Assembly (NCBI GenBank): GCA_964187785.1
Contig: OZ076409.1
Coordinates: forward strand, 40,674,001-40,738,000
Direction: 5' to 3'
DNA length: 64,000 nt
Source: Amphiscolops sp. MND2022
Taxonomy: Eukaryota
Shown here: piece by piece, positions 1-64,000 of the stretch
Layout: each line of letters opens with the position of its first letter
Position numbering within the stretch: the stretch's first letter is position 1
Notes under the pieces: model-generated
The model's input: the letters and a program-made list of their open reading frames with translations, nothing else
Told to the model about the DNA's origin: nothing
Database searches by the model: none
Position numbers and translations under genes: made by a program

Positions 1-179
1 GCCGCTGCCACCGCTGTAAAGTGTGACTTCCACTGAACCCAATTTGGATACGCGTTCGAGGGGAATCTGTCGGGTCTGAGGGCACCATTGTGGAAGATAC
101 GGTTCTGCTGATCGTTCAACACTTGCCCGACCGCCTGCATGGCCACCTCCAACAAATCTCGTTTCTCTTCTTGATTCAT
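1..179 (-). CDS. 5' end of a Ty3/gypsy gag ORF, running off the left edge of the window
   Basis: The ATG at 179 opens MNQEEKRDLLEVAMQAVGQVLNDQQNRIFHNGALRPDRFPSNAYPNWVQWKSHFTAVAA with no stop. The P-x-x-F...W-x-x-W-x-x-HF-x-AVA pattern is typical of gypsy Gag N-termini. It lies about 75 nt downstream of a PBS. Confidence 0.75.
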   Translation of the reverse strand, partial: MNQEEKRDLLEVAMQAVGQVLNDQQNRIFHNGALRPDRFPSNAYPNWVQWKSHFTAVAA

Positions 180-254
180 CGTGTTGTCGGGGGATAACAG
201 CTAAGTCCCAGTAAAACAATTCCAAAATAACAGCGATACAGAACTACGAAAATT

Positions 255-272
255 GCCCACCCAGGAGCGCCA
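255..272 (-). promoter_or_regulatory. Primer-binding site, probably tRNA-Asn
   Basis: The minus strand reads ...TTCTACA-G-TGGCGCTCCTGGGTGGGC. This is complementary to a tRNA 3' end GCCCACCCAGGAGCG-CCA, which resembles metazoan tRNA-Asn 3' ends (recalled, not searched). Confidence 0.75.
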
Positions 273-273
273 C

Positions 274-1220
274 TGTAGAAATTTTTGCTAGAGGGTCGGA
301 GAGAAATCCCAATAGCTCGATTCTAACAGAAAGGTTTAGTTTGTAGTGAGTAAGTTTCGTCCACGTATCGCGTATTCTTTTCACAAAGTCTCTCCGGTGC
401 TCAAGTTTCGACTCCAAAACACTATGGAAAAGTTACTTGCAATTAATACTCTAATTCAGGAATTATCTGGATAATACAAGTCGAAGATTTCCACAGTACG
501 TAACTACTCAATCAAGCAATAACAATAGCACAGTAGGTGAATGAATTATATACAATAACTCAACAGAACTGTGCCCAAAATCACGATTCACTCAAAGATT
601 TCCAAGTCCCGGACTTGTAACTTATTCGCTGCTCTCACAAAGCAGTAAGTCAAAATCGATCTCGAGTAGGTTTCTTGCCCGCACGGCTCAACTTACTCTT
701 AACTTCGTAATCGTTCTTCTGAGTCAATTCGGTCTCTTTTTCCCTCCCTGAGATATTTATTCATCAGCCGCATTTTTGTTGTACCGATGTCGCTCTTTTA
801 TTTGCATGCTTTTAACTTCATGTAGTTCCATTCCTTTTATGGCATGGCAGCTCCCTAGTTATGTTTCGGCCAGACATTCTTCGCCGCCAACGACAAATAC
901 TTCAACAAAGGTTGTACAAAGTTCACATTTCAATAATAATTCAAGTCCACCAAGATATTTCCAACATCGAGACAATCGTTCAATGATCTTCAATTACATG
1001 GTTTACATGCTCTATATGCGTAAGGGGTACTTTTCCTTCCTTTTGGGCGCAATGCATCGCGAATCGTTCCACCTGATTGAAATGCATAAATTATCACTTA
1101 AAGACGCTGATTTACATGTTTTATCATTAGTTTCTTTATATGTTCCGGGGTTGCATCTAAGATGACCTTGAGGTCCATCGGTGACCTTGAAGTTATTTGT
1201 CCTCATCTAGTGTTGCTACA
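274..1220 (-). mobile_element. 5' LTR of the gypsy element; right boundary uncertain
   Basis: Begins TGTAGAA at 274, next to the PBS. A candidate far end TTGCTACA at 1213-1220 gives TGTAG/CTACA termini. That CTACA could instead belong to the adjacent CTACATGCCAATTT motif, so the LTR may end elsewhere. Confidence 0.55.
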
Positions 1221-2138
1221 TGCCAATTTATATCGTCCTAGGGTCAATGGTTCCCGAGTTACATGATATGCGTATAGTTTGTTTACTTAAGGCGGCTACC
1301 CCCGCATGGGTTACAAATACGGTTTCGTTCACGTTATAAATCGACTACATTCATCCTTCCGGTTCGTTTGATATATTACAAGCCAAGGTCAAATGTCATT
1401 TATCGGTCGGGCCCGCGTGTCCGGTCCCGCGTGCCTTAAACAAACATTACTCCGCGCGTGGTGAACCAATCTATGTATCTTTCATGTATATTACTTAGGG
1501 TTACTATATGAACATATTGGGTAAGTTTCATGATCGTCGGGTCATCCGGTGGCTATTTACATAACATTCGGGGTTTATTTACTTAGGGTCCGTGCTCCTC
1601 CTACGCGCGTCATAGGGTTCCGAAAACATGCGCAAAGGGCTTAGTATCGTGTGGGCTATCAATTCTATATATAATACGACTTATTCCGTGCTTGGCCGAT
1701 GAGTTCATAGGGGGGTCGACCTAGGTCACTTCCGGTGCTAATAGCCCGGGGCTGGGGGGTCTCGGCTCGGTTCCGTTTTCATAGGCGTATGGCATAAAAG
1801 CTCAATTATCCGTGTGCCAAATTTCAAGTCTCTACGATAAGTAGTCTTTGAGAAAAACCTGACTGGGGGGGGTTTTTCGATTTTATGACGATTGATTTTT
1901 CATGGTGTATCTTAGAATATTTTCCCTCGAAAGTGGGACTTAGTAAAATTCGCTCTAATTGATCAATTTTGACTCAGCCGATTCAAATTCTTCCATCGTT
2001 GACGTCACTCTTTAACTTGATGACTTTGACAACCGCTTGTTGTGTGTTCGTCATTTCTTCGTTTACTGGTATTTGTATACTCAAACATAATTGCAAACAA
2101 CCACTCGTATTAACTTCAACCTCGCTGCTTAATTAGCT

Positions 2139-2996
2139 ATGGATAAATCCTTATACGATGATGTAGTTTTGTACTTAAGAGATGGGGCTTACCGCACAGG
2201 CAATTCCCGCAGTCGCTTCCTAGTCCGTCAGGCTGCGCACCGGTACTCCCTTTATGGCCGCCGATTGCGACAAGGTTCGCTCATTGTGCTGCACGAGGGG
2301 GAGGCCTTTGATGTTCTGATGTCTTTTCATCGGAAGAAGAAGCATATCCGGGGGCCAGAGTTTTATGCAGCTGTAAGGCGGGAATATGCTGTGTCACCTC
2401 TTCAGCCTCTGTGTCAGGATGTCGTGCGGAACTGTGAAGAGTGTACCGGCACGTACACGCACTACCGGAATACCGGTCCTATGCAGCATCTGTCCATAAT
2501 ACAGCGAAAGAACGCATGTAAGAAAATTGGAATTCCATTTGTGAGGGACATTGGCCTGCATGGTGCCCCCGATATCGATCCCTCCAAATTCGCTCCCATT
2601 TCTATAGATATGGCCGGACCACGCAATTGCTTCTGCATTGTTATGTCTTACGTCTTCTCGGGGACTTGCGAGAACACTGCCGCGATTGAGGAATGGGTGA
2701 AAAAGATCCGGCGCGGGCCCTATAGTTCCCTTTATTCTACCTTCGGTGCGGAGGCTCCCGAGTCTCTTGATGACGTCTCTTACTTAACCCAGACGGATGT
2801 TAAGATTATCGCTCGGGAGCTTGGCGTCAACTTCTACGAATATTTTCCAGCGACTAGCAATCGATCGGCCCGTTGGGAGGTTTGCTCTGGTAACAAGAAA
2901 GGTCCCGAAAACGGTGGGTTTTATTTTGCGTGGACACGAAGGGACGGGAGAGGACATTCATTATTAGTACGGGGCCTAAAACCCATATCGACGTAA
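2139..2996 (+). CDS. Transposon-related protein: integrase HHCC zinc-binding domain fused to an OTU-like cysteine protease domain, no DDE core
   Basis: Intact 285-aa intronless ORF. H64-X4-H69-X29-C99-X2-C102 is the gypsy/Ginger integrase zinc-finger spacing. The C-terminal half has OTU-like blocks: DMAGPRNC164FCIVMSYVFSGTCEN, YLTQTDVKIIARELGVNFYEY and GH273SLLV. Confidence 0.7.
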   Translation: MDKSLYDDVVLYLRDGAYRTGNSRSRFLVRQAAHRYSLYGRRLRQGSLIVLHEGEAFDVLMSFHRKKKHIRGPEFYAAVRREYAVSPLQPLCQDVVRNCEECTGTYTHYRNTGPMQHLSIIQRKNACKKIGIPFVRDIGLHGAPDIDPSKFAPISIDMAGPRNCFCIVMSYVFSGTCENTAAIEEWVKKIRRGPYSSLYSTFGAEAPESLDDVSYLTQTDVKIIARELGVNFYEYFPATSNRSARWEVCSGNKKGPENGGFYFAWTRRDGRGHSLLVRGLKPIST

Positions 2997-3545
2997 TTAA
3001 GGTTAGCGCTCTTAATGATTTTTCTCACATTTTCTGAGATCGCGACACATTTTCACAGAATGACTGAATTCCTAAATTCGAACTTGCTGAAATTGCTGCT
3101 CTTTGGGTTCAAACGTTAGAGGTCAAAAGAGTCCATACGAATTTCCGCCAACTCCATTTATGGAATCATATATGAGCAACTGTATGTAAGTTCCACGCCG
3201 TTCCACGAATATAACCATGAAACCCGTGATTTCCATACATTTTCATACATGGAATAATATAGCTAAAAACAGGAAACTGCCTTGGCTTAGAATAATTATT
3301 GTACTGAAACAGCGCGGGTAAAATAGAGCAATATAATTCAATGTATGGAATCGTGTGAAATTCAAGATGCTTAGTTTCAATCTATTTCTTTTTAAACTCT
3401 TGTAGATCTCCTAATGCAAAATTTGACCATTCCGGGAAAACGCCACGGAAAACACTTCGGCAAAACATTGCAAGAAACCTAATGTTTCGACTAAGATTTG
3501 TTTTGACTCTATTGAGTTTTCTAATACATTTTTAAAAATAAATAC

Positions 3546-3745
3546 CTTTTCCTTGTAAGCATTCCCAAGCTCCTGCACTGCCCTCATTTCGGACACGCCT
3601 TTCAGACCCCGCTTCTCGCCTTTTTTGCCAGCTCCGGAAGTAACTCCCCTCTTCTTGCTGAGAGTGCGTCTCAAACAGACGTAGCCAGTGCCCACGACCA
3701 CTATCACCAAGATCGCCACCAAAAAACTCGACCATAGTGGGGACC
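3546..3745 (-). CDS. Syt1: Internal exon of a synaptotagmin-1-like gene (transmembrane helix and basic juxtamembrane linker)
   Basis: Acceptor TTTTCATTTTTCATTGCAG| and donor AAG|GTATTT. It encodes SPLWSSFLVAILVIVVVGTGYVCLRRTLSKKRG...KKGEKRGLKGVSEMRAVQELGNAYKEK, matching the invertebrate Syt1 signature TM-RR..KK...KGVDMKSVQLLGSAYKEK. Confidence 0.8.
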
Positions 3746-3985
3746 CTGCAATGAAAAATGAAAATAATAGCACCTTGAAAAAAAGCAAAACGAATAAAGA
3801 TTGAATTTGGCATTCTGCCTTTAGGTCTGCATTATATTCATTGAACGCATTTTCAAATAATAATATGTAAGTGAAAGTTTCAAATGGCATAGGCGCCAGA
3901 ATTGTATGTAAGTAATTTTTGAAATTCGGGCCTGGGAAATTTACTCCTGTTTCGGAAATTATTTGATTTCAAGATATGGTCATCA

Positions 3986-4744
3986 CCCTGGTTGAAAAAA
4001 AAATGCGTTCCTTGCAAGGATCTTGCAAGATTTTCTTTCAAGGTCTTGCAAGATAATGCATTTTTCTGCAAGACATCTTGCAAGAATCTTGCAAGGAATA
4101 AATTTCCTTGTAAGATTCTTGCAAGGAATACTATTTCCTTGAAAGATTCTTGCAAGGAATACTGTTTCCTTGAAAGATTCTTGCAAGGAAAAAAAATTCG
4201 TTGGAAGATTCTTGCAAGGAATAGTGTTTCCTTGAAAGATTCTGGCAAGGAAAAAAATTCATTGGAAAATTAATTGGGTTGTCAAAACATACTTACGATA
4301 CTAAGATCACAGTATAACCATGTATAAAAAATATAGTAAGAATGTCGGAAATGGCAGCTACCTGTCAACAGAGTTCACAGTAATTGCTTGCCGAAGTCCT
4401 TATGCTGTATTTTTAGGGAGGCACTCAGCTCGTGAGATACATAGTATCGCACTTGACGAGACCCACGACAAGAACGTGGCCTCCTGCGGGTCTCAGAAAA
4501 GAAGAAATGTAGAATCAGAGAAAATGTGTAAAATTAATGAGAACAATTCGGAAAATCATGCAAGTTATCAACATTTCTGAAAAATCTTGCAAGGAAAAAA
4601 TTACCTTGCAAGATCTTGCAAGAAACAAATTTCCTTGCAAGATCTTGCAAGGAACAAATTTCCTTGCAAGATCTTACAAGTAATTGCATTTTTACAAGGA
4701 TCTTGCAAGATCCTTGCAAGGAACGCATTTTCTTTCAACCAGGG
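3986..4744. mobile_element. Fold-back MITE (CMC/EnSpm-like, CCC...GGG termini) with TCTTGCAAG subterminal arrays
   Basis: Left end CCCTGGTTGAAA..AAAATGCGTTCCTTGCAAGGATCTTGCAAGAT has its inverse at the right end. The 2-bp TSD is CA|...|CA. The interior (about 4270-4577) is unrelated sequence. Confidence 0.85.
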
Positions 4745-5625
4745 CAAACTCGATTAGATTGATGATGAAATCATGTGTACGAAGCTGCAAAAATCAGAAG
4801 AATATCACTTATATTCAAAAGAACAAGTCCACTAATCTAATATTTCACTGAATAAAATGTGGTATGTCATAAATCGCTGTTTCCCAATTGGAGGAAGTAT
4901 CTATACGTCTGTATTTAACAACTCCTCAACAATAAAAACCATCACCCCAGTCAAAAATGTTGCCTGGAAATCATATCATACTTTTAAATTTTAAAAAATA
5001 ACACTTGGTTTAGCAATAGATTAGGTACTGGAAAAACTCGGTGTTAAAATGAACTCCTTTGATTTCCTGAAATACTATCATAACATGAAAGATGAAACTT
5101 TAAAACTGCATTAACTTGAAGCTTCTACATTTTCAACATACGATAATCAAAATTCAATTAAGGAAAGTAAAAATTGTGTCATTTTGATGTAATTGTCAAG
5201 AAATATTCTGTGACAATTTTTTTTTCAAATGGAAAAGTGCGGATTTTTTATGAGAGTCTTTACTGATTAGTTCATAAAGCTATCAAAAAACGTCTAGACT
5301 AATCCAGCATCAGACAGACAGTACATGGGTTGATCAATTAGGCTGATGAGATTTCCTTTAAGATGACTGCTCTGAAAAGTGTAACAAATTGAGATATTGT
5401 CGCTCTGAACTAGATTTATGCTTCTCTATTAATTTTATAGCGACTCACATTTAAAAATTGAACAAATAGCAGCAGTATTCACCAAGAAGACGTGTTCAGT
5501 GATAAATATCATTGAAATCTTGGAAATAGATCTACATTTCAATACCAAAGGTATACTTATATATATGACTTCGAAAACTCATTTTTCCTTTCCATTTCGT
5601 TTGCATACATGTAGCATGCAGTTGC

Positions 5626-5779
5626 TGTAAAAGACTACTGAGAGGCAATGTACAAAGGAAGAAAGAAAGGGAGATAACAATGTATTATGAACTGTATCTC
5701 GTAGTAAAGGCAACAGCAACTAAACGTAGTGTTTTGTATTTTATTCTAGCATTTTTGTGACAGGTGTTAGTAAATAATA
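5626..5779 (-). repeat. 3' LTR (154 bp)
   Basis: Identical by eye to 10563-10716. On the minus strand it is preceded by the purine-rich AAAACGTGGAGTGG (PPT-like). Confidence 0.85.
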
Positions 5780-8700
5780 CCACTCCACGTTTTGACATAA
5801 CACCTGGGGTTTTCATTACATGTTAATAAAAGTTATTAGACGGATAATGTTATTTTATTTCAGATTGCATGACTGTAAGATAATGTAATAATATGGTAAG
5901 GTATGGATGTAATGCTTCTTCCGTTTCAGATATTTCTGACTTCGTGTTCTTTGGCCTTTTTGTTTTTATCTTCTTCATCGATTTTCATTACTACGTCGAT
6001 CTCCGGCGACTTTCTTTTTGTGGGGGGGGGGGGTGGGCACGACACCGAGGCCTTCACGGCCTTCTTTCCTTTTCCAGGAACTTTTTTTTCCGCCGGGTTC
6101 GCCATTTCCTGATGACTTTGCATTTCTTGGGGAATTGCCATTTCTTGAGAAATTGCGATTTTCTCGCCTTCTGTCTCATTGGCCTCAGGCTTTGACTCTC
6201 TCTCCTCTTCTGACTCGGCTGTGTCGTCCACGTTTTCTGTTATTGTAGTGTCCGTTGGAGTTGAGGTTTATTCCTCATCCTTGGTTTCTTCAGATACTAC
6301 ATATGTTTCGTCTTCCGACGACTCTTCTGTTTCATTCCATCTTGTGGACGGTCCAGCTTGTTCGTCTTTTGGGTTTGCGATTGTTCTTCTTTTGCGGTTT
6401 TGTTTTCGCTACATCCCGCTTTGAGTATACAATCTCTTTTTTTCCCATCTTTTGGTAGGAACGTAATGGTGTGGATAGTTTCTTTGACGATTTTCCCTGC
6501 TCTCTTCCTAAATTGGCTTTCCAATTTGGACCCTCGCGTCCTCTCCCTCACCATTATCGCGGAGTCTACTTCCTCCTCGAAGTCTGATGTTGAAAACTTT
6601 AGGCCTGGATCTACTTCTGAAACACCTTTAATTTTGTCTACTATGTTGCTTTTTACCGTATTCGAATTCCAGCCGTTCAATTTTTCGAAGGCGATTTTCC
6701 GTCTGCTTTTTCTCCCATTCTTAACGCGTATAGAATTTTCGACAACCCCGATTTGTCTTTTTTCAGTACTATGTTCTTATTCGTCCGTAGGCGTTCATTT
6801 ATGGTTCGTATTATTCGTTCGATTTTGCTATTTCCCCGGTGATCGCGCACTGGGCAGGTTACGTGATTTATTTGAAATTTTCGGCAGAATGTTTTAAACT
6901 CTTCGCTAGTAAATGCTGTGCCCGGATCTGATCTAATTTGCTTCGGGATACCATACTGAGATATATAGTTTTTTTGAAAATTCGATTACTTTCTTAGTTG
7001 TCGGTTTATGTAAAAATAGGGCATCCATCGGGCCATGCTGAAAAATTATCTATGGCTACTAATAAATATTTCTTTCCGTGTTCGGCGTTTTGAAACGGAC
7101 CCGCAAAATCCTGTGCGATTTCATCATTCGCTTTTCCCGATTTTGGGATTTTTCCGAATTGTTTCTGTTTTAGCAAAGGTTTAATGTTTTTAGCTGCGTT
7201 ATTGCACTGATCGCAACATTTTGCTCTCGTGACTACTTCTCGGTGTATTTTTGGCCACCAGATGTCAGAAATTTGCCGCAACATGGTGTCTCGACCCGGG
7301 TGTCCGTAGTGGATTGAATTCATGATCGAGGTACGTAAATTTGTTGGAATAACCAAACGTTCGTCCATGTAAAGGTAATTTCCAATGTCGATACTGAATG
7401 AATTGAATTTTTAACGCCAAGGCGCAGGTAATCTAGAAATTTTTGCTCCTTCATTGGTTTTTACCAATTGGATTACTTTTTGAATCGTTTTGTCGGCCTG
7501 ATAATTTGCGGGTAAGTACGAATCGTTGATTTTGTCAATAACATTTGACGTGTGATTAAGCGTCATTTTACTCTTTTCTCGTCCGCTTACTTTGCTTAAG
7601 TTTTGTACCGCACTGAAATTACGTTCGTTCCGCCGCGCGTAACTTTCTCCGCGTGCTGTACATCTTGTTCACTCTCCACTCTCAATACCGAATCAGGCGC
7701 GCGCGGCAGATTCATCGCTTTTGGCATCTCCAGTGAGGTTGTTTCATTCTCTGAACTAGCATTGATTTTTGAAATTGCGTTTACTGTAAACCAGTCGTTC
7801 CATAACTTTTCTGAGTTTATCGCGTTTCCTTTTATTTCGCTCAGGTGTCTTGATAGATAATCTGCGAAACCTAATACCCTACCTGGCGCATGAACGACTT
7901 CAAATTCGAATGGCAGAAACCTATCCACCCATCTTGTTAGGCGGCTGGAGAATGTTTTATTACTTCGATTTGGTTTTAACACTGATGCCAGCGCTTTGTG
8001 GTCCGAAATTACTTGAAATCTCACGCCGTACACGTAAGTTTTAAAATGCTCGATCGCCCAAACTACCGCTAATAATTCCATTCGTTGATTGAGTACTTGG
8101 ATTCAAAGTATGTTAGGAATCTAGACGCAAATGACACTGGTTTCCATTCTTGGTTACTTTGCTGGAGCTGTAGTACAGCTCCTAACCCTTGTTTGCTTGC
8201 ATCGCAAATATTTCGTAGTTTTTTGTCTTTCTGAAAATGTGTCAGTTCCGTTATTCTTTTCACTTCTTGGTTGAGTTTTAAAAATGCCGTCTCATATTCA
8301 CGCGTCCATTTCCACTCAGCTTCTTTCTTCAGTAGTGATCTAATTGGTGCGCAATTAATAGCTAAATCTGGTACAAATGTATTTAGTTGGTTGACTGCTC
8401 CAAGGAATGACCTGAATTCTCTCAAATTGTCTGGTCGCAATTTTACATTTGTCTGCTCTCAATTGCCAATTTGCGCTGTCTAACACCTTTAGGACTTCCC
8501 GGACTTTTTACATATATACACTTTTTTCACCTTTTGTAACTATTAAAATGTCGTCTATATACACAAATGTACACTCCATATTTACAAAAGTTATGTCCTT
8601 ATTTTCTGAAATTCTGTCGACTTTATTGACAGTCCGTAATGACCGGTTACGAATCGAAATGTACCAGTTGATTTTCCGGCGATGATTTGGAAATTACAGT

Positions 8701-10550
8701 GTTTCACCGTACTTTCATCTAATGGTACTTGACAACATGCGTATTTCATGTCAACTGAAGAGTACCATACTTCTCCTTGTTTTCCGTCAATTTTTTCTGC
8801 AGTCATGTCCATTAGATTTTCTAAATTCGGCATTTGGTTCTTATCTTTTGCAATTGAGTTGTTTAACGCTCTTGCGTCTAATGCTTTTTTTAGAGAACGA
8901 TCTTTCTTTACCGTCTTTACCGTTATCACTACCGGTTGTATAAAAACCTTCATCCTTTATCGTATCCACTTTCTCGATATGTCCTTGTTCTAATAATTGT
9001 TTAATTTCTTTATCTTGCAATTGTAGTGGTATTCTACGACCTTTCTGCTGAGTGACGCGCGTGCCTTCTTTCATGTCAATTTTAATCTTGTAATTATTTA
9101 CTCTACCGCGTCTCTTGAACAAATTAGGAAACTCTTCAACTAATTGCTCTGCCTCCGGACTTAGCCTAATCTCAGGATTTACACTTTCGCAGGAAATGCT
9201 AATTACAATATCCTCACGTCTTGTCGTAGGCTGTTCAATTTTGTATTTGAGAGCTGTGAGCCAATCACGACCGACAATCGATTTTGCTCCCTTCTTCGCG
9301 ACGAGCACTCTCGCCTTCCCTTCGACATCCTTGTTTTTCCCACCTGAAAGCTGACGAACATATATCCTAGCAGCGTTAGAGGGCGTCTATTGAAATCTAC
9401 ATAACGTTCATCATCGATCATCTCTCTGACGACAACCCAATGTTTTCCAATGATGCGTTCCAGCTCATCCATGCAAAGATAGACACCGGTGAGGCAGTAT
9501 CGATGATAGCCTGGAATTTCTTTCCGCAAATCAAGCCTTCTATCATGAATGGTTTTGCTCCTGCACCATTCACTTGCAAAACAATTTCGTCGTCATCCCA
9601 TTCCTCTGAATCTTCGGTTATGTAGTTTCTTCTTGCCATTCCTCTCCGTCTGCTCCGAAGTCTCTGCTTCATCTGCTTTCTTCTTTACGGATATTTCTGG
9701 TTACAGCATTTTTCAAGGTGACCGGTAATGTCGCAAAATTCACATTTATGATTGGTGGCAGGGCATTTCTTTATGTGGTCTGTTGTCAAGTTCACCACCC
9801 CACAACGAAAGCATTCCCTCTCATTGACCCTTTCCACCGCACATACCGGTTCGGTCTTGATTGCCACCTTTGAACTTTCTGCCACTCCTATCCCCATGGT
9901 CTTTCGTCTCTTGACGCCTTTTTCGTAGGAGATGGCATATTTCAGGGCATCTTGGGGGTCGTTAAAGGGTTTTACGCATAATTTCTCCTGGACTTTCTTG
10001 TTGTTCATGTTTAAAATGAACACGTCGTGGACTAACGTTTGAGTTGTTTCGCCCAGCTCACATCTTGATGCCAGCCCGTTAAGTGCGTGCCAGAATTGTT
10101 GCAGTGATTCGTTATTTTATTGTTTTCTGGACAGAAATTTATGCCTATCCAGAGTTCTATTGGGTGCCACAAGAAAGCAATTCCTGCATCTCTCGATCAT
10201 ATCCCGAACTCCCAATGTCCAGACTGACAAGTCCGGGTGTTTGTCTTTAAACATTTTCCTGGCGAGTTCCCCCACCGAACCCACCAAAAGGAATACCCAA
10301 GTTACGACTTTTTTCTCCGCTGCTTCTTCTGCCATATCCCCAATAAGTGCTTTTATCCTGGGACTGTTCGCGTCCGTGGTTATTGTCAACTCCTCAATAG
10401 AGATTGAATATTTTGCCATAACTGCTACAGCAAACAAGTCGAACCATCGCTCCCATTCCATTAGCGGGGATCTTGTGCTATCTGACCAGAACAGCGGCAG
10501 GCCGGGTAACAAAGAAGGGTTTTCTTTTTGTATTGACGCAGTAGAAGTTT

Positions 10551-10562
10551 CTCGCAGCGCCA
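10551..10562 (-). promoter_or_regulatory. Primer-binding site, probably tRNA-Ser(UGA)
   Basis: TGGCGCTGCGAG directly follows the LTR end ...TTTTACA. It is complementary to CTCGCAGCG-CCA, a tRNA-Ser type 3' end. Confidence 0.75.
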
Positions 10563-10716
10563 TGTAAAAGACTACTGAGAGGCAATGTACAAAGGAAGAA
10601 AGAAAGGGAGATAACAATGTATTATGAACTGTATCTCGTAGTAAAGGCAACAGCAACTAAACGTAGTGTTTTGTATTTTATTCTAGCATTTTTGTGACAG
10701 GTGTTAGTAAATAATA
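10563..10716 (-). repeat. 5' LTR (154 bp)
   Basis: Identical to 5626-5779 and abuts the PBS. Confidence 0.85.
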
Positions 10717-13702
10717 TCTTCAGTGTAACTGTTCTTTTTAGTACTCTGTCACAGTTGCTATTACTGGTAAGAAATCCGTATGGAAATCTGATTTTTCTTG
10801 AATTAAAAATGACGTCGACAACAAAGATGAGGAATATATATATTTTTGAAAACAAGTCTCATCTACTTCATTCTGAAATGGGCATCCGAAAACAAATAAT
10901 CGCGATTTTACTTCGACGTCGCAACATCCAATATAATTCGGAATTAACGTTAAGAAGTCGGATGTAGGGCATTCATCTGAAAATAGGGCAGTTATATTTT
11001 ATATCTGAAAATGAAAAATATAACTCATTCCGTCAAAACGTAAAATCATAAGCTCGAAATCAGCGCATTTTATACCATATGTGAACGGTAAATTAATTGT
11101 TCAATTTGAAATGATACAAAATTCGATAAATGTTAGGGTCTACATTGTCTCAATCTTGCTGTCACTGCTTGAGACATTTGTGGAATTGACAATTAAGTTT
11201 GATAAATTCATATATAGCTTCGTTGTAGCATAACCTTCACCAAAAGAGCTAGCATACATCAATTTCAAATTATTGGTGACTTTGACACTCAGTAGATTCA
11301 AACCCCCGTTCATGATGAAGCCATTACTAATCGGTGAAATAGAAATTAAACAAAAACAACATCGACGGAAAAACTAAAACAAAAAAGGCTTTTTTCTAAC
11401 AAAAGCTATAAAAATTGAAGGTAAGACAGTAAGAGAATTAGGTTTTTTTATGAACATCGCAAAAGTAAAAAAAAATGCCAAAATGATCCAAGAGGAGGTC
11501 CCTATATGCATGGAGAACGCATTTTTGTTTTCGAAAAATGAAATCAAAATTGGGAACAACTAGTGACCGTTTTTTAGTAAGTCGCAAAGTGCCAAAATAA
11601 CACCAAAGGTGTTTCACTTTGGTCTCTTTAGTTTTTCTGAAACAGTCAAGAAAAGAATCAGACAGAGCCTTTTGGCGCAACTGGGTGCACTTCAGAACTT
11701 AGGATAACTCAAAAAATGGGACATTTCTCCTAATTAACATATAAAACATGTCTTTTTGACATAAAAAGACAATGCCTTTTGATTTTTTCAAGACTGAAAC
11801 AAATCGCACAGTGCCAAAAAAGCAAACATGACACTTTTAAGCTTGAAGAACGCATTTTCTTTATGAAAAACGTGAACAGCTTAAGCTGGCGCCGCCGCTT
11901 AAGACCCAATGAGAGGTAAATCGTTTGAGTATGCTAAAAAAACAACGATTAGGAAATTTCTTATCAATCCTACTCGAAGAAACCAAGGGAAACGATAACC
12001 CCTGAGACTCGAATTAAGAATGAACTGAACTGAGAAGTTTTCAAATAAAAGTTTTGGCGGTAATTAGAAAAACATTCTCGAAAAAATGTATCGCAGTGCA
12101 AAAAATCTCAAAGAGGCCTGACATGAAAAGTTTCAAGACCGGACCCCTTGGTATGTTAAAAATTTTTCGACACAAAAGTAAAAAAGTCGCTTTTTGCCAC
12201 CAAAAGGTGACCCTTCGGTCTTCGCTCTATGCAATCATTAAAAACGTTGGTCGCGATTAAAAATCGGGACGCGAACCCATCAATTCCTGCTTCCAAGGCC
12301 TCATCACCAAGCAGAGAAACTGCCGCTAACCTCTACATCAAGTGGAGAGTACTTTTCATCTTCTCACCAGTATCTAGTTGAAACTCTCCATCACTCAAAA
12401 TTCTTGAGCAGGAAAACTTGTCCCCATTACGGTAATTTCGGTGTCTGGGGAATGTTTGGTATTGGTTTTGCCCGGTCATTTAGCTATTTCACTTGAACTT
12501 TCCAGAAGTGGTTGTTCAACTTTGAGAGGCTCATTCGCCATATTTACAGGGAAGAATTTATTCCCTAAATGTAAGTTTTGGAGTGCTCTTCATCGCCTAG
12601 GTTACAGCATGAAACAGCAATTAATGAACGCCGCGGAAAATGAAAAATACATTATTCCATAGAGCCAATTAGTGAAATGATCTTCCAAAGTTTCCTAGCT
12701 TTTTGTAGGTTCAGAAAACCGGATACAAAGCTCCGATTCCGAGAGTACAAAAGAAAAAAGGACCCTTTTGAAAGTTTTCAGATTCATATACTTTCCGTCA
12801 GACAATGGCTGTTCATCTTGTTTTGTTTATGGAAAGAAAAAAAGATAACTTTGTCTTATTTCCATCTTTCGTAACTATAGAATTTAACAATGGAGAAATA
12901 TAATGCCAGAAAACTGGTATGACTCCCAGCTGTGAATGTAGGTTGTTCTTCCAATTCAAACTAATTGCTCGGCTAAATATGAACTACTAGGATGGAGGCA
13001 TGAATAATGGAAACATACAAAAAATGAATGTTGGGCCAGGTAGAGGAAAAACAACCAAACAAAAAACGTTAGAAACAAGTTTTGTCAGAGAAATACTTCT
13101 CCAATGTAAACCAAACGAATCAGTTCCTGAATAAATTGATTTATACCTCCAGCCAATGAAAAACTGAGCAACTTTCATGCAAGACTACCACAAGGAAATG
13201 AACCGAAATAGCCTAAAGCTGCGGCTCAAACATGGTCATTGTGATTGTGTATTGATTTCGCTTTCACCTGAAGTTGAAAGGAAACCAATGGTGCCTTTTG
13301 GTGGAATGAAATGTTTATCGGAAAAAGGCACAGAGTGAATAACAACCTTGAAACTAAATGCGTTATAACTGAATACTTCATAACGTTATATTCGCTTACC
13401 TAAAAGGAGTCAAAAACAGATAACGCTGTAACCAAAATAAGTTACAGCCAAACATGTTTGAGGTGAGAAAAAACGTTCCGAAGCTCAAAGTGTCCTCTTA
13501 GAGTTTTTTAATTTTCAGCCAAAAAAATGCCCTTCTAAGCATAAATGGTCTTTTTTGGCAATGTGAGATTTTTCAGAAGTTTCATAAAACACAGCCTTTT
13601 CGCATTGAAGTATACATAGAGGACAAGCTCTAGACTTCAGACTATTTCTGTTGTGACTAATTATAAATAATTAGTCTGTAGTATGTCTGAAGTACCTGCC
13701 AC

Positions 13703-14248
13703 TTTTTAATCGGCGCATTTTAGTAGAAAATGTGCCCGACTATTACGGTAGTTTTTTTTAGACACGAAAGGTCCACTTTTTTGTTCATTTGTTCAACAAC
13801 CTCAAACCTCAACAACTTCAAACCTCAACAACTCCAACCTCAGTGAGTCCAAAACGAAAAGAAAAAACGAAACAGACGTCCACAACCTCGAAAACACACT
13901 AAAGATCCCACCTTAGCCCCACTTTTTTTCGGCACTATGCGACTTTTTTTGAAGTTTTTTAAATTGCACCAGAGGGTCCCCTTTCATTTGTTTCGATATT
14001 TTGCAACACAATGGATGTCAAAAAATTGCAAAGGGTCCCCCCTTTTACATTTTTCGGCACTGTGACACTGTTCAAAAATCTCATTAAAAAATTTTTTTGG
14101 GAAATTTTTTCATGTCCCCAAAGGGTCCCCCATTCAATTTTTTAAAAAATTTTTCGCAACCAGCTGGAGTTTCACAAAGCCCGAAGGGTCCCCCTTTTAA
14201 ATTTTGAGCCTTAGATATGGCGCCGACTTTGGCCGTTCTCGGCTTGTT
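13703..14248 (+). mobile_element. Helentron-associated non-autonomous element (HINE, DINE-1-like)
   Basis: 5' T-run plus subTIR (TAATCGGCGC) with an adjacent partial inverted repeat (CCGACTA). Internal CAACAACCTCAAAC repeats. 3' subTIR GCGCCGACT, then hairpin GCCG-TTCT-CGGC and TTGTT. No TSD seen. Confidence 0.8.
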
Positions 14249-17200
14249 ATTACAACCATTATGTAAGTTACATTTAGTAACGAAAGTATAGCGCTTACAA
14301 TACAGTTTCATATTAACGAACTTTCTTACTTGGAAAGTATACAACATGGCGCAGTCAGATTGACCCCTACTCAGAACCTAGCGGAACGAATATTCAAACC
14401 CTTCCAGGAATGGACGAGACAAACAACACGTCGCCGAGGAACGGTGACCAATCTCACCAAATAACGGAACAGGTCTCGAGCAGGCAACTACCGTTCAATG
14501 ACACAACATCGAGATTGGGAGAACGGACTTGCACCCAAAAGCTCACCAAACCAAGCCTGGAGAAATAGGACAACTCCAGTGCTAACTTGTAGTGGCCTAA
14601 GTTCGTTCAATTCATAAACATTACGAAAAAAATTGACATCTCAACATAGGTAAGTTTGAAGGAAATTCTGCCACAAAGCCGTGATCAGCTAGAGATTGAA
14701 ATCAAAGACATATTTTTATAGGCAATGGTCGGAATGCACTCACGGAGATAACTAAAGCAGTGAGGGAAAGAGAAACTAGCTCCCTACCGCTGTACAAGTT
14801 ACACACTTTATTCAGACTACACTATACAACCGAAAGAAAAGTACAACACAACCGGACCGATTTCTTCGATCTCAAAAGAGAGAGCGGAGAATCAGCAGCA
14901 GACGTGTGAAACGAATATCAGAAGTCGAGAGAGAAGTTGAGAAATTCGAGCAGAAACTCGCAGAACTCCTATCATCAAAATTCCAATCACTCATAAGAAA
15001 AAAAATCACGGGAGAATACGAGCTGAAAAAAATACGCAAGAGCGACATGTCGGTCGAAGCAATAACATAATCCATACATGAACACATGTATGAGAAACTA
15101 AACGACTCACCTGAAACGGAAGAGGAGAAGAAAATTGACATGTCAAGAAGAGAAAACTAAAATCCACCAGAGAACAAACGGACCGGAGCACATAGTCCAG
15201 AAAAATAGAATGTAACAGATGAGGGGCACCCAACTGGTCCAAAGAACACGAATGTTCCGAAAGAAGGAGAGAATTGCGTAAAGTGTGGTTAAACTGGACA
15301 TTACGCCAAATGCCTCCGCTCATCACGGGGATTAAACTATGGTGCGGAAGAAGAAATATACAGTGCGAAAGAGGAGACTGGACACCCGACAGAATACACT
15401 CTGTGCAACGAAAAACTCATTCCCTGGGTGAAATGCAAAGAACGGCCCACCGATCTATACAGCAACGATAGTGGTCAATAACAGACCAATCAAACTTACA
15501 ATAGACACGGGCTCACCAGTGACTCTCATTCCAAAATCTAAAGTTAATAATACGACAACAATAAGACAGGTAGCGGCAGACTAACGGGACGTGAACGACA
15601 ACAGAATAAAGTTCGCTGGAAAAACAACAGCAAACGTCAAACTAGACCAAACCACACACCCACTTCTTTTACTCGACTGGAAAGTGAAAATGGGAATAAC
15701 ACTCGAATCACCAGAAATACCAACCACATAAACAGGTCGGAGAACGCCATAGAACGAAACATAACAACACTCAAAGTAAGTTCATCAAATTATTTACGGA
15801 AAAACAAACGGTAAAAAACATAGAAGTAGATATACAACTAAAAGAAGGGGCGAAATTGATCCAACAGAATGGTGGACCGGCACCAATTCACTTGCAATGC
15901 GCAGTTGAGAAAAAACTCGACAAACTCAAAAAACAAGGACATATCGAAAAAGCAAAAAACTTACAAAAATTGTTTCGTGAGCCCCGCAGTGATCACTTTA
16001 AAAAAGACAAATCAGTGCAAAAGGCCTTGGACTAACAAAAACTGAACAAAATAACGGTACAAAGAAAAGCTCAAATGCCTAACATGGACGAGTTGATATA
16101 AAGGATATCCTGAAAAGTAGTGGATTGACAGGCAGACGAAATCTGAATATCAAAGCTTGACTTAGATTTTGCGTACGGGCAGGTACTCAAAAAGAGCAAT
16201 GGACTTGTGTATTTGTGCGGTCATTGAAGGCAATTTCACGGGGTACTATCGATTTTTGAAAAGAATTCACGACATGCTGCCTAGCCGACATACCAACAAT
16301 ATTCCAAAAAACTGACCAGACGCTGGAAAACAAACAGCCAGCCTGATTAGACGACATTATAGTGGTTACAAGATATTCAAAACAAAAACATATGGCTGAA
16401 CGGATATTGACAAAACTGGAAAACAACGGATATAGACTGAATCATTCAAAACAAAAATTGAATAGATCGGACATAAAATAGATTAGAACGGCATCAATCC
16501 GCTAAAAGATAAACTGCTGGCTATAAATCACTGAAAAAGGAGGAAAACAAGAAGGAACGAAAATCGTTCCTAGACGCAATTCAATACCTGTCCAAACACC
16601 TTGAGAACCTTTCCGCTCAAACAGATATTTTGAGACACTTACTAAAAAAACAACAATCTCTGAAATTGGACAGAACAACATACCAATGAATTCAACAATT
16701 TGGAGCAAAAAATCAGGGAGATTCCGTTTCTGACACATTATAATTCAAACTACCCGAAGGAAATAACAACGGACGCTAGCACAATAGGACTGGGCGCCAC
16801 ACGGTTGCAAAAACAATCGGATGGTAAATTGATACTAATCGGATTTGCCATTCGATTTCTTTCCGACTCAGAAAAGAAAGACAAATACCAAACTAGAACT
16901 ATTAGTAGTCGTATGGAAACTGAAACACTTCCGTCTTTATTTAAACGGTAAACTGATAAAGATGCGGTAAACCGATAAACATTCAACCTAAACTAAACGA
17001 TAAAATCGAATGGACGCCAGAACAATAAACAATCTCGAAATAGCGGCCCCGTCCGCAGAAACAAGGAACCTCATAGCAAGATGGCACAATATAGTGAAAC
17101 CTGGTATTTACCGTCAATGCGGTGGCCGATGGAAAAAAATATTACGAGGCAAAATCTCTCAGAAACGAGCGACGGATAATAGAAGAACAACTGCAACAAG

Positions 17201-18325
17201 TGATAACAAGTGAAATCTGGAACGCAGAGGCAACCCACAAGTGGAGGGCTTCCAACCGCAGACGAGAAGACAAGAACAATGGACATACGACCCATTCTGG
17301 GGAGTAGACGGCCCACTGCAACTAGCGGATCAACAACCGTGGTTATCAAAACCGCAAACACACCAAGAATACATCCCAGTGGATATGGCTGAAATTGGGT
17401 TGGACACCAACCAAGACCCATCGGTACTAGAAGTACAGGCAACGAATTGGGCGAAATATGTGGGCGTTAAAAGCGTCCAAGATTCAAAGATGGATCAGAC
17501 ACCACGGGTCAATGCAGAAGGGCCAAACGACTGGGACCTTGGCAACGCGGTGAGAGCGACGGAGAAGACGTTCTCTACAGATTTGTAACATTTAATGACG
17601 GAAACGACTCCCCATATCCTGAAAACATAAGTCTGCCTCGAACGATAACAGCAAGACAACATACCGGAAGAAAAATTACATACCGGAAAAAGCTCTCAAC
17701 AAGATACGGTTTAGTCTTCTTTGAAGACTGTATCATTGTACCGAAACATCTGCGGGCAACGGTGATAAGTCTTCTGCGTAAGAGCCATCCCGCCATTAAC
17801 AAAATGTCTATGGCGGCCAGACCTTTCTGGTGGCCGAAGATCATGGAGGCTGTTCAAAAGAAATTCGACGGATGCAGCCCGTGCAAAATGACCGGTAAGA
17901 GTGTTAAACCTAACATACTTAAAACGAAAAATAAACAATTACCGGCACTGAGTAAATCGAACGAAGAAACCCAATTGGATTTAATTGGTCCAATCACAGA
18001 AAAGAGCCAAAGATTCCACATTCTACTTTCAATGGACCGGTACTGTAAATGGCCGGCGACAATTTTTTGTGAAACAACCGACAGACAAACGGCGGTCAGA
18101 TTTTTATGACTATCAGAACGGACAAAGCCGCCGCATTTACAGGTGAAACGCCCAGGTAATCTTCAAAAACAGTCCTATTAAGCTCATATACGGTACATTG
18201 TATATACATACTCCCACGGGATTGATCGAACGCGGAGTAAGAACACTGAAAGAAACATTACTAACAAATATCAAGGCGGGGCAAAGTCCAAGTAAAGCCT
18301 CAGACATAACGCTTGATGTAATTAG

Positions 18326-18872
18326 AACAAGCCGAGAACGGCCAAAGTCGGCGCCATATCTAAGGCTCAAAATTTAAAAGGGGGACCCTTCGGGCTTTGT
18401 GAAACTCCAGCTGGTTGCAAAAAATTTAAAAAATTGAAGGGAGTACCCTTTGGAGACATGAAAAAATTTCCCAAAAAATTTTTTTAATCAATTTTTTGAA
18501 CAGTGTCACAGTGCCGAAAAATGTAAAAGGGGGAACTTTTGCGATTTTTTGACATCCATTGTGTTGCAAAATATCGAAACAAATGAAGGGGGACCCTCTG
18601 GTGCAATCCAAAAAACTTCAAAAAAAAGTCGCATAGTGCCGAAAAAAGTGGGGCTAAAGGTGGGATCTTTTGTGTGTTTTCGAGGTTGTGGACGTCTGTT
18701 TTGTTTTTTCTTTTCGTTTTGGACGCGCTGAGGTTGGAGTTGTTGAGATTTGAAGTTGTTGAGGTTTGAGGTTGTTGAACAAATGAACAAAAAAGTGGAC
18801 CTTTCGTGTCTAAAAATAACTACCCACTGTAATAGTCGGGCACATTTTCTACTAAAATGCGCCGACTAAAAA
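18326..18872 (-). mobile_element. HINE copy, highly similar to 13703-14248 and inverted relative to it
   Basis: Same termini and interior. It splits the gypsy integrase reading DVIRT / HTRLKNFAFEMHYGREP. Confidence 0.85.
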
Positions 18873-19845
18873 GGCTTCATACTAGGCTAAAGAACTTCGC
18901 CTTTGAAATGCATTACGGCCGCGAGCCAAACCACGAGATGTTGAATATTGATAAACCGAAAGAGATAACAAAAAGTTCTATTTCAGCAAAACCAGATACC
19001 CTACAGGTATACTCATTCAACGGAGCTGGCGGTTCTCCTTTTACAGTACCAAAACAATGAAAAATATATTGAAACAATATATCTGAAAAATGTTCAACAT
19101 TGTAACAAATTTGCAAAATCTGCGATTCTTGTACAAAGCCCAATAATGCATAAATAATCACGAACATAAGTTATATTTAATTATTAATTTACAATTTCTT
19201 TAAATCACTAGATCAATTGACATATGCTGAACCAGTAGTTCCAAATGCGTTTGATACCCAGATTGAACAGAAAAGCACACGACACGTGTTATTTTCCAAA
19301 GCGTTAACGTTTTGTTTTTCGGTTCAGCTGTGATTAAAAACAAAACAGCAGTACCAAAACTGTATTTAATTCTATATACTATCCATTGACTATAAAACTA
19401 AGAAACTATTGGTAAAATCCCTGGCTGAGAAAAAATACGTATATTGCAAAATTTTTGCATGATACCCGAAAAGATTTTGGCAGACAGTTCAAATTTTGCT
19501 GGAACATGACATATTACCCCACACTGATCCTAGATATTATTCCAGTGATTTCCAGGGGGACACATTTTACAATATTCAGGCTACAAACTTGCCTGCCAAT
19601 TTAATGCAATGTCTTACAAGATTTTGCTAGATTCATGCGGGAGACATTTTTTCTCAATTGACTCCTTTAATGTTGGAAGATCCCTGATGAACTATCAGAA
19701 TTTTATGAATTTCAGAATTTTTAAAATATTAATATATCAGATCTATGTCGATATCTATAACATTAATATATCTATATTTTCATCTCTCAAATATCACGAA
19801 ATACTTGGGATAGTATCCTCTTTTGCCTGTAAAAACATCTCTTAC

Positions 19846-20155
19846 CCCAAGTATAATTCTGGGTTGAATGGCCTTTGGAAACGAGGGAACCCCCTTTGAC
19901 CTTTCCTGGTTTACTCCATACACTTGACCTATCCGGTCTGGCCTTTTCAGCGCCAGTGCTCAGACCCAGAGCGGTGACAGAAGAATGGAACACCGATGAC
20001 TCATCCCCGAAGGACTGCTCGACCTTCAGAGCGTTAGGCAAGCGCCATATGAAGTCGAATCCTTCGGAACTATCCGAACCCCGAGGCGAGTCATGGACTC
20101 TTTCGTTGGTGAAGCGGGTCCTGATGGAAGGGATCATCAAAAGTTGACTTCGCAT
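19846..20155 (-). CDS. Candidate upstream coding exon, possibly the luminal N-terminus of the synaptotagmin
   Basis: A GC-richer island with a single open frame on this strand and a strong donor TGG G|GTAAG. Its phase-1 end joins the exon at 3745 in frame (..QNYTW-G-SPLW..). It contains an N-Y-T sequon. A possible acceptor TTATAG| lies at 20175. Confidence 0.45.
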
Positions 20156-21575
20156 AAATTCTCCAATTCGACTTCTATAATGACTCGTAATTTATAAAAA
20201 CTCGTAATTTAGTTTTTAATCAGTGCAACGGCTAGTTATTGTGCAGATATTGACGTCTTTTTTTTCCTTGCAAAAACAATTGAAGTACAATCAGTAATAC
20301 TGCTAGAATAACCCGATAATACTCATTTCCATTGACACATGTTGTATGCCTGATAATTTTCCCTTTTTCCCATAATAAATTTAATGCAATTAACTCTTTT
20401 TGGGAAAAAACCGTGTTTTTTCTAGAAAAAGTTACCCTGGTTGTTTTTATTAGTCTTGAAAAATTGTGCCACATGCATAAAAGTTAGTTGATTGTTATCA
20501 TTTAAATTTATTGCAATCAGTTGCAGATAATTTTTGATGATCCGTGCCTGATGTAACTCGGAGATTTCTTGATTTGCCAGATTTCGTTGAACTTGCTCAT
20601 AAGAAGAGATTAACGTGGAATTGATCCGATAGATCTCAGCTGACAGTTGATGTCCAAAAAATTGTAATTGTCAGTAAGGGGATAATTTAGAATGGACAAT
20701 GAATTAACAATCAGCTGAAGCGAACAAAACAAGCAGCCGTCCAGTAAAAAGTACTGGAGAAATAGAAAATTACCGGTTCAAAATTCACGTTCCGCCATCC
20801 ATGGACAAACGATCAAAATATTCGTCTATTATTAACGAACCCAGAAGCTGTTCTAAAACGGCTTTTTATGGCATCGATTTACCAGCCACTTCATCAAAGT
20901 TTTAGACACAGTGCAACAATCGCACAGTTGTCTAGTTTGGAGTTTCGAACTGAAAAAAATGGTTCTTATATATGGAAGTTGTAATTGGTTGAAGGTACTT
21001 TTATCAGCTGAAGTTGTTACTGGTTGAAGGTACTTTTAAGAGAAGCTTAAATCATTCAAGAACTTTGGATGATTGAGTACGGAAATTTGAAATCATTCAA
21101 GCGAAATAGAAATGTTTGACATCTTTCAAAAAGGTAGTTCTAACTCCCGTATTCAAGTTAAGCTGTGGCTGGTCTGACGTCTCAAGGTTTTTTCAATTTC
21201 AGGATGAATTTGCCGTACTATACACATAAACCATCGGTATATGGATCAAAGATGAAAATCGGTTCCTAATTTGGGCGCAATTTCTATGCATTAATTATTC
21301 CAAGAATTCAATTCCTTCAAGTTGAAAAACACCTGATGCACACAGAAATTATCTAATTTCTATTCCGTATGAACAAAGACCGGACAAGTCCAGGCATAAG
21401 TATGTATTTATCAAAAAATGTATAATCGAATAAAAAATGTGAATCGGTATAACCAACAAAACAGAGAGCTGAACGGCAGCTTTGTAAGAAATAAATTGTA
21501 TACTTCTGCGGGCTGATTTTTCAATTTTCCAAAACTCGAATGTCAATCTAGAGATTAAAACTCATCAGAAAAATG

Positions 21576-24181
21576 GATTCAGAGACAGAATTCAAAGAAG
21601 TAGGAGGAACCAAGGTTTTTAAAGAAAATATGACGGTAAAATGAAATTTAAAAGTGGCAAGGGGTGATAAAATTTTCCCGTTCTACGGTGATAATTTTGA
21701 AGCTGATTTGATGATTATCTATTATTTTCAAAACATCCTTTGACGTCACGACTTAGAATTTGGAAGTGGTTTTAATTGGACAAAAAACGAGACTTAGTTA
21801 AATTGGAATTTTTCTTATAAATATTATGTTACGCTGTCGGAGCACAAAAAAATTAATGCCGAGGCATTTTCCAATTTTCATTTTAATGATGAAGTAAGCT
21901 GAGACAGAAAAGAGTCGAGAATTGAGCTTCGGAATTATCCAATACAAGAAAGCAAGATTTTGAAATGAGAATTTAATGAAATATTGCAAAAAATGATTAA
22001 AACCAGGCAGCGGAAGGCAAGATCAAAATTTGATCAGCAAATTACCTGAACACAAGGAAACACTGTTGGGTGGTCAAAAAAGATGCAACATATGTGAACT
22101 AATGGAAATTTTATTAGTTAATATTCCAGCGTCGACTTTCTTACATAACAACGTCACAGCGGAACGACATTAAAAATAAATCCTTCTTCTTTATATGGAT
22201 ATCGCAAATTCATCTGTAAAATATACTCGTAGATAAAATTGTGGTACACTTCCCTCGGTCTGGGAAAAAATCAAATAGACACACTTTTTTTCATACTCGC
22301 CATTTTTCCATCTTGCGTAACACGTACCTATGACGTAAGGAACTTCTATAAGCGTGTTCGCATATATAGCCTAAACCTTTTGACTTGCATATAGTGAAAC
22401 GTGACACCGTAACCTCATGGTAAGGAAATTAGGACTCAAATGAAAATTAACACCTGGTTCGAGTAGTAGTGATGTAGAATTCGACCCGATTTCAAAAGAA
22501 AGTAAAAATTAGCCCCAACCGGTTGAGACGGAAATTAATTTGGCTCTCTGACGCAACAGTAGCGTCGTGGTATTTTCAAACGCAATGACTTTTTCAAGCC
22601 TGAGCTAAAAGCAGTCTAATTACGAAAGGAGGTCTCGAAAAAAGTTGCATCTGTGTATGCTGATGAACTTTTATCACCAAAAAATCACAAGAACAAAAAC
22701 TCCTTTCCAGGAACCTTCAGGCGATCATTTGACAAAAATACTGATCGAAGACTATGTCGTTTTGCTTTCGTCAAAAGGAGAAATTTTATTTTCAAGATTT
22801 CGATTTTTTTCAACGACCTAAACGGCCTTTGGCTAAAGTGTGACATTTTTGATATCATAAACAGTTATAAATGATAGAGATTCAGAGACAGAATTCAAAG
22901 AAGTAGGAGGAACCAAGGTTTTTAAAGAAAATATGACGGTAAAATGAAATTTAAAAGTGGCAAGGGGTGATAAAATTTTCCCGTTCTACGGTGATAATTT
23001 TGAAGCTGATTTGATGATTATCTATTATTTTCAAAACATCCTTTGACGTCACGACTTAGAATTTGGAAGTGGTTTTAATTGGACAAAAAACGAGACTTAG
23101 TTAAATTGGAATTTTTCTTATAAATATTATGTTACGCTGTCGGAGCACAAAAAAATTAATGCCGAGGCATTTTCCAATTTTCATTTTAATGATGAAGTAA
23201 GCTGAGACAGAAAAGAGTCGAGAATTGAGCTTCGGAATTATCCAATACAAGAAAGCAAGATTTTGAAATGAGAATTTAATGAAATATTGCAAAAAATGAT
23301 TAAAACCAGGCAGCGGAAGGCAAGATCAAAATTTGATCAGCAAATTACCTGAACACAAGGAAACACTGTTGGGTGGTCAAAAAAGATGCAACATATGTGA
23401 ACTAATGGAAATTTTATTAGTTAATATTCCAGCGTCGACTTTCTTACATAACAACGTCACAGCGGAACGACATTAAAAATAAATCCTTCTTCTTTATATG
23501 GATATCGCAAATTCATCTGTAAAATATACTCGTAGATAAAATTGTGGTACACTTCCCTCGGTCTGGGAAAAAATCAAATAGACACACTTTTTTTCATACT
23601 CGCCATTTTTCCATCTTGCGTAACACGTACCTATGACGTAAGGAACTTCTATAAGCGTGTTCGCATATATAGCCTAAACCTTTTGACTTGCATATAGTGA
23701 AACGTGACACCGTAACCTCATGGTAAGGAAATTAGGACTCAAATGAAAATTAACACCTGGTTCGAGTAGTAGTGATGTAGAATTCGACCCGATTTCAAAA
23801 GAAAGTAAAAATTAGCCCCAACCGGTTGAGACGGAAATTAATTTGGCTCTCTGACGCAACAGTAGCGTCGTGGTATTTTCAAACGCAATGACTTTTTCAA
23901 GCCTGAGCTAAAAGCAGTCTAATTACGAAAGGAGGTCTCGAAAAAAGTTGCATCTGTGTATGCTGATGAACTTTTATCACCAAAAAATCACAAGAACAAA
24001 AACGCCTTTCCAGGAACCTTCAGGCGATCATTTGACAAAAATACTGATCGAAGACTATGTCGTTTTGCTTTCGTCAAAAGGAGAAATTTTATTTTCAAGA
24101 TTTCGATTTTTTTCAACGACCTAAACGGCCTTTGGCTAAAGTGTGACATTTTTGATATCATAAACAGGTATAAATGATAGA
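21576..24181. repeat. Head-to-tail tandem duplication, 1303-bp unit (21576-22878 and 22879-24181)
   Basis: Matching ORF-track entries are offset by 1303. I noticed only two substitutions (22701 T vs 24004 G; 22865 T vs 24168 G). Confidence 0.95.
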
Positions 24182-25956
24182 ATCGATGAGGTAGTGATGT
24201 CTTCTAACAACTGACTAGTATAACTCTCTTGTTTAGCCTAGACTTTCTTTCTAGGAAAATTACAACCTTAAAAATTCTTCTTTAATAACTTTTAAAAAAT
24301 CATTTTTCGGAATCAATCAGTAACATGTTAATCCCTCCCAAAAATCAGTTGAAAATATTAAGTAGTTCAAGGACATTTCTTGCGTTTTCTGACAATTTGG
24401 AAAAAAAGCAATTAAAAATACTAGAAACGCAAAAATATTCGACACTTTTTGAAAATTCCCCAAAAATTTTGAGTTTTAGCTAAGAAATGAAAAATTGATG
24501 CTCGTCATCAGTTTTTTTTGTATATGGAGTGAGTAAGCAGCTTTAAAAGATAACAATCACATTTCCAACGTATTCAAGTGAATCGAATGAGAAATTCGGA
24601 CAGAGGAGCACAAAATTTGGTCATAATAACTTCTGAAAATCTCCAAAAACAAAAATTATTGACTACTGCATGACGATTAAGCGAAAAAATTGATCTGTAT
24701 ATATGATACCAGTTGATAACATTCCCACTGGTTCGATGATTTGAAACCAAATAGCAAATTTATAATTGGTATCTATCAGTTATAGAGGAGGAAAACCTTC
24801 ATATTTAAAATAGCAGAAATATCACCTTTCCAAATCCTCAAATCTGTTTGGTTGCAGACCATTACTTCAAATTATCTCAAAAGAAGAACAAATAAGATGG
24901 GAATAGCACAAATCCGCGCCCCGCTCAAGGCTTAAAAACGAAAGAGCTTCAAAGCGTCAAGAATTCTCTTTTGAACAAATTCTCAATTTCACAGTATCAA
25001 AAAAACAAGCAGGGTCCTTTTGGGCCGAAAAGCGCTTTCTTGATTTATTCTCACCAAAACTATCAGAAAACGAGAGATTCTCTTTTTCTATTTTCACCGA
25101 AAACATCAATTACTTCGGATATAACGTCAATATGCGGATTTAGTATTTTTTGAAAAGAATTTGAAAGGAAGCGAAACATCAAAACTGATAAGATTCAAAT
25201 GTCCGCTTCCCCCGTAGTAATACCGGTTTTAATACCTGTAAAGATTGCTTTTTCAGGAAATTGATTCTGGATTGGTGTGACTTCCTAATATTTTTGACCA
25301 ATTTACCCTTAAACACCAAAAGATTTCACAGCTGTTTTGTGATGAAAGACTTTTCTACTGAAAGCATCCAAATTTGGCTGCTTATCTTTGTTATTTTCCA
25401 TTTAACATTCGGAGTGGTCATAATTGTTTATAACTAGTCCCAGGGGAAACTTGTAGAGCTCTTGAAAGTTGATAGAGGCTTTTGATGGCAGATAAAATAC
25501 AAACTTGAACCATGAAATCAGGCAAACATGAATTTCGGATGTTCACATACAAATATCTCACTTTATGTAATCCCTCTAAAGTTGAGCAGTTGGCCAACTT
25601 TGTTGCATCTTGAACAGCCCTCAAGGTGGCTGTTCAAATGATTGTAATCATGCTAATTTATGTAAATTTTTGTACGTGCTAATAGATTCTAAATTAGCAC
25701 GAGTGACAAGGGACAACCAATAACCAACCGAATAATCTTTAATTTCGATTCGACAACCTCGTGAAAGCAGATATTGACCAATAATCCACCAATTGAAGAT
25801 TCCACTCCTTCCGAGTATCGATTGGATTTTATTTGATCAACACATCTTGGCCGTGTGAAAAACAAGTTGATTCGAGAGTGCAATTGAATGGCCTCAACCA
25901 CGTGTGCTTAATCGTTTCATCGTCACCGAATCAAAAGGTTCCGTTAAAAGGGTTCC

Positions 25957-26486
25957 TTATTAGTCGGCGCTTCTTGAAGTGAAACGCGACTATTATAGTG
26001 ACTCTTTTTTTTCTATCCACACGAACTGACCAAAATAGTTCTTAAAAGTTCTACAAAATATTATTGCACCAAATTGCACTGTTTGGCCTAGCGAAGTGAA
26101 CCAAAAAGGGTTTTCCTGTTTTTCAGCGTAACATACCATACCGGGCGAGACCAAAGGGTCTGTCCCCCTTTCACTTTTTTTCGGCACTGCGAGACTTTTT
26201 TTCGAAAAAATTTTCCCCAAAGGTCCCCCCTGCATTGTTTTCGATGTTTTGCGACAGAATGGATGTTGAAAAATCCCAAAGGGTCCCCCCTTTCAGTTTT
26301 TCGGCTCTGTGAGACTTTAGCGCGCCAGTCGGTCCATTGTTTTGAGTATGTAAATTTTTCGAAATTTTTTTTCGAAAAGTTTTGGATTTTCGAGTACTGT
26401 AAAAGAGAATACTTGACACTTGGAAGTCTTTTTGCTATTTTTGAGCCTTGGATATGGCGCCGACTTGGGCCGGTCCCGGCTTGTTT
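25957..26486 (+). mobile_element. HINE copy (second subfamily)
   Basis: TAGTCGGCGC...CGCGACTA at the 5' end; GATATGGCGCCGACTTGG-GCCGGTCCCGGC-TTGTT at the 3' end. Confidence 0.85.
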
Positions 26487-27493
26487 TTCCGTTAACTGTG
26501 AGTGTAGAAATATTCACCAGAGTAGGTGTACTGGTAAATATTTTTTTCCTCATAGATTAGAGATTTTCATTTTCTAAAGAGAGAACAAGGAAAAATCAAA
26601 TGCGCAGTGCTTTCTTCTACGACTACAGCTACTTGTTTATTGTACTCACTAGGTTTTCGATTTGGAAAAAGATGCTTAAACATTAAAATGAATCCTCCCA
26701 GACACGGGTATTGCTCATCGCTGGTAGTCAAGCTAAAGATATACCTACAGCTAATTTTAACGTCGTATTGCTACGAGGAGCCTCTGTAAGATACGTAACT
26801 TTTTCCCAATTAAAAGACTGTTACCACACTGTTGTTCGTTTCATAGGAGGTAATAATCCTTTTTGAACAAACGTTTCCGCTTCACAAACAAAAGATTTAG
26901 CGCAAGAATTATCAGTTCTTGCTAATTTAATTTCGACCAAGGTTGAAAGTGTTTTCGTTCGTGACATACCATTGGTGCATTCTCTACCTTACAGGTCCTA
27001 ATTTCCGGAACTATTGTTAGCATCGTTGAAAACAGACTGGACGGTCGAAGATATTTCCTCACAGGTTCATAGTGACAATAACGTGAACAGAGATAACGTG
27101 CATTAGAGGTCTAGCCCTTAATTGGATATGTTTCAGAGCTAAAGTTCTTTGGAAAAGTTATTGCACTAAACTGGAAAATGAGAACTTTCTCAAATCATCG
27201 AGTGCAAAGGAATCTGCAAGTGCGTTTCATGGTCAAATCAATAGTGGTAGTTGTTGCATAGTGAAGACGACGTCCTTCGAAAAGCTTGGTCAGTTAATCT
27301 ACTTTGCAGACGTAAAAACGCCTTTGAATTCTCAATACAAAAGATCAAAGAAACTTTTCTTGCTCCAAGAAAGAACGTAGAAGCTAAAAGTTCTGACCCT
27401 AACAAAATTTGATGCATTTAAATTTTACCTTATTAAAATCGACGAGCGAAACTAACTACGGGTGGAATCGAAACCGCCATGTAAAATAGGTAC

Positions 27494-27644
27494 CTTGAAA
27501 GATGAGTTGGGATGATTGAGAAAATTCATTAAGAAGGTATACGAGGAACTGTTCGTGAGCTTAGTGCTTTTTTGCTGGAAAACGTTCCTCTGTGGTTGGC
27601 TGTTTTTACAGGCTGACTTGCTACTGGCCAGCATGTTTGACAAC
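27494..27644 (-). CDS. Possible isolated exon, product unknown
   Basis: Acceptor CTCGTTCACTACAG|, donor AAG|GTACC, and one open frame (LSNMLASSKSACKNSQPQRNVFQQKSTKLTNSSSYTFLMNFLNHPNSSFK). No recognisable domain. Confidence 0.25.
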
Positions 27645-28815
27645 CTGTAGTGAACGAGCAGAACTACGGTGAACTCGCCTGTGAAAAAAGGTCATCCCAG
27701 AATCAAACTGGTTGCATTTATGTGATACCCCGATGAAAAACACATTTCGAAAAGTTAAAAAAGAACGTTTCATCACTTCGCAGTGAAGGTCACATTAGAT
27801 TTATTTTACTATAAACCCCAAGATTCAAATTATCCACGCGATTCAATCACAATCATCTCAAAATCGTATCGGAAAGTACCTCTTGAAATACCCCCTAATT
27901 AAGGTAACCAGCTGGGTGACAAAGCAAAATTTTCGAAACCAACTTTTCGATCAACACCTACAACGTCCCAATGATTATTTCAGCGTGTCAATTATAATCC
28001 CAACAAATAGAGAAGCGAGTCAACTCTCCACTTAAGGCTCCGAAATTGAGATGCCTTTCAAATATACTAACTCAAGAGTTCAAACTCAAGCCGGGACCGG
28101 TTCAAATCGGCTCCAGGTTCAAGTTTCAAAAAACCAAGTTTCTTAAATTTGCAAATGACACTAATTTTAAACTTTTATCAAATTCTCGGTGGCGAAAAAT
28201 TCCCGAAGAGATACGCATAAGATTCGGAAACCACTTTTTTCCCAACTGCAAGAACAGAAAATCCATTTTTGAAAATTAAGTCCTACTTTTGGAATAATGA
28301 AAAATTTTTAGTTTAGTGCGAGACTCGAACCCAAGATCCCCTGCTTCTTTGTCGTTACGGCTTGAAGTGAAGGTTTGACTGTAATTAACGAGCAAATATA
28401 CTTTGTCTTCGTTGGTGAAACAGTTTTAGGAAGCTTATAGAATTTTTTTAAAAAACCTCAATTGGCCTCTGAATTTTTCGAAGTAGTCACAAACAAAACA
28501 GATTGGCAATTTTTGGTTCGAAAGTGAGTCGAGAGAATTCTATGTTTTGACTTTGGCGAAGTTTTTATTCAGCAGTGAAACTTTCCTGACATTTTCTCAA
28601 AGGTGTATGAGTTTCAGTTCCATCATTATTATATAACTTGCATCAAGATTGTCTATTTCAATAGGTTGTGTAAAACCTATTGAACGCTTAAAAATTAATT
28701 CATACTGCATTATATCGTCTATTTTACGCAAGAAATATTCCAAAAATATTTCGTCCGAGAGCAACAAAGCTCATCTCAGCGTTTTGAATAAACTATTGCA
28801 AAAAATTCTTCATAC

Positions 28816-30098
28816 TTTTTGGGGCTCGAGCTTTGCGAGGTGCCCATATAGTGACGTTTTTGGGGCTCGAGATTTGCGAGGTGCCCATATGGTGACGTTT
28901 TTTCCCGCAGATTTCGTTACATGTGCAACTTTTTCAACTTGTGGGGCCTTTTTTCTCAATACCTAGAACAGATATGGACACCATGTTTTCGCTAAAAATT
29001 GTACAGGATCCTCGGCTACACTGTCGCCGAAAAAACAATTCAAAAATAATCGGCTTCATGGGTTTTTTTGAAAAGAGCTTTTGAAAAAACGCTACTTTTG
29101 ACTGTTTTTCATATTCGATCTCCTAAATCACAGAACTGAGACCAAATACAGAGTCCATGGTTTCGCAAATTGCACAAACATTTCATAGGCTACATTTTGG
29201 CCTAAAAATGACGTCAAATTATTCCATACTTTGTTTTTTCGGGCAAAAAAAGATGAGAAAAAAATGTCGACTTTTTTTTAATTTGTAGCTCATCTTTCTC
29301 AAAACTGATAAAAGATGCAGAAACCATTAATCCTCAAGAAAAACTGCAAAGGCGTAGGGTACTTTTTGGACAAATGTTTCCGTCATCAAGTATGACGCCT
29401 TCGTTTTTCTAGCGAAAATACTTTTTAAAAAAAGTTTTTTTTTTAAAAATTTTATTGATTCTTTTATACTTGACCTCCTCTATCTCATCACCGAGATTAA
29501 AAACGGGGTTCATATTTTCATAAAGTGTAAGAGGGTTCTGTAGGCTACGTTTAAGGCTAAAATTGACGTCGAAAATTTTTGTCTTGGTTTTTTTGGGCAA
29601 ATAATGGCATGAAAAAATTGAAAATTTCCAATTTTTTTCCAGTTTGTAGCTGATTTTTCTCAGAACTGGAAATAGATACGAAAACCATTCTTTGATAGAA
29701 AGAGACAAGGATGTAGGTTAGTTTTTGTAACATCAAAGTTGCCGTCATCAAGTATGACGCCTTCGTTTTTCTGCCAAAAATCTACTTCATTCATCTTTTT
29801 AGTTCTTTCATCAAAATTTTCTGATCTGAGACTACATAAGCACACTAAGTTTTGTGCCCTGGATTATACACAATTTGTAACACCTTCTGCAAACCATTGA
29901 ACGTTTCTACTCGAGGGCAAGCGCGGCATGCCGTCGCGTCTACGTTTTTTTTCGCAGATTTCGTGATATCTGCCAACTTTTCAATGTGGTGAGGCAAAAT
30001 TTCCAAAACTCAGAACAAACGTGGATACCATGTTTGCGCTAACAGTTGCACAAGATCCTAATCTACAAGGTGTTTCTGGCATGCCGCTAGATTTTTAG
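28816..30098 (+). repeat. Non-autonomous element with internal direct repeats, possibly a second HINE-like family
   Basis: 41-bp tandem GGGGCTCGAG.TTTGCGAGGTGCCCATA at 28821-28902. Diverged repeat pairs at about 29270-29410/29630-29770 and 28900-29020/29945-30065. GC hairpin CGCGGCATGCCGTCGCG followed by a T-run at about 29921-29952. Confidence 0.45.
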
Positions 30099-30656
30099 GC
30101 ATTTAAGCTAGTTTTTTTGGTATGCTGTCGCGGTTATGTTTTTCAATACGGATAGTTTTCAATAAACTGGAGTCATCTGGTTCGCCAGAAGCAAACTAGA
30201 AGATTGGCGAGCTGTTTAAAAGTTGACAAAAAAAACCGAAGAAGTCCGTTAAATTTTTCGAAAATGAAATCACAAAAAGATAATGCGCGGAAAAATGAGA
30301 AAGTTGGTGTCTCAAGCTGCCGCTTGTGGCGGCTCTTACTACCACAAAAAAAACCCCCAATGACGAAACGTCCCATCGCTCATCCGAGGGGTTACAAATT
30401 TCAAGACTTCAGGGACAGAAGGTCAGCCTAACTACAGCATAACTCGAAACTTACCCTAACTTTACAGTCATAGTAATTTGAAACAGAAATATTTTGTGGT
30501 TTATACATTATACTTGTTGTTACATATTTAAGTGACCGGACCTGTGCAATTGAAGTAGTTAACGTAGAATAGAATTCATTGAATTGTATCAGCATATGTA
30601 ATACAAGCAAGGTAAAGGAATTACGTTCAACTAGTATAACGCTATAGCCTAGTTGA

Positions 30657-31470
30657 CCCTAGTCCAAAAAAAATGCGTATCTTGCAAGATTCTTACATTT
30701 TTATCTTTAAAGAAAATGCATTTTTCTTCAAGACATCTTGCAAGAATCTTGCAAGATAAACATTTTTTCAATGATAATCTTGCAAGATATACATTTTCTC
30801 GAAGAATCTTGAAAGAATTGAATTTTCAAATCAAAAGTATTCATGGAATTAAGGGATCCGATTTATAAAGACACTCTCCATTACAGCCAGAGTCTCACTT
30901 CTAAAATTGTGAAGGACCCAAAAATGCAAACTCTAGAAAAAATAAACTCTAGAAGTGTGATTTTAGTAATGCGCCCTGAAAGCCAAATTTTTGCAATAAA
31001 AAACTGACATTTGAAACTCAGTTTTGATGAAGTACAATGGAAAACAAATGACCCTCTATCACGTACACGATGGAGACTTCGAAATCAGGCCGAACGAACC
31101 TAAATTGATGATAGGCGTACATTTTTTGGAAAAAAACGCAAAAACAAGAGAAAAATAATCTTTTTTCGACAATTGGTGAAGCTGTTGACTACGTTATCAT
31201 AACTCATTTGTTGTCTTGCAAGATTTGCATTGTCTTGCAAGATTCTTGCAAGACTGGTATTCTAGTTTATCATCTTGCAAGATTTGCATTCTCATATATT
31301 TGCAGCAAAATGTTTTTCTTTCAAGAATCTTGTAAGATATCTTGTAAGATTTGCATACTTCTGAAAAATCTTGCAAGATTTGAATTTAGGTCCACAATCT
31401 TGCAAGATAGCCATCAAATGCAAGATATTGGCAAGAATCTTTAAAGATTTGCATTTAACTTCATCCAGGG
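30657..31470. mobile_element. Diverged TCTTGCAAG-family fold-back MITE
   Basis: CCCTAG...CCAGGG termini, GA|...|GA 2-bp TSD, and TCTTGCAAGA arrays in both arms. Confidence 0.7.
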
Positions 31471-32199
31471 GACGCGTGGTCCTAATCCAGCTTTTGGCCA
31501 ATTACATTGCGGGTATCATTTCTGTAGTCAAACAGACGTTAAGTCCACTTTCTTCATCACGACGTATACACAGTTATGTTCAACTTGGAACATGCAAAAC
31601 ACTAGCCATGTCTTTATTTATTCATTATATTCTACATACAAATTTATGATTTGTCTGTTATTGGTGGTGTTTTTATAATAAAGTAAGGGTTGCAGAGTTG
31701 ATGTAATATTAATTAGTTCTTTATTGTTATGATGATGTAATATTATCTATTTTAAGAACCATGACATCCCAATTTACGGGAGTCATGGTCCATTGAGTAT
31801 ATTTACTGTATGCCCGTTTAGGAAGGGATGGTTTTTGATATCTTACTGCAACAAACAATTTTGAACTCTACACATAATGCTTTCTGTGAGCTTTCATTAA
31901 CTTCGCAAAAAGATTTTGAATTTGCCTCATATGTCTAGCTTTTATGCTTGTATGATTTTATCGTATTTAGATAGTACACTTCTGTTCAAAGATGCTCTAG
32001 AAAAAATTTTTTTTCAGCGCTGATTTTTCTTCCTTAGGACTCTTTTCTTGTCACCCTTAGCCCTTAGCAGATTGAACTTTGTTTTCTCTTTTTGCTATTT
32101 TCTACAATATTGACAATATTTTCTAGATTGTCAAAACTGAAATCATCTTTCAAGCTAAATCATCTTTCAAGCATCTTTCAAGCTATGCAGTCTTTCCTG

Positions 32200-33510
32200 C
32201 TGAACTATGAGGTCGATATCTCCTTCTCGTTGAAAACAATATTTCTCGCAAGAACAATGACCATAGCCTGAAACCGTTAATTGACACCTCCAGGATTCTA
32301 CTTTCCTGCTCCGTTCGTTTCTGCATGCACAAAGCTGAAATTTCTGATGATATGTTGGGTATGTACGGCTTAGGGTATGCCAGCTCCAGATATTTACAGC
32401 CGAATATCCTAGACTTCGCTCAACGGTTTTTGACCAACGAAACAGGTCAAACAAAAAATAATTTGATATTTTCAACATTTGTTACCCAATTCACAGGTTG
32501 ATATCCTTGAACGCAATAGGTTTCAGTAATATTGATTGAAATCGTCTGGGAAAAACAATTGGATTACCTGCTTTCCTCGGCCTGTCCTAGGTAATAACCT
32601 GAACTTACGTTTCGGCTTACTGCTACAACTTTAGAACTTTCCTCTCAAACGCATTGACACGTGCTGCTTTTGTTGCTCATCTTCACAATTGGTTATTCTA
32701 GTAAATTGTCAATCTCAGCTCAGTGGAGTTCGCAAAAGAATTGAAACTTTCCCATACCACAAATTTCTCTGGGGAAAACCATTGAGATCCAACGCCATTA
32801 ATGTTGTCTCAGAAAAACGTTTTCCATCGTCACAAAGACTTGTCATCTATTTTTATCTTCTCATGAAGTATTCGTGCAGTGATTCGTCTAGTTTCAGTTG
32901 CGTGCCTGTGATTTGGGATACAAGAGCCACAACTGCTAGTGATTCTTCATTCTGAATCTCCACTTAGAAGACTCTGTGCGCTGGTCCTGTCACCCAGACA
33001 ATCTTTTCGAAGACAATCAGGGCGAATCAGCATTAGAATAGTTGAATAAAGTGTCAGGGCCAGCGTGCATCACAGTGTGTCTTTGTCATCTCGGGATCCC
33101 TTATTGTTTTCAAAGTCCTCTGTTGCAACTCTGTCAGTTTCCCTTCGCTCAATCCTGGGAGCCTTTTGGTGCCAGTCAGAGTTTCGTTAATATTCTTCCT
33201 TCGAATGCATACGATGAACCTGGTACTCAAAAATGCGAACGCGTTTTGTTTCCCCGGGTTACAGTCCTTGGCTCGTTGCACTGTCCATTGTCAACACAGG
33301 AAAACGTCGTTTACCGAGACCTTTTTCCTCGACAACAGTTTTCTGTCGGCAGTCAATTGAGAAGAATGTGTTAACTTCACCCTGGGCAACATAGCCTGTT
33401 GCGATCAGGATTTAGTCTATCGTGGTTCGCGTATCGTGACGAAAACAGAAATTAGTTTTTTATCTGCCTTATATTAGAATCACAAATCCGGGCTATGTAA
33501 TCCAATTAAG
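32200..33510 (-). pseudogene. Highly decayed Ty1/copia remnant (gag plus post-integrase fragment)
   Basis: Broken frames read TL*CTLALTLYSTILMLIRPDC, AVVALVSQITGTQLKLDESLHEYFMR and FSETTLMALDLNG (copia Gag, UBN2-like). ARNIVFNE near 32240 resembles the copia SRNVVFNE motif. Confidence 0.55.
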
Positions 33511-35154
33511 CTCTGATTGATGATAATTACAAACAAATATTACACTGGTCAATTTTAAAAGGTATAGGAAGCACGTTTTTATTAGCAGAGTTAACACATT
33601 AACAGGTCATAAAATTTCCACACCTGCTTGGATAATTGGAAAGTCAATTATCTGTTTACAACTGGGACTTCCCTTTATGTACTTTCAGGCATCACTACAA
33701 CAATTATGAAGTATGGTTAGATGTGATACTTCGGTGTGATGACAACTGTTTCTTGTTGAGCTCTTTTCCAATTATTTTTTGTAAGATTGTGGGTGTTTTG
33801 ATTGGATGAAGTATGAAACTGCTATGATTTTCATTTCGTCTGGAGTGGGGAATTAAACACTGAGGACTTATCATACTCATTGTTTCACGGAATCATGGTA
33901 ATCTATTATGAATGGTAACGAAAATGCTGCCTTGAGTTGGTACGATCTTTTGCATGGACGGTCAATTCCAGAAAATTTCAATTGGTGGGTTCCAATTGCG
34001 GACTTAATTTGTGTTTGTCACCAAAGAAAACTGTAACATCTGATTGCAGTGCGCAAAACCATCTTCAACTTTTGTGACGTCCTACAAAGCTACGTCGCCA
34101 CCGGTTGATTTTTCAAGCAAGAAAAAGTATTCAGTCGTTCGGTATTGTTTCCTTTCCACGTTTTCCAAGACTTCAGCCATTATATTAGTGATGTTTGAAG
34201 TTTCAAGCTTGAAATAGATGCTAAATCAGACCCATTATTAATGTTCGACATTTCGAACTTGCTTTTTGTTAATTGGTTTTTCCAAAAGCTCGAGACCTTT
34301 GGATTTTTTTAAAGACAAATTTCCAGGCGGAATTCTTCAACAAGGGGATGCTTTTAAAACATTTTTTTTTGCAATTGGAGAACATAACATATCAAACTAA
34401 TAGTTTTGCTCCAAAACAACATTCAAATACTTAGAGTCGGTGGTTGTGTTCAATCGACTTATCGCTGGTCGATCATGTATTCTGGGAAATGTCATACTGT
34501 CAGTGGAATTATTCCATGTCATTATTTCTAACTTTGATCGTCCTAAGTATCAAAGTCGGCAAAAGACCTTTGAATATCTAACTGAGGATCAACTTCGGGT
34601 AATTTTGGAGTTTTTGGGGCAGTCGGTCCGATTAAGTCCCAATGAGGTCTGAATAGTACATTCTTAGGAGCCAACTGAGCTACACTTATAATTTTCATAG
34701 ACTGTTAAAAGCGGTAATAACTTGAAGTTTCTTTCAAAGAAAAATCAAAAGAAGTAATTATTTTGACAATTGACACCTATAATAATCCATGGTTACCCAC
34801 GTAACTTGAATGTTAAAAGAATTATTAAAGTACGATAATGAAAACATTTTAACAATTGAGATCTTCTTGGTCATAATATTTCGCCTTTCGTTTTTGCTGC
34901 AGAGTTGCTCCTTTTTGAATTTTCGTCAAAGGCACATGGCTAATTGTCACAAGTTGCCACTGACATCTTAAGATAATTGCCCGGATTGACCCACCTACTA
35001 GCATCTTGGCTGCCATGGATCCCACGGCATGGTTCTTACTAAAATAGTACAAAAAAGTATCATTATCCGAAGATCGAATCTTACTAAGACTTCATAATTT
35101 CAATCGAGTTCTAAAAAAGTACTTTACAATTACTTTACAAGTACTTTACAAGTA

Positions 35155-36197
35155 CTCTAGGTTACAAGAATCACAAATCTTGCAAAATTCTTCCGAAATT
35201 CTCGTCAACTTTGCATTTCTTACAAGAATCTTACAAGTTTGTACAAGAATCGCAAACTTTGCAAATTTGTTACAATGTCGAACATTTCTTACAAGATTCT
35301 GATAACATTTTTGCAAAAAATGCATTTTTTGGTAAGAAATTGTTACAGAAAATGTGATGTGTTATCTCGACCAAAATTTCAAAAATCATCAAACTACCAG
35401 CAACAACAGCCACAGTTGCCGTTTGCAATGCACAAATTGTCCCAGGATCCCAGAAAAAGGGTCCAAATTGTTAATTTTGAGCAAGAAGACTTTACATGCA
35501 ATTTTACCCCAGAAATTACTATAACGTATTCCAGCTATGAAACTCCGGACAAAAACTCCGAGAACCCTTCAGCTAAAGATAATAGGAATATGAATATGAG
35601 ACCAAATGAAAATACATTTCAAGGGCTTTCTAACGGTTCTAACCCGAACCTGCTGTCAGCTACTGTGATGGAGAAAATCAGTAAAAATACTACAAAACCA
35701 CCTGTGCAATGTCATATTGAAAACTATAAAAACCCTGAAAATTCTAGCAAAATTAAACCATCGGTTTCATTTCTTCTCCAGCCCATTTCAACGAGTCAGG
35801 AGACTGCTGAGAATGGAGGACATTGCTCTCTTAGAGGCAATGACACCACGCAGGGCTGTAATGTTGTAAGCGAAAGCTTTACAACAAACAATAACATCAA
35901 ACAATGCTCATGATGCAAGTAAGGCATTCCGATAACATAAAATCTAGATGCTCTAATATGGGCAATTGTGTCATTTTTCGCGTACAGATAGTTTTCTTTT
36001 GCAGCCGTTCAAACTTTTTGAGGCAGGAAATACAAAAAAATGTCAGATTTATGCATTTTTTGTAACATTCTGAGCAGAAAAATGCAAGTCTTGCGAGATT
36101 TTTGCAAGAGTTAGATTCTAAAAATGCATTTTCTTACAAGATGTTACAAGAATTCTTGTAAGAATTTTGCAAGAGTTGTGATTTTTGTAACTTAGGA
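35155..36197. mobile_element. TCTT(G/A)CAAG-family fold-back MITE with a long open frame inside
   Basis: Left end CTCTAGGTTACAAGAATCACAAATCTTGCAAAATTCTT; right end AAGAATTTTGCAAGAGTTGTGATTTTTGTAACTTAGGA. TSD not evident. ORF 35239-35913 lies inside. Confidence 0.75.
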
Positions 36198-37403
36198 GTT
36201 GCGTTCGTAAGGTAATTTTATTGTCGGGTTCTTACGCGCTTTTTCAGGGCAGACATTGATTTCCTGTGAAAAAAAATTAAAAATTTCTGGAATAAGATGG
36301 AAAACGTCATGCTGAGGATATTCAGATCCTTTTCTAGAGGTTTCAGTTCTTATTCCAGTGGCTTTACTTGTAGTAGATAATATTCCAGTGCCTCTAGCTC
36401 TTATGTTGCTATTTAAAAATTCCAGTAGCTACTGGATTTTGTTCTCAATTCAGTAGTTTCAGATAATATTCCCAGATAATATTCCCGGGACTTAGGTCTT
36501 CACTGCCCTAGCTCATTTTGCCTCAAAGGGAGCCAGTCCCAAGGTGGGGGAACCGTCTTATAGGATGCTCTCTGGCCTGGTCCAAGTCTGTAACTGCTGA
36601 GATAAACGGGGATCCGTCACGGACCTTCGCCTCGGACCACCGTTTAGACAGCCTTTAAAAACAATGCCAAGGATAAACAGTGTAGATTTCCATCTTCCAT
36701 CTGATATCGAAATAATATCTAAAATGGGGAATAAGATCTAAAATTGCACAAACTAGCGCTCGAGCTAGTTCAAACTGCTAAATCCACCAAAAATACATCA
36801 AAGCACACATCGGACTGGCAAACCACGCAGCTACAAGCTGGGGCGCAGGGGCTCCAAGCACCAAACAAGGACAATTAGGCAAAAAGACTCATTTTACCGG
36901 TTTCTGCTACATAATGCTGTAAATGGTAGCATAATGCTGAAATCGATGAAAACCGGGTTTAGCACCTCAAAAAGTGTCTATTTTAGAGTTTTTCTTGCTC
37001 TCAGGCTTCTGTCGTGGCGCCATACCCCTGTTTCTGCTTGTTCTTGCTCTTTGTTGTCTAAGAATCTGCCAATTTCGTAGAAACAGCGAAAAGAGCAATT
37101 ACATGCTCAGTGCCACGTCACAGATCGAATTAGAATTTTTGACAAAATTTCTGAACATGTCAAAATTCCAAAATCGGTTGATTTTGCTGTACCAGAGGGT
37201 CCCGTTACATTAGGCCCAACTCAGTATGCTGTCGTCTGGGCCCTCTTCCCAGAACGGTATCGCTGCTGAAGGGCTCCAAGGATGGTCTCTCTTCGCACCA
37301 ATTTGGCGCGGAGTAGGCGTTTTCGTGTTTCATAAATGTAAAAAAAGGCCACCTCCCCTTGAAGTTTTTCTCCAGGATCCGAAAATCTTAGCTTAGGGGT
37401 CAG

Positions 37404-37477
37404 GGTTTCAGTACTATAAGACTTTTGGATTTTTGAGCTTAAGGATATGGCGCCGACTTGGGCCGATCCCGGCTTGT
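37404..37477 (+). mobile_element. Isolated HINE 3' end
   Basis: TTTTTGAGC.TAAGGATATGGCGCCGACTTGG-GCCGATCCCGGC-TTGT, with no matching 5' end nearby. Confidence 0.7.
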
Positions 37478-37523
37478 CTAAATATGACTTAGTGGTGTTA
37501 GATCATATTCTAGTGTTACTTGA

Positions 37524-38156
37524 AACAAGACGGGAACGTCTAAAGTCGGCGATATCTAAGGCTCAAAAAGCTCAGAGTTTTCTAAATATGCCCAGGATGT
37601 ATTCATGAAAAGCTTTGAAAACACTTTCGAGACACCCAAAGTGTGCCTTTCATGCTCGATATGACTGGAAAATCACTTTTCCCGACTCGACTGGAAACAA
37701 AAAAATTTTGAAAAATTTTTTGAAAAAATTTTTTTGAAAGTTTTTTTTTGAAAAAACTTTGAAAACGTCACATAGTGCCGAAAAACGAAAAGGGGGGACC
37801 CTTAGGGATTCATTAACATACTTTTTGTTGCAAAATATCAGAAAATCCGAAGGGGGGACTCTTTTGAAAAATTAAAAATTTTCAAAAAAAAAATTCGCAC
37901 AGTGCCGAAAAAAAGTTGAAAGGGGGGGGGGACCTTTTGGAGTCTTCCGGTTTTGTAGGTTACGTAAAAAAGGTAAAAAACGAAAGGGGGGACCCTTTGC
38001 AGTAAGTTTGCATTGGTCGAACTGGCCTGAGTGAACTTATCAGTTTCTGTAAAAAGTGGTACATACGCGATGAGCTCTGTGGTCTGACGAAAAAAAAAAA
38101 CTAGCCACTGTAATAGTCGGGCTTTTTTCCTTAAAGGAAAATGCGCCGACTAAAAA
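37524..38156 (-). mobile_element. HINE copy
   Basis: AACAA-GACGGGAACGTC-TAAAGTCGGCG ... TAGTCGGGC...GCGCCGACTAAAAA. Confidence 0.85.
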
Positions 38157-38838
38157 TGAATCAGTGGATTCTGTTGTTTGTCGAATGGTTGTAAAGATCA
38201 ATACCAAATTTTATTGCTTTGAGTGAATCCTGGATTATTTTTTTAAGAATTTGTTCTCTGATGCTGCTTTTTTTCTTGATATCAAGCACTTCGTAACAAA
38301 TTTGAATTTGCCTTCCTGCCTTGTTGGGCTTCTTAGGAAGATTTTTCTTCGAATCATACCTGTCTTGATAAGATTTCACCATGAGATGTTACAATTCTCG
38401 GCAACATCTTTGCAAGATCTCAGACAAGATTTTTCCAAGAGCTTGCCAAGATCTAATATATCCACGAAGGATCAACCCGAGTAGCCATATACCTTAATCT
38501 GACGTGAAACTCTGCAGCAATAATTATAGTTTTGGCGGAGTTAGTAACAAACGTCAACTTTACCACTAGACTTTGATGGAAAACAGATAACTTATTTCAA
38601 GCTGATGCCTTCCAGAAAACCATTCAATGCGAAGGCAAACTATTTCGAGAAGTTAATTTCCTATTTTTGAAAACGTTTTGGAAAGTAAATTTCTGGATGA
38701 AAGTCGCATCTTTGTCATTCGCTTCTTTGATGACACTCATTATGAAATTGAATGAAACGAAATGAAACTCAAACGAATTGGATTGAAGATAAAATAATGC
38801 AAATACCCCCGCAACAAGGACACACGCAAATCCCATTA

Positions 38839-40273
38839 CCCGTACTGACAACCCATGGTAACCCACCAGTGGCCATCGGTGGACCACCGGTGGCCACCGG
38901 TGGGGGAAAATTAGATTACATGGAGGCTTTCCCACCGGTGGCCACCGGTGGTCCACCGATGGACCATCGGTGGAAAATTCGAAAATTTCGAAAATGAAAA
39001 TTTTGTTCAAAATTTCTAGAAACAGGATTTACTACACGAAATACCTTTAGACGCATCAAAGCCAAACAGAATGGGATAATTATAAGGACCGGTTCTGAAG
39101 TTTCTGTAAACCCTGTTTGCAGTTTCAGATCGTGTCCGAAAAACATTTTCCACTGGTTATCCAGTGAATTTAGATCTTATTCCTGTGGTTTTTTCAGCGA
39201 TTTTAGATCTTAGTCCGGGTTTTTCAGTAATTTTAGATCCTTTTCAGGTGTTTTTCATAGGTTTTAGATCTTATTCCGGTGTTTTTCGTCAGTGGTTTTA
39301 TATCTCATTTCTTTTCGTTTTGTGGGACTCTCTAAATGATCTTCCTGATCGTCAGTCTCCCCAGTGTTGCTTCCTCATTTGCGTTTTGGCAGATGTTGAA
39401 AACTGCCTTGTTTCAGATCTCGGTTTTCACTTTTATAATAATTCAGCGATTTCAGTTCTTATTCCAGTGGTTTTTTATGGTGATTATTTATCTTATTCCA
39501 CTGGTTTTTATGGTGATTTTTTATCTTATTCCACTGGTTTTTTATGGTGTTTTTAGATCCTATTTTAGTGGTTTTTCCAGCGATTTTAGATCTTATTCCA
39601 GTATTTTTTGGTAATTTTAGATCTTATTCCAGTGGTTTTTTATGGTGATTTTATCTAATTCCACTGGTTTTTTATGGTGATTTTAGATCTATTTTAGTAG
39701 TTTTCTCAGCGATTTCAGATCTTATTCCAGTGTTTTTTGGTAATTTCAGATTTTATTCCAGTCGGTTTTTGTGATGATTTTGTATTTTATATCTCATCCC
39801 ACTGGTTTTTCATGTTGATTTTAGATCCTATTTTAGTGGTTTTTCCAGCGATTTCAGATCTTATTCCAGTATTTTTTGGTAAGTTTAGATCTTATTCCAG
39901 TGGTTTTTTATGGTGATTTTATCATATTCCACTGGTTTTTTTATGGTGATTTTAGATCTATTTTAGTAGTTTTCTCAGCGATTTCAGATCTTATTCCAGC
40001 GTTTTTTGGTAATTTTTGATCTTATTCCAGTGGTTTTCCCAGTAATTTGAAATCTTTTTCCGATTTGTTTTAGTTATTTTAGATTTTGACAGTTTTAAAA
40101 GGATACCACAAAATTTATTCGTGTGGGTTTTTTCACTAATGACCCATTTGTGGTGGCCACCGGTGGACCACACACCACCACAAAATGGGTTACGGCCACT
40201 TGGTGGCCACCGGTGGGGCTGCGATGGGAAATGCGGTGGCCACCGGTGGGTTACCATGGGTTGTCAGTACGGG
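38839..40273. mobile_element. CCC-terminal MITE with CCACCGGTGG subterminal palindromes and an internal minisatellite
   Basis: TIR CCCGTACTGACAACCCATGGTAACCCACC with its exact inverse at the right end; TA|...|TA flanks. Confidence 0.9.
39160..40045. repeat. Minisatellite of about 30-bp units (GATTTTAGATCTTATTCCAGTGGTTTTT) with a higher-order period of about 130 bp
   Basis: CAGCGATTT(T/C)AGATCTTATTCCAG recurs at about 39578, 39707, 39846 and 39977. Confidence 0.9.
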
Positions 40274-40651
40274 TAGAACGCAGAACCAGAAAGATTGCTC
40301 TTCAAAATTCTGCCCGTTTTTGTAGTTGAACGTAACTTTCAACTATGTACCGCGCTACCTTGATAGAGTATTTGATCTAATTAGGAAAGTTTACAATAAA
40401 AAATTTTATTATAGATGTACAGTCTTTGATTAGTTTCAGCCGTTTTCGTTAACTGTTTTCTGATCATGTTTTTGAACATTGTTTGATCATGAAGCATATA
40501 AGTAAGTTGAAATTACACAAAAATTATGTAGAAACAATTCAAAATTTGGTACTTGATAGTAAGGCATTGTCAGTTGCAATGATTTGGAATAGTAACCAAA
40601 CTCAACATGGAGGTTCATCCGTTTCTAAAAGCAGCTTCTTTTGATTGAATT

Positions 40652-41198
40652 AACAAGCCGGGACCGGCCCAAGTCGGCGCCATATCCAAGGCTCAAAAAT
40701 AGCAAAAAGACTTCCAAGTGTCAAGTATTCGTTTACAGTAGTCGAAAATTGAAAATTTTTCGAAATTTTTTTTTGAAAAAATTACATACTAAAAAAATGG
40801 ACCGAGTGGCGCGCCGGGGTAAAATCTCACAATGCCGAAAAAAACTGAAAGGAGGAACCCTTTGGGATTTTCCAACATCCATTCTGTCGCAAAACATCAA
40901 AAAAATGCAGGGGGGACCCTTTGAGGAAAAAAAAATTTCGAAAAAAAATCCGAAAAAAAATGTCTCGCAGTGCCGAAAAAAATTGAAAGGGGGGACTCTT
41001 TGGTCTCGCCCGGTATGATATGTTACGCGGAAAAACAGGTAAAACCATTTTGGTCCAGTTCGCTAGGCCAAATGGTGCTATTTGACACCATAATATTTTG
41101 TAGAACTTTTAAGAACTATTTTGGTCAGTTCGTGTGGATAGAAAAAAAAAGAGTCACTATAATAGTCGCGTTTCACTTCATGAAGCGCCGACTAAAAA
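40652..41198 (-). mobile_element. HINE copy, same subfamily as 25957-26486
   Basis: AACAA-GCCGGGACCGGC-CCAAGTCGGCGCCATATC ... TAGTCGCGTTTCACTTCATGAAGCGCCGACTAAAAA. Confidence 0.85.
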
Positions 41199-41636
41199 TC
41201 ATTCTGCTACTTTGCAGTCAAGTTTTTGAAACAAGACTTGAAACTGTAGTGATTCTTTTGAGTTGGTGTACTGCAACCATACGTTTCACAGTACGAGCTT
41301 ACTGCACCATCAAGTCAATACAAACTGGGTAAGATTTTGGCGTGATCGTGTCGGGGTTACAATTCTCTCGAGATTTATATCATTTGAATGCTCGTTCAGA
41401 GAGGAATCGAAATCACAATGAAACTATTTCCCGCCCGAAACGTTTTGAATAGAATTGATACTTTTGTGAAAAATGAACATTTTTATTTGACCAATTTTAT
41501 TCGTGGATAAAGTTGTTACATTCGGCTCATATTTCAAACTGGGACAAAAAATTCGAACTCAGCCGGGTTCTTTTCCCAAAAAACTGCTATTTCAAATTCA
41601 TACCCAAACGAAAGAAGTTATCACACGAAGTTCTAG

Positions 41637-41738
41637 ACTTCAAAAATCTATTAGAATATATATCCCACGAAACTAAGTTTATGGTAGCTACCATAAACTT
41701 AGTTTCGTGGGATATATATTCTAATAGATTTTTGAAGT
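41637..41738. repeat. Perfect 102-bp palindrome with no spacer
   Basis: ACTTCAAAAATC...TTATGGTAG|CTACCATAA...GATTTTTGAAGT; arms are 51 bp. Confidence 0.95.
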
Positions 41739-42422
41739 TTATTGATGTTAACCTAACCAAAAGGCAATAACTTATCTAGACCGAATAATCGCATTTCCGT
41801 AGTTTTCGAAATGTTTAACATTAGAATATCCACGAAATTAAGTGACGAAACATTAGGTTATCCAACATGCTTTTAAATCTGAAATATTTCGTTCTAAAAA
41901 CGAAAAGATATCTGTAAAGTTTGAACCTTCCTTACAACTTCGATCTTCAGCTTTTTATGTACAAATTTTGGAAGTTTTTGTAGGAATGAACATCTAGAGT
42001 TCAAAAAAGCAATAACTGATGAGGATACCTAATAAACAGAAATTTAATATTTAATGTTTGAAGTGTTCACAAAAACGAAAACATGTTTCAAAAAAACTAT
42101 TGTTTCACATTGTTTTGCAATCATTGTTCAGTTTATTGATGTTTTGGTGGGTAGTTTTATAATACAAAGAGTTTAAGACAGAATATAAACTTAGTACACG
42201 TTAAAGACAAAAACCCAAGGTTTTCAATATGAAAAAGGCTCGAAAGAAGCAAAAACGCTTTAAAATATAAGTTTAATGTTTTCCAACCTCACGTAATTTT
42301 CTGGACGTTTTGGTGAGTATCAATTTACACAGAATTGGAGATTTTTTTAAAAAAATCTAATGTTTATTGTATAAAAATGCCAAATAAAAGCAAAAAAGCC
42401 AAAAAACCGGAAATACTAGACT

Positions 42423-43248
42423 CCCAGTGTTCGAAGCCATGGAACCCTTGCCATGATCATGGTAAATCTTGCTAAATTATGGTTAACCATGGTACCCTTG
42501 TCAAGATCATGGCAAATCATGATACATACCATGGTAAGACATGTAAGCTGGTATTAATTGTGCATAATGTATTCTTTTCGCAAAAATTCCTTGTCGTCTC
42601 CAATTTCTGAATTAGCCATTGCAATAACTTCGGACATAAAATTTATTGATCGAAAATAGTTTTTTAATTGAAAATTATCCAAAACTTGCTCAATAAGTTG
42701 CTGAACCTATTGACCGAGTTTTGTTAATTGAGAGCACGGCATTGTTACTACTATCATAAATTATCATACAAAGCAAACTCCGAATCAAGTTATTGCAACT
42801 TGCGGGTTTGCGATATCGATGTGAAGACCAACATTTCTAGCTATGATTTGTTTACAATTATGCAAATCATGCTATTATCTTATCTATTGAGGTAACGGGT
42901 TCTAATTACTGAAGTTCGAGAATGTAATAAAAACTTGAAATGGTCGGAGCAAAAACATTTTTCCTTTATTGCCTTGAGTTCCAGTTTTCCTTCTGTTTAA
43001 CCCTATACATGTCACTTTTTTTGGTCAGAACAAATTTTATATACTAGTTACAATTTGAAAATAAGAGCTCTGAATTTTCCAAAAGTTTCGCTAATGGTAC
43101 CATGGAACCCTTACCAAGATCATGGTTAGCCTTCGCACGATCTTGCATGGCCATGGTATCCTTGCCAAGATCATGGCAAGATCTTGGCAAGGCTAGCAAG
43201 GAACTTGCCATGGATCTTGGCAAGGGTACCATGGCTTCGAACACTGGG
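42423..43248. mobile_element. CCC-terminal MITE with CCATGG/CTTGCCAAG subterminal repeats
   Basis: CCCAGTGTTCGAAGCCATGG.ACCCTTGCCA with its inverse at the right end; CT|...|CT 2-bp TSD. Confidence 0.9.
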
Positions 43249-46200
43249 CTGTTTTACGCTAGCTAAAATTATTAAAAACTCTTTTCGCGATGCTTTTTAA
43301 CGCATCGAGGCAATTAAAATAGTTTTTCCTGATAATTCTTCACTTTAATGTAGTGGAGGTCCTCTCTTCATTATATTTTTTGCACAATTGCTTCTGCAAG
43401 CTTTTGCTTTTGAAAAGATAGTTTCATGTACGAACTAAAAAATACTTCAAAAATAGGATGTTGTGACTGATAACCTTGAGAAACAGCGATACTTTAAATC
43501 AGCCATAATCTTTTTCAAGTGCGTATTCGTTTTACCAAATTCGTAGCACATATTCTTTAGCAAATTTTATGTCAAAACTTTTTTGTAGGGTGTTTGGTTT
43601 GAATGGCCCAAGCATTAGCAAAACTGAAGTTTTGTCAGACTGAGAAAAATTGGTTTTCATAGGTAAAAATGGTTAGGTTTTTCCAAATTTCCGTTTTTCA
43701 GAAGTCCTTGACCTTTTAAAAAAGCATTGTTGAGACTGTACCGAAAAAAAAACTAAAATTGAGATTAGGGCGCGCCGAGATAGGGGCTCAAAAATCAGAA
43801 CGAAAGTTCAGTATCAGACTTTTCGAACGCTCAAGTGACAAGTTTTTTTTTACAGTGACAAGTTTTTTTTTACTCAAACGTTGAATGATCCACTTTTTTT
43901 CTTCAATTTTTCCATTTTTAAAGTAACTTTTCATCGTCGTGAAGCAAGTCTAAAATGTATCTAGGACAATATTACAAGGCTAGACAGTAGCAAAGAGTGG
44001 CCACTCTGATGTTTTTCGTAGTTGTGTGACATTTTCTGTAAATTTTTAAATGGATAACTGTATAAGGGATCCTGAATAGCACGTTTCATTTATCTCCGTT
44101 TGTATTTTGTATTGTTTGTCTTGCCTGTTTTCCTCTCTTCTCAATTGTTACTCTGACATTATGTAACATAATATTGTTTTGACATCAAAAAACCTATTGG
44201 AAGGTGTTTTGAAACATACTTTGTGAATTATTCAACTGTCAAAAGGTTGATCTCGACAGAGCCGGCCAGAGGCTATCATTACTTCAACGAAAAAACAGAA
44301 GAGCGCTTCGAAACGGACAGAATTGGACCTTAATTGTTGGCGAAAGTATGTTCAAAGTAATTGGAAAAGGAGACAATTCTGGGAAAACGGTAGAGTGTAA
44401 CAGGGAATGTTTTCAAAAATAGGGTGCTGCTGGCAATAAAATCTAAAATCTGCCAGGAAAGTAATAAATCTTGTAATTATTTGGCAGTAATGGATGAATT
44501 GTTTTGTACTGAAGTAATATATTGTTGCTGCCAAGAACTTCTGATGTTGAGTGGAAATATTATTGTACGAAGTACATTTATTCCTATGTTACCTACAATT
44601 TCTAATAGTATTATTTAAAATCCGAGAGTACATGTAGGTCGTATATGTAATATGTATGTAGACGTCGCACTGTTTTTTGTTGCCTTTTGTTGTTGTTGTT
44701 GTTGATGTTAATTTTAACGAATAGGTAGGTTGTTCGGGGAGACAGAATTGTCTACGTAGTGTAAGACAGAGAGCCTCCTTTATTTGTGGGCGACGTATTG
44801 GAGCAGACAGAAATCAGGAGTCAATATTTTTTCTTCAGAAATAGTTCCTCAAAAATAGGTCGGCTGTCTGATAAAGTATGTTGAAACAAACTTGATAGTA
44901 ACTTTGAGAGGAGAGTACAACAAGCTGTTTATAGATGGACAGTAATGAAAGGATTGATTGTTGGTATAAGTATACAAAAAAGGAAAGAGGAAAAGCTTTT
45001 TATGATTGGTAACTCTTTGCTCACTACACAAAAGACTGGGCTACTTAAAAAGAAGAAAGAAGAAAGGCCTTGGTTACGCTCTTGATGAAAAGCCATGATT
45101 TGTTGTAGTACCGGAAATGATCTTCGTAATCCATTCAAAAGCCCTTAATATTGTGCCGTAAGTTTCTAACATGCCTCCGAGACGAAGTATTCGCGTGTTT
45201 TGAAGGCTGTTGCTTACCAAATATCCGATGTCAGCGCTCAAAAACGGTCCAATTAAAACAGCGGAAGTCTTTTTTATAAGGAACAGGCATACATATATAT
45301 CGGACTTCTTTCATACCAAGCAAGCACAACGAGAATCCACCCCAAGCCTGTTTAAAGCAGCGGGATGAGGAGGCTTCGCTATGTGTAGGCGGAGACTAAC
45401 ACGTGTGAATTAAACGTAGGGTGATACTTTTTAAAATTTCGTTTAGTAAACATGCAGAGATGGGTGACGTGAAAATACGACACCTTTAGTGCTTTTCCGC
45501 ATCAAATTTTTTGTTAGCACTCAATGGTACACAATTTGAAGTGTTGAGAAAATTCGAATTTACAGCAAATAAAAACCCCGCCGTTTTCCTTTATAATTGA
45601 TATGATGTGAATATAAAGTCTTCCCTGTTTGCTCAAAATGCCTCAAAGGCTCATCAGAAAAGTGGACATAAATAAATTATGAACTTGGAAATTCATGAAA
45701 AGTTGAATAATACCATGGTAAATATGTTGCTTTAAGTGGAAGTGAATAAAGTAGTACCGCCACAAAAGAATTCTTCAATCCCAATTCTCTCCCAGTTTAC
45801 CAAGTTTCAATTATAGAACGGTAGCATGCAGTAAGTTATTGAAGTTTCAACATTGTTGCATATATGCTCTCGGTGCATAGTCTCTTTGTAACGACTCTTG
45901 ATGGTATCACATAACTGTTCCATCTTTCCAAGACAAAAAATGTTTTTTTTCTATCATTTTTCCAGAAACGTGTGTGTATGCTTCATTTCGCACTTCATTA
46001 CAAAACTCAAGTGACACCCATACATAGGAGTCACAATCGATAATATTTTATGCTATTCTGTTGAACAGAAATTGCCAGAATTTGACACAGTATTCATACA
46101 AATACTTTGTTCTACGCGTGTTGACAAACCATTTGCTGTTTTTTGCACGTTCGAGGAGATCAAAGTCTTTCGAGAGCATTTTTTGCAAAGACAATTTTAT

Positions 46201-46904
46201 ACACCCTAAAGCTAATCGGATTTTCAGAAAAAACCTTAACTGAAAAGATCGAAAACCCCAAAAAAGTGAAGAAAAATTCGCACATTTCTGGAAAACCCAA
46301 TTGATCCTTTGGAAACGCGACCCTAGTTGAGACTGCAGGAACTTTTTACATGCTGCAGGCCTGCATGCAGGGTAATTGTTTATAAAACCTAGAAAATTCA
46401 GGGTAATTCAGGTGGTAAATCTTGTAGAATTACACTGCATTTTCCACTACTGCAATTAAATTTGAAAATAGATACAATATCATCACCGACACGACCTTAT
46501 TGTAGTTACAATTTGCTTTCTCAACTACTCATCTGATGTGATCACCGCGTCTCAAATAGGACGCTAAACATGACGGTATATTGCAGTTTATTAGGTGACT
46601 GAAGTAATTTTGCATTAAAATGGCTGTTAAACTGAGAGCAATTTATTTGCTTTTAAAATTAGAACTGCTTCTTAATGAAACCTGCAAAACTTCAAGGCGT
46701 AAAATTGCCGCCAAAACTTAGATGAATCTTTCAAGCAGCTTGATAAAAGTCAAATACAACAGGTAAATATTTTCTCATTAAAGTTTCCGTAAGAGTTTTA
46801 GAAAATCATAATAAAAGTTGCTGACAACATTAAAGTACATGCAAAAAGTTCAAGAAGTTTCAACAAGGGGAAACGCTTTCGTTAAACTAAAAAACATCAA
46901 GAAA

Positions 46905-47297
46905 GAGAATCTCAAAAATATCAAAAGGTCTCCAAAGTATGAAGTATTCTCTTTTACAGTACCCGAATGAAGAAAAGTTTTCCGATTTTTTTTCGAATTT
47001 TTTTAAATCTCCGGTAAGTCGAATAGTGCCGAAAATTGTAAAAGGGGGACCCTTTGGAATTTTTTGAACATCCATTCTGTTGCAAAATAGAAAAAAATGA
47101 ATGGTGGACCCTTTTGAGACATTGAAAAAAAATTGCGAAAAAAAGTCTCACAAAGCCGAAATAACATGCACAAAAAAATTTTGGTCAAGAGCGAAACTCG
47201 AACCCACGTCCCTCTGCTTGGCAGGACTCAAAAAATCCTAATTAACTTCTATGCCAAGAAGTTACATTAGTGTGGCAGTTATTGGAAGCCAGCTTAT
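46905..47297 (-). mobile_element. Partial HINE carrying a tRNA-like B-box segment
   Basis: HINE core motifs (AGTGCCGAAAA, GGGGGACCCTTTGG) followed by ACTCGAACCCACGTCC. Confidence 0.65.
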
Positions 47298-47796
47298 GTT
47301 TTCAAGACTCAATCAAGTCTTTTTTCAACTGACTACTTACGAATTCATCAAATGCTTTCGCGGTGTTTTTAGTCAGCGCATTTTAACAAAATCCGACTAT
47401 TACAGTGGCAAGTTTTTTTTCGTCAGATAACAGAATGAAAGCATAGTGGCCATCTTTTACAGAACTACTAAACTACTGGACCAGCAAACGGAAACGCATC
47501 TGAGTTAGTGCAAAGGGCCCCCTTTCATTTACTCCCTTTTTTAACGTATATACGTTAAAAAGGGAGTAAACGAAAGGGGGCCCTTTGCACCACTATTACA
47601 GTGGCAAGTTTTTTTTGTCAGATAGCAGAATGTATGTGTAGTGACTACACATACATTCTGCTATCTGACAAAAAAAACTTGCCACTGTAATAGTCGGGCT
47701 CATTTTGTTAAAATGCGCCGAATAAAAACACCGCGAAAGCATTTGATGAATTTGTAAGTAGTCAGTTGAAAAAAGACTTGATTGAGTCTTGAAAAC
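47298..47796. repeat. Compound inverted repeat built from a HINE 5' end plus flank
   Basis: Outer arms 47298-47437 and 47654-47796. Inner palindromes at 47508-47590 (centre ACGTATATACGT) and 47592-47694 (51-bp perfect arms, 1-nt spacer). Confidence 0.9.
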
Positions 47797-49872
47797 GTTA
47801 GTTGTAGATTTTTTGAATGTTAACATTTAACTTCGCAAGTTTTTTAAAAGAAATTTCAGTGTTTCCTAATTTTTACCAACAATGAATTGTTTTTGAACTT
47901 CGATCAATGGTTTTCTCACACTCCCTAAATCAGAGTCATCATTTCGTTTATACATTTACGGCTTGTGTAGATATGAAATGAACTGGATTTGGCGAAGGAA
48001 AATTTGAAATGTTAATCACAGTGTTCATCATTAAAATGTGATGTTTCGTAATTGCTTACACAACACAGCGGGTTTTATCAGCGTAATGTGGCGAAAATTA
48101 TCAGATTGAGAACAAAAAATGTAAAATATATCGTTTATCGACCGTAAAAAATTCGGTGAAAATTGTTAAATGTCTTTTTGAAACATTGCAGGTATTTTCT
48201 TGTATAATCTTGCTCTGTATAATCAAAAATTTTTTTGAGATGTATACCAATTCGATTCAAAGTTACACACTTCAAAACTATGGCAAACAAGTTTCCAATG
48301 CCAAAAAAGTTTTCAGAGCCAAAAAATGTCTCCAGCAAGTCGCATAGTCCCGAAAACCCTCAGGCGGCCTCTATGCTCACAAAACGTTTTGTTTCTAGTA
48401 AAATTCGAAAGGGGCTTCGAAGAGGGCTTTCTAAACAAATTCGAATGAAATAGCATAGTACCGTAAAAACGCCGCTCTAGCAAAATATAAATTTCGGATG
48501 TAGCTCAATATTTTTGAACCTCGCCTCGACCAGCCCCTCAATGAAAAGCATCTAACTTCGAATATAACGTCAAAAGTTCGGATACAGCGTGCTGGACCGC
48601 TGAGAAAACCTAATTTCAAGTCAAAAAAAAAGATCATTTTGTAGTCTGACATTGCCGAAAAATGAAAAATTTAAAAGGGGGCACACTTTGGGCTTTTTAA
48701 CATCCACGTTGTTGAAAAATATTTCAACACGCAGGCGCAATGACAGACTCTGTGACAGCAAAAAAAAACAAGATGCCCGCTAAGCACCAGGATATTTTCC
48801 GCTAAAATGTTACGCATCAGCCTGGGTTCGAACCCACGACCTCATGCCCACCATGGTGGAGATTTGGCAATTGTTCAAGTATTTAAAGTAGTCAAGTAAC
48901 TATATAAAATAGTCAAGTAGTGATGGCGCGCGTCAAGTAACTGTAAGTGGGAGGAACTGGGAGGAGATTTGGTAGAATTTGGAAAAAAACGCAACTCATA
49001 TCATGATTTTCCTCCCCCATTATATGTGGGCGGAAAATAACAAGAGATAGCATCATGAAGTTTGCTGTCTCAGTATCTGTTACTCCCCCTGGAACGGCCC
49101 AACTTCGGCCCATCAAGTTTTTTTTTCGAAAAGAAGTCTTGAAAGTCTGAAACCTCAATGTAAGAAAGTAATCCATTTGAAGCGATTGATATTCAGGAAT
49201 AAATTGATTGGAATTGAAACTATACAAGAACGGATGTCGACTTAGTGTATGCGGCTCTAGGGCTTATGTGGATTTGTCTTGAAAAATTTACTACCTTTTT
49301 TTCAGCCGTTCAAGGTCTTTTGACGGGGTACTCTTTGGTCTTTTCTCTACGTTTGCGATCATAAGACAAGGCAAAAATAGGTTAAAGTTTTTAATACTGT
49401 AAAGGGGGAAATAAAGTTTAAAAACGCTGTTGTAGTCGAAAAGCAAAATTCCACGCAGAACGTTTTATCTTATGAGCTCTGTCGTAATCGTGTGCACTCA
49501 CTTTCAAGATTAACAAATCCCCTCTCTTTCTCTCCCTTGATAAGCTACTCAATATTTAAATGGCACTCCATATTTTGGAAACAGATCACAACATACTATA
49601 CGTGCCCAGAATGACTATCAAAACTCACTCTCGGCATCGATCTCGACGTTTGGCTAGACAGTATTAAGAATCTCTCGGGAAATCATGATAGGCTCAAGTT
49701 TACAGGTCATGGCTTTCCATCTACTCTTCATCCATCATTCATGGGTACGCAATTCCGAGAACCATTCCATTGTCCAGAATGCTATCCACGATTCACGGAT
49801 GATCATGGATGAAAAACCATGATTCGTATGTAATGAAAATCACCATGGATCATTAGCCATTATTCGAATGTG

Positions 49873-49919
49873 ATGCCATCATCATGCCATCATCATGCCA
49901 TCATCATGCCATCATCATG
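49873..49919. repeat. Short tandem repeat (ATGCCATCATC)x4
   Basis: Read directly. It lies within a CATG/GATC-rich degenerate repeat region at about 49730-49965. Confidence 0.9.
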
Positions 49920-50185
49920 AGAAGTTATGATCTGGATGAAAAGCCGTGAACGAGCCATGATGGTCAACTTAGTCAATTTGATTAGTTTGAAACATGAAAA
50001 ACATTTGGTTGCACACAGAAATTTGATGAAATTTTTGGATGAATTATGCACTTCATCACAAGAGACCAGGAACGATATTATCGTAAGATCTACAATATGA
50101 ACATTCTGAAAAATGAAAAAATTGCGATATGTATATTTTTGGAAACTAGTTGACAGTCTTTAATTTACCCGGGTTTCGAGTAAAG

Positions 50186-50887
50186 AACAAGTCGGCGCCA
50201 TATCTAAGGCTCAAAAATAGCAGAAGGACTTCAAAATGTCAAAGTATTCTCTTCTACAGTACCTGAAAAACACAGAAAGTTGGACCGAATTGGCACTAAA
50301 AGGGGGAACCCTTCGCATTTTCAACATCCATTGTTGCAAAACATCAAATAATTGAATTGTTGAAAAAAAATTCGGAAAAAAGTCTCACAATACCAAAAAA
50401 ACTTAAAGGGGGACCCTTTGGAACTTTTCAACATCCATTCTGTCGCAAAACATCAAAAAATTGAAGGGGGACCCTTTGAGAATTTTTTTTCGAAGTCTCA
50501 CAATGCCGAAAAATTGAAAGGAGACACTTTAGTCTCTCCCGGTATTGTATGTAACGCGAAAAGAAAAAGAAAAACCTTTTTGGTTCAGTTCGCTAGGACA
50601 ATTAATTCAATTTGCGACCATAAAATTTCGTAGAACTTTCAAGAACTATTTTGGTCAGTTCGTGTGAATTGAAAAAAGGAATCACCATAATAGTCGCGTT
50701 TCACTTCATGAAGCGCCGACTAAAAATCAAAAGAACATTACGATTGAAAGCAATGCAACAGGAATGCGATGGCTGAAAATGAAACTTGGAGTTTGGTAGA
50801 AAGACGAAAATATAGAAATGATTGAAAGAAAATTAAAAAGGGTCAATATAATAGTCTCGTTTCACTTCATGAAGCGCCGACTAATAA
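50186..50887 (-). mobile_element. HINE copy (50186-50726) lacking its 3' hairpin, followed by a second isolated 5' end (about 50835-50887)
   Basis: Begins AACAAGTCGGCGCC, with the hairpin lost between two CAAG motifs. The terminal TAGTC.CGTTTCACTTCATGAAGCGCCGACTAA occurs twice. Confidence 0.8.
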
Positions 50888-50971
50888 TTACACTGCAAAG
50901 TGGGTACTGCTATGACGAAAGAGTTAGTTAATAACTAAGGGGTGGCTGAGAACATGAGAAGTGATTAACTA

Positions 50972-52262
50972 TAGCGTTCGACAAAAATAATGAGAATAAT
51001 TATATTTTTTTGAAAAGAACATATCATCTGTTAGCGAAATCAAATCAAAATTTCCTTTGGTAAAATTTTTCAATGTATTATGGTTTTACTTGAGGCATGA
51101 TCAAATTTTGTTTACCCGCGCTGAATTCAGTATAAACTTCCGTTTTGTTGAGTTCATTTTAAAAATGAAAAACGTTAAGTATGTACTTGAATTTTTCTAT
51201 CGAAATGGTTCAAAAAATCCGCGAGAATTATGTGAAAGAACAGGCATTTCATTAGCTACCGTATATCGAAAAATTGGAAGAATTCGCAATGGAGAAAGCT
51301 TCGAAATAAGAAAAGGAAGAGGTCGCCCTCAGAAATTTTCTGCATCTCAAAAAAAGGCAATTACGCAAATTGCTTTGAGAAATCCTCTTTTTTCAGCCAC
51401 AGACGTTAAAAAGTGCTTCGAAAAATCTCACAAAATTTGGTGTCCTCCCGGACATACCATCGGACACTCTTGAGATCCGGAAAATCAAAAAAATGCCAAA
51501 GAAAGTTCCGAATATTTCTCAACAGCAAGAGATCAAACGACTGGACTTCTGCAAGCAATTCAATGTTCCAGGATTCTTCGATAATGTTTTCTTAACAGAC
51601 GAGTCTACCTTCCAGTTGCATCGAAATACCATCAAAGTTTGGTCATCAAAGAACAGCTCGTATCCTAATAAAAAGGTCCCAAAATTCTCCCAAAAATTAT
51701 GGTCTGGGGTGCTCTGTCGAAAAAAGGATTTTTCATGCATATCTACCAAAATAATGCGAATGTTAACTCTGAATTGTACCAGGACACCCTTGTCTACTTC
51801 ATACCTTATGCCAACAAGCTTTATCCAGACGGTTGGATTCTTGAACAGGACGGCGCGATCCCACATACAGCAGCCGGCACTCGAGATTACCTGTCAGGGC
51901 ATGGCATTCAACTTTTGCAGTCGCCACCGAATTCACCCGATCTTTGGACTATTGAGAATGTGTGGCAGATATTCAAGCATGAGATTGAGAAGAAAAATCC
52001 GAAAAATCTTGACGAACTTAGACAATATGCTTGGGATTGTCGCACAATTCTGAATTTAAAGACGAGGAAGAAATCGACAGATGCAACATACGAAAGATTT
52101 TCGAATTGTGTCAGAAATGAAGGAAAACTAGCAAAATATTGACTCTGTTTTTATGATACTAATTGTTTCTTTTCAAAGTTGACATAATATATATTGCTTT
52201 AATATATTCAGTTTTCGAATAAATTGTGTTTATTCTATTCTCATTATTTTTGTCGAACGCTA
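50972..52262 (+). mobile_element. Tc1-family DNA transposon (DD34E), 1291 bp
   Basis: Perfect 27-bp TIRs TAGCGTTCGACAAAAATAATGAGAATA (50972-50998 and 52236-52262), flanked by TA on both sides. Confidence 0.95.
51165..52142 (+). pseudogene. Tc1 transposase with three single-base frameshifts
   Basis: HTH, GRPQK, LTDES, MVWGA, EQDGA and SPDLWTIENVW motifs, with 34 residues between the second D and the E. About 326 aa if repaired. Confidence 0.9.
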
Positions 52263-53281
52263 TATGATTTATCTTCAACTTCGCTAAGAGTTTGAAGGAG
52301 TTCTGATCTGGAATGTATCATTCGCAGATACTAAAGATCGAATGTGGCTCTATTGCCTTCAGCCTTTAAAGCTGGTGGTTCTGAATTTTTCAACATCTGA
52401 AAATTTTTGTTTAAGTTGAATTTCACATGAACCGGCGTTTGAAACAAAATTTTATGATTTCAGTTTGATCATAATTTGGGCCATTTGTGATTCCAGGCCA
52501 TTGATGGTTTCAGACTGGACTATAAAAGTTTATGGTTCCAAGTTGACCATACTCTGAATCATATATGATTCCAGATTGATCATGGTAAGATCATAGAATA
52601 TTTATGGTCAGGAAACCCGGGTACACTAAATCAATAATTTTTCTCAAACAAAAACAAGTGCATCCATGGATCATTATTTCAAATAATTTTTGAACTCTTT
52701 ATTTTGCAAAAACAAAATAGGATAGAGCAACGCCCTGCGAATTTTGTCCAATCAAATTTCTGGCATACTAAATATCAATTTTCTGACATTGAAACTCAAT
52801 TTTTCTGTATCATTAGACTGAAATTTTGTCAGCCGTTTTTTTGGTCAACTGGAAATTGTCCCAAGCACCACTGTACAAGTATCTTTCCTTATTAGTTCCG
52901 GTGCTTATTCCAGACAATCGAAATCGACATGGTTACCAAACTAGGTTGTTCCTTAAAGCAGTAAAAAAATGGGTTCTTATGAGGAAACGTTCTCAAAATT
53001 AATCAGCGTCTATAAAACATTTGCCATCTTTCGGTACTTTTCAAAACTTTTTGGGTGGATATCAATCTGATATATGCTATTACTATTTCCTGATAGATTG
53101 AGATGTTCATTTCAAAAGCTGTATTGCTATCTACAATACGTCAGCGGTTATAAAAGCTGATTCTAGTTGCTAAGGTGTCCTAACCGCCGGCCTGTCTCTG
53201 GTATGATTTTTTTTGAGAAAACTTGTGTGAAGTTCCCAAAGTTTTTCTAAGCTGTGATGGAAACTGAAGGCTTCAACTTCT

Positions 53282-54197
53282 AACAAGACGAGAGCGCCTG
53301 AAGTCGGCGCCCACTCAGTTATCTCTGGGCTTTTTTCTGAATAAAAATAACAAAAAAAAACAAAAGAGGACTCTCAGGTTAAACAAGTTTCTATAAAACG
53401 CCTCAGAATGCCAAAAAGCCCAAAGAGGGTTCTCTCTGGGTTTAAAAGAGCCCTTTCTTACCTCAATTTTTTTTATTTTCCGCCCATATTTCATATGGGA
53501 AAGGAAAATATTTAAATCAAACGGGTTTTTTTTTTTTTACAAAATTTGCCAAGATTTTATTTATATTTAAATTTAAGGGTGTTACCCATAGAATTCAACC
53601 CACATAAATTTAGCTTCGTGCGATATGTATTTGTAGAGATTTTTGAAGTTTTTTTTAAAAAATGACGAAAATGACCCCTTAATGACAAAATGACCCCTTA
53701 ATGACAAAAATTCCCAAATTTCTCATTTTTAAACGTTTTTATGCAATTTTTGCCATTTTTTTGAGAGACACCGCGAATTAAAAAAATGGACAAGATGAAT
53801 CGAAGCTTTCTTTTCTTCGAACTTCTCAGCGTTTTTATAGTGCATTAGTTATTCTTGAGCCTCATTTATGTAGTTGTAGAACAGTTCGGGGCGGAAAATA
53901 TCCCGCTCCTCAGCGGGCGTCTTGTTTTAAAAAAAAAAAGAAAAGGAGACCCGCTAAAAGTTCCGGTAAAAACAAATGGGTGCCCTTTGCACTTTATTTG
54001 TTTCTTAGATGATGTAAAGATGAAGCAAATTCAAAGGGAGGACTCTTAAGCTTCTGTTAATACTCTATAAATCCCCGGCTAAAAGCGTATCTGTTTCACC
54101 TCATTCGTGTAGTTTCGCGGAATAATGTGTGTTGAAGAAACCAAAATGAGTGTGATAGGCTGCTACTTTTAGTTAACTAAAAGCGCCCACTGAAAAC
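53282..54197 (-). mobile_element. Old, diverged HINE copy
   Basis: AACAAGACGAGAGCGCCTGAAGTCGGCGCC at the left end; degenerate AAAAGCGCCCACTGAAAA at the right end. Confidence 0.5.
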
Positions 54198-57100
54198 GCC
54201 TCAACTTGGTTTGAGGAAGTCATTTTTCCGTCATAAAATGCTATACAACTTTCAGGTACTTCGAGTATTAAAGTAAAGTATGTTTGAAACCTCGACCATG
54301 GAAAACTTGTCTTTGTTCTTCCTGGTCCGCTACAGTTTCCATAATTAACGACAAACGGTGGAAATAATTTCGCCACATTTAATATCTTGGGTGGTCCATG
54401 GGTGGTCATCGGTGTAATGATGTTGTGTCCAAGAAGCCAAATCCAGGGTAACATTGATGACGCGCTTTGGCTTAGTCAGGCACAGATAGTTGAAGTGTAA
54501 AAGACCGGACTGTTAAGCAATGAAATACTGGTTCACGTCAAGATTCGTGCAAAACTTCGAGCTGCAAAACTCTGAAGAGTTCAGTTGTTAGTCCACCTGT
54601 GGTCCACCCATGGCCACTCCTCATTGTGCCGTTGTGGCCATTGCAGGGGATGCGATGAGAAAAGGGGTGGCCCCGATGGGTTACCGGTGGATTCTCACCA
54701 CAGGTCTTCAAGACATGTGAGCTTGGATTATCGATACGACAAACACCATTTATTGTTGAATCGATCACAAATCAAACTGCGAGTTTCGAGTTGTTCCGGA
54801 AACATAAAATCGGAAACTGCGATGACTTCAGGTTGACTTTATAATTGGAAACTATTGTAGAGGTACACCTTCTGCATCCATGTCATCATTACATCAGTTC
54901 TACAAATCGTGGCTAAAAGTTTTGCCTAAGCTTCGCTCGATTGTGCGACAAGATAACAAAGAATATTATTGGATTATTGGAACAACCTGATAACGGTATC
55001 ATAGTGCTCTAAAGTATGAAACTTCGAATGACCCAAAAAAGCAATCGGAATTTTCAATAGTAATTTGATATGTAATGGTGGATCAGTAAAAACACTTGTA
55101 TCGAAAAGCTTGCATCTCAACAAAACGTTCAGAAAAATGAATGTTCGAATCAGCAGAAATGGCTGATTTTTTTATTTCACTGTGTTGTCACATTTTAAAG
55201 GGGCCGTCTTTTCCAATTTCCAGGAACGAGAAAGTGTTCGACACGAAAAGGAAGTTATTTTTTTTGCCAATTTGCTTTTATGAATGCAAAAATCTTTGGA
55301 TTTGTTTTCACGCTGAACATCTCCGTCTTTTCAACGTCCCAAGTTCAGTCCCGATGCTTTACATGATTCTGATGGTTTTGATACGGATATTTCTGGAAAC
55401 ATTGGTTAGAAAAACACCCAAAATCATAGTTGAATGTAGAAATGGAAATCAGATAAAAATTGAAGACAATTAAGGAGTGTAAAATGACTGTTTTACTAAT
55501 AAACAATGAAAGATTACGTAAGAGTAACGTTTTTTTCTTTCTAATATGTCCTAAATTTGAAACTCATGCCATTCTCGGTTAATATTTATTATACCCTTTT
55601 TGACAACACATTTTAATTACAGGCGTGATACGTTTGCATGGCTGTTCTTTTCCGAATGGACCGCATAAACCATATATGGCAACGAAGGGTAAAAATAGAG
55701 GTAACATCGATATGCGTAATACTGTAGTATATATGAAAGTAGCACACCCCTAAGTGAATTAGCTAAGATTTTTAGGACTCCAAGGAAAAGGCGATGCCAA
55801 AACTTTTTTCTTAACTGAAGTTATCAAAAAAACGAAATGGACATTTCTTTAAAAAGAAACGAAAACAATTGAGGTGAAAAATGTCCAAAACTGTGAAGTT
55901 TGCAAATACCTTCTACGTTTGCAAAATATACTGACGACAACACTTACCAAGCATTAAGACGGCCTGGTTAACAACTTGCGGACAATTTAATTCCAAAACT
56001 GATTTGTCCACGAAAGACACTTCGAACTCGAAAATTTGCGAACAAACTTGACTATCGGCAAAAAGCAATAATCGTGTCAGGGACGATTCAAATAGATGAT
56101 ATCGCATCTATTTCATTGCATTGGTTAGAAACATCTTCGGTTATAATGAACAAGTATTCGTAACCGGTGAAGTTACTGCGTCTTTGACTGATTTCTTCTC
56201 TTTATAACATAAGTTTCTCTAACTCTGAGAAAACAATTGTTTACCAGTAGATCTACTTTTTCTACTTTCATTTTTCCAGGAACGCTAACAAAATCTGTCA
56301 GTCCAATGACAATTAAAAGAATGAAACCACAGGTATGAAGCAAAAAACTTCATTTCAAGGTGGAATCTCGAATCTTACTGTGCAAAAATTATATGAGCAA
56401 AATTAAATCCAATCTACTCCTAAAGTTTGTGGAAAAAGGAACGATAAATTTCCAAAACATTCTTTCCCGAGGTTTTAGAATCGAAGTTAAAGATCGACTG
56501 GTAAGTAAGGTAGTTAGTTTCTTCCTCGGTTTGAGCCAGATTGGAATATATTAGGAGGTACAGGAAAAACGTAAACAGTCATGATTACAATCAAATACAC
56601 AGCACAATCAGGGGTCTTCAAGATACAACAAAGGTAGAAAACGGTACACTTTTGAGGCGCCAAAGTACATAAAGATCTTTGAAAATCAGTAAATGTATTG
56701 TACTTCTACAAGACACTATGGCTCAAATGTATATTTTTATCTAATCGAAAGTGCTCAACAAAGTTTGCAAATAGCCATGGTGGGTCCTGTGAATACACTC
56801 GTAGCCCAAAAATGGCGCTCACAACAGGTTAAGTGAATCTTGTTTGAACCGCCAACATTACTGAGAGATAAAAACTCGTGATGTGAAGAAAGTGAGTAAA
56901 ATTTGGAAACCATTGGAAACTTTATACCTTAAATAGTTTTCAGTTATACGCAGTTTATCAGAAACTGCTTTTATAATGACTCAATTAAAAAGCAAACCTA
57001 CAAAATGGACAAGATTGGAACCCAATATTTGGCTGCCTAAAGGCTCAAAACAGACCAAAAACAGCTGAATCGAAACGCTCGACGTTATATCCAAGTAATG

Positions 57101-57434
57101 TAGGTTTGGCCTCAAAAATGATAGCAGATTGTTTGACTCGTTTTGAAACGGCGAATGAATGAAGAAATGTCGAGAAGGAAAAACAAGAAAAGCAAACAGC
57201 GTTCTCTACAATTGCATGTCGAAACAACTGCTACGTTTTGCCATTTCTCGACTTTATTCGATGTTGCATCACCATAGCAAAGTTTTGACCAAAAGTAGCA
57301 GCCAAGTGGTCGCGCCAAAATTGGCTCGAAGCTGTAGATTCTGAAATGAAAAAACTTGAAGTCCTCAATAAAAGATACATAGATTTGTTTCCTTAACAAT
57401 GCAGTGTATTTGAGATCAAGACAGTAACACACAT

Positions 57435-57904
57435 AAAGTCGGCGCTATATCTAAGGCTCAAAAAGCAGAAATATCTTTTTTAAAAAAAACTTGAAATTTT
57501 TGAATTTTTTATTTTCGGAAAATGTCGCATAGTGCCGAAAAATGTAAAAAAAAGGATCTTTGGGCTTTATGAACATATTTTGTTGCAAAAAACTCGAAAG
57601 GGTACTCTTTTGAGACATTGAAAAATTTTCGAATAAAAGCCGCAAAATGCCGATAAAAGTCGAAAGTGGGGCCCTTTAGTCTCGTCCAGTTTTGTAGGTT
57701 ACGTTAAAAATGAAAGGGGGCAGCTTTTTGCACTGTTTTCCGCTGACCAGACTTGGCCTTATGGCTTTAGTAGTTTTAGTAGTTTCTATTGTAAGAAAAG
57801 TGGACCAATCAGAGTGACATTGTAGTCTGACGAAAAAAAAAGAAAACAAAACTAGCCCTTGTAATAGTCGGGTTCTTTTCACTAGAAGAGCGCCGACTAA
57901 TAAA
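57435..57904 (-). mobile_element. HINE copy
   Basis: AAGTCGGCGCTATATCTAAGGCTCAAAAA ... TAGTCGGGTTCTTTTCACTAGAAGAGCGCCGACTAA. Confidence 0.8.
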
Positions 57905-59235
57905 CAAAGTTCTTTCATCAGTTACACTATTGATTGAAGCGGAAATTTCGCAAGTAGTTTTTCCTATGTTGCGGTTATATCAATTCTCTCGCTATTTTAA
58001 TTTATTTAGGAACACTTTATTTTTACTTCTAATTGTTTCAGAGGAATTTTTTCATGTGGCCAAACATGATGGTAGGCAGTTCAACTGGAGTAGAATCCTT
58101 ATATAGACACTTTTTCTAACGAAATACGTAGAGAATTTTGTATGGCATACAAGTTTCTTGGTTCGAGTGTGATATTTCATCTTGGCTAATGGTGTTGTTT
58201 TAGTACCACTGAAGGCTGATGGTAGGTTATTTCCAAAGGTAAAAACTGATTTATAGTGAAAAAAAATTGCATTGTTATTTTCCGACCCTACAATTTATTA
58301 TGTATGGGAGGAAAATTATAATCTGTATTGTGTTCTTTTTTACATTTTCCCTAAATCTCCATGTTCTCCAGTTTTCTGTTAGTTACTATTTGAGGCACGA
58401 TGACTTTTTTGGTAGCGCATCTTCTTGTAACACAGTCTATTGTGGGATCGAATCTCGCCCCTGCTTGATTTGTTCCAACAAGGCGGAAATTATCACGGTG
58501 TTTACCGGGCGACTTGTTAGAAAAACATTGTTTTTAATTTTCAAATCACTAGATATTTCCAGGTTCTGACAAATAAAACATGCTTTTAAACCGCAACTAG
58601 GTGTAGTTCAAGTGTTGATAAGGAAGTTTGCAAAAGGCCTTGAAGCAAAATTGCTTGATAATGAATACGAATAAAAACGAGAACTCTCCCGAGGTAATAC
58701 GCAAGCTTTTTCCAGCAGGAAATTTACAACTGCAAAGATACAATTGCCACAACGAATTAGCAAGAACTTGCTAATTCCATTAACAGGCAATGGAAACGCG
58801 TTGTAATTTCAGATACGCGTTACGTGTTTTGCTCGTAACTGTGTGATTTGGCGTTACGCGTAGTGATCAAAATACAGTAAATGACTATTTTACACAATCA
58901 CGCTCAATGATCACAATGCGCAAATTCTTGTTACACTGTGCATCACAATCCGCGATGAACACGGTGTTTTTTTACTAGAATACGGCTCGCTGTCGTTTTA
59001 CGGAAAATACCCTTTACACTGGATGATAAAATCACATTTTGCGGCATATGTATCGTAATGTTTCTAAAAGTACAAAGATTTGAAGAGATTTTTCACTTGT
59101 GATTGAAACTTTTCGCTAATTTGTTGTTGGAATCATTACAGAAGACAGGAATTCAATTTTATTCTCCTTGAAATGAAAGTATATGATATTCATAATATTC
59201 GACTACAGTAGCAACTAATTTTTAAAGAAGTTTCC

Positions 59236-61400
59236 TAACACAATTGACACCTTTGTCAGCAACAAAAACATCATCTGCATATTGGACCAATTTACATGTT
59301 TCATCAATTATGTTCCGCATACTGTCGATGAATATATTGAATAAAAAATATGCAAGTGCAGTACCCTGTGGAACTCCTTTATGTAGGCTAATCTACTCTG
59401 ATGACACATTTGGAAGAAATACTGCTTGAGTTCATTTGGTCAGATAGCTTTTGATTAGGGCAATTGCAGTAAATTCAAACTGATAATCTCTGAAAGTTTT
59501 CAACAGAATTTCAAGGAAAAATGAAACAAAAATTTTTGATAGATTGAGAAATGCATCCGCTACCATTGTATTAATGTTTTACCTAATCTGTTGTTTCCAG
59601 TGGCATACAAAAGGACATCAGTTGTTGAGAATTTGCACGAAATCCAAACTGGATGAGACTTAGACGGTTATGTCTAAAAAAACTTGCAATCATTTAATTA
59701 CGATTGGTTTATATTGACTTGTTTCTTCGGTGTCACCGTTTTTGTATATTGGTAGAGCAAGTGCTTTCTTAAGTTGATTCTGGAACCCTTATTCTTTAAA
59801 AAAGCGGTTATTTTTCTTTTTTTTTTCAAATAGGTAAGTTCGTTGATAATTTTGTTTTATTCTTGGTGCGCCCGAGCAGGAGTATTAGATGGTCCGAGCA
59901 GTTTCCTTTGAATTGCTATACTTTTTGTTTACACTCAAAAAGTGTAATCCGATGAAACTTGGTTTCACGGATGATAATCCCTACAATATGTTCATTTATG
60001 AGTTGTTTCGGCTTGTTGAAAGAGGTAACGTTCAGACTGGATACAATCCAAAGATGTTCAAACTTTTTTTTACACAAAATACTTTTTGCAACAAGTGATC
60101 ACTTTCCACTTTTGCGGGATATGTAACAGAAATATCGTAATAACCGTAATGGAACTATCAGCATAATTTCTCCACCATATTCTTTTGCCAATTGAGTCGT
60201 TGTCAGCCCGAATGTTCTGAAGATAATTGGATTATTTTGCCTCCAAAATCATCGGTTTGTTTTTGCCATGTTCCCGAAACACCATATTCAGTAGTTATAT
60301 CCAGCGTCACCCTTTTTAAATAAAGTTTTCCTCATTTACGTGGAAAGTTTAAATAATTGCTATTAGTGCGGAACATATTTGTTGCGACCTTGAAAGAAAA
60401 TTGAGGCCTGGGTTTGTTTCAACAATACCACCTAATTTGCGCTTGCACTCGGAATACAAATTGAAAAGGGTTTTACCTTTTTTCATCAGCGCTTGCAAAA
60501 AGTCACAGAAGCAGTTAGGAGAGATTATCGTTTTAAAAGAGCCTAAAAAGAAACATCGTCTAGAATGGGTTCTATGAATATCTTCGTTTACCAGCACAAA
60601 GAGCCCTTTTTGGATACGAAATAAATCAGAACGTTTAAAAGAATGAAAAAACAGCAAAAATTAGCGTTTTAAAATCAGTAGTGCTCTCGCACAATTGGAA
60701 TTTTGCACAAATAGACAGTGACATTAAACTATTAATTATACTCGGGAGGGTAGTATCTTCGAATCCTGTTTCCGACTGTGAGGTAGTAGCGTTCGTTACG
60801 AAGCCCAGTTGACAGTTTCAGTAGTTGCGATAGTGAACAGTTTCAGAGGAATGGAAAACTTTTTGAATTGTTGAAATGAAGATTATAGGAGTACAGTTGC
60901 CGAGAATGTTGGAACGAATTGACCACTTTGTTATTCTCCACTGTTCAAATGCCATCCATGCTGCTATATTGTAGTCCAGTAGTTTGTTGAATTCGACAAT
61001 TCGCTTATTATCATCAGGGCTGTTTCGGACATGAGACACCTTGCACATTACTGTTTTTCTGGCTTGAATTTAGTTCGCACAAGATCCACTAGCTCGTTAA
61101 AACTTTCAAAAAAGGTTACCGTTTTGGTTTTTCCTTTAGTAATGAATTTGTGCCATCTTGAATTATGACTGTTTTTGCAATTTTCGTCCGCATGTTTTTG
61201 CAGCGTTGAGCTTTTCTCTTTGGTTGTTGAAACGAACGATGAGTAGCTCATCGGTTATATCTTTGGCATGGATGAATCTACCGACTGTGCGAATCCCAAC
61301 GACTATATTTTGATCGCTACTCTGTAGAGGAAGGGCTGGAATTCACGCCCACTCTCTGCACTGTTGTGGTCTCCAGTAAACTTGTTATTTGGGTAAGGTT
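59236..61400 (-). mobile_element. Decayed non-LTR retrotransposon (CR1/L2-like): SGNH-type ORF1 and RT remnants
   Basis: RT motifs QFGFR, KGVPQGTALAYFLFNIFID (about 59370) and QYADD (59270-59284). ORF1 remnants IVVG[D]S (about 61300, one base lost), IIQDGTNSL (about 61150) and NKRIVEFNKLL. Confidence 0.75.
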
Positions 61401-62639
61401 TTAATGTAATCTTCAATGAATTTTTTCTTCTTTCTGACTAATATTGAGGTAAACATCGTATATATCAATTATGCTCAGTCTCTTGAACGCTGTTTTAGAT
61501 AGCTTTGTGAATTTAATTGTCACTTTTCTGATGGTTTCAAGGCATTGGAATCATGTAACATACGACAGTTGTCCAAAATCGTCAACACTGTCTGTAAACG
61601 TTCATGAAGGTAAAACGTTGATACCGTTTGATTCCATCCACGCAATGTTTTTATTTCAGAGTTTTCTTTTGAACTAAAGTGTTTCGTCTTGGGACTGTGA
61701 GTATCTTATTCATTCCCACTAAACTGAATACGTGAAAACCACAGTCGAAGCTGGAAAACAATTGATTTGTAACTTCTCTGTTTTTTTTTCAGAAACAGTT
61801 CAAGCATGTTATTTAGGTTACAATTTAGGTTAAAAATTGCTGGGTAGATTCATATTCCTCCACCGACTTTTATGGATGTCCCAATTCTCGAAAAGGTTCG
61901 AAAACTGTGGGAAAATGTCTTCAAAAAAATCAAAAGTTCAAAAATTTGGAATTAGTCAATCAATTCATTAAGATGGGGATCAAAACGGCTTCTGGTTTTT
62001 TCTTTTGTTTTCTTCTCCAAATTGTTTGTTTTTGTCATGGCTTGAGCTATGTTTCAAAGTCAAAAGACAACAATAAGCAGTTGAGACTAATGTTAACCTT
62101 ATAAAGCCCCGATACAGGCGTAAGGCTCTGTTGATCATAGCATTATGGGACGTTCCAAGTCATTTTACAGAATATTTCGGAAGAAAAAGAACAATAGTTA
62201 TAACAATACCAAAATAACGGAAAGTGTGCAATAACAAAAACAACAAAATAACAAAAAAACAGGGAAGGTGTGCTAGGTAGTCAAAGACTGCTCCTAATTA
62301 TTTGGATCTTCATAAAAAGTAAACACTCAGTACTGCTGAAGACAAAACAAACTTGCATAAAACGTCCGAAAAAGTAAAACGTTGACACTTTCTGATTCTT
62401 TTCACGCAGTTTTCGATTTAAGGTCTTTTATCTTTTAAAAGTGTTTTATCTTTGGACTGTCAGTATCTCATTCACTCCCGCCAAATCTTAAACCTTAATA
62501 AGAAAGTCGAAGCTGGAAAAAAGTGACTTTTGTCTCGTCCGTTTTTCCATGAAAAAACTCAAATTTGTGTAAGGGCTTAGATCCCCAGTGTCCCTAAGAT
62601 CAAAGGCAGACCTAGAATCGTTCTTTGTTAAATTTGTCT

Positions 62640-63050
62640 TTAACCCAAAAATGTCCCTCCGCTCCTGAAGACAAGGAACCCATATTATTTTGTATCTCAG
62701 GGATAACTCTGTCACTAATTGCAGAGCGTATGGCTCGGTTAATCTGAGAATGCATCATCTCTTGAGAAAGTCTCAAAAATGTTTCATTTGAGAAGATTTC
62801 CAAAAATTCCAATACTCGATCATGTCTGGGCATTTCATTTTAGGCATTTTTAATCCTAATTTCCTTCTCTTGTGATGAATTTCCTCTAGGATGAGAAGAA
62901 GCATCAGTTTGGTTATGACTAACTGAGCCATTGATGGTTTTCACTATTTCTCTCCAAAAGAATTAATGTTTTGACCACCTAACATCACGCATATGTTGTC
63001 ATAATCGACTGTGTGTCCCTTTCTCCAGATCAAATCCCTTAAGTTTCCTG
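62640..63050 (-). pseudogene. Broken coding remnant, probably of retroelement origin
   Basis: Protein-like fragments RLSQEMMHSQINRAIRSAISDRVIPEIQNNMGSLSSG and DYDNICVMLGG. No catalytic motif. Confidence 0.3.
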
Positions 63051-64000
63051 TCATCTAGCGGAAGGCATAAGAAAGATGTACATGAAAAATGTTTCATTGT
63101 TCCTGTATTTTTTTCAATTGTTATTCTTTGAAGAGTTGTTTTACATTTGTTCCACAGTAGGTGTCCGTTGCATTTGTGCCATGGGTATAAATACCGAAGA
63201 CACTCGTAACATCATCATTGTTTTATAAACAACTCATTATATATTTAAAAAGAGCATCATGATGATAATATTATTCTGAATAACGGGCGGAAAATAACAG
63301 AAAACATGTGCAGAAATCAACTTTGCATGAAGGACCTTTTGTCCTGCGAGGTCAAACACATTTCGAGGAAGTATTGATTTTGAAAGGGGCGAACACCATC
63401 TAATCACTGAATTGGTTTTGAACAATATTACCTGGTCAACAAAACACTGCACTTCGATATTGCATGATCAGACGCTACTTCCAAAAGGAAGGCCTAACTC
63501 GGCCACTTACCAATCCTCGCCGTCCTTTAATTGGCGGTTGGCAGAACGTAGCTTATTTATCGCAATGAAATATCAATGCACTATGAAATTGGGTAAGTAA
63601 AGCACAAGATCAACGCGCCTTCTGATTGGCTAAGAGTCTAAAAAGTCTGGTACGGCTACGGTAAATGAAATGGACAGGTAGGAAGTTGAACGCGTTTCCT
63701 ACCTGCCTGTCAGTAACGTCTAATATTTACGTATATTTTATATAAAATAGTCAAAACTTCAAAAATTCCGATAATTTTTTGTGTTCTGAGTTTACCTCGT
63801 TTCTTTTACTCCTAAACAACGGTGATAGTTCCTGATAGTTCCTGGGATGGCCCTGTGATAATTGTAGGACACGGAGTCTTTTAAGTAGCTTGCTTAATAT
63901 TTCGTCTTTGACTTCTGTGGATGTTCCATTTCTCAGAAAGTTTCAAAAATTGTTCTAAAGTTTCTGTAAAAAAGTCAAAAACTCAAAAAAATTGGCATTT

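Follow-up and report, generated by a model that had tools for sequence, protein, structure and literature searches.

A 285-codon gene, carried antisense inside the long terminal repeat (LTR) of a Ty3/gypsy retrotransposon with an env-like gene in Amphiscolops sp. MND2022, encodes a predicted integrase N-terminal domain fused to a predicted OTU-fold cysteine protease. We give an even chance to the reading that its product is a trans-acting ubiquitin or ubiquitin-like protease that is brought to DNA or chromatin and strips restraining marks there. The window, by which we mean the whole stretch analyzed, comprises 64,000 nt of the forward strand of assembly GCA_964187785.1 (OZ076409.1:40,674,001-40,738,000). 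The ORF runs uninterrupted from ATG to TAA on the plus strand (window 2139-2996), and its protein is termed P0001. Its frame of 287 aa is the longest stop-to-stop frame among the 59 of at least 100 aa in the window, the runner-up measuring 250 aa. The preliminary description of this DNA had singled out the ORF as the longest and as intact among decayed elements, and this holds, the neighboring gypsy and Tc1-like remnants being fragmented. The motifs that it listed are likewise found in the translation, namely the zinc ligands H64-X4-H69-X29-C99-X2-C102 and the candidate catalytic residues C164, within GPRNC, and H273. Its mention of CpG richness proved uninformative: the observed/expected ratio is 1.06 in the ORF versus 0.94 in the window beyond position 3029, and the ORF is merely richer in G+C (51% versus 37%). 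It had also raised the possibilities of a stand-alone, a domesticated, or a simply deleted gene, which find no support here: the gene is the cargo of a mobile gypsy LTR, arranged as follows.

1 to 200, minus strand: start of the gag frame (347-aa frame with a CCHC knuckle), which exits the window leftward; followed in fetched neighboring sequence.
256 to 272, minus strand: primer-binding site, complementary to the 3' end of tRNA-Asn(GTT); matched to the genomic tRNA.
274 to 3029, minus strand: 5' LTR of 2,756 bp, TG...CA, outermost of three LTRs in a tandem array; recognized by its termini and its identity to the partner LTRs.
274 to 1870, no strand assigned: non-coding part of the LTR, 74-96% conserved between subfamilies despite exchange of the ORF cassette; from identities of 400-nt blocks.
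2139 to 2996, plus strand: antisense ORF encoding P0001, 285 aa, its stop 33 nt from the outer edge of the LTR; by this position, presumably in U3.
2139 to 2450, plus strand: predicted integrase N-terminal extension (YPYY-type motif) and HHCC domain, residues ~1-104; from structural alignment and a sub-threshold Pfam H2C2 match.
2463 to 2546, plus strand: pre-OTU helix, residues ~109-136, with the near-invariant C127; from HHalign to P0110 492-656.
2571 to 2984, plus strand: predicted OTU-fold cysteine protease, residues ~145-282, with the candidate dyad C164/H273; from structural matches.
3030 to 3034, no strand assigned: target-site duplication TTTTC, with its partner copy at the far end of the tandem array; from flank comparison.

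The LTR that contains the ORF is 99.6-99.8% identical to partner LTRs located 12.1 and 24.2 kb leftward, and gag, pol, and env lie on the minus strand, opposite to the ORF. Together they form a tandem LTR-internal-LTR-internal-LTR array that runs ~24 kb beyond the left end of the window. TG...CA LTRs, a primer-binding site, a polypurine tract preceding the 3' LTR, and target duplications are all present, identifying the carrier as a Ty3/gypsy LTR element. In its 1,420-aa pol frame, Pfam detected protease, reverse transcriptase (RT), RNase H, H2C2, rve, and integrase C-terminal domains in the order PR-RT-RH-IN, and the carrier has a complete integrase of its own. The env-like gene matched Baculo_F with an E value of 3.7e-4, below the Pfam cut-off, and its sequence shows a hydrophobic leader, an RDRR motif, and a C-terminal hydrophobic stretch; it is split over two frames in both elements of the array and intact in some other copies. 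A fourth sense frame of ~180 aa had no Pfam match. The promoter and R/U5 presumably reside in the non-coding part of the LTR (274-1870). None of the 25 longest of the 72 inverted pairs in the window brackets the ORF with inverted repeats. We also considered an AATAAA located 29 nt past the 3' LTR on the ORF strand but do not accept it as a proven poly(A) signal: it occurs at that place in 6 of 13 elements and is part of a short palindrome that reads AATAAA on the opposite strand too.

Searching the organism's own genome (1.07 Gb) returned at least 139 matches to P0001 at E ≤ 0.001, a lower bound with 136 of 222 candidates scored; many of these are same-strand pairs ~12.1 or 14.6 kb apart, and many carry stops. 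We fetched 16 regions, picked from the best and the most divergent matches. Thirteen contained a full element both of whose LTRs bear the ORF, oriented against gag, pol, and env (a few LTR copies being broken); one was a solo LTR, and two had no internal genes within 10 kb. Five-base-pair target duplications flank all 13 full elements, and the LTR pairs are 98.8-99.9% identical in 12 of them and 96% in one, indicating that the insertions are recent. An assembly artefact was rejected as a source of these copies, given the distinct target duplications on several contigs and the near-identical proteins in an independent collection. As the preliminary description had stated, the protein has no DDE core: the Pfam scan of P0001 gave no rve match, and no copy among the 139 matches inspected has a core-sized gap between the two halves.

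Open alleles of the ORF occur at ~98, 90, 67, and 35-37% identity. Comparison of P0001 with the C10 allele gave a dN/dS of 0.174 (Nei-Gojobori; Fisher p=3e-15), and two further subfamily pairs gave 0.138 and 0.102; the gag and pol pairs tested ranged from 0.045 to 0.125. The OTU part alone yielded 0.07-0.14 in those comparisons with P0001 and among C8-clade alleles that were not saturated, with one pair of few changes at 0.41, and is mostly more constrained than the N-terminal part (0.16-0.48). The ORF is thus clearly under purifying selection as a protein. With at least 139 matches and subfamily ratios of 0.10-0.17, it is neither a lone copy nor free of selection, as it would be had the suspicion of an isolated deletion been right. 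A neutral passenger (a Ginger copy that suffered a deletion and is carried along by the LTR) or a host-domesticated gene might account for the stops in many of the matches and for the dN/dS of 0.56-1.0 among the closest copies (98% identical); these ratios rest on just 2-3 synonymous changes each, and decay after insertion gives such near-neutral values in sister copies. The low ratios between subfamilies, the frames that stay open down to 35% identity, and the fixed position and orientation within LTRs bearing target duplications all speak against this explanation, which we consider very improbable and largely refuted. The earlier idea of an accessory protein is supported.

Structure prediction supports the two domains proposed for P0001, neither of which reaches its Pfam cut-off in this sequence. 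Integrase_H2C2 scored E=0.075, below the cut-off (0.0007-0.0009 in two other gypsy-family alleles), and OTU (PF02338) gave no match in P0001 or in 7 other gypsy-family copies. Sequence searches of the PDB returned 2 chance-level matches for P0001 and 0 for alignment A2, and the ESM Atlas held nothing usable for P0001 or its relative P0096. AlphaFold models reached a pLDDT of 76.7 with 13 alleles and 90.5 with 25 relatives. When compared with 48,161 chains, the model scored Z ≥ 8 against 13, comprising 11 OTU structures and 2 integrase N-termini. The matches included OTUD3 (4bou; Z 11.0, rmsd 3.4, 124 residues aligned, residues 145-281 by VIA-align), OTUD1 (Z 10.8), and nairovirus OTUs (Z 8.6-10.1, aligned to residues ~100-281), the sequence identity of viral OTUs being 7-17%. 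Within residues 2-103, the model resembled the Ty3 integrase (7q5b; Z 8.3, rmsd 4.6, 101 aligned) and the foamy virus integrase (4bac; Z 8.2, rmsd 3.2, 84 aligned), and the MLV integrase N-terminal domain followed at Z 6.2. Foldseek agreed with this comparison, returning 4 OTU matches at E ≤ 0.001 (E 2.9e-4 for the OTU region), and it likewise agreed for the first model (pLDDT 76.7). An OTU fold is thus predicted by AlphaFold and Foldseek, and by its HHCC spacing and predicted helical bundle the N-terminal part can be assigned to the integrase N-terminal domain.

To place the fusion among known proteins, a profile search of 1.84 billion representatives was used, which gave 204 matches at E ≤ 0.001; 150 of these were listed, and 41 of the listed matches were scanned with Pfam. 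Among the matches listed were stand-alone H2C2+OTU proteins of ~300 aa (P0088, P0096, and P0126), together with P0162, which aligns with them but has no Pfam match, and a 668-aa H2C2-rve-OTU protein, P0110, with the layout of Ginger1 (PMC2836005); we call P0110 Ginger1-like from this layout alone. A profile of 13 gypsy alleles matched P0110 at 23 bits each on residues 1-125 and 500-655, versus 0.6 bits for the carrier's own Pol, so that the suggestion of a Ginger1-like origin is supported at both ends of the protein. HHalign to P0110 492-656 (probability 85%, E 5.8e-6) placed C164 on GDGNC and matched the pre-OTU helix, a feature that Ginger1-like proteins share with other OTU proteins of transposons. 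On the N-domain, P0121, a protein of the gypsy Gag-Pol type, scored 43 bits, more than P0110. Between the matched ends, ~370 residues of P0110 have no counterpart in the ORF, and the simplest reading of these alignments is that the ORF represents a Ginger1-type transposase minus ~370 central residues. Such a transposase would have lost its DDE core and GPY/F region, with fusion of the first ~125 and last ~170 residues. Within this genome, a search for a full-length Ginger1-OTU donor yielded 66 scored matches (of 26,376 candidates, swamped by gypsy integrases) that cover only the integrase part of P0110. The best own-genome matches of P0021, P0042, and P0096 are only 36%, 31%, and 25% identical, and the family therefore probably reaches other organisms; as to the genomic context of the relatives, a metagenome scan confirmed 0 of 585 pattern matches and a viral scan gave 0 loci.

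A sister family came to light in searches with P0096 and PF02338; it has 105 genome matches, and its proteins measure 290-330 aa and show G(D/N)GNC-like loops and an HVD motif. All 21 sister loci that we fetched (5 plus 16 from the top of the match list) are antisense to, and directly adjoin, a BEL/Pao integrase, and most of them sit between this integrase and a 3' LTR of 250-320 bp. Peptidase_A17 and DUF5641 confirm the BEL/Pao assignment for one element, and the others were assigned by tblastn with its proteins and by LTR pairs. One of five BEL sister proteins passed the Pfam OTU cut-off. Between sister subfamilies, pS was 0.75-0.84 versus a pN of 0.31-0.42; a closer pair gave a dN/dS of 0.18 (p=0.003), and two other close pairs gave 0.75 and 0.81, which was not significant. 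In a tree of the OTU domain (26 rows, unrooted), the BEL proteins fall into a single group with a support of 100/100; a long branch, also at 100/100, unites the gypsy alleles with five database proteins. We do not take this tree as proof of one or two captures, with 7 of 23 inner branches open; since it is unrooted, a single capture followed by transfer and two captures are both possible. In either lineage, LTR elements would have acquired the fused mini-gene in antisense orientation close to their 3' end: in this gypsy lineage the LTR may then have expanded to take it in, while in BEL/Pao elements it would have come to lie between the integrase and the 3' LTR.

We then examined the putative catalytic and zinc-binding residues in an alignment of 25 rows (A3). 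Position 164 is Cys in 24 of these rows, and among the 21 rows that extend to position 273, 20 have His; H64 is present in 24 of 24, and both C99 and C127 in 24 of 25. At the fourth zinc ligand, C102, four of the 25 rows have Arg, three of them being own-genome alleles whose frames are open. C164 and H273 align with the GDGNC Cys and the HVD/HYE His of the relatives, among them three that Pfam recognizes as OTU at its cut-off. Canonical OTU enzymes carry an Asp in the Cys loop (Cys-3) and a third triad residue, Asp or Asn, at His+2. P0001 has P161 and L275 at these positions, and all eight own-genome gypsy alleles aligned lack the Asp at Cys-3 and have a hydrophobic residue at His+2, while His+2 is D/E in 6 of 7 canonical relatives. 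Hence, activity may be weak, altered, or absent. The turnip yellow mosaic virus protease TYMV PRO, according to PMC3968130, has no third catalytic residue and an incomplete oxyanion hole and nevertheless removes ubiquitin, and therefore the same loss is not disqualifying for P0001. By its predicted fold and its Cys/His positions, P0001 thus falls within the OTU superfamily, set apart from canonical OTUD-type members, and we consider some catalytic activity quite probable. When residues 105-285 were modeled together with ubiquitin from this genome, without alignment or controls, the prediction gave no answer (score 0.01) and thus counts neither for nor against binding.

The degenerate catalytic loop might also indicate a weak or dead decoy that binds ubiquitin or acts as a dominant-negative or self-limiting regulator of copy number, possibly together with antisense RNA, as the orientation of the gene would also give RNA complementary to U3, and a bare integrase N-terminal domain could conceivably poison intasomes. 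We regard such a decoy as improbable, because conservation of C164 and H273 among relatives only 15-36% identical is hard to explain without catalysis and because the carriers are young and multi-copy. Slightly less probable still is a protease that is active on something other than ubiquitin, such as a host restriction factor or a protein of the element, in the manner of dyad-type viral OTUs that act on polyproteins. This would fit the retention of Cys and His with loss of the Cys-3 Asp and the His+2 Asp/Asn across the gypsy clade, the long and fully supported branch of this clade, and the broad specificity ascribed to the similarly reduced TYMV PRO in PMC3968130; but the carrier already encodes an aspartic protease, the nearest folds are deubiquitinases, and most BEL sisters retain the GNC loop and the HVD motif.

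Comparison of whole elements revealed that the ORF is mosaic relative to its carrier. The C6 and C8 elements are 98-99% identical to the window element in RT, 100% in integrase over 260 aa, and 98-99% in env, but the halves of their ORFs are only 34-40% identical to its own, the N-domains 34-36%. For C13, RT is 95% identical and the ORF halves are 61 and 72% identical. The first 1.6 kb of the LTR are 74-93% identical to C6, C8, C2b, and C9b, and identity drops to ~46% within the ORF cassette. ORF alleles are therefore swapped as cassettes between elements, possibly by template switching between co-packaged RNAs, the gene being in U3. Reverse transcription copies U3 into both LTRs, and an ORF in U3 would thus be placed in both LTRs. 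We also found a derivative with shortened LTRs, which stop near codon 74 of the ORF, and in which only gag and protease remnants were detected. Its LTRs are 99.3-99.7% identical in the pairs fetched, two of three such pairs, showing that the ORF is not needed in cis.

The exchange of cassettes bears directly on the possibility that P0001 is an integration cofactor, its zinc finger docking on the element's own integrase or intasome and its OTU domain shielding integrase from ubiquitin-dependent degradation or tuning repair after insertion. By analogy, this may be what the fused OTU domain does in Ginger1, supplied here in trans. The N-domain matches the N-terminal domains of the Ty3 and foamy virus intasomes, every carrier seen is a DDE-integrase element, and Bao et al. 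suggest (PMC2836005) that the Ginger1 OTU and Ulp1 domains serve transposition or repair. Targeting to integrase multimers, as put forward in the preliminary description, is nevertheless weakened, since elements whose integrases are 100% identical over 260 aa carry N-domains that share no more than 34-36% identity and since relatives ride with BEL integrases. The N-domain is also not derived from the element's own Pol (0.6 bits). Cassette exchange disfavors a tightly coevolved interface with the element's integrase and fits a host-facing factor, and we consider an integration cofactor unlikely, albeit the least so of the alternatives.

Based on these observations, we favor the protease that acts on host marks. 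An antisense transcript from the LTR would yield the protein; its integrase-type N-terminal domain, which is basic (10 K/R in 52 aa), may bring it to DNA or chromatin, as the fold likeness suggests, and the OTU domain would remove the ubiquitin or ubiquitin-like marks by which the host restrains the element. Viral OTU proteases remove ubiquitin and thereby blunt host defence, according to PMC3968130, and by analogy P0001 most likely would work like a viral accessory deubiquitinase. More tentatively, and at somewhat less than an even chance, LTR retroelements of this animal lineage may at least twice (in gypsy and in BEL/Pao) have been armed with a virus-style deubiquitinase derived from a core-stripped transposase, expressed antisense from the LTR and traded between families, that erases ubiquitin- or SUMO-type silencing marks. 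The motif-array test of the non-coding LTR found no 7-9-mer above the simulated maxima, which counts against a sequence-specific anti-silencer because such a factor might need an enriched short motif. One RNA run shared a word fraction of 0.06 with the sequence and gave 30 contigs, mostly less than 90% alike, with one piece over 2564-2804; these contigs carry no strand information and may include DNA, and they are uninformative on expression.

We compared the gene and its carrier with systems described in the literature. OTU domains are known in Ginger1 and Helitron proteins (PMC2836005), and domesticated Ginger1 genes retain the core (PMC12863088). Like P0001, Ginger1 has a YPYY-type motif and H2C2 at the N terminus and OTU at the C terminus (PMC2836005); P0001 differs in having no DDE core or GPY/F motif and in its size (285 versus 500-800 aa), and the ORF, bounded neither by terminal inverted repeats nor by a 4-bp duplication, is carried in LTR retroelements, with 5-bp duplications around the gypsy carrier. 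The ORF is thus neither a Ginger1 element, having no core and no inverted repeats, nor by motif a canonical OTUD-type enzyme. Envelope-carrying gypsy elements are widespread according to PMC13524379 (Chary and Hayashi), and the carrier likewise has gag, a PR-RT-RH-IN pol, an env-like gene with its weak Baculo_F match, LTRs, a primer-binding site, and a polypurine tract. It differs from the errantiviruses described there in its 2.7-3.5-kb LTRs, which hold an antisense coding gene, and in its fourth sense ORF; the words "OTU," "antisense," and "accessory" are absent from the main text of that paper. According to PMC11963269 and PMC5408684, plant and rotifer LTR elements carry extra or antisense ORFs, and such cargo is common to several retroelement types: plant Retand likewise has an antisense ORF near the 3' LTR, and the rotifer ORF3s are likewise enzymatic cargo common to unrelated retroelement groups. 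Antisense transcription from the 3' LTR was shown for the mussel Steamer-like element (PMC10974842). According to these sources, the cargo is TRP28, a GDSL lipase, a DEDDy exonuclease, or a 67-aa peptide, versus H2C2::OTU here, and the plant and rotifer ORFs are described in the internal region, whereas that of P0001 lies inside the LTR. "OTU" does not occur in the texts of the three papers.

Among viruses, the nairovirus L protein, arterivirus PLP2, and TYMV PRO provide examples of an OTU fold used by parasites, as predicted for P0001, and TYMV PRO shares the reduced catalytic set (PMC3968130). The viral OTUs are polyprotein domains, while in P0001 the predicted protease forms a protein of its own together with an integrase zinc finger. 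An antisense accessory gene at the 3' end is also found in HTLV-1 (HBZ), though we claim no homology. MMTV sag and HIV nef are accessory genes in or overlapping U3. Compared with HBZ, sag, and nef, the ORF differs in encoding a predicted enzyme taken from a DNA transposon. In the full-text literature searched, which does not extend to Repbase, journals under subscription, or the PMC13524379 supplement, nothing describes an OTU gene carried by an LTR retroelement, an H2C2::OTU protein devoid of a core, or a gene of this kind located within an LTR.

Animal viruses are well known to carry counter-defence genes, which is, to our knowledge, scarcely so for animal retrotransposons; if our reading is true, P0001 would be an anti-silencing enzyme of an animal retrotransposon. 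The reason why transposons keep OTU and Ulp1 domains has been merely a suggestion since the description of Ginger. Here the predicted protease is selected after the transposase core is gone, and in two unrelated retroelement superfamilies, which separates its value from cut-and-paste chemistry. For a soluble protein of 285 aa with natural alleles that range from 98% to 35% identity and a sister clade that has the canonical motifs, the question of which ubiquitin-like mark is removed becomes directly testable. The placement of a gene of ~860 nt inside U3 is itself an unusual LTR architecture, one that RT-centered annotation would overlook.

The antisense zinc-finger::OTU gene also occurs in BEL/Pao elements, where in most loci it lies in the interval between the integrase and the 3' LTR. 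A search of the window's own genome (G000) returned 105 matches to this sister family, among them a young subfamily that has open frames of 344 aa and in which identity within LTR pairs reaches 100%. Loci of this sister family include:

C1:86423005-86424048, BEL/Pao zinc-finger::OTU locus (L090)
C3:92749102-92750085, BEL/Pao zinc-finger::OTU locus (L087)
L111-L126, further BEL/Pao zinc-finger::OTU loci

The integrase N-terminal module of the main ORF is reused elsewhere without a DDE core, as seen in five database proteins (P0056, P0069, P0070, P0087 and P0109) that combine three copies of the module with THAP domains and a D-Tyr-tRNA deacylase domain.

The gypsy carrier has a derivative whose LTRs are truncated, stopping near codon 74 of the ORF, and whose period is ~6.85 kb. 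The only internal genes detected in it were gag and protease remnants, and it is apparently non-autonomous. In the two of three pairs that were fetched, the LTRs were >99% identical. These copies, and a fourth sense-strand frame of the carrier, are located at:

C10:4957801-4967800, truncated-LTR derivative (L127)
C3:79108701-79118700, truncated-LTR derivative (L128)
near C3:50308745/50315595, third pair of the truncated-LTR derivative
L033:1049-1594, minus strand, fourth sense-strand frame of ~180 aa, between env and the 3' LTR

The fourth frame had no Pfam match and was not detected in the 14.6-kb family of carriers; its identity across subfamilies was 45 to 64%, and a single rough estimate of dN/dS, 0.78, was not significant. 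Immediately inward of the polypurine tract that borders the 3' LTR lies a conserved short palindrome, which in the close subfamilies shows AATAAA on both strands; it may serve as a poly(A) signal or form an RNA hairpin. The gypsy element on C10 (C10:48327306-48329010, L043) is inserted in a 48-bp tandem repeat array.

The window contains several other features:

3992-4738, MITE-like element with terminal inverted arms of 36 nt (97%) and internal tandem repeats of 31 and 29 nt
~6300-10656, minus strand, decayed gypsy-type element
~15700-18109, plus strand, decayed gypsy-type element
35161-35913, plus strand, low-complexity open frame of 250 aa with no Pfam match
~51000-52142, plus strand, Tc1-like DDE_3 remnant

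Elsewhere in the genome, a Helitron (C13:25885213-25891947, L098) carries a 2,244-aa open frame in which an OTU at the N-terminus is combined with Rep, PIF1 helicase and a weak match to an endonuclease. On the 13-kb contig C1676 (L100), an OTU-like frame adjoins Rep-like and helicase-like frames; this contig may derive from another Helitron-type element, or it may be foreign DNA. Many contigs carry a high-copy gypsy family whose ~1,610-aa open frame, which includes the integrase, is intact in many copies. Finally, tRNA-Asn-like units are arrayed in tandem on C7 from ~47,638,000 onward with a period of ~198 bp; the pattern has 404 matches genome-wide, and most of the matches listed fall in this array.
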